A DNA stretch of 64,000 bases, from the NCBI GenBank assembly GCA_001179505.1, contig CDMY01001052.1, forward strand, positions 1 through 64,000, in the 5' to 3' direction. Below the pieces are notes generated by a model. It searched no databases and was not told the origin of the DNA. It was given only the letters and a program-made list of their open reading frames with translations. Both the position numbers and the translations under genes were made by a program. This document shows positions 1 to 64,000 of the stretch, in pieces. The DNA comes from Vitrella brassicaformis CCMP3155 (lineage: Eukaryota; Protista; Chromerida). Positions within the stretch are counted from its first letter, which is position 1, and each line of letters starts with the position of its first letter.

Positions 1-65
1 CGCTGGCTCTGACACTCAAGTCGCACTCGGTGATATTCTGGCAGCCGACAAGCCCGTTTGTGTGA
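1..65 (+). CDS. 3' end of an ENT nucleoside transporter paralog (5' part lies outside the window)
   Basis: Bases 3-65 read LALTLKSHSVIFWQPTSPFV-stop and are identical to the reverse complement of the ENT C-terminus at 58288-58352. Confidence 0.85.
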   Translation, partial: LALTLKSHSVIFWQPTSPFV

Positions 66-176
66 GTACTTTAAGGCGGCCGGTAGCTCGTTTCTGTCTG
101 TACCAACCAATGCATTGAGACACGGAAGGGCATTCACCAACTAAGTTGTTTGAATGCATGCTGCATGCTCTTACAT
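1..176. repeat. Inverted repeat copy A (partner at 58181-58352)
   Basis: Manual alignment: first 82 nt identical; 4 substitutions and one 4-nt indel over about 176 nt. Confidence 0.95.
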
Positions 177-374
177 GCAGGGAATCCATTGTCTAGTGAA
201 AGTACCCGGTGGCTGGTGTACGCCGACAGGGCAAGTGTATACAAGGTATGTGACTGGACAGACAGATAGATGCACACACTACCGAATCCCCGTGTGCCAT
301 ACATACACCACACAATAAATGTCATCATGCAGAGACATTTAGCTACACACACCAGCCATCGGTCAGTCTACCTG

Positions 375-762
375 TCAATTGCTGCGCTGGGCTGCACGCA
401 TGTGAAAGTGTGTTGGGGCATAATGGCCGGTCAGGGAGCGTCCCGATGGGGGAGTGATGGATGGGGTGGCGTGAGTGGGCATGGCCGGCCGGATGTGCTG
501 CTGGGGTGTCAGCACCTTCACCCCTTTGTCCGTCTCAATCACATCCACCCAGCAGTGATACACAGGCGTCCCGAGTGACCCGTAGAACCGTGCCAGCTCG
601 GGGGTCACCGGCTGCAGAAAGTGAGGCTGCATCAACACACACACTCCAGGAAACATACACGTGGAAGACGAGCTCCCTCCCTCTCCTCACCCCCAAGAGC
701 GTTTGGTCGACATGGAACAGACGAAAGGGACGCGGAGACACCCCATCGTTTGGTGGATGCAC
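375..762 (-). CDS. Possible small spliced hypothetical protein (5' end unresolved)
   Basis: A GT-AG intron at 660-612 joins ...LLGVRRGRELVFH in frame to PVTPELARFYGSLGTPVYHCWVDVIETDKGVKVLTP...; no family recognised and no clear ATG. Confidence 0.3.
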
Positions 763-1065
763 CTCTCCCAGTGTTATTTGAGGGCCGCCTTTGCCGCGAG
801 TGGCGCCGGCCGGGAGTCCGACGGTCAGCGGGCCTCAACCAACGATTTGCGAAGGGGGCTGAGGCAAGGGAGGGCGAAGGGCGGCGTTGTGGGGATGCAT
901 AACACTGGAGGCGGAAACAGAGTGCACGATGGCTCGTACTCGATTTTTGAGATCGGAAGCGCAGGAGCTGCGATTTCGCTAGTGCAACTCCGACTTCAAA
1001 CGCCTCAAACCTCAAAATTTGAGATTGGCGAGCTCACAGTCTCGAGAAAAGAGGCAGCTTGAAAG

Positions 1066-3066
1066 ATGTCTGCGTTTATGAAGCTTACTCTGATGCTCGT
1101 GGATGAGCACCACTTCGTGGTACGCCTGTCAGTGAGAGTGACAAGCACACACACATCCACTCCACCGCTCTGTCTGCTGCCACGCACAGACACACACACA
1201 CACACACACAGCACCAAGCACAGTGCTCACACACCACAGCCACATGGATCCCCTTCTCCCCCTCTCTCCTCCCGCCCGCCTGTGTGTGTCTGCTGCTTTA
1301 TGTCGGTCGGTTGATGCAGGTCATCAAGGAGATGAGGGACCGCGGCCAACCAGAGGAAGTGCCCCAGGCCGTCCGCACATTCCTGCAGGCAATCAAGGCG
1401 AAGCCAACGCACGCCACACACACCACCCGCAGACACTGCGTGTGTGTGTGTGTGTGTCGCTTCCTTTCAGACCTTGAACCCTCTTGGTATGCGGAATGGC
1501 CGTCAACTTTTCCCACTGAATCGCGCCTGGGATATCGTCACTAAGCTGGTCAACGCATCCGTAAGCCACCCATACACAGAGAGGGAGGGCGGCTGGCATT
1601 TCCACCTGCAGTCCGCCTCTCCTTGTGTGTGCGCCAGGCACTTCGGTGCACCGTGACGTCCATTCCCGACTTTGTGACGAAAACCCTCGAAGCGAAACCG
1701 GTAAGGGCGGCGCGGAAGGAAGCATGAGCTCTCTGTGTGTGTTGAATGAGTGGGCACACAGCAACTCTCTCTCTCCCTCTCTCTCTTGTCAGGTGGCGCC
1801 AAGCCCATCGGAGGTCAACAACTTCCTGGCTGGCCTGCCACAGCCGCTGCGGGGCGACATGAGGCCGTTCCAGGTGTTTCCTGGGTGTGTGTCGATAACG
1901 ACAGGTGCGAGTGCATGTGTGTGTGTGTGTGTCTGCGTCGGTGTGTGTGCAGCGTGAGGGCATCCTTTTTGGTCTGCGGCGGGGCGGGCGCGTGCTGATT
2001 GGGGACGAGATGGTACGGTACATTCTCGCGCACACACAGAGAGAGAGAGGGGTCATTCACAAGGTGCATGTGTGGGTGGCTGTGTGCAGGGGCTGGGGAA
2101 GACGCTGCAGGCCCTGGTGCTAGCCGCCTTCTACTCCAACGAATGGCCCGTGCTGGTCGTCTGCCCCTCAGCAATGTGATATGCGCACAGCCAGCCAGCC
2201 AGCCAGCCAGCCAGAACAGACGAGGGCACCTCCTGATATCTGTGTGTGTGCGTGTGCGACCTTTCAGTCGTTTCCAGTGGCGCGACCAGGCGAAGATGTG
2301 GCTGCACAATCTGGTGGACGAGAACAAGGTGTGCGTCATCAAGACGGGCAAGTGCAAGGTGCCCTCCGAGGCCAGGATTGTCATCGTATCTTACACCCTG
2401 CTGGCGATGAAGAACAACGAGCGGTTCCGCAGGACGTCCAACGACCGGCCATACCAGGTGGTGGTCGCTGATGAGAGCCACTACATCAAGTGGGTTTGTC
2501 AGCTACACAGCACAACACACACGCAGCTGCCTGACTGTGTTGTGTTGTGTTGTGTGTGTCCGCAGGTCGTGGAAGGCGCAGCGGACCAAAGTGGTCCGGA
2601 AAACACAGAGCACACACACCCAACACGAAGGAGAAAACGTCTCACCATGGACGTGTGTGTGTGTGTGTGTGCGTGTGTGTCACTCGGATTGGTCTTGGTC
2701 GGTCGGTCGGTCAGATGGTGCCGATCCTGAAGGATGCGAAGCGCTGCATCCTCCTCTCCGGCACAGCAATGCTCAGCCAACCAGACGAGCTCTTCCCGCA
2801 GATCGACGCCGTGCTCTTCCCAGCCCACGGGGCACTGGTCGGTCAGATAGACACTTACTTAGAAAGATCAGATCCACCTCGTGGGCTCGATGTTGCGGTG
2901 CAGAGTTACAATGGGCAGTATTGGAACCACTCGAAGTTTGAGAATCGTTATTGCGTCATGGAGGAGAACCCTTTCGCGCCGGTGCGGGTCATGCGCTGTA
3001 CGGGAGCGAAACACGACACCGAATTGCATGCCTGGCTGACCAGCAGAGTGCGTGTCCACACACTCA

Positions 3067-3104
<38 letters not shown>

Positions 3105-4783
3105 AACAAACGACAGACAGCTTGCTTGGTGGGCAGGCAAGTGTTCGTGTCTGTCTGCAGGTGATGGTCCGCCGCCTCAAGAAGGACGTGCAGAAGGACC
3201 TCCCCCCCAAGATCAAGACAGATGTGCCAATCGAGGTGCGCCGGCCGGGGAGGGAGACGGTCACCTCCACACCCCCTCTCTCTCTCTCTGGGTGTGTGTG
3301 TGTCACAGGGCGAGAAGAGGCTGTGCAGCCAAATCACGGCCAGCCTTGAGAGGGAGCGGTTGACGGAGATGGACGACGACGAGCTCATCGACCACTTCAA
3401 GCGGCACGACCCCACCATCACCAACGCCTACACCGCCACGGCAGAGGCCAAGCAGAAGGCCGTGTGGGAGTACATCGACTACCTTTACGACAGCATCGAC
3501 CACAAGTTCTTGGTCTTTGCGCACCACAAGAAGCTGATCGACTTCCTCGTCGACAAGTTCGAGAAGAAGTTCAAACCGGTGTGTGTGTGTGTGTGTGTGT
3601 GCANNNNNNNNNNNNNNNNNNNNNNNNNNNNNNNNNNNNNNNNNNNNNNNNNNNNNNNNNNNNNNNNNNNNNNNNNNNNNNNNNNNNNNNNNNNNNNNNN
3701 NNNNNNNNNNNNNNNNNNNNNNNNNNNNNNNNNNNNNNNNNNNNNNNNNNNNNNNNNNNNNNNNNNNNNNNNNNNNNNNNNNNNNNNNNNNNNNNNNNNN
3801 NNNNNNNNNNNNNNNNNNNNNNNNNNNNNNNNNNNNNNNNNNNNNNNNNNNNNNNNNNNNNNNNNNNNNNNNNNNNNNNNNNNNNNNNNNNNNNNNNNNN
3901 NNNGCTCCTCTCCTTACTCGTGTGTGTGTGTGTGTGTGTGTGCAGGGGGGGTACATCCGCGTAGACGGCGGGACGGCCATGAGCAGCCGTGAAGGGCTCG
4001 TCAAGAAGTTCCAGGAAGAGGAGAAATGCCGGGTCAGTCAGTGGGTCACTGGGGGGGTGGGTGCTTGAGCCACACACAAATGCACGTCTGTCTGCGTGTG
4101 TTGTGTGTGTGTTCAGGTGGCTTTGCTGTCCATCACGGCATGTGGCCAGGGCCTCAATCTGACCGCTGCGGGCACAGTGGTGTTTGCAGAGCTGTACTGG
4201 GTACGGTACACAGCCATGCGTCGGTGGGTGTGGGTGTGGGTGTGGGTGTGTCCAACTGTGTGTGTTACATAGATCCCCGGTATTATGCAGCAGGCTGAGG
4301 ACAGAGCGCACCGCATCGGCTCCAACCACCAGTCGATCAACGTCCACTACCTCATCGCTGAGGTTTGTCTGCCCGGCACACAAGAGTGAGTGGCTCACGC
4401 ACACAGATGTGTGTGTGGATGGATGGATGCAGGGCACGATTGACCGGCTGATGAGGGGCGTGTTGGAGAGGAAGTGGCGGACCTCAACCTCGGTCCTCGA
4501 TGGACAGGTAGGGTACGGTACGCCATTCCAGCCATCACCCATGTAACGCTCCACTACTGGCAGCCATGCCATGCCATGCCTCGTTCTTCTGCGTGGGTTT
4601 GGGCGTCTTGTCTGTCTGTCTCAGTCGCAGCCCTTCAACTTATACAACACCGCCACCCCCACCTTCAAGCCAAACCCCCTCAAGCGGCTGCTGTCAGAGG
4701 GCCCGCAGACCGCCGCCGACTGTCACACCGCCCAGCCGTCTTCAAGTGCGGAGGGGGCGAAGCGGCACCGCTACGACGACTAG
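1066..4783 (+). CDS. SMARCAL1/ZRANB3-like SNF2-family annealing helicase (multi-exon, spans a gap)
   Basis: Spliced motifs [16 protein letters not shown] (Walker A), [79 protein letters not shown]; stop after KRHRYDD. Confidence 0.92.
3604..3903. other. Assembly gap (300 N) inside a helicase intron
   Basis: Exactly 300 N flanked by (TG)n. Confidence 0.99.
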
Positions 4784-5974
4784 ACTCCCAGTCGGATGCG
4801 ATCGATCCACCGAGATGTGGAGAGCCGGGATTTGTCCCTGTTGATGCGGGTGGGGGCGAGAGGGTGGCTATGGTCGGTGGGTGGATAGGTGGGTGCGGTG
4901 TCTATCGGTCGTCTCGTCTTGTGTGTGGCTGGACTGACTGTCGTCGGTGGGAGGGAGATGTGTAACAAAGTGCATGGGTGTGACAAATAAATGTCGTGTG
5001 TGTGTTTTGTGTCGCTGCAAGTAGGTGTGCATAGAGCGTGTCAGAGCGTGTCAGTCAGGGAGCTCATGGATGCATCGATGTGCTGGCTTATGATGCAGAC
5101 ACACGTCATCTGATGACACCACACACGCTGGTCGACGCTGTCAAGTCACTTCTCCACTCGCAAAGGAAGCAGCGTTTGGGGTGTCGATCTGTAAATCGTT
5201 ACATTGTTCACACACACTACACAGCTAGTGCGGTCGCTTCGCGCATCCATGCATCCATCCATCCATTTGTGCAGCCCCAGAGCCTAGTGCACAACCCCAC
5301 TGACTGACTGACTACACACACACACAGAGAGAGAGAGACACCCGGGCACACACATATGGTAATCCATACCACTGACTGTCCCCTACCACAGCCCCTCTCT
5401 CCCTCCCTTCCTCTCTCCCTCCCTCATTCATCACGTCTCGCCGAGCGGTGTGTTTCTTGCTGTCTGTCTCTGTCTCACTCGAACAAATTCCCCCCCAGAT
5501 ATGCCGTCTCTGCCTCCAGGCGTTGTATGCAGGTATGTATGTGGCTGTGTGGCCGCCATCCATCCATCCATCCATATATGGTGTGTGACCTGCATGAAGG
5601 CAAGCAGTGGATGGATGGATGGAGAAAAATACTGATCAGCCAGGTAGATAGATAGCACTATGTATGTGTGTATGTCCACATGGACATACATACGCAGGCA
5701 GTTCGGGCGGGCAAGAAAGAAAGCGCCGTCGCAAGAGCGAGCGATCTAGTAAACAATCCCAGACAACCAACCGTTACCCACCAAAAACTTGCATTAAGGA
5801 CGGCAGACAGACGGACACACGGACGGACGGACGGACGGACGCACAGCCCCCCCTGAGTATGCCAACAGGCGATCAAACTCGTAGATGCCCCACCCACCTC
5901 CCTCCCTCCCTCCCTCCCTGACTCCCTCGAATCCCCATCCCCTGGCAGCCATCCCCCCGTCTACACCTACCCCC

Positions 5975-7327
5975 CTACCGAGCCCCCCTGACATAGTAGT
6001 CCAAAGTCTCGTCAGGCGCGTTCCTCATGTAGACGCCGAGCGTCTCGTCCTCCTGCACTCCCTGGTCGACCTCATCCATGTCGTCGTCATCCTCACCCTC
6101 ACCCTCGCCCTCTCGCCGCCACGTCTGCGTCTCGCCCTCGTCCGCTCGCAGCAGCAGCGGGGAAGATGCCGGCACCTTCCTGGCGATCTTCTCGGCTGCC
6201 TGCTTCACGGCCTGCACACCCACACCCACCCCCCCACACAGACAAGTGGGCTGACACGAATGCGTGTGTGTGTGTGTGTGTGACTGAGTACCTTGAGGTT
6301 TGTGGGTACGTCTTCCTTGATTCTCCACTCGAGGGCCATGACGGGCACCGGGCCCTTGGGCCGCACCGTGACGACGTAGAAGAGCTTCGTGGTGTAGCTG
6401 ATCTCGTCGTCGCCCGTGGCAGGGTGGCGGCGGACCCTGCGCGTGTGCGCCTGGATCTTCCACTCGCCGTCGAACTGAGAGAAAAACTGCGAGTCGGCCA
6501 GCTTGAACTCTATTAGACGAGGCGCCATGCGGTTCTCAGGATCACCTGAATCAACACACACACACACACACGCATTCAGATTGACGGCCTGTCAGTCAGT
6601 CAGTTTTCCTCCCTCACCGAGCACTTCTCTCATGTCCATGGTGACGGCCGCCCTGAAGTCGAAGCCGATGATCTTCTGCGCGCCCTCCTGGTAGAGGCGC
6701 ATCTGCCACATGTCGTCGCCATTGAGGCCGCTCGAGGCAAGTGACCGCGGCAGCGGCACCCGCTGGCTCACCACAAGGTTGGGCACGTGCGCCGCCAAGT
6801 TGTCGTAGTCCGTCAGGATGGACCAGCAGTCCTCCATGCTCGTGTCCACTATCACAGACCTGAAGTGAAGCATGCACACGGACAGACGAAGCGACGGATG
6901 CCGATGCCAGCTTGTCTGTCTGTCTGTCTGCGCGCACAGCTCACCCACTAATCCTCCTGACATTGGCAGCGGGCCTCTCGATGTTCACCGACACACTATC
7001 CTCCGTGTCCAACATCGCCCGACGCCTGAACGTCGTCAGACCCAACCGAACCGCATCCCCCCTGCCCATCTCCTCGTCCACACTCGGTCCAACAGAAGCG
7101 GGGGCCAGAGGTGCCCGCAGCACACGCAGCTGCCCACGGGTGTGTTGTGAAAGCGACGGCCGCCTGGCTGGCAGGGGCAGGTCGCCGTTGATGAATCCAT
7201 CAGATAAGGACCGCCTCGCTGGCGATGAGAGGAAGCCGCGTGGTGATCCGCGTGTTGAGAAGAAGCTGCAGAGGAGGGTTGTGAGGGGGAGGGGAGAGAG
7301 GAGAGAGGGCAGGTGCCCTCTGCTCAT
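5975..7327 (-). CDS. START/polyketide-cyclase (Polyketide_cyc / COQ10-like) domain protein, possibly plastid-targeted
   Basis: Spliced VRRISG-SVIVDTSMEDCWSILTDYDNLAAHVPNL...LYQEGAQKIIGFDFRAAV...IEFKLADSQFFSQFDGEWKI...LFYVVTVRPKGPVPVMALEWRIKEDVPTNLK; an alternative upstream ATG lies at 7435. Confidence 0.82.
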
Positions 7328-7848
7328 GCGTGTAGGACGCCTCTGAGTCGGTGGTCTTGGTTGCGGTGCGGATGAGGCTTCGTCAGATGCCGGAGGCGAT
7401 GAGGCCGGATCTTCGCTCCTCCGCTCCATTTCCATTGACGGATAAGAGGAAGAAATAACTGAGCTGCGGGACGGTGTTAATGCCGCCATGGACACAGGCA
7501 GGGCCACTGCTGTCTTCGGCCCTGCTAGGTCCACTGATGTCGAAGGGGACGAAAATGGATCTTGCAGATTATAGATACGCACTCCTCCTCAAAGAATGCA
7601 CCCACCAAGCTCAAATTCCCTTCTTCAGGAGGGGGCACTGTCTATGCGAGCTCGCCAGCCAGTGTGATCGCGAGCTCGCAGATCTCCAGCGTGACATCTT
7701 CTCCCCTGTGTGTGCCCGCAAACGCCAGAGCTACTCGTATCTGAAAACGCAGCTGTCTCGCTCGTCCTGCCGAAGGAGATCCGCTCCCTGCCTGTGTGTC
7801 GAGTGGGTTCCGCCGCTCTGTCGAATGCAGTGAAGGAGTGAGGCCGAG

Positions 7849-10059
7849 ATGGGGTCAAGGAGAAGCAGGGCCACCCGGAGCGGTGCCGCCCCGGTGCACT
7901 TCAACATCAGCAAGGGCGAGGGGGCGTTCAAGGATGTGTCGTCCCTCTCCCAACCCCTCCAGTGGGCGGCATACCTCCTCCCCATCGCCGTCGTGGCCCT
8001 CACCGAAGGCATACAGCTCGTCGTGTGCGCCATCCTGCGGTCGGCACTCATGAGACACTACGCCCAGACCGACCGAGCCGCCAGCCTTCTGAGCGCCCTC
8101 CCGCTGGCCGTCTGGCTGCTCAAACCCTTCATGGGAATGGCTCTTGACGCCTTCGGCTACATGGGGGAGTACCGGCGGCCTGCCCTCGTCATGACAGGTC
8201 TCTCGGCGTTCCTGTCGCTGTCGTCACTGCTGTTCGTCATCACCCACCCCACTGCCTTTGGCGACACCATGCTGCCCGTCCTCTCGTCGGCCTTGTATGC
8301 CTCAGCCGGCCTGGCGACGCTCACCACAGCGTCGGAGGCCATCACGCTGCAGCGTGCGAGGCAGCAGACGGCCGGTGGGGCGGCCTGGACCTTCTCGGTG
8401 TCCATGGCGGGCCGTGCTGTGGGCCTGTCCTTGGCGATTTTGATGTCTAGCCTTCCCCTGAGTGCTGCTGCCGAGAGCTCGGTTCTCGGGTTCGTGTCGC
8501 TGGTCCCTCTGTGCATCAGCTTCGCGGCGTCGCTATTTAACGAGAGGACGCTCTTGACGTGCGATGGGGTGCCGACGAGAGCTGTGTCGAACCTCACCCT
8601 CTCCTTGGACAAGGATGGCCTGCCCGTGCCAGCAGGTGACACACACACACATGCCGCCGTAAGGAGAGAGAGAGAGGCAGGTCCGATTTCCCTTCTAACG
8701 TCATTTGTGGGTTGTGTGTTTCCCTCTCTGTGTGCTGTGCTGTCAGCTCCCCGGAGCAAGCCTCTGCGGGAGGTGTGGCGCTCCCTGAGCGACTACTACC
8801 GACACGTGGCGGTGGTGGGGTCCCTGACCTACCTCTTCCTTATGGTGGCGGTCCCCGATGTGCGCCCGCACATGACGGATCTGCTGGGCGATCGGTTCAA
8901 CTGGCCGACCGTACTCGACGCATACCTGCCCTTCCTCGCGCAACTCGCCAGACTCGCCGGAGTGGCGCTGTTTCAGGTGCGTAGGTGTGATGGTCGTCAA
9001 GGAGGAGACCGGAAGCAACATAGAGTCATCTCTTTCCCTCTCTGTCTCTTTCTCTCTGCGTGCGTCGGCGCGCGTGTGTGTGTGTGTGTTCAGGTTACTC
9101 TGTACAAGCTGCCCTTCCGCACTCTAGGAGGTCTGTCGACGGTGGCGTCCATCCTGCCCAAGGCAGCCCTCGCCCTCCTCCTGCACCCCGCCTCCCCCCT
9201 CACCCTCCCAGCCCACTCGGCGTCAGGGACGCTCCAGTGGCTGCTCCTCATCGATACCGCCCTCTCAACCATCGCGTGTGAGGCGCTCTTCCTGCGGCTG
9301 CTGCTGCTCGGCTGCCGGCTGTGTCCAGAGGGGCTGGAAGCGACCGGCTTCTCGACCGTGGCGGCTGTGAGCACTCTCGGTGCTTGGGCGGCGAGGGGCG
9401 GAGGGGGGCTGGTGATGCAGCAGCTGGGTGTGGCGACCTGGGAGGGGCTGTGGCTCACACAGGTGGTCATCATGGCGGCTTACCTGCTGCCCACGCTGGC
9501 AGGGGTGCGGGTGGTGACCGATGTGGAGGCCTACGACTTCTCGCCAAGCGATGTGGACGACGACGAGTCGACTCGTGACCATACCAGCAGTGGCGTCGGC
9601 TCCGAGACATCGCCGCTGATCCTCCCAACCCCCGAGGTCAACGCGTTTCACCACCACCACCACGGCAGCAGCAGACGCCCCTTCGCCGCGCTCACCCACT
9701 CGTCGGTGCTGTCGTCCCCCTCCTCCTGCACAAGCATCAGCAGCCGGGACGACGACATGAGTCCATCGCCCCTCAAGGCCCCCGAGGTGCCGCAATACGG
9801 GTCGATGGCGGCCAACGACCGAAGGAAGCGGCCGCAGCGGAGCTCTGCGCGCAAGAGCAGTGGGAGAAGGGTCGGGGGCGAGGGCAAGGCTAACAACACT
9901 GAGGAGAGCAATGCCGATCAGCAGTGGGTGATTGTCGAGGACACGGTGCCGCGAGGCAAAGCCTACCGCGGTAGCCACCACCACCACCACCACGCTACGC
10001 CGTTTGGGAAGTTTCCCACCATTCGTGACGTCGACTGGGCCACCAATGCGACACTGTGA
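7849..10059 (+). CDS. BT1-family folate/biopterin transporter (MFS-like)
   Basis: 736-aa ORF with many hydrophobic segments and the motif WLLKPFMGMALDAFGYMGEYRRP; LCPEGLEATGFS resembles the BT1 C-terminal half; probable in-frame introns near 8635-8746 and 8977-9092. Confidence 0.85.
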   Translation: MGSRRSRATRSGAAPVHFNISKGEGAFKDVSSLSQPLQWAAYLLPIAVVALTEGIQLVVCAILRSALMRHYAQTDRAASLLSALPLAVWLLKPFMGMALDAFGYMGEYRRPALVMTGLSAFLSLSSLLFVITHPTAFGDTMLPVLSSALYASAGLATLTTASEAITLQRARQQTAGGAAWTFSVSMAGRAVGLSLAILMSSLPLSAAAESSVLGFVSLVPLCISFAASLFNERTLLTCDGVPTRAVSNLTLSLDKDGLPVPAGDTHTHAAVRREREAGPISLLTSFVGCVFPSLCAVLSAPRSKPLREVWRSLSDYYRHVAVVGSLTYLFLMVAVPDVRPHMTDLLGDRFNWPTVLDAYLPFLAQLARLAGVALFQVRRCDGRQGGDRKQHRVISFPLCLFLSACVGARVCVCVQVTLYKLPFRTLGGLSTVASILPKAALALLLHPASPLTLPAHSASGTLQWLLLIDTALSTIACEALFLRLLLLGCRLCPEGLEATGFSTVAAVSTLGAWAARGGGGLVMQQLGVATWEGLWLTQVVIMAAYLLPTLAGVRVVTDVEAYDFSPSDVDDDESTRDHTSSGVGSETSPLILPTPEVNAFHHHHHGSSRRPFAALTHSSVLSSPSSCTSISSRDDDMSPSPLKAPEVPQYGSMAANDRRKRPQRSSARKSSGRRVGGEGKANNTEESNADQQWVIVEDTVPRGKAYRGSHHHHHHATPFGKFPTIRDVDWATNATL

Positions 10060-11647
10060 GTGAGAGGGGGGAGGGAGGGAGAGAGATGGACATGTGTGTG
10101 TGTGTGTGTGTCTGTCTGGGTGCCTGTTTGTTTGGATGGATGGGATGAGTGTGGGGATTGTTCTATCTACTCATGGAGTGAGTTTATGCGATTCTTTGTC
10201 TGAGCGAGTGGCGGGCGGGAGGGCGAGCGACTGACTGACTGACTGACTAAGTGGGTTGGGTTTCTGTGTTGGTTGGTTGGTTGGTTGGTCGTCCATTTTT
10301 CATTTCTTCTGTCACATCACATGCGTAGTGAGATGGCGACACCATACAGACACACGCAGATCAGTATGTATCTCCTTACCTTTCCATCCATCCATCCATC
10401 CCTAATGCTTGGTCTGTCTGTCTGTTTGTCTGTTTGTCTGCCTGCCTGATTGGCTCGACGGACGGGAGAGAGGGTCGGGGAGGGGAGGGGAGCGTCTCAG
10501 TTCATTCAGTCTGGGCGTAGGGCAGCTGCCAAGAGCTGTGTGTGCACCTCACTGACTGTCTGTCTGGCTGTCCGTCTCTGTGTGTGAGCGCATCGGTGCT
10601 CATCACATGTGTGTGATCAGAGGGAGAGGGAGAGGGGGTGGGCGAAGTGGTGAGTGAGTGAGTGAGAGTGAGTCCGTCATCGGATGACCGCCTCACCATT
10701 TTTAACGAAGAAACGAACGATCGGAAGACTGATGGCGGTTGGTTGGTTTGGTTGGTTAACGAAGGACGGCACGTCTCTCTCAGTAGGAGAGGGCACCCAC
10801 ACGCATCCCTCCATATGCCTCCCTCCCTGTCTGTCTGTCTCCCTCCCTCATCATCATCTGTACACTACCCTCTCCAGCCTGGCTGTGGTGGCCCTTCTGC
10901 GGCCCTCTGTTTTTGCCCCTCTCAGTCTCTCTCTCTCTCTCTCTCTCCCCACGCAAGCAGATTCTGACGTAGAAAGGCAGACCCATGCACACGCAGACGT
11001 AGAGGAGGTGCACCATATGATTTTTGGCCACCGAGGCAGGCAGGCAGGCAAAGCCCGTTTGATTGACAGATCCGATCGATCAACCACAGCCACAACCACA
11101 CCACAGCACGGGCGAGTGTTTGGTTGTGTTGAGGTTGCCTCGCGTGGACAGACACGATAGACTCCTTCCTGTGATGATAAGCGGTGTGGTGTGTCTTGAC
11201 TGACTGACGCATTTGAGAGCGAGTGGATGGAGGCGTCCGCAGATCAATCAAGGGGGAGGGAATCAATCAATGATCAACATACACACACACAACCTTGACC
11301 TGGTACAATCGCTCAACCACTGAACAACACGGAAAGTCGCTGTCTGTCTGTCTGGGTAAGTGGCTACTCGACACATGGATCACTCATCGACACACACGCA
11401 CAAACACGTTCCCGCGGCTCACTCAGCACATCACCGCTCCCTCACACACACACACACGCACACAACCTCTTTCTCAGAGAGAGGGAAACAGACAAAGAGG
11501 CCACAAACGGCGCACACGGACGGAAAAAACATCGACGCGGCCGCCGTGGACAGCGCCATGAAAGCGCTTGCTTCACGACAACAGAGAGGGAGGGCGACAG
11601 AGGGGGACGGAAGGGGAGGGCCAAATACGACCGACCCATCGACCAGC

Positions 11648-13453
11648 TCACTTATTTCCGGGCTGCGACAAAGCGACAAAGTCCACATCGCCCAACTCCC
11701 TAAGACACAACAGACAGACAGACAGACAGACGGAGAGAGAGAGACGGACACACACACACACACAATGGGTGTGTCAATCAAACGAGGCAGCCCAGCCGCC
11801 GCACCCAAGCCAGCCACCCACCGACCTGTAGTCTGTCCAGTGTCTAATGAGGAAGAAGACGCCGAATATGAAGCAGCAGCCGCCCACAATGAAGTAGGAG
11901 TAGGCCAGAAAGAAGTTCCGCCCCCCCAGCCACGTAACCGTCGACAAAATGATCCACTTCTCGCCGCCAAACGACTTCACCGGCCACCCTAAACACAAAC
12001 ACACATCCAATCCACCATACGAACGAACCGTCTCTCTCTCTCTCTCTCTGTGCGTGCGTGTGTGTGTGTGTGTGTGTTGGGTTACTGCTTTGAATGGTGA
12101 CCGTGACGGGCAGCGCGACGTCTTGGTTGATCTTGCCCCAGAGTTTCCTGCGCACACACAGAGAGACAGAGAGACAGAGAGACAGACAGACAGACAGACA
12201 AGAGTGAGAGACAGAGAGACAGACAGACATGTGGACGAGTGTGTGTGGTTGGTTGGTTGCTTGCCTGAAGTTTGGTAGCCCCGCGAGTCTCATCCAGTTC
12301 ATGAAGTGGCCATCCTCTATGCCGCCGGGGAATATCAGCCTGAAAAACCAACCAATACACACACACACACACCCCGACAGGCGCACAGAGGTCCACATCC
12401 ATCCATCCATCGACTCACACACTCCCTCACTCGGTGCCAGTGTCTGTCCGGTATGGGTTGAATTCCCCCTGGCTGGTTGGGACATACGTCTTGAGCCACT
12501 CCACCACCCTGCCGCTGTTGGGCGGGTTGTGATACTTGTGCTTTCTCTCGGTATTCCTGAAGACAGACAGACACACACACACACACAGACAGCCAGCCAC
12601 GTGTGTGTGTGGGTCGGTGGGTGTGATCAGATTGGGTCGGATCGGTCGGACCATGAGATTGTTTCAGCTCTGGTGTCGACGCGCAGCGGTCCTGCGGCGT
12701 CGGAGAACTCAAATGTGTCGTTGAAGACCGACTTGGCAAACATGCCGCACGGCAGCAGCAGCTTGCCGTAGTAGCTAGAGGTGGGATCGGTGGGATCGGT
12801 AGAGTTGGGATCCGTCACCTGCAGACGCACACACACACACGCACAGAGAGAGAGCTGCTGTGCTGCTTGTTCCATCCACCACGCATCCATCGCTCGCTGA
12901 CCTCGATCCACGGCTCGCATCCCTCCAGATCTGTCCTCGACGTGACGATCTTGCCCCTGAGCTGCTCCTCATTCCTCGACTCAAACAGCAGCCTGTGTGT
13001 CTGGTAGAACTTCTCCACCCGGTAGTAGACGAACACCGGCCCCTCGATCCCCCGCCCCTTCCTCTTCCCCACACAGTCGTCCTCCGTCAGCTGCAGCCTG
13101 ATCACCGTCACGGGCGCGTTCCTGTTGGTGGCCTGATCCCCAGGCACGTTGTCATATCTCTTCATGCACTCGTATATGTCGCTGGAGGCGTCGTACATCA
13201 GCCCTCCCAACCCGAGAAACACCGCCGCCACACCGATAAAGCTCGCTATCACCACGTTCGGAGTGATAATCGGCCGCCACGCCCGCAGGTTCTGCTGCGT
13301 GAACTCCCGCCGCACTCTGCCCCACTTGGAGTAGCCGATGGAGCCCTCATGCGGCAGAGAGCGGGGCGGCGAGCTGGAGGCCGACTCTTCATGCTCGTCG
13401 TGGGTGCGTGGCGTCCGTGTAGGCGGAGGGATGGCTCCCGGCCCGGCGGGCAT
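11648..13453 (-). CDS. CDC50/LEM3 family P4-ATPase (flippase) beta subunit
   Basis: FTQQNLRAWRPIITP, VFVYYRVEKFYQTHRL, LLLPCGMFAKSVFNDTF, GHFMNWMRLAGLPNFRKLWGKI, VKSFGGEKWIILST..WLGGRNFFLA; the final exon ends PGNK-TGA. Confidence 0.93.
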
Positions 13454-13709
13454 GGTGATGATTGCGGCTCGGCCGTCGACGGTCACTGTGTTCCGATTCC
13501 TCTGGTCGATGACCAATGCACCAAATAAGAAAGACCACCGCCTTGCAGAGAGGTTGCTCAGCTGCCTTTGACTGTCTACTTCAGGAGAGAAAAACAGCAG
13601 CGCGATTTTTTCAGAAGCTCGCAAAGTCTGCGAGCTTAGCGCCGCGGAGGAAGGGAGTGGAAGATCTCGTCTGTCACCGATCCAGGAAAGGAGCAGCGTG
13701 TTGGTTGGC

Positions 13710-15988
13710 ATGGTGCCGCCTGTGTAAGTTGAGACGGGAGGGGAGAAAGATAAGCACACCCACCGCAAGTCCTTCGGCCGCCGACGCAGCCCTTCTGGCC
13801 GGCCCTGCCCGCCCTGCTTGTGTGCCTGTGTGTGTGCTGCAGTGAGGGCACCTCCCCGCCTCTATCGGACAACAAGCAAGAGGAAAAACCGAGCTCAGGT
13901 GACACAGAGGCAGATCATGTGGGTGTGGGGAGGGGGGAAGGACGGAGGCGCGCACACGCCTACCTGCTGTGCCCTCCCTGTGTGCAGACACGGACAGCAC
14001 TCAGCTGCAGTCGGCCACCAGCACGAGTGCGGACAACCCTCCCATGATGCCGCCCTCCGATACCCAGCCAGAGTCCAGCAACGACGCCGCCTCGTCGTCC
14101 CTCCACTCCCCGCCGCCATCCTACACACAGCCCACACACACCGACGAGCACCAACACACACACACCACCACCCACACACACGACAGGCCACCGCCCTCCG
14201 TCGAGAGGGATGACGACTTGGCCGGCAACAACAGCAGCAGCAACAACGAGGGCGAGTCGTCCACCAACAGCAATCACAACGAGGGCGACGAGGGTCTGAG
14301 TGAGAGCGGTCCGGCGAGCGGAGGGCACAATGCTGCGGGCGACGGGGAGAGGCCGGGAGAGGGCAGGAGAGTGAGGAGCGGCAGGGGACGCAATGGCCGC
14401 GGCGGAGGTAAGAGACAGACAGAGACAGACAGACAGACAGACGGACACCGTTCCTGTGTTCTTGATTGGCGTGTGTGTGTGTGGTTTGTTTTGTTTGGTT
14501 GCCCCGATGGGATGGACCCACCAGGTGGTGGTGGCAACGGGGGCGGCGGCGGCAGGTTTCAGCAGGTGTTCCACACGGCAGGTGGGATGCCCGAGTTTGT
14601 GGGCATGAGGACCATCAGAGACAGACCCACACCTGAAGGGTAGGTATTGTGTGTTGTCACTCAAAGAAGCCATCCAGCCAGCCAGCCAGCGCCACACCAA
14701 CCATCACACCAACGAGAGAGCATGTGTGTGTGTGTCGATGGCCAGGTATTACGAGTGCTCGTGGTCGCTGCAGCACGTGCCGCATGACTACTTATACGTG
14801 GTCAGTCACTCGTGTTATGGCCCGCCTGGTGCACCACCGACCTGCCACACACCTCTGTGTGTGTGTGTGTGTGTGTTCAGAAGCAGCCAGGTCGCGACAC
14901 CAAGCACTACCAGCTGGTGATGAAGGACGCCGTCAAGAGCAAGATCACAGCCATGGAGTCAAGAATATGCAAGCTACAGGTTTGCAGGCAAACTACGCAC
15001 ACAACCAAACAGAGACAGAGGGCCCGGTCCACACACACATCTCATCTGCATGGCATGGGCATGGGCAGTGCCCTCATCCCATGTGATTAGTGTAATGTCT
15101 GTGTGTGTCTGTGTGTGTGGTTGGTTGGTCTGCAGAAGAAGAACGACCTCTTGTCAGATGAGGTCAAGTTCCTGCGCGACGCTCTCAGCCAGATGCACTC
15201 CATCCACCAGTCGCAAGAGCAGCTCATCCGCAACCTCACATCGCAGCTACCCTCGAGCGGCCCCCCAACCGCCCCCACCACCCACTCCACCCACTCGCCA
15301 TTCCCGCCACCCCCACCAGCCGCCGCGGCAGCAGCGGCGGCATCAATGTTCCCCCCATCCACACACGCACCCAGCCAGCAGCCCCCACCGCCCCCCTTCA
15401 TGCCGTCGTATCCGCAAGACATGAACCTCAATATTGCGAGGATGCCGCCGCCGCCCCCAACCAGAGGGCCGATGGCGAGCGGCAGGTATGGCGGCGTGGC
15501 GAATGGGTATGCGGCCGGCGGTGGTGCGATGGCTGGGGGGCCGCTGGTCATCAGCCCGCCTGGGACTGCGGGCGGTGTGGGCGGCAACCGTGTTGTTGGT
15601 CTCGATTATGACGCCGTGTCCGATGGTGAGCTCACTCTTCGGATGGGTAAGCAGGCGATACAGACACGCAGAGACAGAGAGAACGGTTGTCTCACGGGCA
15701 TGTGCGTGTGTGTGTGTGCAATCGAAAGGTGATTTGGTGGAGGTGCTGCAGCGTGACCCATCTGGCTGGACGTTTGGTCGGCTGCTGTGGTCGTCCCACC
15801 AGTCGAATGCGCTGGACGCCGGGTGGTTCCCCGACGAGCTCCTCAACACGCACACGCAGCCACCACCGCCCTCGGCTGCAGCAGCTGCTGCTGCTGCTGC
15901 TGCCGGTCCACCTTCACACACACGGGCAACTCCTAATACAGGGGGGAGCGTGTGGAGCAGACAGCCGGGGTATGGCGGCAGGAGGTGA
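13710..15988 (+). CDS. Low-complexity, coiled-coil and C-terminal SH3 domain protein
   Basis: Phase-consistent exons start from MVPPV; coiled coil KITAMESRICKLQKKNDLLSDEVKFLRDAL; Pro-rich linker; SH3 LDYDAVSDGELTLRMGDLVEVLQRDPSGWTFG...AGWFPDEL. Confidence 0.75.
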
Positions 15989-16750
15989 TTGGTGGGGCTT
16001 GATTCATCTGAGTGCGTGTGGTGAGAGCTTGTGAGTGCCCGTGTGTGTGTGTGTGTGTGTATCGCAACGAGGCCGGCCGTGGTTGGATTGGATGAGTGGG
16101 TAGGAAGAGAAGGCAAGAGAGGGCAAGAGTTTTTTTGGGTCATTCGTTGATTGAGTCAGTCAGTCAGTCAGTCATCGCCCATCATCACATGCACGTATGT
16201 TGTGCATGGCGCGCATGGTGGGTGGGTGATGGGTGCATGATATCCCGGCTGGCCCGTCCGTCCCTTTTGTTTGTGTTTTGTGTGCGTTGCGTGTGTGCAG
16301 CCTGCAGCCAGCCCTTTCTACTGCCCCCCTCCCCTCCCCCCCGTCCCCTTGTTCTGTGTTGCCTAGCTGTCTCTCTACTGTTCGATCCTTGGCTGCTTCA
16401 TTCTCGATCCCGCTACCGTCCCTGCACAGGGCTCACTCTCCCTGTGCAGAGCAGGTGGCGGCAAGCGGGGCGAACACAGCAAGGTGCGAACAAGATGTGT
16501 CTTGAGGAACACTGCCCTCCATCACCAACTGCTATGCGTCCGACCTACCGAGATGGCCACAGGTAAGCGAGCGGCTCAGACAGGGCGCTTGCTGTGCGGC
16601 CTGCCTCCATACATGCGTTCCGGCGGCGGCGATCGACTTTTTCCCTCCTCTCTCGGCGAAGGTCTTGTGTGCGTGAGTCCGTGAGTGAGTGCCTAAGGGG
16701 CCGCTCTGACAGCCGCGGTTGTCGATATGGCGGTCTGTTTTCGGGAATTC

Positions 16751-16789
<39 letters not shown>

Positions 16790-18105
16790 GTTTGTGGCTA
16801 ATTGCGAGGATGGGCCGATTTTTTTGTCTGTTTGGACACCAGAGGAGAGGGGGGGAGGGGAGGGGAGGGAGCGTCAATCTAGATGGACAGCACCCATATG
16901 TACTCATTCGGCGAGAGTTTTTCAGCCCATACATCCTACATACCTGACTTCTTGTCTTGTGTCTTGTTCCTTCCTTGGTGTTGATACTTACCACCTACAC
17001 ACACTCTCACCCACACCCACACACGCCTACACACCTCCTTACTTCCCCACGCACCCGTCTCTGCACTGCAGGCCTTCGTGCGTGTGCAGAGTTTTTCCAC
17101 CTATGCCATCAGAGGCCCCTTCCTCCCTCCCTCCCTCCCTCCCTCCCTGCCGACACAGCACAGCTGCCATTTTGCTTTTGCTGTCAGGGCACTGCACACA
17201 CGATGGGAGGGCATGGAGGGGGGAGGGGGCCATGTGTCTTGCTCTTCCGCAGAGACACAAGAGTCCATGATTTGTTCAGACGGGGGCCGTGCATGTGACT
17301 TTTTTTGGGTATGCCTGAGTGAGGGTGAATGCGTTGAGTACGCTATGGCGTCGGGGTGCGGTGCGATGGGTTTGTTGATAGCGCGGTGCATGGGCATGGA
17401 GGACTCCGGGAAAGTAGGAGACGATTCAGTGGATTGAGTGTTATGTTAACTACGCTGACTGCGCACCTCCGTGACGGATTATGTCTGTGTGCGCGTTGTT
17501 TGTCAAGGGGGTGGGGTGGTGTTGCTCTGGTCTGTCTGGGTTGCTCCATCTCCCTCTTCCCCTTCCTCTTGTGCACACGACTGACTGAATGAATGACTGA
17601 CCGGTAAGTGGTCGTATACAGTCGATATTCCGATATCGATGCGATGCATGTCTGTGTGTGTCTGTGTAGATTGTTTGCATGGCGTGTTTTAGGGGCGGGG
17701 GGCGGGGTGTGTGGATGTTTAATCCTCACGTCATGGCTGGCTGGCTGGCCCACATACGCGCCGACACACTGACTCTTCAGGGAGGGTATGTGGGCACACA
17801 CACGCACACACACACATGCACACGCTGATCTGACCTCAGCTGACTTACATAATACAGACGTACGTTCTTGGCAGGACCGCCCGGCCCATACAACGAACGG
17901 ATCGATCATATGTGGATCATTTCATTCATGTGCAATCAATCGACTGAATGAATGAAGGAATCCTATCATCCTTTACACAGCCAAGCCACAGAGGCCACGA
18001 CCGACAAACACAGCGAGACAATGTCTGTCACAAAACTGAAAACAACAGTGGGCGAAAAAGAGAGAGAGACGAGCACCACTTGCTGGTCTGGTTGCTGGGC
18101 GAAAC

Positions 18106-21100
18106 CTACACCCCATGCATATGCAGCACGCCGGGCGAGTGTCCCTCCGACGCGTTGGTGCTCAGCTGCGATTGCCGCCTGCTGTCGTCGGAAGAACGAT
18201 CCACCTTCGTGCCCTCCGGCTGACCTTTCGGCGACCCAACGGGCACTAGGAACGAACCAGACGGACTCGACACAATGCTGTCAAGGGCAGCGCCGAGCAG
18301 AGTGAAGCTGGCCGACAGCCGCTGCTCGTCCAGCCCTCTGGTCCTGATGGTCTGTGCGGGCGAGACAGGGCTCAGATGTGCCTGTGGGGAGATCTCTGGC
18401 GACATTTCTGCGGATGATGTGTCGTCGTAGCGGGGTGTGGCGAGGCCTCTGAATGAGGGTGTGCCTGAGTAGAGGAGGGATGCGTGTCGCCGGGAGGCTT
18501 CGTTGAGGTCGAGGAGGGGTCGGTGTGGGGTCACGTCGGTGCTGTCGTCTTCCTCTAGGAGGGCCATGAAGTCCTGCAGACACAACAGACAGACAGACAG
18601 ACAGATGAGGAGATGGGACCGGAAGACGCCTGTGGTCGTGGTCACCTCAAAGTCGATGAATCCCTGGCCCTTCGAGTCGGCCTAAGATACCACACACACC
18701 AGACAATGCCTAGACACGCCAGAGACGTGTGTGTCGCCATGTCTCTGTCATGTTGACGTGCCCGTGTACCTGTTGGATAATCTCTCTGACTTTCTGCCGC
18801 CGTTCCTCGCGGTCCTGCAGCTTGCCCGTGACCCTGAAACTACGCCTGTCAGTCAGCAAAAGACACAGAGGCCGCGCCTGCCCGCCCAGATATTAGGAGA
18901 CGTATTCTGCTTACTACCCACCTCTTCATGCCTCGCTCCAGGGCAACCAGCAAGTTCTCTTCGGATATCTTCCCATCTGCAAACAACCGAATAAGCCACT
19001 GAGATGCCCTACGTTGGAGAGTGGCCGCGTGCAGGTGCTCGCCTCTGTTCAGATCAAATGAGTCGAACACCTCTCGGCACGTGTCGCGATTCAGGTACAC
19101 CTGCAGACCGACCGACAGACCGACAGACCGACAGACCGACCGACAGACCGACAGACCGACAGACCGACAGACCGACAGACCGACAGACCGACAGACCGAC
19201 AGACCGACAGACCGACCGACCGACCGACAGACAGACAGGGGTGATGGTGTGTGTATGCGGTGACCATGTCTCCCTCTATTGGCTGACCTTGCGGTCCAGG
19301 CAGCAGGCCAGAAAGTGCGTGTAGGATATCTTCCCCCTGACAAACAGAACAACCGTGGGGAGAGATCACCGTGTTTCATGCAAAGGCGATGGATGAGCCA
19401 TGTGTCATTCATGCCCATTGGTGGGTGCATTATTACTCACTCGTTGTCCGAGTCCACAGTCTCGGCCAGCTTGATCATGTCGTCAGGGAAATCACGCTCG
19501 GTGAGCACCTCTGTCACCTGCGACAGCGATATGGTGCCTGTAGGTAGTATACACACAAGCACGACCAAGAGAAAAAGAGAATTTCCCCTGTCATCTAAAT
19601 GAAGCGTGTCTCACCGGTGCCCTCGGTGTCCAGCTGCTCGAATACGAACCTGACAACAAACAGCAAACCGGCCAGGAATGAATCGATGAAGGGATCCGAT
19701 GCGCGGTTGAGACGCGCCCACCTGAGGCCTTCAATGTCGGCAGCCTTGACTCGCCTGGCCAGTGCAGTGAGGATCATCCGACGGAACTTCTTCTGCTTGC
19801 GGAAACTCGCACACCGCTGAATCGCCTCCTGCGTCAGGCCCTGAGAATCACACGACACAAGATGCGAAGCAAATGACGACAGCGCTCACGACGATGCCGT
19901 CTCTTCCAACTGATCGCTCACCGTTAGTGCACGCACGCGGCTGAGGGAATTGGCGGGGCTGTCACAGGTGGCCGCGAACTATATCCACACGGAAGCCGCC
20001 GGTCGCAGGAATGGAACGAAGGATGGATGGCTCGAGCTCACCAGTCTGAACCATGGGTGGCTGTAGGCCTGCAAGGCTGTCAGGCGGGTCTCGGGATTGC
20101 GGTCAAGCAGGCCCTTGATCAAATCTGAGAGGAGGAGGGCAAAAGCAGCATTTGGTTCACGTCGATTGGAGTTCACGCCGCTCACCGATCACTTCGGGTG
20201 AGCGATGTTTCCAGTCATGCTCGTGGAAGACAAGATCGCCTGATCACCCGCACCAGCATGCTGCTGGCGACTTCTGAGTGCTGCTGCTCTGCGATTCTCA
20301 CCGTCAGTGATCTGGCGGATGGTGGCTTGTGCCGTCTGACGCCTGATCGACATCAAGGAAGAGTCTCGCTGCTTGGTTATGTCACCTGCCCGTCTTGCTG
20401 ACCCGAATGGTGTGTAGCCGCAGAGGCTTGTGTACAGCACCACACCAACAGCCCACAGGTCGCACGCCTGAATGCACCGCACACAGACGCCAATCACCAC
20501 GCCATCCTCGCCCACCTTGCTCCGGCACCGACCTTGTTAAGTGGCTGTCCCGTGATGGTCTCTGGCGCCATGTAGTCAGGCGTCCCTTCGATGCTCCACA
20601 CGTCAAAGTCGTCAGGAGCTGTTTGATACACACTATTGATAATGGCATGAGACATGATCGTCGCCCACCAAGGTATGTCTTGGCGAGGCCGAAGTCGATC
20701 ATCTTGATGCGTCCCTTGGGCCCCTCAACGTCGAACAGGAAATTCTCAGGTTTGATATCTGCAAGGCAGGAAGGAAAGATATGGCGATTCTATGGCATGC
20801 GCTGCATACCGCGGTGGATGACGCCTCTGCCGTGGGAGTAGCGGACGGCAGAGAGAATCTGACGTGTCCACGCATCGATGTCCATAAGTGCATCGATCAA
20901 GCATGCACTGCCTCCTCACCTGCCTGAAGTACAGAGCCACAGTCTCCTCGTTGAAGTGCTCCGTGATCGCTATGCGGTCAAATAGCTCCCCACCTGACAT
21001 TATATCTCAGCCCGAACCTCATTCAAGAAATGCATGCCTTGTTTGCTGATTTTGTCTGCTGCTACCTGAGCAGATTTCCATGATCATATAAAGGTTGAAT

Positions 21101-23293
21101 TCGTCCTCAGTGGTCTCGACCAGCTTGATGATGTTTGGGTGGTCGAGCCGCTTCATAACCATGACCTCCAGACGCAGCGCCGCCATGCTCTCTGCAAGGA
21201 GGCTCTTGCGGATGACCTTACAGGCGTACACTTGGTCTGACAGCAGGTGCCGCACCGGCCACACCTTCCCAAATGCACCTGCCACCACAACAATGGAGCC
21301 GAGACACCTGCGCATGATGTCTCGACATACACACACCTTCGCCGATCGGCTTTGCTCCCATTTCATAGTCCGCCAAGCCCACATGCTTTGATGGTATACA
21401 CGTCTACAGCGAATCAACAAGACCATTAGCTCACCTTGTGCTGTTTGTGACATGCGTCTCTTCACTTGATGGTCAAAGAAGAGACTCTCCCGCACCCTTT
21501 TCCTTGCAAAATGGACGTCATGTTGCTCTTCCTCGTCGCTTGAATGCAGGTCGACGAGTGTCGCGTAGGGAGACCTCCCGCCCATCTCCCCATATGCAGC
21601 ATCGGAGGCACGAGCTGGCAACCCAAGCGACAGTGCTGGGTCCTTGTTGGGCATGCCCGACTCGTCTAGATGGCTCGACCGACCAATGAGCAGGAGAGGA
21701 AGGGCCAACGCGGGCCGTGGCGCCTCGGCGGGCCTGCACGCGAAATGAACGTCCATTCTCCTATCGGAGTCGTGTCTCCCTCACTCACTCATGCTGGTCT
21801 GCACCGGACGCCTTTCTGACAATACTGAGTCGTGAGGACCGGCGCCGGCCGCTGTGGCCTGATGGTTGTGAGACGTGTTCCCCGTCCTCGTATCCGGCGC
21901 GCCTGCTTCGAATGCTGCTGATGGGCAGTAGCAGAGTCGACGATTGAGCTGGGGCGGCACCAGGAGTGTACGTCACGTCCTGAAGCAACACCGAGCCCTT
22001 TCTGACAGCGTCCACCCTGCACTCACAAGAAGGCACGGCTCGATCTCTATTCACACTTATCAAATACGATCTGTGATCTCTTTCCCGTCTTACGGATTGG
22101 CGACAATGACATCCGATTGAGGGCTCAGCATTGTGTCATCGACTTCGAGGAAGATCTCGTCGTCCCCTTCATCCCTCTCCTCATCTTCCTGCTCTACAAC
22201 GACCTCCAGGAGAGGGTGGGCTACAGCAGGAGACGTCACCGGGGCGAACTTCGGTACTCTTGGGGGCAGGTCGGAGACACCTGCTTGCTGAGACGTCTCC
22301 TCGTGCCCCACCTCTGGCTCATCTGGCACACCGAGCAAGATAAAGTGGTTGACGAACTCACTGGTTGGCTCGCTGCACTGAGACTCTGAGCGAATGAGAG
22401 AGACAGGGCTCTTATGGCATAATGTGTGGAGGATCTTCTCGTTCTTACTAACTCCGAGACGACGAATCTGTAGTCCGGTCGTCCTGAGGAGTCAGCCGCC
22501 GAGAGGAGACGATTGAGTACCGGTGATTTCTCTTGGTTTTGCTCTCTGGGGACGTGCCAAAGAGCGACACGGCCCGGCGCAAAGGGCTCTGAGGCAAAGG
22601 TCGTGAGGCGGCACCCAAAGGGCTCCCGGGAGCGAATGCATACATGAGATGAGGGGACACATTCAACCCTGATCACAGACACAAGGTAGCCACATGCACA
22701 TTGCTGACAATGGTCCACTTCGCTCACTCACCCCATGAGTCGAAGACAATGCAGTCATGAAGAGGGACGGTGAGGACACGGTTGCCTGAAATCACATTAC
22801 ACATTCATTACATGCACCTACACAAGAGATCACATCCTTCTACCTTCGAAGGACTCGCATATGAACCGTTCCTCGACTTCAGCCGACGTCTCGTCATCGC
22901 CAGTGGTGCCTTTTCTAGTGGGCACTGGGAAGCGGGCCCGCAAGACATACTTGTACTGTATCTGCCCGTTCGCCGCAAACCGGTGATGCACGCTGCCCGA
23001 ACGACCAGATCTGTCAACAGCACACACACCATAATACGGTACGTCGGAGCCCATCTGTCGGCGTGTTCTGACCCATCGGCTGATCTGTTGAGATCTCCGA
23101 GGCAGTTTTCCTCGAGAATGGCCCAGTTGCCCAACGCAGGGTCGTCTCCAGTGATGAAAAGCGCCATCTCGGCGCCCCTCGCTTTGTTCAGGAGGTCACC
23201 CTCGTCGCTTCCGAGATAGACGCTGCACATGAACGCCACCGAGCTTGTTGGACGGCTCTTCTGGCGGTCACTGCTGCTCATGTGCCCTGCCAT
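18106..23293 (-). CDS. CBM20 starch-binding domain plus calcium-dependent protein kinase with four EF-hand-like loops (CDPK2-like)
   Basis: N-terminal ALFITGDDPALGNW...QIQYKYVL...ESFEG (CBM20 pattern); kinase IGEGAFGKV, YACKVIRK, IHRDIKPEN, IDFGLAK, GTPDYMAPE, DLWAVGVVLY; junction FRKQKKFRRMILTALARR; four EF-type loops. Confidence 0.88.
19105..19238. repeat. Intronic (CCGACAGA)n / (CCGA)n tandem repeat
   Basis: About 130 bp of octamer and tetramer units running up to the 3' acceptor of a CDPK intron. Confidence 0.95.
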
Positions 23294-23353
23294 CCCTTTC
23301 CGGTGTATTGAGGCAGAGAGAGAGAGAGGGGGGGGGGGGGGGGGGGGGGGGGG

Positions 23354-23653
23354 NNNNNNNNNNNNNNNNNNNNNNNNNNNNNNNNNNNNNNNNNNNNNNN
23401 NNNNNNNNNNNNNNNNNNNNNNNNNNNNNNNNNNNNNNNNNNNNNNNNNNNNNNNNNNNNNNNNNNNNNNNNNNNNNNNNNNNNNNNNNNNNNNNNNNNN
23501 NNNNNNNNNNNNNNNNNNNNNNNNNNNNNNNNNNNNNNNNNNNNNNNNNNNNNNNNNNNNNNNNNNNNNNNNNNNNNNNNNNNNNNNNNNNNNNNNNNNN
23601 NNNNNNNNNNNNNNNNNNNNNNNNNNNNNNNNNNNNNNNNNNNNNNNNNNNNN
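23354..23653. other. Assembly gap (300 N) preceded by a G homopolymer
   Basis: 300 N after about 25 G. Confidence 0.99.
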
Positions 23654-23703
23654 GGGGAAGGGAAAGATCGCCGGGGATTGGGGGCGAGACGGGGGCCGGG
23701 CGA

Positions 23704-23942
23704 TCGGTGCAGGGCATGGAGCTGCTGCAGCCGGTGAGCATTGTCCACAGCCACCAGACGGAGGCTTCCCATGCACTTCGTTGGGTGGGTTTCTTTGCGG
23801 GACTTTGCCCCACGAGACTGTACATGTATGTCCTGCACGTGCTCCTTTTCTGGGTGTTTGTCGGTGCAGGACATGGAGCTGCTGCAGCCGGTGAGCATTG
23901 TCCATGGTGACCAGACGGAGGGCCTGGCTTCCCATGCACTTC
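23704..23942. repeat. Imperfect direct repeat, two copies of about 80 bp, period 157 bp
   Basis: Copies at 23704-23779 and 23861-23942 share the exact core catggagctgctgcagccggtgagcattgtcca. Confidence 0.9.
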
Positions 23943-24634
23943 TACTGGGTGGATGCACTCACTGCCCCGGCCACGGGGCTTTGCAATTAATTGGCGGCCA
24001 ACAGCTGTCCCTGTGTGTCACTTCTGCTGGACTTAAGGCTTTAAGTGATGACAAGAACCACACGGACCACTGCCATTGCGGCGGCGTGCTCTTGCATTGC
24101 TCTGTCAACCGCAATGCAAGTGGGGCTTCCTGCGACAAAGCCCGTGAGATGCAATACGTACATGTGATCATTGTGATACCGTGTCATGACTTGCTCTGAT
24201 CTCTGTCCGACCTGCCGCATGTTCTCTTGCTGACTCTGTCCGACTGCCGCTGCATGTTCACATATGTCGCAGTGACCGATAGCAATTGGGTGTCAAAATG
24301 CGGACGAAGTGCGGATCTGTGCTTGCTGATGTCCTCAATTGTAGGTTCTTGGCTGGATTCGCACACGTGGCAGAGATCCACGCATTCACCAAAGGAGTGT
24401 TCGGCGCAAGCTTGACCTGTTTTGTCTCATGCGGTCGAGCGGTTTCACGGAGTCTTTCAGCGAGCTTGGACCCGTTTTGTCTCAGATCTTGCGAGCGACT
24501 TTGCCCATTCTTCTCTTCTTTCCATTCCATCCTCACACAAAGAGCATATCGAAAGGGAGGATCCGGGACAAGCGGCACCACATCTGCTCACAGCTCGCAT
24601 CTCTCTCTCCTCTCTCTCTCTCTCTTCGCAAGCC

Positions 24635-25707
24635 ATGATGCATTGCCGTCCTCTGATCTCCGTCGTTATCGCCGCTTCCATCATCTCATCGGCCACGGCA
24701 GGAGAAGGCAATCTCAACCGGCGTAACTTGAAGGGTGGCGGCGGCGGGTTCGGTGGTGGCGGAGGAGGGTTCTCTGGCGGTGGCGGAGGGGGAGGTGGCT
24801 TCGTCGCTGTTCACTCTAGCGGAGGTGGCGGGAGTGGTGAAGGCAAACCATGGACTACCACCCACACTATCGTTTGTAAGCATGTGGCCTGTCGCATCAC
24901 AGTAAGCGCATGGCACAGCGAACTTGTGATGAATCCGCGTGTTGTGTGTTATGTCTGCAGTCAGCTGTTTGTTCGGCATCCCCATTCTCTGCTGCATCGG
25001 GTGGTGTGTCGGGTGCTGCATCAAAGGGTGTGTGGAGGGGGGCAACATACAGCAGCAACAGCGGCTGGCCAGCAACCGCAATGACCGCATCAAGCCCACC
25101 GTCACCAAGACGCCCCCTCAGTCTGGCACCTGGTGGGCAGCTACATCGGCTCCTTCGGTTGGTGTACGCTTGTATATGTCCTGCTGTGTGTGTGTGTGTG
25201 TGATGTGGGTGCGTCAGGTTGGGCAGCTACATGGAAAGAGGCGTCAGCTTTACCACCACTTACAAGCTGACATTCGGTGTGGACGGCACTGTCACGGGCA
25301 CTGGCAATGATGCCGACGGCGACTTCACCGTCAACGGCGTCTACAACACGACCACAGGCAAGGTGTCCTGGAGCGAGAAGTCTCGGTGGAGAAACCTCGC
25401 TGTCGACGTGACCGGCTCATTCGACGCCCAGTATCGGTCCATCTCCGGCCGCTACACAGCAAACACGGGCGTGAGCAACACCATGACCATTCGGCTCGCC
25501 ACGGCCGACCCGATGACGCAGCCCGTGCCCATCCCTCATCCCGGCATGACTCGCACCGAGGCCCCATCCCCTGCCCACACAGCACTGACTGTGGCGCCGA
25601 CAGAGCCCGACCGAGAGCCGACGATCGATGGCAGATCAGACACGACGGCGCCTTCTTCATTTGGTGGTGGGCAGGACAGGCAGCCGGCGGTTATCACGAG
25701 GTTCTGA
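24635..25707 (+). CDS. Orphan type I membrane protein: signal peptide, Gly-rich segment, Cys-rich TM, predicted beta-barrel
   Basis: Three phase-consistent exons: MMHCRPLISVVIAASIISSATAG; poly-Gly; TIVFSCLFGIPILCCIGWCVGCCIKGC; SGTWLGSYMERGVSFTTTYKLTFGVDGTVTGTGNDADGDFTVNGVYN... Confidence 0.75.
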
Positions 25708-28700
25708 TGATGGATGGCTCTGTGGATATGCATAAAGGGGGGAGCGAGGGAAGACAGGATGTACGTATGTATGTACATAATGACTGACTGACCTATCAAT
25801 GCTTCCGTCCGCTCGTGCCGCATGCGTGTGTGCGTGTCGTGTTGTGTTGTGTGTGAATAAGGAAGGAGTCTGCTTTCATGTCCTGGGTGTGTGTGTGTCG
25901 TCTCGCGTGTGGGCGGGGCGGGTTCACCTGCCTTTCCTTCTCTCCCTCTTGGTTGGCTGTCGACCACATGTACCATTCGCCATACTTTTGTGTCGTGATT
26001 TATAGCGCCTTGGCTTGAGTCGATTGCGGGCTCACAGATTGATTGATGTACGTGTGTGTATATAATAAGGTAGGTAGAGGGTCCATGTAGAGCAGACGAT
26101 GTGATACAATGGCTGCGTTTCGTGGGTATCTGGGCTGGCTGGCTGTGCGTGTCCAAGTAAAGCCACTGTGGTGTTTCTGCTTGCATTTCTGGTGTGTATA
26201 GGGTAGGTGGTACGGAAAGAATCACTTTTGGGCCACTTTTCTCTGACTCACTTTTTCTCGCCATTCACTGACATGCACTCCGCTGGGGAGCATTATGGGG
26301 GAGAGCGAGAGGGGCAGACGTTCGACACACATCCATTCATGTAGTGCGCGTTCACGGGCACTGGCAACGATGCCGACAAGTTGCATCCCCTTCCCCCTAA
26401 CACGGCTCTGCCTCCGAAGCACTATCACCCACCCTCCCTCATGCCAAACGTGCCAAATGTCCCTACCTCTGACAACAGCAATGGCCGGCTACTGGCGTGG
26501 TGTCACTCACGTGTCCGGTAATGAATCACAGTCGTCACCGCCACCGCCACCGCAGGACGAGACGCGTGGATAGTGCGCCTTGCCTTACCGTGCCGATGAG
26601 GACAAGAATTCATGATAACCGGGACGCACGTGAAGGCATCGCATCGCCAAGAAGAAAAAACAGCAACAATCGGCAAGTCCCTCTCCCCACCCCCCGCCCT
26701 CCCTACTTGTCTGCCGGCAGTCACTTCTGTCAGGTTTTTCTCCATGTGTCTCTTTCCCTCCCTCCCCTCCCTCCCTTCCCTCACTGGCAACATGGGTGGT
26801 CGACATCATTCATCCATCCATCCATCCATTTGCCCACCCACAGTCACACTTGCAGGCGATGCACGCACATTGTTGGTCGTTCGGTAGAGAGAGCTAGCTA
26901 GTCACTGGAGCAAAATCGGCATTACACATGACTGCAGACACGGGCACAAGTACGTGGGCACGTGAGCAAAACTGCTGAAGCCAGGGAGAGAGGAGGAGGA
27001 GGAGAGGAGAGTGGTCGGCAAGTAAACCAGCGCACAAAAAACGGCGCCGCATTGTGTGTGTGCCTGCCTGCAAACAAACAAACATGCCCACTCGACACAC
27101 AAACAGCCAGCCCCACCTCGGCAAAACACAACCCCCACCAAAAGCAGCAGCAGCCCGGCCTGTCAGCCAGCCCGTCATCAGCCACTCACTCACTCACCCA
27201 ATCAGTCACTCGACACATCAATCAGCATCCATCAACCAAGGGGCGGGCGTGAGGGGCGTGATGTAGGTGTGTTGTATTAATTGGGCCAGGCGACGGCATA
27301 CACCCACAGGTTCTACTTTACCTGTGCTGCCGCGCCAGCACACCCACTTACTGCACACACATCACACAACACACACACAGCACCCAGCACACCATGACAG
27401 CACCAACACCATGTCAAATCCACACGCAGCCCCCACACAGCATCATCAGAACACACACACACAGAGCCACCGGGGGCGAGCGAGAGGGGGAGGAGGGGGA
27501 GAGAAAACCAGACAGACACACAGACAGACGGACAGCAATGGGGAGGCAGTGACCTCGGGGGCATGCAAGTGCATACGACATGACGACACACGCCAGCCAA
27601 GCCAGACACAGCACACGAAGCGGGAGAGGGGCGTCTGTGGTCGGCGAGCAGACCTGTCGCTGGCTTGGTGAGTGAATGGCGTGCAGTGCATGACGTGGTG
27701 CGTATGGTATGGGTGGGTTGAGGGATGCATCGGTCACACATGACATGCGAGAAACATCATGAGCACAACATCACATAAATCACATCAGTATGGACGCGCG
27801 CAAACGAAACAAGCAAGGCGAAATGAATGAAGGAAGAATAGTAACTCAGCTGTCTGTCGCAGGCCCCTACCACCCCACCCTCCCTCCATCCAACCTCCAT
27901 GCCCCATCCCTCCCTCCCTGACTACCTACCTACCTTTGCTGGCTGCCGGTTGTGGTGTCTGGTGAGCCCCCTCCACCCTCTCTCTCTCTGGTCTGGTCAG
28001 GTGCTCTCCCTCACTCAGGTCCCTACTTACATCCATCCATCCATCCATGTGTGGCTGGCCTGCGACACAGTAGTGTCAATACTTGATCGATTCATTGTTG
28101 TGTTGTTGGTCTCTCCCTCTTTCCGCGCGTCTATCAACGCGCGTGTAAAGGCATTCACTCCCACTCCCACACACACACACATACACACGTAACGACGTAC
28201 ACACATAGGCACACACACGTATATGGCGGCACACACACTCATCCAGACGGGCAGACAAACAGGCGGACGGACATCGGCATGCAGGGTGCACTCACGCCGC
28301 GAATTGGTCGGTCGACGACGATGGGACGGACGATTGATTGTGGGTCTTAAAACGCTCTTAAACGGACGGATGACATATATACTGCGACGTATAGCATACG
28401 CGACACATACACGCATACAGACGACACACGAAAAACCTCGGACAGGCGGACGGACGGACGATGCGGGATAGCTAGACAGACAGACAGACAGGTAGGTCGG
28501 TGACTGCCATCGATCCGAGGGATCACTCACTCAATCCAGTCAGACAGAGATCATCGTTGCACGTTGCACATTCCACGCAAAAAAACACGGCACGTCACGG
28601 CACGTCACGTCAGGCGGTGTGATGAGATGTCGTCTATGTGTGTGTGCGTGTATGTGTGATGTTCGTATCAATTTCCCGATACACACACACACACACAGCT

Positions 28701-29207
28701 GTCTATCTAGCCGCTGTACACTCATCCGCCCTACCAACCTACCCTACCTCATTTCACACATTCACAGGGAGACACCCATCACGGCAGCCAGACAGACAGA
28801 CAGACAGACAGCCGTCCACAGATCAGCAAGGGAGACAAACGCACCCACACACACCACGTGTCACACCCAGACACACACACACAGGTGTACAACACAAATA
28901 TCATTCAGCCGTCCATGCCATGCAGACCACTTACCGCACACACACAGGCAGCACCCACCCCAAACCACCCACACGCAGACACACGCACACACAGCCAGCC
29001 CATCTGAAGAACGGCAGATATGGCCTGGCCGCGTTGTCTACCGCCCATCCAATCCAACAGCAGCAGCAGGACAGAGAAAGTTGCCACCATGCCCCACTAA
29101 AACAAGCAAGCCAACGAAAAGCATAAGCAGCCGCCTTTCCCCCTGTGGGTGTGTGTATGTGTATGTGTGTGTGCTCTATGTGCGCATCTATCTATCCATC
29201 CATCTAT

Positions 29208-32200
29208 CTAGCCCTCGGTTCTAACGGTCTCGTCGGACTCGCTCAGGGCCGACAGCCGGCCGTAGTCCATCTCCGTCGACGCCGCACCACGTCCACCACT
29301 CGCCAGCCCCTCGGCCACTGTGGGCGGTGTGGCGATGGGGCCGCACTCGCCCGAGCGGTCCTCTAGCTGGTGCGTGTGGGCGTCCCCCTTGTGTGTGGGT
29401 GTGGGGGTGACGCGCTTGAGGGCGATGTTCTGGAATGGGGCCAGCCAGAGGTAGAGGAAGCGGCCCTGGGAATGGGCCGTCCAGTAGGGGTCGTGCTGGT
29501 TGTAGTCGTGCTTGCCGATGTAGCGCTCGTCGATGGAGTTGTAGATGACGCGCCACTGGCACACACAGACACACACACACACACACGTGAGCATGAGAAT
29601 GCGCCGCTCTGGGTGGGAGGTTTGTGTGGGTGGGTGGCAGAGGCTGACCTCTCCTTCGGACGGAACGTAGATGTTGGCCGGAACGTGTCCGTGGTTCTCG
29701 TTGCGGACGAAGACCAGGTCGTCCTTGTGGTCCAGCTCGCTGCCGGAAGTCCAGGAGTGCTCATCGCTGCCCCACCTGCACCAACACAAACCACACCACA
29801 TACAGGTGGGTGGGTGGGTGGGTGGGTGGCTGGGTGGCTGGAGTTCACTGTCCTGCACTCACCGGACGAACGAGATCCACTTGAACTGGTTGTGCGAGCC
29901 GTTCCGGTCCAAACTACTGCTATCCTGGCGACCTGGCCACCCAACCACACCACACCACACCACACCGCACCAGACAGACAACCAGTGGGCTGGCTGGCTG
30001 GCTGGCTGGCTGACGAGAGAGAGTGGCAACTGCGTACGAAAGGCGGGTTCCTTGGTGAGTATGGCGTTGAGGTCGTGGAAGTTGGCGATGAGCATCTGCT
30101 GGTGCATCTGGGCGTGGGGGCCGGTCTTGGACCAGTCGAGCCCGACGGGCCGGTCGCCGCTGCCCACGGTGAAGCTGCCCTCCTCACCAAACTCGTCACC
30201 CTGACAGACACAACGAAACGCATCATGACGTCATGGCACACACAGGGCGGGCATCCCATCAACGAGGATCCCTGTCTCTCTCTCTCTCTCTCTCTCTCGG
30301 TAGGGTGGGGGCCGTCTCTCACCATGAAGACCATCGGGACACCTGAGAGAGAGAGAGAGAGAGAGAGAGAGGCCACGGCAGATTTGCGAGCAGTGTGGCT
30401 GCAGGTGGGTGTGGTCGGTGCGGTGGCAATGAGTACCCTACCTACCAGGTCTGAAGTACATGAATGCTGCCAGCCCGATCAGCTGCAGGTGGTTGCCCAT
30501 CTCGCTGAAGATGCGAAGCTTGCCTGCACCCGCCAGACCACAGCACACCAAATCAAATGAATGCACGCACTCTCTGTCCCCCCTCAAAACCCTCCATAAG
30601 CCATGCTTTGCTGACCATTGGCGGCCTCGTCGTGTGTGGTGATGGGCGAGATCATCTTCTCGGGCCGGGAGCTCAGCAGGACGCCCTCGATCTCCTCCAC
30701 CTTGCGGTGCTCGGTGAACTGACCCATCCACACACCCACACATGCACACGTGATGGCATTGATGAGGGCAGGGCGGTGGGCATGAATACTTTGTGGAGGT
30801 ATCGGCGCATCCGGTGCATCTCGGCGAGATCCTGCGCGTAGGTGAAACCCAATCCGCCTGCAGACAGTACACCACACACACACAGAGAGAGAGAGCAGAC
30901 AGACAGACAGACAGACACGCAACAGGTCAGTCAGAGAAGAGCCCCTCTGCGCGTGAAGGGGATGCTCGCCTTCTTCGATGGGGCACGCCAGCTTCGGGAA
31001 GACCCGCCTGCTCTCCTCAGCTATCGTGAAGAACGAAGGGTATCGCTCCAGCAGCCTACACACGCATACACACATACACAGATCACATACCTATCACTAT
31101 CACCCGGTCGGTCACACACCTGCCCTCACTCACCTCTGGTGCAGTTCTCTGAGGAACTTGAGTGCGGGCAGGTCGACAGCCTCTGACAGGTAGTAGGCGC
31201 CCATGTGCTTGTCGCCGCCCAGCCCGTTGATCAGCCGCCAGTCCTCTTCGGTGAACGAGCCCCAGTCATTCTTGCGCCACGACTTGAGACCTAAATATTC
31301 ACGTAGATGCACACACACAGACAGACAGACAGACAGACAGAGAGGGAGAGGGAGAGGGGGAGGGAGAGATGGGGGCAGGCAGAGGCAGGTGCGTGTGGTT
31401 GGTGTGTTGTGTTGTGATTGGTTGGTGTGTTGTGTTGTGATTGGTGTGCACACCGCCCCGCACCGACCTCTGTCGTAGTCTTGGTAGACCTGTGCTGCGA
31501 CGGCGTCGATGCGCACCCCGTCCACACCGCACTCCTCGTGCATATACGCCAGGATGCCAATCAGGTAGTCGCGCACTGCATGAGGGGACCAACAAACCCA
31601 TCACATCACACACGCATTTCTCTCTCTCTCTTCTCTGTGTCTTTGTGTGTGTGCCTGCCGGGGAACTGACCGTATTGGCTGTCGTGGTTGTAGACTCGAG
31701 TGTTCCACTGGTCGTTCCACCCCTTGAGCGAGAGGTGGTGGTGGTGGTAGACGTCGGTGCCGTCGAACATGGCGATGCCCGTGTCCCAGTCCTTGATGGT
31801 GAAACCCAGCGGCACGTCCACTATCACCTGAGAGGGTCGGTGGGGTGTTGGTATCATCCACACGCACAGACACACACACACACACACACACAGAGAGAGA
31901 GAAAGAGAGGTTGGTGTGCATGTGTGTGTCTCTGTGTGTGGGTGTGTGGTTCACTCACGCCTATGTCGTGTTCGTGCAGGTGGTTGACGAGCCACTTGAA
32001 GTCGTCCAGGGTGCCGTAGCGATGATACATGCAGTACGGCAGCGACACCTACACCACACCACACCACATCAACACACACACATCAAGGCACACGTGCCTA
32101 TCTGCCTGGCTGGCTGGACCCACCAGGTATCCCCACGACTCGTAGAGTGGCGTCTGGAAGGGCGGCATGATCTGCACGTGTGTGAAGCCCAGCCACCCGC

Positions 32201-33144
32201 AGTGCTGCACGATCTTGGTCGCTATGTCGCGGTAGTTGCCAAAGGGACAGAACCCTCCCAGGTGCAACTCGTATATCGACATCGGCTCGCGACCCCTGGG
32301 CGATACCGACCACAACCCCCCACACACACAGGCAGACAGACAGATGCCTCCCTCCCTCCCTCTGTGCCTCTCTCTCTGTGTGTGTGGGTGGGTGGGTGGG
32401 TGGGTGGGGGGGTCTTGTCACTCACTTGGTGTGGTGTTTGTGTGTCCATTTGAATTTGAGGTGGTCGGTGACGACGGCGTTCCACACTCTGCCCTCGCCC
32501 ACACAGTCGAAGGTGAAGGGGTCGAGCCGCCACATGTCGTAACCCGGGTGGGGCAGGTAGTCGTGGTGGTTCTGCACTCGGTACTTGTACTCGCTACCTG
32601 CAACGCAACACACCGCACCCACCACACACCATTCCACAGACAGACACGCCACACACACATGAAGGTCGCTGAGGGGGAGGGGGGAGGGGGAGGTACCGGT
32701 GAGGTCCTCATCGATGGTGATGGTCCAGGTGCCGTCCTCCCCTCTCTCCAGCCGCTCCTCCCGCTCTCCCCAGCCATTGCCCGCACGGAGGAGCAGCACA
32801 CAAGTGGCCTCGGGCGCATACACCCTACAAGCACACACACACACACACGTGGGCATGTGCATTCCACAGCCAGGGCATCAAGCACGCACCATCCACACGC
32901 ACACAGACCCAAAGAGGCGCCGGGCAGGCAGACAGGCCTGTCTCTCTGTGCTCCTTCCCTACCTGAAGGTGGTCTTCTGAGAGGTCTTGTCGACTACAGC
33001 CCCGTAGTATCGCCACGGCTTGTGCCTCCTCACCGCATCCACACCCGCATCCAGGTGCTTGTCGATGCTCACCGCCTCCTCATGGGATGGCGACGACTCG
33101 GGGGCGGTGCTCGTGGTGGTGGACTGGGGAGAGGGATCTTCCAT
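29208..33144 (-). CDS. glgB: 1,4-alpha-glucan branching enzyme, bacterial GlgB (GH13_9)-like, about 17 introns
   Basis: KPWRYYGA...TTFRVYAPEA, PMSIYELHLG, GFTHVQIMPP..ESWGY, RYGTLDDFKWLVNHLH, FDGTDVY..WNTRVYN, DGVRIDAVA, TIAEES, THDE, PMVFM..EEFG, WRVIYNS. Confidence 0.9.
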
Positions 33145-33349
33145 CCTATGCGTGTGTGGTGGGGATGCGACGGGAGGCACCAGAACCCGCGGGACACAGG
33201 GGCGAGCACATCGTCGCGAATTCTCGACTTCGGCGTGCGGGAGCGTGAAACGAACGTGTTCAACTTCCTCTGCGAAGTCCAGTTGGTGGCTGTGCTGGAC
33301 GGAGGGAGCTGGCAGATTGCAAGCCATCGGGAGCTTGGCTTCTGCAGAG

Positions 33350-35269
33350 ATGGTGCTGTTGGTCCTCCTGGTGGTCGTCTGTGCTGTTGGATGCTGTAGC
33401 GCATCTTCCCTGCAGCCCATCGGTCCCCTCCCGAACAGTGTCGGCTTCTTGACTGTGGGCGACTGGGGCGATGTGGAGGCGAAAAAAGTGGCAGGTGAGT
33501 GAGGTGCTGATGAGCCGGCGAACGGCTGACTACATGAGTGATTGTTCCTTCTATGCATGTGCTGGCTGCAGATAGCATGGGCGACTGGGCGCAGCGGATG
33601 GACGCCAAAGCGGTGCTCAGCCTGGGAGATCTCTTCTACGAGGACGGGTGGGTCGGCGAAGAAGGAAGGGCCCGGCCCTTTCATCCCACCATCACCATCT
33701 CCCCCTGTCTGTGTCCGTGTGTCACCTCTTTCCGTCCATGTGTTTGCTGCAGTGTGAGCGGGGTGGATGACCCGCAATTCACCGACAAATTCGAGCAGAC
33801 CTTCACCGCGCCGTCCCTGCAGGTGCCCTGGATCACCTGCACCGGCAATCATGACTGGTATGGCGGGGTCGAGAGCATCGACGCCGAGCTGCAGTACACC
33901 CACAGGAGCCCGCGGTGGCACTTTCCTGCGCTCAACTTCACTTACACGCTGCACGGACCGGTTCGGGCACACACACACACACATGCACACACACACGGTG
34001 GCTTGTAAGCTTGTGGACGCCTTGTGTTGTGTTGTGTTGTGTTGTGTCGGTCAGGGTGGTCTGCGTGTGTTGGTAGCGAGTGTGGACACCTGGCTGCTGT
34101 GCGGGGGGGACTCGTTCACCTACTTTGAGAGGGAGGGGCCGCCCGACGACGCGCATCCGGGGCGGCTCAAAGTCTACCTCAAAAACAAACGGTCAGCGAG
34201 CGACGAATGGCAGACGACGGGTGACACCACACACACACACACCTCTTTGCCTGCCTGCCTGCCTGCCTGTCTGTCTGGCTGTCTGTCTACCTTTGCAGGC
34301 GGCTTGAGGATGAGTATGACGCAGGGACGATCGACGAGGGCAAGTATCGGGCCCTCAGTAGACTGGACGAGAAACCACCACCACCGACCCCACTAGCTGG
34401 ACCTGTCGGCAATATCGGCAACGCGACGAGTGTGGCGGCGGCAGGGGAGGGGCGAGACGATGGCGGTCTTGACGGGCGGATGCTGCAGTGGCTTAGAGAT
34501 GAGCTGAGGAAATCCGATGCTGACTGGAAGGTGGGTGATCTGGATGGAAAGAACAACGCACACACGCACAGCACAGGGAGGATGCGAGTGAGGGGAGGTG
34601 AGAGCATACTGCTGGGTCTCTCTGTGTGTGGCAGATTGTGATAGGCCACTTCACCATCTACAGCTCCTCCCTGTTTGAGCATGGCGACAACCCCACACTC
34701 ATCGAGAGGCTCGTTCCGGTCCTGAAAGAGGGTAAGTGAGGCTGAGGGAGGGAGGGAGGGAGGGAGGGAGGGGCGGACACACAGAGGGGCAGCCAGGCCA
34801 GCCACAGAACGGCCGTGTGCGCCATGCCATGTGTCTGTCTGCAGGCGGCGTAGACGTGTATTTCAACGGCCACGACCACATATTGCAGCACATCGTTAGG
34901 GACGGCATTCACTACATCGGCAGCGGGGCCGGCGCCCGGGTGCACCACATGGCCAACCGCTTCTACGAGGGGCTCAAGTACGCCCACCTATCGCACTTCG
35001 GCTACACCGCACACTCAGGTCAGCTCCAGAGCACCACGTAAATCAGTCAGATGGTCCGTCCAGTCAAGGCGGCCGGCCGATTGAGACGGAACGGAACGGA
35101 ACGGTTTTTGATTCCGTTCCGTTGTGTGTGTGTTCCGTGCCGTGCAGTGAACAAGACGCATTTCCAGGGGTCGTTTCACCTGGAGGACGGGAGAGAGGTC
35201 TACTCGTTCCTCTTTTCCAAGCCTGCAGCTGGCAGCCGGCAGGCTGAGGCAGCGGAGGTCGTAGAGTGA
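33350..35269 (+). CDS. Secreted purple (tartrate-resistant type 5-like) acid phosphatase
   Basis: Signal peptide MVLLVLLVVVCAVGCCSA; the five metal-binding blocks GDWG, GDLFY, GNHDW, VIGH and GHDH are all present. Confidence 0.9.
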
Positions 35270-35815
35270 GTGAGAGGTCAGACAGGCGACCTTATTGCTG
35301 GTAGGTAGCTACCTGGTAGCTGACCATATTGTTGTGATGCGACGCGTGAGAATCTGGTGGGTGGGTGGCTGGGTGTGTGGGTGTGCGACTGAGTGAGTGA
35401 GTGAATGAGATGAATGGTTTCTAGTAGGGCCCTCAGCTGCCTCAGTACTGACTGCGTTTGGGTGTGTGTGTGTGTGTGTGTGCGGGGGGGTTGGCGGGAG
35501 GGTGTGTAGGCGTTTTTTGATCTTTGGAGTAAGTGAGGGACGCGGCGGGCGCATTTGGTGTGCACATATGTGTGTGGATACTTCGGGCGTGAACGTGCTG
35601 TGCGGGGTGGGCTGAGCATGGATCAATTGGATGTGTGTGTGTGTGTGTGTGTGGCTGGGCTGGGCCCTTTGCACGCGTCGGTCTACACACCGACAAAAGA
35701 GCATCAAACGACAGCTAGAGAGATCATCTACACTCAAATGCATGTGTGTATCCGCAGAGTCCGTCCTGCGTGGCCGAAGCAGATCTGCATCGTCGGAAGC
35801 ACTACATATGTACAG

Positions 35816-36472
35816 CTACATCCGAGGCTGCCTCTCGCTCAGTCTGTCGTCCCATTCCATCTTGGGGTCGCTGGCCGCCTCTCGCCTCATTCTCTCCTGT
35901 TCCTTGGCCCTTTCCTCTTCGCGCCTCTGTCTGGCCTTCTCTGCGTTCTCCCTGTGCTTTTCCATGGCCTTCGAGATTTCAACGGCTACCCAGACCAAGA
36001 CGACCAAAAACATTAAGACTGAGACAGACAGACACACAGACAGGCAGACAGACAGATGCATCAGGCGTCGAAGAATGACTGTCTGACTCACTGATGCCCA
36101 AAATGGCGCCTCCAGCAATAACAGTGACCAACAGTTCCAAAGTGAACTGAAACACACACACACAGACACATCCACACTCATCCATATTCGGTCTCCGCTA
36201 TAGAGTGTGCATACCCTCATAAGGGATGTGACAGCCGTCGGCTCCCCCCAGCCAGAGAAGTGCAAGACTGTAGGCTGCCCCCTCCTCACGCCAATCCCGA
36301 GCGGTGCCTGTCCTCGCTGCAGCTGCTTCCCTTCGGCCACGGCAGTAGTCTTGCCACGCAGCATGAGAGAAGGGGCCACGAAGGACACACTGCCAGGTGC
36401 CGCAGCAGCAGGGGAACGGCGAGCGGCGCCGACGGCATGGGGGAGAGTCAAGAGGACAGCAGGCAGCCACAT
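35816..36472 (-). CDS. Small orphan membrane protein with bipartite-like leader
   Basis: MWLPAVLLTLPHAVGA-ARRSPAAAAPGSVSFVAPSLMLRG; two introns join the TM segment LLVTVIAGGAILGIILMFLVVLVWVAV; charged helical tail. Confidence 0.6.
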   Translation of the reverse strand: MWLPAVLLTLPHAVGAARRSPAAAAPGSVSFVAPSLMLRGKTTAVAEGKQLQRGQAPLGIGVRRGQPTVLHFSGWGEPTAVTSLMRVCTLYSGDRIWMSVDVSVCVCFSSLWNCWSLLLLEAPFWASVSQTVILRRLMHLSVCLSVCLSVSVLMFLVVLVWVAVEISKAMEKHRENAEKARQRREEERAKEQERMRREAASDPKMEWDDRLSERQPRM

Positions 36473-36832
36473 CGATCGCTGCCTTCAACCAGATCTGTGC
36501 TGCCAACAAACGTTCAGTTTTGTCTCTGATCGGCGGGGAGGCCACCAGTCGCCCACTTCGCTAATGTGTGAACGTGTGTAACGCTGTGCGTCCCATATGG
36601 AAGAGGACCCTTGTCTGCGCCACCTCCCTTATTTGGTTGATTTACGTGGCCAGGAAGCAGTTTCGATCCGCAAGATCAGAGTGATCTAACAATTCAGCGA
36701 CCCGGGAGCCCTACGCCGAGTCCATTCCATCCCCTTGCGATTCGTTGCGGAAGACTTTGTTGTTCGCATCGGCGGAAGAAGAACCGGCCGTCGGTTAACC
36801 ACGTCAGACGGAGAGTGCGCGCGATGAGGGGC

Positions 36833-37746
36833 ATGGCGACCATGGCGTGTGCGCTCCTCATTGCCGCGGCGGCCATGTCGGCAGTGGGCGCCGCTCGACG
36901 GAATGAGGACTGCGATCTGTATGGCATGAACTGCGAGGGCCCGCCGGACACCAAAGGTGGGAGATCTTTGGAGATCTATGCCACACAAAGCACCGCTCGG
37001 GGCTATGGCTCACGCTTGGCTGGCCTTCATGTGTGTGTGTGAATGTGTGTGTGCAGGTGAGTCGTTTCTGAGCCGTAGTGAGGAGATCTCCGAACTGCAG
37101 ACCGATGATACCGAGGAAGACACTGAGGAAGGTGTGCAGGGCAATGGGATGGATGGATGGGGTCTGCGTGGGTGTGCCTGTGTGTGATCAGGAGAGCTGT
37201 CAGCAACGCATGGCGTGTCCAGCAAGCAGCGGATGTTTTCACTCGCGCAGCAGAAGATGCAGCAGGCCAAGAACATGGTCAAGGCGTCCAGCAAGATGAC
37301 CGCTGACGCCCTCAAAGCCGTCCACACCATCCAGCAGCAGCTCGTCAATAAGGCCACAACCGGTGGTACGTGTGGATGGATGGATGGATAGATGGATGGA
37401 TGGATTGACATCCCACTGAAGTGTCTGTCTGTCTGTCTGTGTGTGTGCAGAGACCTGCAAGGTCTGCACGAAGACCGGCTTCGGCAGAGATCCCTGCACC
37501 GTCACTGACTACAAGCTGTGCAACAAGGGCGGCATCTGTGTGCTGGAAGCGAGCAGCGGCGCTAAGTGCTCTCACGGCAAGTGCCTCTACGACACCGGCA
37601 GCACTGTGTCGCTGTTCTGCATGCCCGACACCCTCCGCTACAAGTACGGCACTCAGGACGGCAGCCCCTGGAGCAAAGGCAAGCCCGAGGATAACTGGCC
37701 GTACTGCGAGAAGAAAGTACTCAAAGCTTTAAGAAAGGCCGATTGA
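36833..37746 (+). CDS. Secreted orphan protein with acidic linker, helical segment and Cys-rich C-terminal domain
   Basis: Signal peptide MATMACALLIAAAAMSAVGA; exons end in ETCKVCTKTGFGRDPCTVTDYKLCNKGGICVLEASSGAKCSHGKC...WPYCEKKVLKALRKAD-stop; alternative ATG at 36824. Confidence 0.7.
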
Positions 37747-38594
37747 CTGTGTGCCTGTTGGATGCTGGATGCTGGATGTGTGTGTGTGTGTGCAGATCCA
37801 GGCGAAATACGTCGCGCCGCTATATAAGTAGACGCCTGGACAGACTCACACTGATAGCTAACAGACTGGTAGACAGAGGGAGGGGGGGCAGGGCACCTAC
37901 CTGCTGGGGGAGAGAGAAAGAGAGAGATCGTCCATCCATCCACACACACATTGATAGCTAAGGGGCATGGGAACATATGTATGGGTGGATTGGCTGTCTG
38001 CCTGACTTGCTCATGGCTGTGATTTGTGGCGGCTTGGCCTGGTCGATATATGTGCAGCTGACTTCCTTTGTCTCCCTCTCTCTCTGCCTGCTGTTTGCAA
38101 GGGGGTCACATTTCGTGTGTGGGGTGGGCATCTTCGGCCATTCGTCGGCTCGCCAAGGCCCCCTCCCGCACACGAAGTGCCACCCTCTTCTGTCTGTCTG
38201 AGTGGATTAGCTGACATGATGTGGTGTGTTATGCCGTATGGCCGTCTGTCCGCCGTCTGTCCGCCGTCTGTGTGTGCGCAAGAGCAACACAAAGGGACAC
38301 CACTGGTAGGTGTAAGTAAATATCTGAAGGCGAACGAAGTCCCGCAAGCGGAGCGGCACACACACCCTTGGGCAACACACAGAAAATCTGCACACTACAC
38401 GCTCTACACTACCGCACGGAAAGAAACAGAACGTATTCATCCCCTCACTTGACATGTCTGTCTGTCTGTCTGTCTCTCTCGATCAACGAATGGTAGGCGA
38501 GGCGAGTGACGGCCGTCTGACGACACACACATTACACACACGTCACCCAACGACCAACCACCACAACTGACACAATACACATAACGTCAGGCAG

Positions 38595-41070
38595 TCACAG
38601 CTCGACTTTCCACGTCTGAGCTGTCTTGTCGCCACCTCCAGCTCTGTCATCGGATGTCCTCGTGTGTAGGGGGGCAGCGGGCAATTCATCCTCATACCCC
38701 GCAGCGATGCCCCGCTGGCCCTCCAGCGCCGCACGAGGCGCGTCGAGACCCTCCAATGGCTCCACACCCTTCACACACACGCAAACGCACCACACACAAC
38801 GAGTCCATACCCCCCTGTGTGCTCTTTTCGCTCGGTGGCTGACTCACTTTGAAGCTTCGCGAGGTGTACGGCACCAGCACCGATGCGAGCCCCACACTTA
38901 GCACGCCCTCCCCCTTGACCATCAGCTGCTCGCCCGCGGCCTCCCCCCCGCCCCCCGCCCCCTGCACAGTGCCGTTTGCAGAGGTGTGGAACTCGCGGAT
39001 GGTGCCCCGGCCGATGAGTGAGTGCTCCACTGTATGGTGGTCGGCTGTTCGGCTTGGGATGGCGGGGAAAGGAAGGGAGTCGATCAGCTCAGCGAACTCG
39101 AGCATGTACCGGCCGTCCCATTCACGGACGCCCAGCGCCACCTCGAGCTCATATGGGGTGCATACGGGTGCAGGGAGGTCCTTGCTGAGTGCCTCTGTGA
39201 GTGGGTCCTCCGGAGAGGCCATGTGACAGAATGCATCGACCTCTGGGAAGTTGCCCAGCTTGGCCACACTCAGCTTCCCGACCACCAGAGACAACACCTG
39301 ACGACCAGCCGACCTGCGTCATGCACCACACACACACAGCACACAACACACATGCACACACACACACACACACACCATGAGACCACTTTTTCGTTCTTCT
39401 CACGTGTGTGTGCCAACAAAACTGACCGAATGAGCCTCTTCAGTCTGTCATGAAGCTTCCTATGGTGCTGCAGTGCGACTGTGCCGTAGACCAGGCCGAT
39501 CACTCGAGCGGTGCGGACGGCCTCCACCGCCCTGTACCGCCTCATCAGCAGCCGGCCTGACTGGGACGACACCTCACATAACGAGCCACGGACTGGCGAG
39601 TACTGCCATATCTGACACAGACACACATGGACACATGGGAGGCCATGTGTGAGGGAGGGATGGTGGATGGCCGGGGTACCTACCTTGTGTGTGTTGCCAT
39701 GCCGCTTGAGGATCCGCGTCAGGAGGGGGCTGTCATCCTCAGCTGATCACGGGCACATACGCATATACAGGCATGCGATGCCCGTAAAGAACACAATGCT
39801 GCGATGGTGCCGTGACTCCCATTGCGTGCGCGTAGAGGAGTACCTATACACACAAGCTGCAGCTGCCCCGAGTCAGAACATGGGAGCGAATCAAGGTAGG
39901 CGCTCTCAGGCGAGTGATCGGGGGAAACAGGGGCCACGCGGACAGACAGAGGCTGGCAGGGGCCAATAGAGAGAGAACAACCGCTCGAATATGTCAGCAG
40001 AATTGTGGACCTGTCGCCCTGCTCACCTGCAGGTCCCTTCTCCCAGGTGACGCCTCGCCGCTGTCTGATGGCCGATCTCTCACTCGGACAGCACACACTC
40101 GACGATTGGCAACTGAACCACACACCACACACACACAGAGAATCACGTCACTTCGCGCCTCCCTCGCCCCCGAGAACGAGCTCTTCGCCGCTGACCTTGC
40201 AGAGGCACAACAATCGAGTCCTTCTGTCCATCCGCCTCCTTCGCATCGCCTTCGCCCTCTTGGTCGAGATGCAGCGACGTCCTGGGGACGGCCACGGCCA
40301 CATCGAAAGGCGTCGACGAGTCATTCGCATCGATGACCATGGTGGAGCCGTTGCTGTCGGCTGTGTGGGACGGTGGCGGGATGGGCATGGCATCGAGCAG
40401 CTCGTTAAGGGCGTGGTGGTAAGCCACGTCGTAGATCAAAAGACAGGGAGATGAGAAGAGAGCGTTGGAGTCCATCTGAGTGTGAATGCAGGACACGCAC
40501 GGCACACCCGTCCATGCCACCAGGAGGACCCTGCCACAGGTCAGTGCGCGTCTGCCTACCTGTTTGATGAGCTGTGCGGCGTCGATTGGTACGCGCCCGA
40601 ACACCCACATCACGGGCAGACCGTGAGCCGTCACCGACTGACACGACGGGCCGTAGTGCACAATACTGTCTGATGGACAAGCAAACAAACAAGCAAGCAA
40701 ATGAACAAGCAGACAGACACAGAGCCATCCATGCATCCATCCATCCATCCATCCATCCATTGCCGTCTTGCTACCCTCATACACCAACCTGCCTACCTGC
40801 TCCATAGTGCTGTGCAGCCACCTCGTCCACGGAGCACGCCCCATAGGCAGTGTCGCCCAGCACGAACACCAGACACTCAGACGCGCCGCATTGGCGAAGG
40901 CGTCGCTGAAGGGCCGAGCAGACGGCAGGTGCGTCCCTGAGGAGCGTGTCAGGGAACTGAAGCGCGGTTCGGCGAAAGCCGTGCCTATGGATGAGTGAGG
41001 CGATGTGGTTGATCTCGTAGAAAGATTCCAGCGACACTGGGCACACGCTCCCATCGCCATTCACAGCCAT
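38595..41070 (-). CDS. DPH2: Diphthamide biosynthesis protein 2
   Basis: TALQFPDTLLRDA, VLGDTAYGACSVDEVAAQH, IVHYGPSC, IGLVYGT, VVGKLSVAKLGNFPEVDAF, VCTPYELEVAL, RSFKGV and the DPH2-type tail GQRGIAAGYEDE. Confidence 0.9.
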
Positions 41071-41387
41071 TGAGTTCGAGAAACTTCCCGCGGAGATCTC
41101 CAAAGCTTGCAAGCAGTTTCACGCAATGTCCTAAGTGGCCCAAAGCTTGCAATGCGAGCTCAGACCGCAGATATTTTGTTAAATGAGTTTGCAAAGGCCT
41201 GCTGCGTGTCCAGGGAGTGGGGTGCTCATTGTGGGAGAATGTTCGGTGCCGTCTGCCCGCCGGCCAAGATGCTCCTTCGCTGGCCTGCCTGTGCCGTTGG
41301 ATGTACGAAGCCTTGGCGACGGCCGGTCCTTCTCTTCTGCACCGCTCTAAGTGAAGAGACTCCACCAACTCAGCGTAACCGGACAAA

Positions 41388-42810
41388 ATGGTCTTCTCTC
41401 GCCTGGCCTTCGTCGCGGTGGTCTTCCTCGCCATACCTGCCCCGCCATGCGCGGCTGACTGCGACGCCGATGAGTTTGAGGTACGCTGCCCGCCACATCC
41501 GTCCATCCGTGTCGTTTTGTGTGCTGTTTGGCTATGTTTGGCAGGACGATGACGGCTGCGAACGTGCGTGAGTTCCACAATACTGTACAGTGGCAGGCAC
41601 ACGCATGACTGTGTTGTTCGTATTGTTTGAATCATGCAAGGCATCATCGCGGGCAATCCCGAACTCTTCCAAGATGGCACCGGTGACGTCACTGCGGAGA
41701 GGTATGTGAAGGCCAATACCGCTGTTTTGTCGGACGGCACCGTCGTTGCAAGCGACAACGTCCGATCTTCTAGGAACATCATTGCCCAGGGTGAGCTCCA
41801 TCGCACAATGCACTATTACTTCACTTAAGATGACGACTGCATGTAACGTGCAGGCACCATTGAGGCGGGTAATCCCAGCGAGTTCACTGAAAACGACGGC
41901 GACGTCAAGGCAGAAACCGATGTCGAGGCTGATCGGAGTGTCCGAGCTGGTATCGACGTCATTGCCGAAGACGACGTCATTGCAAGAAACAACGTCATTG
42001 CTGGCTCTGGTACGGGTGTCATTGCTGACGGCGTGTGTCTGTATTGCAAGCAGCGTTGCCATGAATGTATTATAGGTTCGGACTTCGACGGAGAAGTGAT
42101 CGGCGACAGTAAGCTCCAGGCCATGTACCGACGAGTTCTTGTGACAATGGTGGCTTGCTTGTGCATCAGGCATACGGACAGGCCAGCCATCTGAACGGGA
42201 GGTTCGCAGAGGTGACATCGGCGCGACAGCAGACCTGCAGGCCGACGACACATGCTACTGCCCACAAGCGGTGACGAGACGCGCTTTTGCGCATTCATTC
42301 GAGGTCCGAGGCAACGACAGCGACCGTCCCTCGACACCCATGGCTGAGTGGGGCGATCGAAATCGGTCGATGGCGTACGAGGCCTTCAGACAGCTTCGTG
42401 TGCGGACTGGCGGCGATGCTCGGCTTGGCCTGGCCGCCAAGGAGGTCCAAAGATTGTTCCCAATGGCCGTCAGGACGCTCCTGCCAGACGACGATGGCGA
42501 TGATGATGCTGAAAGTGAGGCGGAGAAGAACGGGGAGATGACCATCGACCTCACTCAGCTGCTCTACACACAAATGGCCGTCATTCAAGACCTCATCACC
42601 GAGAAGGAAGACCTCCGCAAGACGACTGGCGGCTTGACCAAGCGGCTTGATCAGCTGGCCAAGGCTAACAAGGGGCTGATGAAGGCGAATGAGGCCATGA
42701 TGGGTCGCATGGCTCGTCTGGAGCAAGGCAGCAGTAAGAGCGAAAGCAATGAGCCGTCTGGTCCGATTGAGGCACTGCAGAAGATGGCCAAGGGGCTCCT
42801 GGCGCCGTGA
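41388..42810 (+). CDS. Secreted protein with hexad (DVxAxx) repeats, an S74/ICA-like chaperone domain and a coiled coil
   Basis: Phase-consistent exons 41388-41480, 41545-41563, 41641-41790, 41854-~42009, 42076-42109 and 42170-42810; signal peptide; AYEAFRQLRV...RLGLAAKEVQRLFPMAV...TIDLTQLLYTQMAVIQDL, followed by heptads. Confidence 0.7.
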
Positions 42811-45800
42811 CGAATTTTTCGTTACTTTGGGAGTGTTATGTGTATGTGTGGCTGTGTGTGTGGAGTGGTCGAGTGTGGAGTGCCGGGCGATTTTCTCGTG
42901 TGGTGGGGAAGACGTGCAGGGGTGTGGATCCGTGTGCTCTTGTCCAAAGGGATCGAAGGCACTGAAGCGCTGCGTGGGTGCTTGTGCTTGTGGAATGGCT
43001 CTGCTCTCAGTGGAGAATGAAAGACTGCGCGAGGGGGTGCGTGTGTGCGTCTCTGTTTCGTCTGTTGCACGTGGGTGCTTGACCCTATGTGATATGCTCA
43101 GTGCAGAACGCTGCACGGTAGACTTCATACGTAAGCCCTGTGTGTGTGTGTGTATTGTGTGTGCGGGAGAGAATGATTGAGAGGGATCTTATGAATTCAA
43201 TGGTAAACAAATCCACTCAGTGTGAAGAGTGGTGTGAAGGGCTGCAGTCAGTCAGTCAGTCGGTCTCCGTGTCCTTCCCTCCCCTCCCACACACACACAC
43301 AGGCCTCGTTCACGCACAATCGTCCGCAACGTACATGTCCACACAACACCCCTGAAGGCCGACAGACACACACACACCTCTCTCCCCACCCACCCCAAAC
43401 GCACTCAGGCAGCCCCGCCTCCCTCTCTCCACAATCAAGCCGCACTCAATGATACGATGCGACTTTCACAGGCTGCCTGCCTGTCTGCCGTCTCGATTGA
43501 CAGCATCGCCCACACACCGCACGTGATCGAATGAACGACCAAATACACCACACCGTTACATATACCGCCTTGCTTTAGTTATCGGTGGTCCGTCCAGCCC
43601 ACCACATAGGCAACCACACCCGACACACGATACGAACGAAACGAAACGAAGCGAAGCGGAACGGAGCACGCCACACAGCAGACAGACAGACAGGACAGCC
43701 TGCCGACGGACACACGCGACCAGGCTGGCTACCAAACGGACAGGCTACAAACGACATACGACATACCAGACAGGAAACAGAACTGCCGACGAGACACGAG
43801 TACACACACAGACACAACCAGATAGAGCCTCGACACGTGTGTGATAGAGCCTCGGCCCACGTGTGATGAGTAATGGATGGTTTTCCGTCGTTCAGGGTCG
43901 TTTTGAGCGGGGAAAAAGGAGTCAATGTGATGGAGGGTGAGTCATTCACGGCGGGCGAGAAACCCCGCAGAAAACAAGCAGAAGATAAAGCAATCACGCG
44001 CTGTACTGATTGCTTTAGGCGATACTTACGGTACACATCCGTCGTCCCTCCCTTCTTTCCTCCCTCCCTCCTACACAGTTCTCCATCGCTTTGGTGCCAG
44101 CCAAGCAGCAGCACACTTTGGCAAAATTCCCCCCGACCACAGCAATTAAGGGTGAGTTAAGTGGGTGGCCTTTCGGCGCCTGCCTCCCGGAACACTCACA
44201 CAGACACGCACACACGCCCTGCAGCCAAATCTCTCTGAGACGCGCCGTGCCCGTCCCCTCCACCACCACCGCACACACGAGGCCGCACATTCCATCTCCC
44301 GCCCGCCCTCCACTTCGTGGCCAACCCACGCACACACACGCATCACATCACACCGTACAAAGGTAGAAAAGGCCACTCACTCTGTCCACATGCAGCACCA
44401 CAACATGCGAGGCTCCTCAAAACTGCTCTCTCCCCCTCTCTGGGGAGGGCCCTCAGACTCCTTCTGTCTCGCGCTGTCCTTCGGTGGGTCAGCCGGCCGG
44501 CTGGCCGGGCAGATGGACGCCTCAAGAAGTGGCGACCCTCCCACCCATCAGGCAATCCATCCATCCATCGCAGGCAGTGGGCCTGCCCGGAGAACGTATA
44601 GGAAGTAGAGAATACACGCACACGAACATGCACAGTCAAAATTGCGTCCTCAGCGAGGGTGTTGTCTGTCTCTCTGTCTGTCTGTCTGTCTGTCTGTCGG
44701 CCTTGTGGACGGGCGTGTTGTGTGTGATGTCATGTGTCATCGATGTCCGTCGTTTTGGTTACAGGCCAAGGAAGCGCTGCCGCACGACGGAGAGCAGTGA
44801 AAGAAAACACTCTATTCGCCCATTTGCTCTAATGGCGCGTATTCGGGTGATGTGACCTGGATAGGTATGTGTGTGTGTGTGTGTATGTGTGTGTGTGTGT
44901 ATGTGTGTGTGTGTGCACATGATGTGTGGCAAAAGAATTGACGAAAGGCAAAAAGGGCAAGGAAAGGCAAGGCAAGACCGCTCTCTTTGGGCACATGAAC
45001 GAATGGCACGCAGACACACACACGTACAGGCAGACAGACAGACACCACACGAGCGAAAAAGCCGTGCCACTGAGTAAGAGAGAGAGAAAAGTACGACTAT
45101 GAGACACCACACCACACCACACACCGGACACCACACGCACAGGGGAGGGGGGGCGGGGGGTGCATGTGCACAGGGACGCACGGATACACTCATCCATCCA
45201 TCTACATATCATCATGGCACATGCACCATACCGACGAATGACAGCGATGTCCTACAGCCATAGAAATGATCTCTCCTACCCGACCAGGCAGCCTGCCTGG
45301 TGAACCTCGCTCCGCTCTCTGCCCTCCGCTCTCCGCTCTATACCGTCGTATGTGAGAAGCCAATTAAGGGAGTCAGGACTGACCGATGTGCGTGGCTGAC
45401 GTGCCTTCGAGTGAGCGCACGTAAGCCACCCACCATCCGGCCGCTTCTCTTGGACGGACGGCACTACATGTCTCTCCTCAAATGGACGTGTGTGTGTACG
45501 CTGCATCCACCACCAGGCAGGCAGGCAGGCAGGCAGGCCAGAAGCCGCCCCTCCCTCTCCTCCTTCGACATGAAACCGACATGAAACGGACGAACGGCCT
45601 TCACGACACAGACAGCACCATATACGACACGATGACCGACACGAATGACACACGAGGGGATTGTCCTTTCTTATCTGACGGGGTGTGGTGTGCTATGTTA
45701 CTGTGTGCCGCGAGGGGCGTATGAAGCAAAAATGTGATGTGTGAAAACTCACGATAAACCAAAAGCCCTCTCCCCCCGACACCCCCGCCCCCTCCCAACC

Positions 45801-46054
45801 CCCCGCCGCATCATTGATGCCATTTCAGACATAAGCGGCTGGCCCCACACACGCAACACGCACACACGCAACACGCACACACGAGCACACGCACACATGC
45901 ACACCAAAGTGCACATCGATCGACCAAAAGCGAGCCCGTAGCGCTATGTATTTCATCCCTCCTCTCCCCCTCCCTCCTCACGCACATCCAGCCATCCGCC
46001 CCCTTGTGTGTGGGTGTGGGTGTGAGGGTGTGTGGGAATGGCCAAGTCAGTCAG

Positions 46055-46567
46055 TCAGTCGAACTGCACGCTGCCCTCAGAGGCGATGGTCGAGGCCATT
46101 GAGCCGACACGAGCAATGGTTCCGCTGAAGTGCTTGAACTCGGGCCAGCTGGTCCGGGAGTCGGTGGGCGTCTTAGAAGCAGACGGCTCCTGCTGCTGCT
46201 TGCTGGCCACGGCGTACTTCCTCTCCTCGACGTTGTACTCGTTGAAGCCGACAACAGCCTTGAGATCTATCGTCACAAGACACACACAAGTTCACACACA
46301 TGGATGGGATGGCAAGGGATGGGTGGGCTGACGGATGGACACTCCCTCACCCACCCACCCGAGAAGGAGGATATGTGCGGCGTGGTGTCGTGGCCGTTTT
46401 TGAGTGCGCCGAGCACGCCCCTGACGGCCTTGATGGAGGTCGACACGAGCGACGTCGAGTAGATGACCAGCTTGTACCCCACCTCCTCCAGCTCGTCCAC
46501 CGACAGGAACGGCGTGCTGCCCCCCTCGATAAGATTCGCCATCTTCGGACCTCCCACCTCACTGACA

Positions 46568-46600
<33 letters not shown>

Positions 46601-47664
46601 GACGGACACACACCACATGCGTCTCATGTGTGTGTGTGGTGTGGGTGGATGAGTGCATGAGTGGATTGGAGGGGTACCTTCCTTACCTGCAGTAGCGTCG
46701 CATCTCTTCGACGGTCCTGGGTGCCTCGAGGAAGGCAATGTCCGCACCCATTGCGTGGAAGGCCCGGCAGCGGCGGATGGCCTCATCAAGCCTGCACTCA
46801 CACACACCCATACATACGACAGAGGTGATGTGTGGCTATTTGTGGTCTCTCTCTTCTCTCATCTCCTTCTCATCTCACCCACCCGAGGGAAGCCCGCGCG
46901 TCGGTGCGGGCCAGAATGCAAATGTCGGCGCCCTCATCCCTGCCAGGACACACCAAGCACACAACGGGTGAGAAACGACACGCAGTGGATGTGCTGTGCT
47001 GTGGTGTGGTGTAGCCGGCCGAGCGCACCCCACCGTACCGCGCGTCAATGGCGGCCATGACGCGCATGCAGGCGTCTTCGAACGGGATGACCTCCTTGCC
47101 CGCGGGGTGGCCGCACTTCTTGGGCGCCACTTGGTCCTCTATCATGATGCACGCCACACCCGCACGGGCGTACCCCTGAACCGTCCTCTTGACGTTGACC
47201 GCATTGCCTGTTTGACCCACACACACACAGACCCATGGTGTGTGTCGTGTGTGCACACAGCTACCTGCAGTGCAGTGAAAGCTTACCGTATCCGGTGTCA
47301 CCATCAGCGATGAGCGGGATGCTTTTGACGGCCTCCGTGATCGCCCGGCAGCTGTCCAGCATCTCAGAGTAGGCCAGCATCTGGGTGTCGGGGAATCCAC
47401 GCGCGCCAGACACCGAAAACCCGCTCATGAAGGCGCAGGGGAACCCTGATGGACACACCACACACAGCCGCACACACGCACGATGGATGCAGTGCAGATC
47501 TCAGCTGATCTCTCCCTGATCCAATTAATCCAGTGCGGACCTTCCTGCTCAACGAGCCTGGCGGTGAGATCGTCGTAGCAGCCTGGCGCCTGGATGACCC
47601 CGGTGGGCGAGTTGAGGAGCTCACGCAGGCGCTCGGCAGCGGGGTTGCGGTGGGGACCCATCAT
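46055..47664 (-). CDS. Isocitrate lyase / PEP mutase superfamily enzyme (methylisocitrate or dimethylmalate lyase-like)
   Basis: QAPGCYDDLTARLVEQ, AFMSGFSVSG, PLIADGDTGYGNAVNV, IEDQVAPKKCGH, ILARTDA, GADIAFLEAP, MANLIEGGSTP. Confidence 0.92.
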
Positions 47665-48124
47665 CTTATTTTGGTCGTTCGAGGGGTGGGCTGTGGGCTG
47701 CAGGCGACGTTCAGTTGACCCAGAGATGACGGGAGAGAGAGGGATGGTAGGGAAGCAGGGAGGCCAGCAGGCAAGAAGGAGGAGAGTGACGGCGGATATC
47801 AAAGGGTGCTAACGAATATGAATTGCCGTCCAGTGATCGCTTTCGGCCAATGGACGGCATATTTTTTGCCGATTCCTGGCCAAGTGGAGACACGAGACAC
47901 TTCGGTGTTATTTAGCTATGGTGTCGAGTGTCCCGAAAGCCACATGTTCACACCTAGCTACACAGTCACTCCGAAAAACGACACAACACATGCAACACAC
48001 ACCGATGGTAAATCAATCACAAGTGTTTGTCGGTCTCTGTCTGTCAGAGGCTGTTCGCCTCTTTCTCGGTCAACATCTTTCATTCCAACCGACCGCAACC
48101 AACGACCTGGTGGTATGGTATGAT

Positions 48125-50177
48125 TCATCCCGTCTCTGCTGGCTCAGCTTCTACGAGACCCTGGTTGATGAGGAGCTGCTGGAGCTCCCCCTTGTCGAAC
48201 ATCTCAGACACAATGTCCGCACCGCCAACGAACTCGCCACTGACATACAACTGCGGGATGGTCGGCCAGTCTGAGAACTCCTTGATGCCCTGCACACGCA
48301 CACGCACACGCACACGCACACGACAGACACATGTGTGTGTGTGTGCATGTGCGTGTGTGGACAGTGCAGTGCAGAGGAACGCCGTCGACCTCTCTGATGG
48401 CCATGGACGAGAGGACGTCTACAGAGACGAATTCGAGGCCGAGTGTTCTGAGGATGGCCACCACTGACGCCGAGAAGCCACACTGCGGGGTGGACGGGGT
48501 GCCCTGAATGAAGAAGAAGAAGAAACAAACGCAGGTACGGATCAGGGCAGCCCCGAGGAGTCGAGTCGGATGGAATGAATGAAGCACCGAGTGAGTGTGC
48601 CTGTCCTGTCCGTCCGTCGCTGGGTGTTACCTTCATGAAGAGAACAACTTTATGCTCCCTCACAATGTCACTGCAGCCAGCCAGCCAGCATCCAATCCGT
48701 GTTGTTGTCCATCTCACATCTCACTGGCCGGCTGACTCACTGACTCACTCAATGACTTCTTTAATGGGTTTGTTGATCTCTCGCCTCGTCGTCTTGGGCG
48801 CGTCAGCCTTTGAGGGATCCTGCACCACACACACACCGCCACTCGTGTGTGTGTGTGTGTGTGTGCGTGAGTGTGGTGGTGCGTGTGGCTTTGCTTGCCT
48901 TGAGGTACTCGAGCACACTGTCGACGAAGCTGTTGTCGCCCTCCCCCAGCCACTCCACCTCCAAGTCACTGTTGACTACACAGGCAAACCTGAACCAACC
49001 AACACCCAATGCAAGCAAACCATCCATCCATCGCACAAAGAAGGCAATCAATCAGTGTGAGCCTTAGTTCTCGCCACCGACCTTCTCGCCCTGAGGCCCA
49101 TCAGCGCCCTGGAAGCGTCGAGCTCCATCCCTGACGCCTGGTGGAGTGGACGGAATGATGAATGGTGTAACCATAGATGCGATGATGCATTCCTTCATGC
49201 GTGCGGCCCACGTCCACGCTACGCTTCACACGCACCCGAGTGAACTCGGCGTTTCCGTCGGATATCATCATGACGCGGCCCTCCACGCCCGCGTTGCTCG
49301 ACCATGCTGCACACACACACAAAGGAAGGAAACCTCATGTGTGTGGAGTGGAGTACAGTGAGGGCGTTGGTCAATTCAGGCTGGATTGACCGCACCCCAC
49401 ACACGAATGCGTGGCGTGCCCCGCACACCGACAGACCTTTGAGGACGAATGGATCTGCAAACAAACAGCCAGCCAGCCAGCCAGACAGCAAGCCAGCCAG
49501 CGAGCCACTTTTCTGTCCTCCCGTCCGTTGCCCTCCCTCCCTCACGCACCATTGACAGCGAGGCAGGCCACGACGTCCACGCCAAATGACTTGATCTCAT
49601 CCACCTTCTCCAAGAAGCCTGGAAGGTGCTTCTCAGAACAGGTGGGCGTGAACGCACCTGTGGATCCGTTGCACCGCACCGTCCACACCCACACGCCAAG
49701 CGACACACACAATGCTGCAATGCATCCCACCTGGCACTGCAAAGAGGACGCTCCTCTTCCCCCGAAAGATGTCATCAATCATCACCTGCACGTACAACAC
49801 GCACGCACCAGAAGCGCCAGATGGCCCAGGGATACAATACAATACACTGCACACCATCACGATCATGAGCATCCCGCCCTTCTCACCTCAGCGTCGAGTG
49901 GCAGCGTCCTCACGCGCGCTGATGGGATGGGGTTGCCCCTGCTCAGCTTCATCCGCAGCAGGCTCCGGTGGTGGTGGTGGTGGTGCCTGTGATGCCGCGC
50001 TGCTGCTTCTCTCGCAGGGACTCGGGAGGAAGGAGAGGACAGGGGCGATGGATATCGGTGGAGGGAAAGGGTGAATGCATATGCGTCGGTGCATCTTGCG
50101 GTGAGGAGTGAGGCGGCCACAGCCCAGAGGCTGACCGTCGATAAACATGTACCTTCGAGAGGAGGAAAGATCATCAT
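48125..50177 (-). CDS. Type II peroxiredoxin (Prx5-like) fused to a monothiol CGFS glutaredoxin, with bipartite-like leader
   Basis: Prx: [42 protein letters not shown]. Grx: [38 protein letters not shown]. The junction is a GC-AG intron at 48898-48820. Confidence 0.82.
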
Positions 50178-50540
50178 GTCGTGCGCCGCAGCAGGCGACA
50201 ATTAGTGCGCAATAGCGGTACGTCGCCCTTGCACAGCTCTAGCTATCACACAGCTCTCTGCCTGGCTGTGCGTGTTGCATGTTCGCATACTTACGTAGCT
50301 AGGCCTATCCGTCCGTCGCATTCTCTGTCCATCCATCCATCCAGAGAACAAACAGCACGGACGTCTTCACCAGACGCACGCGCACACGGATACATACACC
50401 CCAACACAACACGCACGATACCATAACCACATCATTCAATCCATCTCTCTCAGCTGTACAAGTACTTAGCCGCCCCCCCTCCCCCGCCCTGCCCTGCCTG
50501 TCTTCCCCCTTAGACAGCCTGTGTGCCGGCCGGCCGTCAC

Positions 50541-52514
50541 TCACTTTGACCGTTTTTTGTTGTGTTTGGCGGTGGCGCTGCTGCTGAGCTCTTCGGGTGT
50601 TGCCCGAGTCCACTCCACAAACGCCTCGTACCCGCTCCTCTTGGTGATGAGGCCGCTGATGAAGGCGTCAGACGACCGCCCACGCCACGGCACCGCCCGC
50701 ATGGACGCACCCACAGCCGCACCGATGCGGAATGGCACCAGCTGCAGACAGACACACAGGTCCGCCCATTCATCCAGCCAGCAAGACGGCATTGTTTTGT
50801 TTGTCTACTTGTTCACTCACCTTATTGGCGGATCTTCTCTTGAGCGACGCCTTTCGCCCGGCGTCATCGGCTCCGTGCCGCGCCAGGTACTGCTCGAACT
50901 CGGAGGACCAGTCGATGGTGTGCTCGACGGGGCAGGCGTCCGCCGTGGCGCCCAGAATGTACGTGTTGGTCGGCGAGAGCATCGCACCACCCACACCCTG
51001 CTGCTGCTGCTGCTGCTGGGAGGCCGCGGCCGTCTTGTTGATTCGCTCCTGGAGGAACCCTCTTCCCTTCTCCTCATTGATCTGCGCGTTTTAGACAGAC
51101 AGACACACACACAGACACATAGATGCCGACCGACAACACACCATTGTGGTTGCGCACTGCCCTGCACTGCACTGCACTGCCTGCGCTGGTTTACGATGCT
51201 GATCATCTTGCTGAGTCTCTGCTGCTGCATGAGGGGCGGGGGGCAGCGGTCCTCTCTGTGCCAGGTCACCAACGACGTCAGCAGGCAGCTGTGCCCGTTG
51301 CGGGTGGAGTTCAGCAGCGGCGCCCAGGAAGGCAACACGCTCTCGAAACCTGCGTGAAACCAAGAGAGATCGCCACCGTGTGTCTGTGTGTGTGTGTGTG
51401 TGAGCCGGTCGCTGACCGAAGTACTGTGCCGCGGCGAATATGGAGGCGTCGACACGGTCGAAGAGGAGAGCCCCGCTGTCTGTGCCGTCCTGATGTGTGT
51501 CGACAGGGAAGAAGTGCGTGAGAGCCTGCCCTTTTGTGTTGAGTTGGCTGATGAGGTCGGGCAGGCCCTGCACATACACACACGACACAAGGCAACGGAT
51601 CGGACATGTCTGTCTATGTCTGTGTGTCTGTGTGTGTGTGGATGGGTGACTGTGTGACCCTTGCGCCTCTGCATGTGACGCAGATGTCCACTTCATGCGC
51701 CTCCAAGGACGACACGAACGACTCGAGCAAGTCCCTGCACACACACACATACACATGAGGGAGGGAGGGAGGGAGGGAGGGGGGTACTCACCCACCTCAG
51801 TGCAAAGTAGAGTGCCCCATGCAGGTCATTCGTCGGCACGTGATGCCGTCTCCCTGTCTCAATCACAGCCTACACCNNNNNNNNNNNNNNNNNNNNNNNN
51901 NNNNNNNNNNNNNNNNNNNNNNNNNNNNNNNNNNNNNNNNNNNNNNNNNNNNNNNNNNNNNNNNNNNNNNNNNNNNNNNNNNNNNNNNNNNNNNNNNNNN
52001 NNNNNNNNNNNNNNNNNNNNNNNNNNNNNNNNNNNNNNNNNNNNNNNNNNNNNNNNNNNNNNNNNNNNNNNNNNNNNNNNNNNNNNNNNNNNNNNNNNNN
52101 NNNNNNNNNNNNNNNNNNNNNNNNNNNNNNNNNNNNNNNNNNNNNNNNNNNNNNNNNNNNNNNNNNNNNNNNNNNNCCCCCCCCCCCCCCCCCCCCCCCC
52201 CCCACACACACAGAGGGAGACAGACGATGAGAGAGCCGAGCAGCCACATCACACACATCCCATCAAATGACTGACGCCGGCCGTCTGCCACTGCTCACGC
52301 ACTGTGAGACTCACAGGTGTGTCCCATCCCGCCAGCGGCTCGGCGTTTTCGACAATCATGCACCCATGGTCTCGGTCAAATTGCAGCGGGTTCACGCGAC
52401 AGAAGTGCGATTCGGGAGCCCCCATGGGCAGCAGCAGGCCGCCAGTGCGCCACCGGACCAAAGGCAGCCTGTGTGAATGAGGGAGGGAGGGAGGGAGGAG
52501 GCTGTCATCTGGTC

Positions 52515-52551
<37 letters not shown>

Positions 52552-54644
52552 TGTATGTCTGTTTGTGTGGTTACTTCTGTCTGGGGTCTGGCATGAGGAA
52601 GTATCGATTCTCGCGGGCCATCTGGTACTCGACGTGCCCACGAAGCTGAGTCATGAACTCCCGCCGCTGCTTCAAGACGCCTGCCGCGTCCACACACACA
52701 CACGTTTGTTCGGTCGGCCACTGCACTCACTCATTCGCACCCCCACCTCACCATTGATGTCGGGTTTGTCTCTGCTCATTTTGATGACGGCTTGTAGGCA
52801 TGCGCGTATCAGGGAGCGCGGCTCTCCCGGCTCGAAGCGCGTCAGCAGCCGGCTGCTGCTGCTGCTGCTGCCACTGCTGCCGGTGGTGGTGGGATTGTCG
52901 CTCTCGGCCATGTATGGCCACTCACCATCCGTCTCGTCGGTGTCAAGCAGGAGTTTCTCCAACTGACCGACACAGACACAGACACCCACCAAGAGACACC
53001 GTCGACGACATGACGGGTGTGTGCACACCCCTCCCCCCCACCATCTGTCTGTCTGTCTGTCTGTCTGTCTGTCGACTCACCCACCATACCACACCATACC
53101 ATGTGTCCCTGGACGTGCGTCAGGGCGGCCGAGTACCACAGTGCGATGGCCAGGTCGATGCCCTCCCTCCCATAGGTATACAGCACCCGCAGTATCATCA
53201 GGTTGCCCACCACCACCAGCGGCATGTAGTCGTTGACCAGGACACGCACCGCCAGCCGCCCACAGCCGTCACCTCTTGGCAGCCTGGCAATAGTAGTAAT
53301 GACGTGCCGCAGATCTCCGCTCGCCGCGAAGCAGAGGTGGAGAGGGGGGATGGTGGCTGGTGCGGCTGGTGCGTCGGTGTCTTTGAGCTCGTTGTCTGGG
53401 AGGTTGAGGAGGTCGTATGCCGGGAGGTTGCCCCAGTTCACCTGGTGGCCATGGATATTGGGCGTGTCGGGCACGCTGAACGTACGCAACAATTAAAGGG
53501 AAGACACACACGGCCAGATGGCCGGGAGTGAGTGCTCTGTGAGACTGTGTGGGTGTGGGTGTGGGTATGGATATGTGGTTACTTACGGTAGCCATTGCTC
53601 GTGTGGGTGGGTGACAGATCTGGGCAGCCAGTCCTTCGAGCCCATAGGGTCCTTGCACAGCTTCTTGTGCGTCGGCCAATGGCTCACCTGACACTCCTTG
53701 CAACAATACCTGCGTCCATCCATCCAGACACACACAGACACACACACACACATCATCTGGTCCACCCACTCTGCTGGCTCATGGCTGCCTGCCCTGCCCC
53801 CTCACTGACCTGACGAGCTTACACGACCCGCACTCAGACCTGCCCATCTCAGTACACCCATTCCCCGCACTACTGTTGGCACACGGACAGCAGTCCATCT
53901 GCCCCCCGTCCGGCCGGCTGCCCATCAGCCGCCTGCAGCCTTTCTCCATCAGCCGCTGCACTTTGGCCAGCGACACGTCGGTGTGCTGCTGCACGAAGCC
54001 TTCGAAGCGAGATGTGAACTCGGCGTTGAAGACGTGCATAAGACCGAGGGCCTGGCGGGCCTTTGGGCGGAGTGGCTGGGGCAGCTCCACCTTCTCACGG
54101 ACATAGTTCTCGGGCAGATAGCTGACACACACGCGCAGACAGGGAGAGAGAGAGAGAGAGAGAGAGAGAGGCTGATATGATGCGCACACGGTGGGTGCTC
54201 TGTTGGTTCCATTGGTTGGCTGACTTGACTTGCCTGTCATAGAGCGTGAGCAGCCACAGAGCCCTCTCCCCCTCCCCCTCCTCTCCACTAGTACTGGTCG
54301 GCACCACCCTTCTGTAGGCATCCTTCAGTCGGTCCAGACACTCGGCAGCCACACTCACCACCGACACGACACCAACACCCTCCCCCTCCCCGAGTGGTTC
54401 GCCCAGCCGGCTGGCTGCCTCTGCCTCCTCATCTGCCTCGATCCGGCGCTGATTCTCCCGCTTCCACCGGTCCTCTAGCTCTTTTTGCGTCTCCCGCGCC
54501 CGGGCGTTGTTGGGCTCCAGCTCCAGACACGCACATATGCTCCGCTCGGCCTCCGAGTAGTTCTCGAGGGCCATCATTGCACGCGCCCGGCGGAGATGGC
54601 CTCTGCTCCAACCTGCCGACAGGCATGCATGTCTGTCTGTCTGT

Positions 54645-54676
<32 letters not shown>

Positions 54677-55057
54677 TTGGTTTGTGTGTCTGTGTGTCAG
54701 ACTGTCTTTCTGTGGCGCTCAAGCAATTAAGTACCTACCTGGATTGATCCGTATGCATTTCTCGGCGTCGGAGAGCGCCTCGTGCGGCTGACCGTTGGCG
54801 AGATATGCGGCTGAGCGGTTGCTGTGGTAGTGGACGGGTACGGATCCCGTGGCCCGGGCGATGATCTGGATGGCTTCGGTGAAGCACGCGATGGCCGCCT
54901 CGTACTCGAGCGCATCGAACTGCTCGTTGCCCTTCCGCCGCAAAGACTCGGCTGCATCACACTCGCGGTGGGATGACGACATTTTCCCTTTCTCCTTCCC
55001 TCGCGCGAGCTGGCGTCTTGGGGGCGGTGACTCGGAAGAGGCCCGCAGTCTCAGCAT
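50541..55057 (-). CDS. TPR plus MYND zinc finger plus DUF4470 protein (spans a gap)
   Basis: TPR RRKGNEQF...SNRSAAYL...[43 protein letters not shown]; DUF4470-like WGNLPAYDLLNLPDNE...LCFAASGDLRHV...VNDY; start may be 54979, 55057 or 55087. Confidence 0.82.
51877..52176. other. Assembly gap (300 N) followed by a C homopolymer
   Basis: 300 N then about 27 C. Confidence 0.99.
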
Positions 55058-55068
55058 CGTGGGAAGTG

Positions 55069-57904
55069 ATGACCACAGCCTGGCCATCGCACGAGAGCCG
55101 CGATGCGGAACTGGAGGCCGTGCAGGACGGCGCCCCCGCCCCGCTCTCCGACGTGATTCAGAAGAGAGAGGAGGGACCCGGTGTCACTGAGGTGCATGAA
55201 GGCGATATCGGCAAGGGCAAGGGCGACAAAGGAGATGAACGTGATCATGCCCAGAGAGAGGGGGAAGTGCCCGACGAGTCGGATGACCCCTTCGTGAAGG
55301 ATGTTCTGCAGGAGTCTCAGCGGTCCTCGGCCCGCGCTCCGCCGTCGAAGCGCTTCACGTCGGGCTGGATGCGCATTCTGCACGGCTTTTGGCTGCTGGG
55401 CTTTGTGGCTTTCGGCGGCCCCATTGCCCACCTCGGCATGTTTGAGAGGGAATTTGTGGAGAGGTCAGTCAGTTTCAATTGGTTGGTCGACGTCGGCGCG
55501 TGCAGTGGTCAGTCACTTGGTTTAAACAATGTCTGCAGGCGTGGTTGGCTGTCGATGGAGGTCTTCACCGAGATGATCGCCCTCGGACAGTGCCTGCCCG
55601 GGCCAACCTCCACACAGGTGGTCAACTGACTGACTCGTGCACTGCACGGCTGCGTGTCTCTGCCTCTCTGGACGGCCAGTGCGCGGATGGATGGATGGAT
55701 GTGTGACGACGCAGATAGCATTTGCCCTCGGGACCACACAAGAGGGGCTGCTGGGCGGCATTCTCTCTGGATGTCTCTTCCTCTTCCCCGGCTTTTTCCT
55801 GCAGATCATCGCAGGTAGGTCGGTCGGTCGGTCGACGGATGAGACACACACACACTTTCGCACGCACCAGTCACCCCTTCTGCGTACCTGTGTGTGTGCG
55901 TGTGTATATGCGTGACACACAGGTGTTGGTGCGGCAGAGATTCTGGAGAGGCCCTCGATCTTCGTCCGATGCCTCAATGGAGGTAGGTGCGGGGGCATTG
56001 GCTGGCTGGCTGGCGGCGAATTCAGAACCAAGCGCATATAATTGGATATGTGTGTGTGTAGGGCTGAGTGCGACAGGCATAGCTCTCGTGTGGGCGGCTG
56101 CCGTGGGGCTGGGCAGGAAGACCATGAAGGACAAAGTCACAATCGTATGTAGTCAGTCCAAGAAACACACACACACACAGACACACAACAGACACGAGCA
56201 CCGCAGCTGTGCATGTCTCATGCACGAATGTTGCAATGCCTGCCTGCAGGCTTTGGGTGTGTTGTCGGCGGTGGTGTCGTATTACCACGGCGAGCCCTAC
56301 ATCTTCCCCACGCTCATCGTCTTCGGCGGCCTCACCACCATCGCCTTCCACACCTACATGAAAACAGACCTCACCCTCAAAGACAAAGACCACGAGACGA
56401 CAGTAAGTACTAGGCCTCCTCGACACACGGGGCGCAGAGAGCCCTCTCTCTCTCTCTCTCTCTCTATTCTGTGGCCATGTGCTGTGCGTGTGTCTGTCTG
56501 TCTGGATGTGGGATGTGTGTGTCATCGCTGTGCACTGCAGGTGGGTCAGGGCATCCCTATGTGGCTCGGTGGGACGTTGATCGCTGCGTGGCTGTCGGTG
56601 CTGCTGATTGTGGTGGTCTGGCGGTCCCAGCTCGACTACGAAGACGCCAAAGCACTCTTCTGGTGTGCACTGCAGCATGACACTCATATTCCCACTACCC
56701 ATCCATCCATCCATCTGTATCTCTGTGTGTGTGTGTGTGTGTCTGTGTGTGTCTGGTGAGGTTTGAGTCGTTTTACCGCACCGGGTCGATGATCTTCGGC
56801 GGCGGCCAAGTCGTGCTGCCTCTCATACTTGAGTGAGGGAGCGCGTCAACCGATACTTAATGAGTGGATTGCCGGACTGACGAGTGCCTGCCTTCCTGCA
56901 ATGTCTTGTCTTGTTTTGTCGTGTGGCCGGGACACACAGGGAGGTGAGCACGAGTTCCGAGTCCTGCTCAACGATCGATGGAAAGGTGGGGAGGGCATCC
57001 GATAAGCGGACGGACACATCGCATCGACCACAGCATATATACGATACGATCGATGGTGTCTCATATCTGTGTGTTCACAGACGGTGTGCGACACCGTCGT
57101 AGAGCCCACCATCCGAGAGGGAGGACGCTCGTGGGTCAGCGAGGAGGAATTCCTGGCCGGTTAGCAAGATGCCTCTCTCCCTCCCTCCCTCCATCTTGCA
57201 CACATCCGGATGGTCGTCTGTCTGTCTGTCTGTCTCTTTCTGTGTGCCTGTGACTGGCAGGTCTGGCGATATCTCAGTCCTTCCCCGGGCCTCTTTTCAA
57301 CTTCTCGTCTTACCTTGGGTGGCTCGTCGGCGAATTCCCTGGCGCACTCCTCTGCTGGTACGATGGGGCGGCCATGGTATCCGATCCTCCCTCTTTGATC
57401 GTCACTCGGCCTGTCCATATTGATGCGATTGATTGAAGGCTCGGTCTGTTCTCTCCCGGTGTGATACTGATATTCGGTCTGCTGCCGTTCTGGAAGCAAC
57501 TGAGGAAGGCGTCCATCTACCGCCGGGCGCTCCCCGGCCTCAATGCGTCGGCCGCCGGGCTGGTCTTCGCGGCTTGTGCGTCCCTTTGCTTCAAGGTCAG
57601 TGAGTGAATGAGTGAGTCGAATGGCATGTATATGGTGAGTGAGTGAGTGGGTGTGGACGGGCGGTGGTCAGGCGCTGGACAACTCGCCCTTTGTGCACAC
57701 GTCGGTGTGCATCGGCATGATCGGCTTTGCCCTCATCTACGCCTACAAACTGTCGGCACCACTGGTCGTCATCACAGGCAAGCAGCCAGGCAGAGACTAG
57801 AGACACGCATCATGATGTCTCTCCCCTGCATATGGGTGTGTCGGTGTGTGTCCCACTCAGGTGGTATTCTGGGCATCATTGGATGGGCGACGGACATGAG
57901 GTGA
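55069..57904 (+). CDS. Long-chain chromate ion transporter (CHR/ChrA family)
   Basis: Two homologous halves: LGFVAFGGPIAHLG...LGQCLPGPTSTQ and FYRTGSMIFGGGQVVLPL...WVSEEEFLAGLAISQSFPGPLFNFSSYLG; LPGLNASAAGLV. Confidence 0.92.
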
Positions 57905-58180
57905 CGCGAAGGACAAGCCAAGCTTCGAGCAGCCTTTATTGATGATGCGTTGTGTGCGCTGCGCACATGATGGATGGAGTGAGGACATGCAAGACGCGCA
58001 CAGTACCTGCAGAAGGATAGATGCGTTATGATTCAGTGCACACAGATGGATCATGAACAACAAAGAAACGTGGCCAGCTGGCTCCACAAAATCTCGTTCA
58101 CTCAGCAATCCTAAGGACAAATACGACCCAAGCAGACCAGGGATGGCCTTCCGCACGGTCGCCGATCACGGCCTCTGCAT

Positions 58181-58352
58181 ATGTAAGAGCATGCAGCATG
58201 CATTCAAACAACTTGGTTGGTGGATGCCCTTCCGTGTCTCAATGCATTGATTGGTACAGAAACGAGCTGCCGGCCGCCTTAAAGTACTCACACAAACGGG
58301 CTTGTCGGCTGCCAGAATATCACCGAGTGCGACTTGAGTGTCAGAGCCAGCG
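58181..58352. repeat. Inverted repeat copy B (partner at 1-176)
   Basis: The reverse complement matches window bases 1-176. Confidence 0.95.
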
Positions 58353-59885
58353 ACAGCCCCAGCGACTGGCCGCCGACGTACGCTAAGAAGGTGAAGGCCC
58401 CAGCCATCTCCTTTTGGTGTGACGGCACGTGAGCCAGCGGCTCTACGGCACACACGGCGACAGGGTAGCCGTGCGTCAGGGCCATCAACAGCATGCACGA
58501 AAATGCACCTGCAGGCAGACAGACAGGAGACGCAACGAAGAAAGAAGGGGACTTGGCTGGGGCGGTGAGTGGACGGATGGCTGGAGTGGATGGATGGATG
58601 GCTACCTGCGTCGAAGCCCCAGTGGTTGCCGTCGTAAGCCCTTATCAGTAGGAATGCCGGGAAGAAGACTGACCGCGCTACCGTCAGGAGACACAGATTC
58701 GCCAGAGATATGCCGCGAAAACCCGGCAGCTTCGGCAGATATCGACCCAACTGCACCAGTGAAGGCAGAGACACAGACGATATGTGTCTCTGCACACCTG
58801 TCTCTTTGTCTGTGTGGCTGCCTGGCTGCTCACCACGTCAAAGAGGAGGAAATCCCAAAATAGCAGCACGTGGAACCAGCCCGACGATTGAAAGAACCGC
58901 ACAGACGACTCCAGCTCGCTCGCGATGCCGGGAAATATGAGGAACGTTATCAGCCAATTCGCCACCATGACCATCAGCCAGGGCCACACTCGTGCCAGCG
59001 TCACCAAGGGCGCCATCAGCGCAGAGGCCGGCTTCTCGTCTTCAAGTGGTGCGATCCGCGTGTGCGTGCTGATTATCAGAGGCTGGTCGTCGGCTGTCGA
59101 GCCGTCTCTCCCTTTCGTCTTGACTCGCACCACATCAGGATGCGTGTCGACCTGGCAGACGTAGAGGCACAGCGTGAAAAGGTAAAAGGACAAGAGCTCG
59201 GCCGTCCAGACGTAGGCCGCCGTGCGGTGGTCGGCAAAGGCCATCTTTGTGAGCATCTTGGAAATCGACGCGACCAGCCCGCTCACCCCGATCCCCACCA
59301 CAAACGACTGCATATACCTCTCCGGCAAAGCCCCGCACAGCCCGGCAATCGAGCCGTGGGAGAAGGCGTGCGCCGTGCCGGCGACCCCACAGGCGATGGC
59401 CACGGCATCAACCGACGTTAGAAAGACGAACGACGCCAGCGAGGCCGCCTGCAGGATGAGTGCGGGGACGATCTTGGCGGGGTAGGGGATGGAGCTGCCG
59501 ATGCACACCACTATGAGGCCGGTGGCGAAGTTGGCCACCTTGTAGACCGTTGAGAAGGTGTACTCGACGTTCTGCCCGGGGAACACCTGGCGGAAGAAAT
59601 CAACGTACATCAGCAGCTACTCCCAGTCCACCACAGCAAAGGAGAGAGGGGACAACACACACACACATCCATCCATCCATTCATTCTTTTTCTTCGTCTT
59701 TTGCGTGTCCGTTTACGGCGTAGAACGTTAGCACCACCGCCACACCTGCTCACACAATCGAGATGACAAGGTCTCCGCGCTTCCATGTCGCTCTGTTTGT
59801 TCCCCCATGGTTGTTGCCCCCCCATCGCTCACCGAGCAGCGCCATGGTGTAATCCAAGAGATCTACCTTCACATATTTGCCTGCA
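58288..59885 (-). CDS. Equilibrative nucleoside transporter (ENT/SLC29); 5' end unresolved
   Basis: YTMALLGVAVVLTFYAVN...YVDFF, GALPERYMQSFVVGIGVSGLVAS, NWLITFLIFPG, FLLFDVVGRYLP, LTVARSVFFPAF, MALTHGY, KEMAGAF. Confidence 0.9.
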
Positions 59886-60298
59886 CCCATTGGGAATCAA
59901 CCAGGAACCTTATTGCAGCGGGGGGAGGGGGGATGGGGGGGTATCTCATCGTTCGTAAATTTCGGATGCATCCGTCCCATTGTCCCGCGTCGTTGATATC
60001 TTGGTTCTTCTCTCCGTTGCGATGAATCCTCTCGTCCGCGCGTCGTCTGTGAGGGGCGGCATGGCCGTCAATAATATGATAGTCTTGTCATTGCCGTGGC
60101 CCTTCAAGCGGGACCCTGTTGGCGGTGTTTCCCACTGGAACAGCCTCGACTACGCATCCCAACGCAAGAGGGATGTGAGAGGATGCATGTGGGCATTGCG
60201 CGAGGCGAGAATATGGGGAAAATGGCTAGATTCATGAGATGCATGATGGATTGTATATATACCATCCATCCTTTCTTTTGTTTGGTTGTTGCCTGCAG

Positions 60299-60877
60299 AT
60301 GGCCAATGATTTCTGGGCTGAGCAGAGGTCTGAGGGCAACACACCGTTCGTGACGGAAGACGACTGCTACGAGGGCTCGGTCACCGTCGCGCATACGCCG
60401 ATGGAGGTCACCTTCGACCCGGCCACCCGCCGATACTGGCCGCGCAGGGATTCCAAGATGACGTCAGACCCCTACCACTGCGAACCCAAACGGGTGTTTT
60501 GCAGCCTGGAGGTGAGATCGTCAGCCAGAAGACAATGAAAGCGCCACATCCACGCTCAACGGCGGTATCTTCATGGGTGTCCATTTGTTTGTTCACAGGT
60601 TCCCGAGTTGCACAAGATGGGTGCGTATGAGTTGTCGGACATCCTCGAGGGCAAACCCATGGCCAAGAGCAGCCCCTACCCGTCCACCTCATCCATCAGC
60701 ACGGACGCCCCCCACATGCCCACGGGTGATATCGACGACATCGCCGTGCCCGTCAGCAAGGCCAAAACCAGCTCCTGCTTTAGCATCGTGTCCATCCAGA
60801 AGCTCATCAAGTCGCTCGTTAGCTGCAAGATCGGCCCGGGCCCTGCCAAGATCGACGAGCACGAGATCATCATCTGA
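60299..60877 (+). CDS. Small two-exon hypothetical protein
   Basis: MANDFWAEQRSEG...RVFCSLE, then a GT-AG intron at 60512-60598, then VPELHKMGAYELSDIL...KIDEHEII-stop in phase. Confidence 0.6.
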
Positions 60878-62430
60878 GCCCACAAGTCGTTCCGCCCCGC
60901 ACCGCTACCTACCGCCCGCACCGGACCTTGTCGAAGTCAGCCCTCGAAGCTACTGTCGCCCGTCTGCTGCCAATCCGCCTGCCCCCAAGCCACCCACAAT
61001 CGACTGAGACCTCGCAAGTGCAAGAGAAGGAGGAGCAACAACAGAGTGAACAGGAGCAGTGAGCACCGTGCAGCCATTTGCGCGCCCCACGCAGTGGCAC
61101 AGACGACCGCTCAAATGGCGGATGGCACCATACACCACACAAAGCGAGCCTCTAGCCCACCACACATCACACACATTATCACACACACCACACACTTGCT
61201 GAACAAGGCAGCCGTCAAGGGGGCGACTTGGGGCGCTGCATGGCTTCACGCTGAGCGAAATGAGGGGCAGGGAGGCAGGCAGAAGTGCACAGCAGATGGC
61301 GGCGTGGCACTGAAGAGACAGATGTACGGGGGCTGGGCTGGGCTGGTGTGGTGGGGACTGGCGGGGCGACTGTGGGCATGCTTAAGTGAGGGATAGGTGG
61401 CGGTTGGATGGTTGTTTGGAGTGTGCCGATTCATCTACACCTGCCTGCCTGTCTGCCTGCCTGACAGTGCATGGGTGGTGTCGGTCGGTCGGTCGATGTC
61501 ACTAAGGTGAGTGACGCCATCGGACGGACGGTAGCTACTCTGTCTGGGGGTGGGAGGGAGTCAGCAAGCAGCCAAACGAGACAGGAAGAGAGACACAGAG
61601 ATATCGCTGCAAATGGCTGGCTGGCTGGCTGGCTGCATTAATTAACGTGCGGTCCGCCGTCCACGTCTTTGCCTGTCTCTGTTTCCTTCATTGCTCGGCT
61701 GCTGAGAGCCTCTTTTTCTCCATGACAATTGAAGTGTGTGTGGGGAGGGGGATGGGAGGACTGTGCGTGGGTGTGGTGTGGTGTGGTGTGTTGGCATGGC
61801 TGTCGTCTTTCATCGTCAGGAGGTACCATCCCTCCCTCCCTCCCTCCGTGGTGCTGTGTGCCTACCTGTGCGAAGGACCGGATGGATGGATTGATGGACA
61901 CCCCCCTTGATGATGTCAATGCATACAGACATGCGCACAGGGACCGGACCCCTCACAGCATGCCATGGCCCTCACCCACACACCCACCCACCCACTGTCC
62001 ACAAGACTCCATCCGCACCACCGACACCACACCACCGGCACAAACATACCACATGTTTGTGTGTATGTTCACAATGTGCAGCCAGCCACCCTTTGATGCA
62101 TGTCATGTGCCGTTTCCATTGATTCATTCATTCATTCATAGTGTTCATTTATTGACACCCAATGAGAACGAATCAACTTAAGCAGGGTGTCTCTACAACA
62201 CAGACGGAGGTGTGAAGCCGCCCCGATGAATTGAGTCAGTCATCCGTACAGCTAGCTATAGCTACCTGTCCTCGATAAGGTAGTCACCACCCCCCTCCTC
62301 CTCTCTCTAGACATGGCTAACATGGTGTCTGGTGCGTGGTGTGGCCGTGGACAGACTCATCCGCCGCCCTCGTTGGACGGCGCCGTAGCCATGAACGCCC
62401 CCACAGCCTGACCGACGCCTTTCTCCGTGG

Positions 62431-64000
62431 CTACTGCCTCCCTACCGCGCCCAGCACCACCAGGTGCTGCATCAGACTCTTGCCTGCAGATCCACCAGCA
62501 CTAGCAGCAGCAGGTGGTGCCTGGCCCTGCGCCTGGGAATCGGAACTCGCTGACTGCTGCGGGGGGAGAGGGGGAGGGGCCATCGTGGCGTGGAGGTCCT
62601 CTTCGGCACCTGACAACACAACCACAACATACACACATGCCGCCCGGCCCAGGTGGCTGCCTGCATCTTCAAGTGGCTGTCGGCTTGTCCTGGTCCTGAC
62701 CTGGTGGTGGCGGCGTGATGCCCGGTCCGTCGACCAGCCCCATCGACGCCTGATAGGGCCGCACAGCACCAGCTGCTGGGTGGGCCCCCACACCCACACC
62801 CACACCCACTCCCGCCCCTATCGGCATTCCCATGGCGTGCCCATGGATGTGCCTGTGCGCGATATGGTCGCCAGCACGACCCACGGCCCCGCCCCTGTCG
62901 CGGCCGCCCTCATCCACGAGGATGTGCTCGCAGTTCTGGAGGAGAGGCACCCCGGCAATGCTCGCCAACTTATTGCGGTCAAAGATGACCTTGCTGAGGG
63001 CGTCGGTGAAGGTGGTGTTCTGGTTGACAAACACCGCCTGCGGCCCTGCTGCACCGGTGCTGCCAAACCTACACGACACGCCCATCCACACACACACACA
63101 GACACACACCTACACTGCCTGGCTGACCGGCCTGTCGCCTTTCTGCTGCTCTTCACACACACACACCCACCCACCGTGTCCTGAAGCCGACCAGCGGTCG
63201 TTTGACGACCTCTATGCCGAGAGGGCACTGGGGCGGGAGGCACTGCGAGAGCTTTTCGAGCACTCGCTCCGCCCGGGCGATCTCGGGAGCGAGGGCGGTG
63301 GACGGGGCCGACTCGTCGACGACCGACTCCCAGCCGGGCAGGAGGTGGAACTGATCGGCCTCGCCCTTCGGGCCCCAGATGTCACGCACAAACTGATCCG
63401 TCCATCGACCAAACCAAACCGCATACATCGACCGACATTCACTTTGGTCTGCGCAGTGGTTTTTTGCGGGGAGAGGGGGGCATGTGGGTGTGTGTGGGTG
63501 TGCCTGACACACCTGCTCGCGGTCTTCGCATGCCTGCTTGAAGGCGTTTTTGACCGACTTGAACTGCACAAAGTTGCGGATGCGCCCCCAGACGGCCCCC
63601 ACGCCTGCGTGGTTGAACTGGACGCGCACGCCCTTGTCCTGCACGATCTGCACGCCCAGGGGGGCCGGCCTGCCGTTGGCCTTCTTGGGGCAGTACTCCT
63701 TCAAACACTCGATGAGCTACACATACACACAACACACACACACACACAGAAAAATCTATGTTGTTTTGTTCTGTTCTGTGTGTGGCTGGGTGTGTGTGCG
63801 GGCGGTCTCTCTCTCTATCTCGCTCGCTCACGTGTTTGCCCTCCTCTCTGGGCGTCATGGTGCTGGGAGGGTTCAGTGCCTGGTGTGCCGCAGCAGCCGC
63901 CGCCGCACAGATGGCCGCCGGGTCCAGCCCCAACTCCTTCATGACCACGGCACTCTTGCCACGACCCCTCCCACCACCAGAACCGCCACCACTAGCAGCA
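62431..64000 (-). CDS. Hypothetical multi-exon protein, 5' end beyond the window
   Basis: Exons such as LIECLKEYCPKKANGRPAPLGVQIVQDKGVRVQF, FVRDIWGPKGEADQFHLLPGWE and AVFVNQNTTFTDALSKVIFDRNKL are bounded by GT-AG sites; no family recognised; 3' end approximate. Confidence 0.65.

What the first reader, a model, noticed from the sequence alone, without database searches (positions are those of the whole stretch)
41388..42810. Secreted phage-tailspike-like protein with an intramolecular chaperone domain
Seen: a signal peptide; two full and one partial repeat of about 50 aa (I.AGNP.....GDV.A...V.A...V.....V.A...V....N.IA.G) built from 6-residue DVxAxx units; then a segment matching the S74/ICA pattern (A...F.QL.V...GL.A.EVQ.LFP.AV...ID..QL......IQ.L); then a coiled coil. 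Established: this order occurs in trimeric phage tailspikes and fibres and in MYRF, where the chaperone folds a triple beta-helix and self-cleaves via a Ser-Lys dyad (SDxxxK). Here SDRPST has no Lys. Inference: an undescribed eukaryotic secreted trimeric fibre or adhesin with a possibly uncleaved chaperone, perhaps of viral or bacterial origin.
Basis: partly seen in the sequence, partly recalled or inferred. Interest (0 to 1): 0.75.

Follow-up and report, generated by a model that had tools for sequence, protein, structure and literature searches.

The report
Algal secreted fibre, dead phage-type cap
The coral-associated alga Vitrella brassicaformis expresses a spliced six-exon gene for a secreted, probably three-chain fibre whose tail is a distant relative of the "chaperone" cap of phage tail fibres and animal MYRF. 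The tail has lost the lysine it needs to cut itself off, and the gene is one of at least 14 unstudied paralogues.

Summary
Window 41388-42810(+) is a six-exon gene of Vitrella brassicaformis encoding 363 aa (CEM39779.1 / A0A0G4H794). All five GT..AG introns are seen in spliced contigs of three runs.

The protein has, in order:
- a signal peptide;
- two exon-sized ~50-aa repeats (44% identical) plus a partial third, with strict 6-residue periodicity;
- a CxC motif;
- a ~110-aa domain;
- a ~60-aa coiled coil;
- a conserved GL[ML]AP end.

Pfam's PF13884 model misses the domain. Other tests place it with the S74/ICA chaperone:
- hhalign against Vitrella's canonical S74 domains gives 98% probability, E 2e-13;
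- the family profile reaches two PF13884-positive proteins;
- a domain model matches MyRF, endoNF, T5 and GA-1 ICA structures (Z 7.0 to 4.8; unrelated chains 2.7 or less).

No family member has a lysine at the dyad position. A homotrimer model scores 0.84 against 0.00 for controls, with an i/i-6 inter-chain stagger typical of a triple beta-helix.

The family occupies at least 14 loci and was found only in Vitrella and a few unnamed metagenome contigs. Against a syntenic metagenome orthologue, the repeat head gives dN/dS 1.85 and the tail 0.29.

UniProt already auto-labels the domain, and this scan has already reported paralogues on other DNA of this genome. I call it a new variant of a known kind. 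Its function is untested.

The parts
41388..41480 (+). Exon 1 (aa 1-31): signal peptide (about aa 1-23/24), then an acidic N-terminus with Cys21 and Cys25
   Evidence: The ORF and the GT donor at 41481 are seen. The joint 41480>41545 is in a spliced contig of X7. The only hydrophobic segment of the protein lies here. The exon is conserved in the orthologue L023.
41545..41563 (+). Exon 2, a 19-nt mini-exon (DDDGCE + first base of R38). It shifts the phase from 0 to 1 and carries Cys36.
   Evidence: Joints 41480>41545 and 41563>41641 are in X7 contig 11. The exon is present in P0001 and in the orthologue.
41641..41790 (+). Exon 3 (150 nt, phase 1-1): beta-helix repeat 1, aa 38-88 (IIAGNP... hexapeptide units)
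   Evidence: The repeats are 44% identical, E 7e-10. Lag-6 periodicity has z 4.45. The joint 41790>41854 is in X1 and X2. AF2 pLDDT is 82-90 with strands every 6 residues.
41854..42009 (+). Exon 4 (156 nt, phase 1-1): beta-helix repeat 2, aa 88-140
   Evidence: The joint 42009>42076 is in X1, X2 and X7. Inter-chain contacts such as 135/129 and 129/123 appear in the trimer model.
42076..42108 (+). Exon 5 (33 nt, phase 1-1): 11-aa linker or short beta unit, aa 140-151
   Evidence: Joints 42009>42076 and 42108>42170 are in X1, X2 and X7.
42170..42252 (+). Start of exon 6: partial third repeat, aa 151-178 (IRTGQP...GDIGATADLQADD)
   Evidence: The repeat pattern is shared, although similarity alone is weak (E 1.1). 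Trimer contacts cover 163-196.
42253..42261 (+). CxC motif (Cys179, Cys181) at the junction between beta-helix and cap. It is a candidate inter-chain disulfide knot (inference).
   Evidence: It is conserved in 10 of 12 aligned paralogues and lies inside the predicted trimer interface.
42283..42618 (+). Degenerate ICA / Peptidase_S74-like domain, aa 189-300. It includes the SD remnant S201-T206 (42319-42336) without the dyad Lys, and an acidic insert (aa ~254-272).
   Evidence: - hhalign Prob 98%, E 2.1e-13.
- The family HMM reaches PF13884-positive P0021 and P0022.
- Foldseek and VIA match 7dc3, 3gw6, 4uw8 and 3gud.
- All 100 ESM Atlas feature hits carry PF13884.
- There is no Lys at the dyad position.
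- dN/dS is 0.24.
42550..42729 (+). Long helix, aa 278-337. It is the last helix of the ICA fold, extended into a predicted trimeric coiled coil.
   Evidence: AF2 predicts helices 278-337 and 93-153 of the domain model, with pLDDT 87-96. Trimer contacts fall at 3-4 spacing over 275-320.
42760..42810 (+). Conserved C-terminal motif GPIEALQK..KGL[ML]AP, followed by the stop codon. Its role is unknown.
   Evidence: The motif is present at the very C-terminus of 8 of 14 aligned paralogues. The ending GLMAP also occurs on the distant members P0016 and P0018.

Best explanation
This is a bona fide, expressed nuclear gene of Vitrella brassicaformis. It encodes a secreted homotrimeric fibre.

Shown here:
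- the gene model and its splicing;
- the exon-sized hexapeptide repeats;
- homology of residues ~189-337 to the intramolecular chaperone (ICA, Peptidase S74) domain of phage tail fibres and MYRF;
- the absence of the catalytic lysine throughout the family;
- the family's size and its narrow taxonomic range.

Predicted by models: three chains assemble through the ICA-like domain and its extended C-terminal triple coiled coil. This sets the register for an intertwined triple beta-helix of about 140 residues per chain, built from 6-residue strand-turn units.

Inferred:
- Without the Ser-Lys dyad, the cap is not released. It stays as a permanent trimerisation and perhaps anchoring module, possibly locked by the CxC cysteines.
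- The fast-evolving beta-helix head is the exposed, interacting part of an extracellular or cell-surface fibre (wall component, adhesin or recognition fibre).
- The family probably arose by duplication and divergence from Vitrella's own canonical, dyad-bearing secreted S74 proteins. Repeat number then grew by duplication of symmetric phase 1-1 exons.
For: **Gene and expression**
- The hand-made model equals the 363-aa P0001.
- An identical complete ORF is in MMETSP Transcript_2549.
- All five introns are skipped in contigs of three runs.
- A syntenic orthologue lies next to a diphthamide-synthesis gene in a metagenome contig.

**ICA identity**
- hhalign of A2 against A3 gives Prob 98%, E 2.1e-13 over 80 columns.
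- The family profile hits PF13884-positive P0021 (E 6.4e-5) and P0022 (E 6.3e-4) among 1.84 billion proteins.
- The seven best Foldseek hits are all chains of ICA structures.
- VIA gives Z 7.0, 6.2, 5.2 and 4.8 for 7dc3, 3gw6, 4uw8 and 3gud, against 2.7 or less for unrelated chains.
- All 100 ESM Atlas feature hits, and 9 of 10 structure rows, carry PF13884.

**Dead dyad**
- No family member examined has Lys at Ser+5.
- S587A or K592A abolishes MyRF cleavage (PMC8326128).

**Trimer**
- ipSAE is 0.84 in all three runs, with the best control at 0.00. At least 97% of contacts agree between runs, and pLDDT is 81.
- The pass mark was reached by 21 of 30 solved homo-pairs and by 0 of 23 single chains.
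- Contacts run i to i-6 between chains along residues 54-196, and at heptad spacing along 275-320.

**Periodicity and repeats**.

**Secretion**: a single N-terminal hydrophobic segment is followed by an acidic stretch, in several paralogues.

**Head against tail**
- dN/dS is 1.85 for exons 3+4 and 0.29 for ICA plus coiled coil, Fisher p 8e-4.
- Heads differ in length and sequence among paralogues, while the core has 49% mean column identity.

**Family**: at least 14 loci on at least 12 contigs.
Against: - Pfam PF13884 and a PDB sequence-profile search do not detect the domain.
- The hhalign match begins only at helix alpha-1, so the catalytic N-terminal segment is not alignable and positional equivalence of S201 is approximate (plus or minus 1-3 residues).
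- Foldseek E-values are 0.008 or higher, and the VIA Z of about 7 is in the range where common arrangements occur. The case rests on specificity, with only ICA entries on top.
- The trimer pass may be 'from memory' of solved ICA trimers, and the job used three copies, unlike the calibration.
- The AF2 monomer models the repeats as a single-chain solenoid. Its weak, non-significant matches are to left-handed beta-helix acyltransferases.
- The signal peptide was judged by hydropathy only.
- Absence of cleavage, location and function are all untested.
- dN/dS comes from one pair of sequences, and the head value is not significantly above 1 (p 0.14).
Confidence: 0.6

Rival explanations
1. The cap is still removed. 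Either it cuts itself by a non-canonical mechanism that uses other conserved residues, or a secretory-pathway protease removes it. The mature product would then be only the beta-helix fibre, as in phage tailspikes.
For: An S/D-rich remnant (SD, S.D, TD) persists at about the position of the canonical SD cleavage motif in most paralogues. The ICA fold and its trimerising helix are retained. Several residues just downstream are invariant (E210, W211, R216, S217) and could in principle serve another chemistry.
Against: The general-base Lys is missing in every member examined, and K-to-A abolishes cleavage in MyRF. The segment between SD and AEW varies in length among paralogues, which fits a precise active site poorly. 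The coiled coil and the extreme C-terminal GL[ML]AP motif are conserved across paralogues and under constraint. That suggests a role in the mature protein, though a purely chaperoning role would also be conserved.
Confidence: 0.2
2. The N-terminal repeats fold as a single-chain beta-solenoid, of the left-handed hexapeptide-repeat or bactofilin type. Three such rods would merely be tethered by the C-terminal trimeriser, or would polymerise, and would not intertwine as a triple beta-helix.
For: The AF2 monomer gives a confident single-chain solenoid (pLDDT 82-90 for 50-140). Its nearest PDB neighbours are LpxD, LpxA and gamma-carbonic-anhydrase-type left-handed beta-helices. There are weak FapA and Bactofilin Pfam hits and ESM Atlas bactofilin rows. 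UniProt names one paralogue 'Polymer-forming cytoskeletal protein'.
Against: Those matches are not significant: Foldseek E 0.12 or higher with TM about 0.1, Pfam E 0.03 or higher, Atlas scores below 0.9. A monomer prediction cannot show an intertwined state. The trimer model places chains in register with a constant 6-residue stagger over about 140 residues, with expected error 0.5-0.6 A. A C-terminal ICA domain is the known nucleator of triple beta-helices (PMC8326128).
Confidence: 0.15
3. The locus is an endogenous viral fibre gene, from a polinton-like or giant virus. It would not be a host gene with a host function.
For: PF13884-capped fibres are ubiquitous in polinton-like viruses of protists (PMC12220804). 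The same genome holds a low-GC island with intronless ORFs and a canonical S74 fibre-like ORF.
Against: - The gene has five spliceosomal introns, and its repeats coincide with symmetric exons.
- GC content is like the rest of the window.
- It lies between a diphthamide-synthesis gene and an isocitrate-lyase-family gene, with synteny kept in a related organism.
- A pattern scan of IMG/VR found no relative, and tblastn of the phage collection found none.
- Paralogues are dispersed on at least 12 contigs.
Confidence: 0.04

Closest known systems
C-terminal intramolecular chaperone domain of phage tailspikes and fibres (endosialidase K1F/endoNF 3GW6, T5 L-shaped tail fibre pb1 4UW8, GA-1 neck appendage 3GUD; Pfam PF13884 Peptidase_S74)
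   Same: The fold order is helix, beta-hairpin, helix, strand, long helix. The model aligns at VIA Z 6.2, 5.2 and 4.8. The domain sits C-terminal to a repeat-built, predicted triple beta-helix and is predicted to trimerise.
   Different: - There is no direct sequence hit to PF13884 or to phage genomes.
- The Ser-Lys dyad is lost.
- The domain is followed by a ~60-residue coiled coil and a conserved terminal motif, not by the chain end.
- The host is a eukaryotic alga, and the gene has introns and a signal peptide.
MYRF / MrfA ICA domain with upstream beta-helical stalk (7DC3; PF13884 + PF13887)
   Same: It is the best structural match: Foldseek probability 1.00, and VIA Z 7.0 with 99 aligned residues at rmsd 4.2. 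It is eukaryotic, and its trimer is driven by a C-terminal triple coiled coil (PMC8326128).
   Different: MYRF has an Ndt80-type DNA-binding domain, a transmembrane segment and an active S587/K592 dyad. This protein has none of these. It is secreted, not ER-anchored.
Vitrella's own canonical secreted S74 proteins (e.g. CEM34855.1 = P0021; loci L010-L016)
   Same: They come from the same genome and have an N-terminal hydrophobic leader, an ICA domain and a coiled coil. P0021 is the nearest PF13884-positive relative of the family profile (E 6.4e-5; hhalign 98%).
   Different: P0021 keeps the canonical SDxxxK motif and scores 57.5 bits on PF13884. Its ICA domain still finds T4- and T5-like phage tail fibres at about 30% identity. 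It lacks the hexapeptide repeat head and the GL[ML]AP end.
Fibre proteins of polinton-like viruses of protists with a C-terminal 'chaperone of endosialidase' domain (PMC12220804)
   Same: A modular repeat fibre capped by an S74-type domain in a protist setting.
   Different: Those are virus-encoded, usually very large, and the paper describes the cap as self-cleaving. This gene is a small, intron-bearing host gene with a dead dyad. No IMG/VR relative was found.

Membership tests
Peptidase_S74 / ICA domain (PF13884, PROSITE ICA profile) | Sequence match to the Pfam family model above its gathering score | tested here: not met
   PF13884 did not appear for the last exon, for P0001 or for any of 14 paralogues, even at E up to 10. 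UniProt nevertheless names the protein 'Peptidase S74 domain-containing protein'. I presume this comes from the PROSITE profile, which I could not run.
Peptidase_S74 / ICA domain (PF13884, PROSITE ICA profile) | Homology to canonical members, detectable by profile methods | tested here: met
   hhalign Prob 98%, E 2.1e-13 over 80 columns. The family HMM hits PF13884-positive P0021 and P0022 at library-wide E 6.4e-5 and 6.3e-4.
Peptidase_S74 / ICA domain (PF13884, PROSITE ICA profile) | ICA fold (alpha1, beta-hairpin, alpha2/3, strand, long C-terminal helix) | tested here: met
   The AF2 domain model has mean pLDDT 74. The seven best Foldseek hits are chains of ICA entries. VIA gives Z 7.0, 6.2, 5.2 and 4.8 against 2.7 or less for other chains. 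These scores are moderate in absolute terms.
Peptidase_S74 / ICA domain (PF13884, PROSITE ICA profile) | Catalytic Ser-Lys dyad (SDxxxK) at the N-terminal edge of the domain | tested here: not met
   P0001 has SDRPST, with Thr at Ser+5. No family member examined has Lys at that position; P0007 has one at Ser+4. The region is not alignable by hhalign.
Peptidase_S74 / ICA domain (PF13884, PROSITE ICA profile) | Homotrimerisation through a C-terminal triple coiled coil, with a trimeric beta-helical cargo upstream | tested here: met
   This is a model only. ESMFold2 with three copies gives ipSAE 0.84 against a best control of 0.00. Contacts lie along 54-196 with a 6-residue stagger and along 275-320 at heptad spacing.
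Peptidase_S74 / ICA domain (PF13884, PROSITE ICA profile) | Autoproteolytic release of the domain after folding | not testable with these tools
   This needs protein biochemistry. From the missing Lys and the MyRF K592A result, I predict no release.
MYRF family | Ndt80/PhoG-type DNA-binding domain upstream of the ICA domain, and a transmembrane segment downstream | tested here: not met
   There is no NDT80_PhoG or MYRF_ICA hit. The only hydrophobic segment is the N-terminal leader.
Bactofilin / hexapeptide left-handed beta-helix proteins | Significant match to PF04519, or to hexapeptide-transferase families or folds | tested here: not met
   Pfam gives Bactofilin E 0.062 in one member and FapA E 0.03 or higher in four. 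Foldseek E is 0.12 or higher, with TM about 0.1. ESM Atlas scores are 0.86 or lower. The 6-residue periodicity itself is real.

The most novel reading that the evidence does not exclude
Vitrella and its close relatives may have turned the phage and MYRF 'disposable' folding cap into a permanent building block. On this reading, a lineage-specific family of at least 14 secreted fibres has an inactivated ICA domain, a coiled coil and a GL[ML]AP terminus that together form a fixed trimeric base, perhaps anchored in the cell wall or on the surface. Exon-duplicated triple-beta-helix heads on that base would diversify quickly, as a variable recognition or adhesion surface. That surface could face bacteria, viruses or the coral host.
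Probability: 0.3. Interest if true: 0.7.

Novelty: new variant of a known kind. Interest (0 to 1): 0.5.

Why it matters
ICA/S74 domains are known as self-removing folding caps of phage fibres. In eukaryotic cells they are known essentially only from the MYRF transcription factors.

Here a free-living or coral-associated relative of apicomplexan parasites carries a whole family of secreted, intron-bearing fibre genes. In these, the cap is conserved but catalytically dead, and it is extended by a coiled coil. If the cap is indeed retained, this would be a natural case of the chaperone domain re-used as a permanent trimerisation module.

The family would also give a simple eukaryotic system for asking what the ICA fold does apart from cleavage. 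The fast-changing head hints at a role in cell-surface interactions of an alga whose surface biology is almost unknown.

Practical points:
- The family is missed by Pfam, so plain domain censuses of eukaryotic S74 proteins undercount it.
- At least one paralogue appears fused to a neighbouring gene in the public annotation.

Tried and rejected
- Pfam scans of single exons, of the last exon and of all 14 paralogues gave no PF13884, only weak coiled-coil and solenoid noise.
- phmmer and hmmsearch against PDB sequences gave only coiled-coil noise.
- The full-length AF2 monomer with a 14-sequence alignment had pLDDT below 50 over 181-280, so it was useless for the cap. Its Foldseek search returned only non-significant left-handed beta-helix enzymes.
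- The IMG/VR pattern scan with the family alignment confirmed no relative among 282 pattern matches.
- tblastn of the P0001 cap against 50,697 phage records found no match.
- Literature searches for Vitrella plus intramolecular chaperone found nothing.
- I considered a plastid-targeting reading of the leader and rejected it. The region after the hydrophobic segment is strongly acidic (DCDADEFEDDDGCE), unlike a transit peptide. This rests on inspection only.
- I considered a MYRF-like membrane-tethered factor and rejected it, because there is no DNA-binding domain and no transmembrane segment.
- I never typed or submitted a joined spliced model. Early searches used exons by reference. Later ones used the database protein P0001, which the word search returned and which equals the spliced product.
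Full report
**Source and gene model**

The window is contig C1052 of a 72.7-Mb, 1064-contig assembly. The word search returned a 100%-identical protein named 'unnamed protein product [Vitrella brassicaformis CCMP3155]', which is CEM39779.1 / UniProt A0A0G4H794.

Reading the DNA, I derived six exons:
- 41388-41480
- 41545-41563
- 41641-41790
- 41854-42009
- 42076-42108
- 42170-42810

All introns are GT..AG. The product is 363 aa, letter for letter the database protein P0001.

I never typed a joined model. Searches before one search used single exons by reference. Later ones used P0001, as returned by the tool.

**Expression and splicing**

A de novo MMETSP transcript (Transcript_2549, 'type:complete') encodes the identical ORF.

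I laid Logan contigs of four runs on 41300-42900. Every one of the five introns was skipped in at least one spliced contig of runs X1, X2 or X7:
- X7 contig 11 joins exons 1-2-3.
- X1 contig 1 and X2 contig 6 join exons 3-4.
- X7 contig 12 joins exons 4-5-6 through to the stop.

The genomic run X3 is collinear with the DNA.

**Anatomy**

1. Residues 1-23 are the only hydrophobic segment. A strongly acidic, Cys-containing stretch follows. Paralogues P0006, P0014 and P0018 begin the same way. I read this as a cleavable signal peptide, on hydropathy and inspection only.
2. Exons 3 and 4 (150 and 156 nt, both phase 1-1) each encode one ~50-aa repeat. The two are 44% identical (21/48, E 7e-10). A third, partial copy opens exon 6 but is weak by itself (E 1.1).
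3. Across residues 39-178, hydrophobic residues recur every 6 residues (lag 6 z 4.45, lag 12 z 3.2). In 2000 shuffles, none reached the observed value at either lag.
4. A CxC motif (179/181) is conserved in 10 of 12 paralogues.
5. A conserved core of about 110 residues follows.
6. A long helix spans 278-337.
7. The protein ends in a GPIEALQK..GL[ML]AP motif, shared by most paralogues.

**Is the core an S74/ICA domain?**

HMMER against Pfam says no, for this protein and for all 14 aligned paralogues. A profile search of PDB sequences found only coiled coils.

Four more sensitive and largely independent tests say yes.

(a) Profile-profile comparison. The genome contains canonical PF13884 domains at eight loci, with SDxRxKT motifs. 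hhalign of the family core (A2) against an alignment of such canonical domains (A3) gives probability 98%, E 2.1e-13 over 80 columns.

(b) Profile search of representatives. An hmmsearch with A2 over 1.84 billion representative proteins finds only 20 proteins at E 0.001 or better. The two most distant, P0021 (E 6.4e-5) and P0022 (E 6.3e-4), carry PF13884. P0021 scores 57.5 bits and has an SDEKFK motif.

(c) Structure. An AF2 model of residues 186-345, built on a 26-sequence alignment (mean pLDDT 74), has the ICA order of elements.
- Its seven best Foldseek hits in the PDB are all chains of ICA structures: MyRF 7dc3, GA-1 3gud and T5 4uw8. Chains of endoNF 3gw6 follow from rank 9.
- VIA-align gives Z 7.0, 6.2, 5.2 and 4.8 for 7dc3, 3gw6, 4uw8 and 3gud. 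Every unrelated chain scores 2.7 or less.

(d) ESM Atlas. All 100 nearest clusters by language-model features carry PF13884, as do 9 of 10 structure rows.

The absolute scores in (c) are moderate. The specificity is what counts.

UniProt's automatic name, 'Peptidase S74 domain-containing protein', agrees.

**The catalytic dyad**

In MyRF, S587A or K592A abolishes cleavage. These residues correspond to S911/K916 of endoNF (PMC8326128).

I anchored on the conserved helix alpha-1 (RSxAYEAF in the family, EEAYEKF in P0021). The canonical Ser then lies 20 residues before the Tyr, and S201 of P0001 lies 19 before it. So SDRPST (window 42319-42336) sits at the equivalent place, with Thr where the Lys should be.

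No family member examined has a Lys at that position. One, P0007, has a Lys one residue out of register. The SD-to-AEW spacer also varies in length. hhalign does not align this N-terminal segment at all.

The family therefore fails the defining catalytic feature while keeping the fold. It is ICA-like in architecture but predicted not to self-cleave.

**Oligomeric state**

A three-copy ESMFold2 job on residues 36-363 gave these results:
- ipSAE 0.84 in all three runs.
- Best of three controls 0.00.
- At least 97% of contacts shared between runs.
- Partner pLDDT 81.

The pass mark was reached by 21 of 30 proteins solved as homo-pairs and by 0 of 23 solved as single chains. The tool warns that three copies differ from its calibration, and that a pass may reflect memory of solved ICA trimers.

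The lowest-error contacts pair residue i of one chain with i-6 of the next (135/129, 129/123, 173/167, 84/78 and others). That is what an intertwined triple beta-helix built from 6-residue units predicts: a single chain returns to the same face every 18 residues. Contacts over 275-320 follow 3-4 spacing, as in a trimeric coiled coil.

By simple geometry, which is my inference, such a molecule would be a rod of roughly 20-25 nm.

The monomeric AF2 model instead shows a single-chain solenoid. Its matches to left-handed beta-helix enzymes are non-significant. I keep that reading as a rival.

**Family, range and evolution**

A six-frame search of the genome with the last exon finds at least 14 loci at E below 1e-9, on at least 12 contigs, plus weaker ones.
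- Several have MMETSP transcripts.
- All named hits of the library-wide profile search are Vitrella proteins. The rest are unnamed metagenome proteins.
- No relative was confirmed in IMG/VR or in phage genomes.
- By contrast, the canonical Vitrella protein P0021 still finds T4- and T5-type tail-fibre genes at about 30% identity, E down to 2e-7.

This gives a chain of similarity: phage fibre cap, then canonical Vitrella S74, then this divergent family. It is compatible with an ancient viral or bacterial source, but it does not date or direct any transfer.

The gene itself is an ordinary nuclear gene.
- It is divergently arranged with a diphthamide-synthesis gene and lies upstream of an isocitrate-lyase-family gene.
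- A metagenome contig (ERZ893784, L023) carries an orthologue with the same exon pattern next to the same diphthamide-synthesis gene.

Against that orthologue, by Nei-Gojobori counting:

| Region | dN/dS | Note |
|---|---|---|
| Repeat exons 3+4 | 1.85 | 46 non-synonymous against 9 synonymous differences |
| ICA domain | 0.24 | |
| ICA plus coiled coil | 0.29 | |

The head-tail contrast has Fisher p 8e-4. The head value is not significantly above 1 (p 0.14). This is one pair of sequences, so it is a lead.

It agrees with the paralogue alignment, where heads differ in length and sequence and the core is 49% identical per column.

**Mechanism proposed**

Shown: the gene, its splicing, the repeats, ICA homology, the loss of the lysine, and the family.

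Modelled: the homotrimer, with its triple beta-helix and coiled coil.

Inferred:
- After import into the ER, the C-terminal ICA-like domain and coiled coil trimerise and set the register for the triple beta-helix, as in phage fibres and MyRF.
- Because the dyad is dead, the cap stays on. The CxC cysteines may tie the chains together.
- The variable head is the exposed, interacting end.
- The conserved GL[ML]AP terminus may dock the base to another component.

The location (wall, surface or medium) and the ligand are unknown.

**Relation to earlier notes of this scan**

The scan had already reported paralogues of this family, and canonical S74 genes, on other pieces of the same genome.
- s1-218456 and s1-231063 describe secreted fibres with a cap that lost the lysine.
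- s1-212003 suggests a permanent scaffold with a fast-evolving head.

My own tests on this locus reach the same reading independently: the lysine loss, the paralogue count and the head-tail contrast.

**Verdict**

This is a new variant of a known kind: a catalytically dead, retained ICA cap on an exon-repeat triple-beta-helix fibre, in an alveolate alga. The domain is already labelled automatically in UniProt but is unstudied. Function remains untested.

Noticed in passing
G000:C484, about 48000-55500 (L024:4001-10000 and L009): GC drops sharply from about 0.50 to about 0.34 at roughly C484:48000. The low-GC stretch holds long intronless ORFs (318, 417 and 267 aa) with no Pfam hit, and a 378-aa open frame ending in a canonical PF13884 domain (48.8 bits). 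It may be an integrated viral element or foreign DNA carrying a fibre gene.
   Followed up: partly
window 38692-41112 (-): A diphthamide-synthesis (PF01866) gene is transcribed divergently from the fibre gene. The same neighbour lies beside the orthologue on metagenome contig L023, so the pair is syntenic in a related organism.
   Followed up: partly
window 46870-47400 (-): An ORF with weak isocitrate-lyase / PEP-mutase family hits (E about 1e-4). It is probably one exon of a housekeeping gene downstream of the fibre gene.
   Followed up: no
L014 (G000:C592:34407-37613), compared with L015, L011 and L012: A second, different Vitrella S74 lineage has heads containing GCG[TI]D.P[LI]. Most copies keep SDGRYKT, but L014 has GESTLAEEIKT in its place. 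So loss of the Ser-Asp motif seems to have happened independently in another S74 subfamily.
   Followed up: no
Protein cluster of P0011; paralogue on G000:C220 (L007): The public gene model CEL94505.1 (1154 aa, named tubulin-tyrosine ligase-like protein 9) clusters at 90% identity with a 188-aa MMETSP transcript of this fibre family. The annotation probably fuses a fibre paralogue to a neighbouring TTLL gene.
   Followed up: no
window 42836-42900: A TG-rich simple repeat lies directly after the stop codon. Contigs of all runs end at 42835, so the 3' end of the transcript could not be seen.
   Followed up: no
L003 (G000:C637:9987-13610), minus strand, 437-aa open frame: One paralogue repeats the C-terminal coiled-coil module (ending RLEQ/RLEE plus a GLMAP-like motif) about three times in tandem. 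This suggests that the tail, too, can expand.
   Followed up: no

Follow-up and report, generated by a model that had tools for sequence, protein, structure and literature searches.

A gene on the minus strand of the coral-reef alga Vitrella brassicaformis CCMP3155 joins a peroxiredoxin (Prx) to a monothiol CGFS glutaredoxin (Grx). It lies at positions 48125-50177 of the window, a stretch of 64,000 nucleotides of contig CDMY01001052.1 (assembly GCA_001179505.1). Our results show that V. brassicaformis truly possesses this fusion gene, that the gene is expressed and that it is conserved. As far as the RNA contigs show, the fusion is one transcript with one reading frame.

From the sequence, we propose, with a probability of about 40%, that the product may act as a peroxide-gated Fe-S/glutathione module through a relay from Cys122 of the Prx to Cys275 of the Grx, rather than as a bulk detoxifying enzyme. 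Whether CGFS Grx perform redox catalysis in vivo or handle Fe-S clusters only is an open argument in the field. The fusion ties a CGFS Grx to a thiol peroxidase whose relatives need Grx, and both parts are strongly constrained. It bears on whether a tethered class II Grx can serve a Prx and whether peroxide can gate Fe-S binding.

Gene structure and transcripts

The gene model was prepared on the minus strand of 47600-50700 by joining exons through the reading frame and splice signals. The CDS (1080 nt; 359 codons plus the stop, for a product of 359 aa) is composed of 11 exons, and its splices are seen in RNA-derived contigs. On the minus strand, these are exon 1 (50177-49887), exon 2 (49785-49731), exon 3 (49657-49550), exon 4 (49454-49437), exon 5 (49306-49236), exon 6 (49137-49082), exon 7 (48989-48899), exon 8 (48819-48749), exon 9 (48670-48631), exon 10 (48503-48390) and exon 11 (48289-48125), the last of which includes the TGA stop. 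Exon 4 is a microexon of 18 nt, encoding DPFVLK inside the Prx domain. Exon 7 is the last Prx exon and exon 8 the first Grx exon. Exon 8 ends in GA|GTGAGT and leaves a split codon that is finished by exon 9. Nine of the ten introns are of the GT-AG type (73-130 nt), and the seventh is GC-AG. The first-pass annotation had described a continuous spliced frame from a leader through a type II Prx to a CGFS Grx, and this description was upheld with small corrections by the 11-exon model and the RNA contigs.

The ATG at 50177 is the first one past an in-frame TAA at 50204-50202, and no ATG is present in the 61 bases 5' of it. The 5' UTR covers at least 50178-50238, since the RNA contig X1 begins at 50238. 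The 3' UTR, as far as the RNA contigs reach, is 47896-48124; the contig pieces end at 47896 (X1), 47941 (X7) and 47887 (X8).

The seventh intron (48898-48820, 79 nt) separates the last Prx exon from the first Grx exon and is called the junction intron here. Its borders are AAG|GCAAGC and GTGCAG|GAT, in agreement with the strong GC donor noticed earlier. When this intron is read through, a tail of 33 codons is followed by a stop (ORF 48803-49051), as had been predicted for the unspliced form. Furthermore, no Met occurs between residues 193 and 266 of the protein. Thus, the Grx exons have no plausible start of their own, as the first reading of the sequence had also found.

The stretch is present in eight public runs, four of which contain about 0.4 of its words, a value equal to the exon share. 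The contigs of four runs (X1, X3, X7 and X8) were aligned to 47500-50800. Those of X1, X7 and X8, which come from three studies, were free of introns: each run gave one contig (1370, 1566 and 4516 nt, respectively) from which all introns were gone. X3, a DNA run from the same sample as X8, gave the unspliced form. Eight splices are listed among the joints of the three RNA contigs, including that of the junction intron. At the junction joint (48818->48898), 79 bases are skipped, with 70 letters on the shorter side and three ambiguous letters, and the joint fits 48820-48898. The two introns flanking the microexon appear as a single skip of 241 bases (joint 49308->49550), with 16 microexon letters between the sides. 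The last intron lies inside a masked repeat, where the contig coordinates allow room for just the five exon bases. Only the spliced form was observed among the RNA contigs, which cannot reveal rare variants such as a minor Prx-only form that retains the junction intron.

The upstream and downstream neighbours were also recorded. The next downstream gene on the minus strand (47425-47802) begins about 90 bases past the end of the fusion 3' UTR. Its N-terminus (PGCYDDLTARL) resembles, by eye, the PEP mutase/isocitrate lyase family, to which it is a candidate member. On the other side, the 4516-nt contig of X8 continues from the 5' region of the fusion gene into an upstream minus-strand gene (50479-50743 and beyond), the last exon of which ends near 50541. 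The continuation could reflect overlapping UTRs, read-through or an assembly join. Farther away in the window, a BT1-family (folate/biopterin transporter) ORF of 736 codons lies at about 7849-10059 on the plus strand. Its public Vitrella counterpart has 660 aa and 90% identity over the whole length. Since the public model is shorter (660 aa against 736 codons), it probably removes an in-frame intron.

A relative of the fusion gene was obtained from an environmental sample. When 1.84 billion representative proteins were compared with exon 11, a 63-aa fragment with 94% identity was found, and it was located on a 2437-nt ENA metagenome contig (ERZ893784), named L001 here. In a word search with exon 11, the L001 fragment was the only close match and the remaining ones were bacterial Grx4 fragments. 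L001 belongs to an environmental metagenome assembly and represents an uncultured organism closely related to Vitrella (dS of about 0.18 in the fusion gene). It has each of the 11 exons, the microexon included, and its junction intron starts with the same GC donor but is 65 nt long, with a TAG acceptor.

These results bear on the view that the fusion is an artefact, in which separate genes or a chimeric assembly would simulate it and the Prx would end in a retained intron. Read-through of the junction intron does meet a stop after the 33-codon tail, and contigs may merge neighbouring transcripts. The latter caution does not apply to the joint of exons 7 and 8, because that splice needs one pre-mRNA. 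The first-pass annotation had suggested inspection of cDNA across 48898-48820, and had named separate Prx and Grx transcripts as the observation against a fusion. The junction intron was precisely removed, with the frame kept, in single contigs of X1, X7 and X8, which contradicts separate transcripts. In addition, the same structure and GC donor are found in the independent contig L001, and the Grx part lacks a start codon. As far as contigs can tell, an artefact is thus extremely improbable.

Leader, domains and their conservation

Residues 1-34 (50076-50177, minus strand) form a signal-peptide-like start, as judged by sequence and hydropathy: a hydrophobic core is followed by a cleavage-like site, A-Y-A|F. 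Residues 35-75 (49953-50075, minus strand) resemble a transit peptide in composition, with seven Arg, nine His, seven Ser, four Pro and one acidic residue, a His run included. The leader of L001 has the same layout, namely a hydrophobic core, a small-x-small|Phe site (T-H-A|F) and a basic stretch rich in Ser, Pro and His, and its sequence has diverged with indels. Targeting peptides typically diverge in this manner. The layout agrees with the signal-plus-transit leader seen in the first-pass annotation, and this bipartite-like leader probably takes the fusion protein to the plastid. The His-rich run in the second part of the leader reads HHRHHHHHH (residues about 61-70; 49965-49995), and its counterpart in L001 reads HHRHQHH.

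The protein contains Cys at positions 11, 29, 122, 147, 203 and 275. Residues 76-230 (48899-49952, minus strand; exons 1-7) were assigned to a type II/Prx5 peroxiredoxin by structure matches and a full-length alignment. The peroxidatic motif PxxxTxxC is present as PGAFTPTCS at residues 115-123. The codon of the peroxidatic Cys122 is at 49640-49638, and that of the second Cys, Cys147, is at 49565-49563. In the PDB, exon 3 matched poplar type II Prx (1tp9, 41 bits) and human PRDX5 (40 bits), and Prx5 structures were matched at E 4e-10; the match to the Prx of the Haemophilus influenzae hybrid (1nm3, HI0572) was weak (25 bits). In a MAFFT alignment with five Prx5 proteins, residues from about 80 to 231 were aligned, so that the whole domain was covered, and both conserved Arg (G-x-R...R-F/Y; RRF) were present. 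The microexon is seen in the RNA contigs as well as in L001. The single exons of the fusion gene, which are short, gave no match in Pfam. By these features, the N-terminal part appears to be a complete plant-like type II/Prx5 peroxiredoxin.

A linker of 18 aa (residues 231-248; 48766-48819, minus strand) is followed by a class II monothiol Grx at residues 249-359 (48128-48765, minus strand; exons 8-11), which was assigned by structure, by TIGR00365 and by alignment matches. The active site CGFS is at residues 275-278. Cys275 (codon 48482-48480) is the sole Cys of the domain. The loop between Lys267 and Cys275 is elongated (K-GTPSTPQ-C); its alignment with poplar GrxS14 (GTKDFPQCGFS) is free of gaps, and its length equals that of the HsGrx5 loop GTPEQPQ. 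The WP motif is encoded at 48268-48263, within residues 312-321. At the position of the GGC motif, the sequence reads GGADI, so that Ala replaces the semi-conserved second Cys, a residue that allows an internal disulfide in some CGFS Grx.

When exons 10 and 11 were compared with the PDB, only class II monothiol Grx (GrxS14, Grx5, E. coli Grx4 and Grx3) were matched at E <1e-4. Class I Grx1 was matched by exon 11 alone, at E of about 1e-4, and 1nm3 was not among the PDB matches of the Grx exons. The best structural relatives were poplar GrxS14, yeast Grx5 and E. coli Grx4. In TIGR00365, the NCBIfam model of the Grx4 family, exon 10 covered positions 20-57 (39.8 bits) and exon 11 covered positions 58-97 (65.9 bits), the two abutting seamlessly. 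Their rough sum, for positions 20-97, is 105.7 bits against a cut-off of 117.1; exons 8 and 9 cover positions 2-19. Residues 249-354 gave a gapless alignment of 106 aa with a free-standing 110-aa CGFS Grx, at 61% identity. Neither exon 10 nor exon 11 matched, at E 0.01, the model TIGR02190, which we take to describe the Grx part of the Prx hybrids from bacteria. Judged by these matches, the C-terminal part is a complete canonical class II CGFS glutaredoxin, with every hallmark of the class kept.

Over residues 98-359, Vitrella and L001 differ by five amino acids, with dS of 0.18 and dN of 0.01. In the Prx, dN/dS was 0.045, and in the Grx it was 0.068. The linker had no nucleotide change, over just 13 synonymous sites, and the introns were 61-80% identical with indels. 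These low dN/dS values, the unchanged linker and the diverged introns show that purifying selection acts on both domains and on their joint in at least two lineages.

The conservation must be considered together with the view that the two domains may have independent activities, sharing only a promoter and a leader. Read-through and a newly arisen intron would have linked adjacent genes; the Grx would serve plastid Fe-S trafficking, the Prx would remove peroxide, and the two might be cleaved apart after import. In favour of this view, both domains are complete and equally constrained, and the Grx, which lacks both a start and a leader, relies on the leader of the Prx for import. A cleavage site could also be provided by the linker, which is basic and flexible. 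However, this same linker is unchanged against L001, where dS is 0.18 elsewhere, although it holds just the 13 synonymous sites. We regard independent activities as unlikely.

Distribution of the architecture

The combination of a Prx with a CGFS Grx was compared with published surveys. A survey of Grx domain combinations reported that Prx-Grx fusions are confined to proteobacteria and that their Grx is of the CPYC class; in its Table 2, the partners of CGFS Grx include no Prx (PMC2679010). The first-pass annotation had stated that the bacterial Prx5-Grx hybrids carry CPxC-type Grx, which agrees with this survey. Our literature searches for Prx-Grx fusions, full-text searches among them, found nothing beyond the bacterial hybrids, and the Vitrella genome paper mentions neither the Prx nor the Grx family. 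Against the literature searched, the claim of a new combination holds.

Sequence collections were searched in several ways. Among the best 150 matches listed for exon 11 in the representative proteins, none had a Prx domain and most were multi-Grx proteins; these matches extend down to about 69 bits, and single-Grx fusions with lower scores lie outside them. The ESM Atlas search with exon 11 gave fragment clusters only. Exact look-ups of the small ORFs expected on the RNA contigs and of the supposed single-exon neighbouring genes gave no match.

Furthermore, a degenerate DNA pattern (GAFTPTC, 135-154 aa, CGF, 35 aa and WP) was used; it is narrow and blind to intron-bearing genes. No fusion was found with it in the genomes of 185,579 prokaryote species, where its three matches were chance occurrences beside alphaproteobacterial Prx5 genes. 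Viral contigs gave zero matches. In metagenomes, for which only the 145-154 aa spacing was used, one real contig was obtained (L002); a further match, L003, was due to chance.

L002 (CENP01136984.1, 275-1161) is an AT-rich marine contig of bacterial type. It has a sigma-70-like promoter and AAGGAG, followed by a Prx5 gene of 165 aa. The TGA stop of this gene shares bases with the GTG that begins a complete CGFS Grx4-type gene of 109 aa (143 bits, TIGR00365), and a tRNA-Thr comes next. L002 was therefore ruled out as a Prx-Grx fusion: the genes are adjacent, overlapping and probably co-translated. The Prx family to which the L002 protein belongs consists of single-domain proteins of 165 aa. In L012 (313-992), the Grx ORF in the same place has only 61 aa. 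In L007-L011, the Prx is 81% identical to that of L002, no Grx gene is present, and a hydrophobic ORF of 32 aa is found there. Thus, the Prx-Grx gene arrangement of L002 is not stable among its relatives.

These results support the view that the architecture of a Prx with a CGFS Grx is unreported in the literature and is not common in prokaryotes, the pattern scan being a weak negative. Since the Vitrella Grx does not match the Grx domain of the hybrids (TIGR02190), the fusion arose independently of the bacterial Prx-Grx hybrids. With the Vitrella gene, which is known from one algal lineage, a separate origin of the Prx-Grx architecture is added in eukaryotes.

Possible roles and relation to known systems

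Membership of the inactive, cluster-binding class of Grx is determined by the elongated loop and the WP motif, and HsGrx5 requires both to bind its cluster (PMC7138851). Class II Grx are proteins that coordinate Fe-S clusters but do not remove glutathione from targets (PMC8256493). Both reports agree with the statement in the first-pass annotation that CGFS Grx bind Fe-S clusters and are poor reductases. Because the class II features of the Vitrella Grx are kept under constraint and no second Cys is present, we consider it most likely that the domain has retained the binding of glutathione and of a [2Fe-2S] cluster. On the other hand, the fusion might simply have inherited its class II features.

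The proposed module would work as follows. Cys122 of the Prx would react with peroxide to give a sulfenic acid, which could be captured by glutathione or directly by Cys275 of the tethered Grx. At rest, Cys275 is predicted to be a ligand of a glutathione-bound [2Fe-2S] cluster bridging two Grx domains, and a Prx dimer would keep two such domains near each other. Peroxide would toggle the Grx between a cluster- or glutathione-binding state and an oxidized or glutathionylated state, a switch that would at the same time resolve the Prx. A narrower form of the proposal, which we put forward tentatively, is that of a plastid thiol relay: Cys122 would sense H2O2, Cys275 would be oxidized or glutathionylated as a result, and the bridging [2Fe-2S] would thereby be released or blocked. 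We know of no natural precedent for a Prx that passes its oxidation to a class II Grx. If the proposal is true, the fusion would be the first natural protein that directly links peroxide sensing with Fe-S cluster carriage, and a natural test of class II Grx redox work in vivo. It may also offer a natural scaffold on which probes for peroxide or Fe-S could be built.

The main rival is a self-recycling peroxidase. The sulfenic acid of Cys122 would be glutathionylated, Cys275 would remove the glutathione, and GSH would regenerate the Grx, and tethering would offset the poor activity that a class II Grx has by itself. Type II Prx are known to be clients of Grx, and the partners joined in a fusion usually act one after the other; both points speak for recycling, the simpler reading. 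In plastid PrxIIE, the sulfenic acid is glutathionylated and recycled by class I Grx, and its kin are likewise regenerated through GSH and Grx (PMC8256493). Proteobacteria already use a Prx-Grx fusion (PMC2679010). The marine contigs L002 and L012 carry a Prx5 gene that runs into the start of a CGFS Grx gene; the overlap in L002 fits a recycling partnership equally well and counts against the relay. There is also a class II enzyme, Chlamydomonas GRX3, that deglutathionylates GAPDH according to a study cited in PMC8256493.

Several features do not agree with self-recycling. Every determinant of class II inactivity is present in the Vitrella Grx, the failure of class II Grx at deglutathionylation is reported (PMC8256493), and fusions of roGFP2 with HsGrx5 stay poorly active (PMC7138851). 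The Vitrella Grx has no second Cys for an alternative route of reduction. Moreover, the catalogued hybrids use CPYC-class Grx (PMC2679010), and the Vitrella exons do not match TIGR02190. We consider self-recycling less likely than the peroxide-gated module but a serious alternative.

When free of clusters, class II Grx catalyze S-glutathionylation and not the reverse reaction (PMC8256493). This property would suit a peroxide-driven protein glutathionylase, in which the Prx would make a glutathionyl group from H2O2 and GSH, and Cys275 would hand it on to client proteins. Such an activity is purely speculative, with no known clients and no precedent, and we think it quite improbable.

The bacterial hybrids, such as H. 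influenzae PGdx (HI0572, PDB 1nm3) and Bordetella PrxGrx, have the same order of domains, an N-terminal Prx5 with PGAFTPTCS and a C-terminal Grx. Their Grx is of the CPYC class (PMC2679010), whereas the Vitrella Grx is of class II, with CGFS and a match to TIGR00365. The Vitrella Prx is also nearer, in exon 3, to plant and animal Prx5 (1tp9, 41 bits) than to HI0572 (25 bits), and unlike the bacterial genes, the Vitrella gene is eukaryotic, with ten introns and a targeting leader.

A likeness to plant plastid PrxIIE is seen in the type II Prx, with its second Cys 25 residues past the peroxidatic Cys, in the probable plastid location and in the glutathione chemistry to be expected. In plants, however, the PrxIIE reductants GrxS12 and GrxC5 are separate class I proteins, whereas in Vitrella a class II Grx is attached. 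Obornik and Lukes counted four Prx5 genes of the plant-like kind in Vitrella and reported bipartite plastid leaders for two of the four; glutaredoxin is not mentioned in their text (PMC5354554). The fusion gene fits the description of these genes.

As for the Grx, the CGFS site, the loop, the WP motif and the single active Cys are shared with GrxS14, GrxS16 (with a GIY-YIG domain), Grx3/PICOT (with a Trx domain), Grx5 and E. coli Grx4. The catalogued class II Grx fusions have no peroxiredoxin partner (PMC2679010). The Vitrella protein differs from them in this partner, and also in the Ala that takes the place of the GGC Cys.
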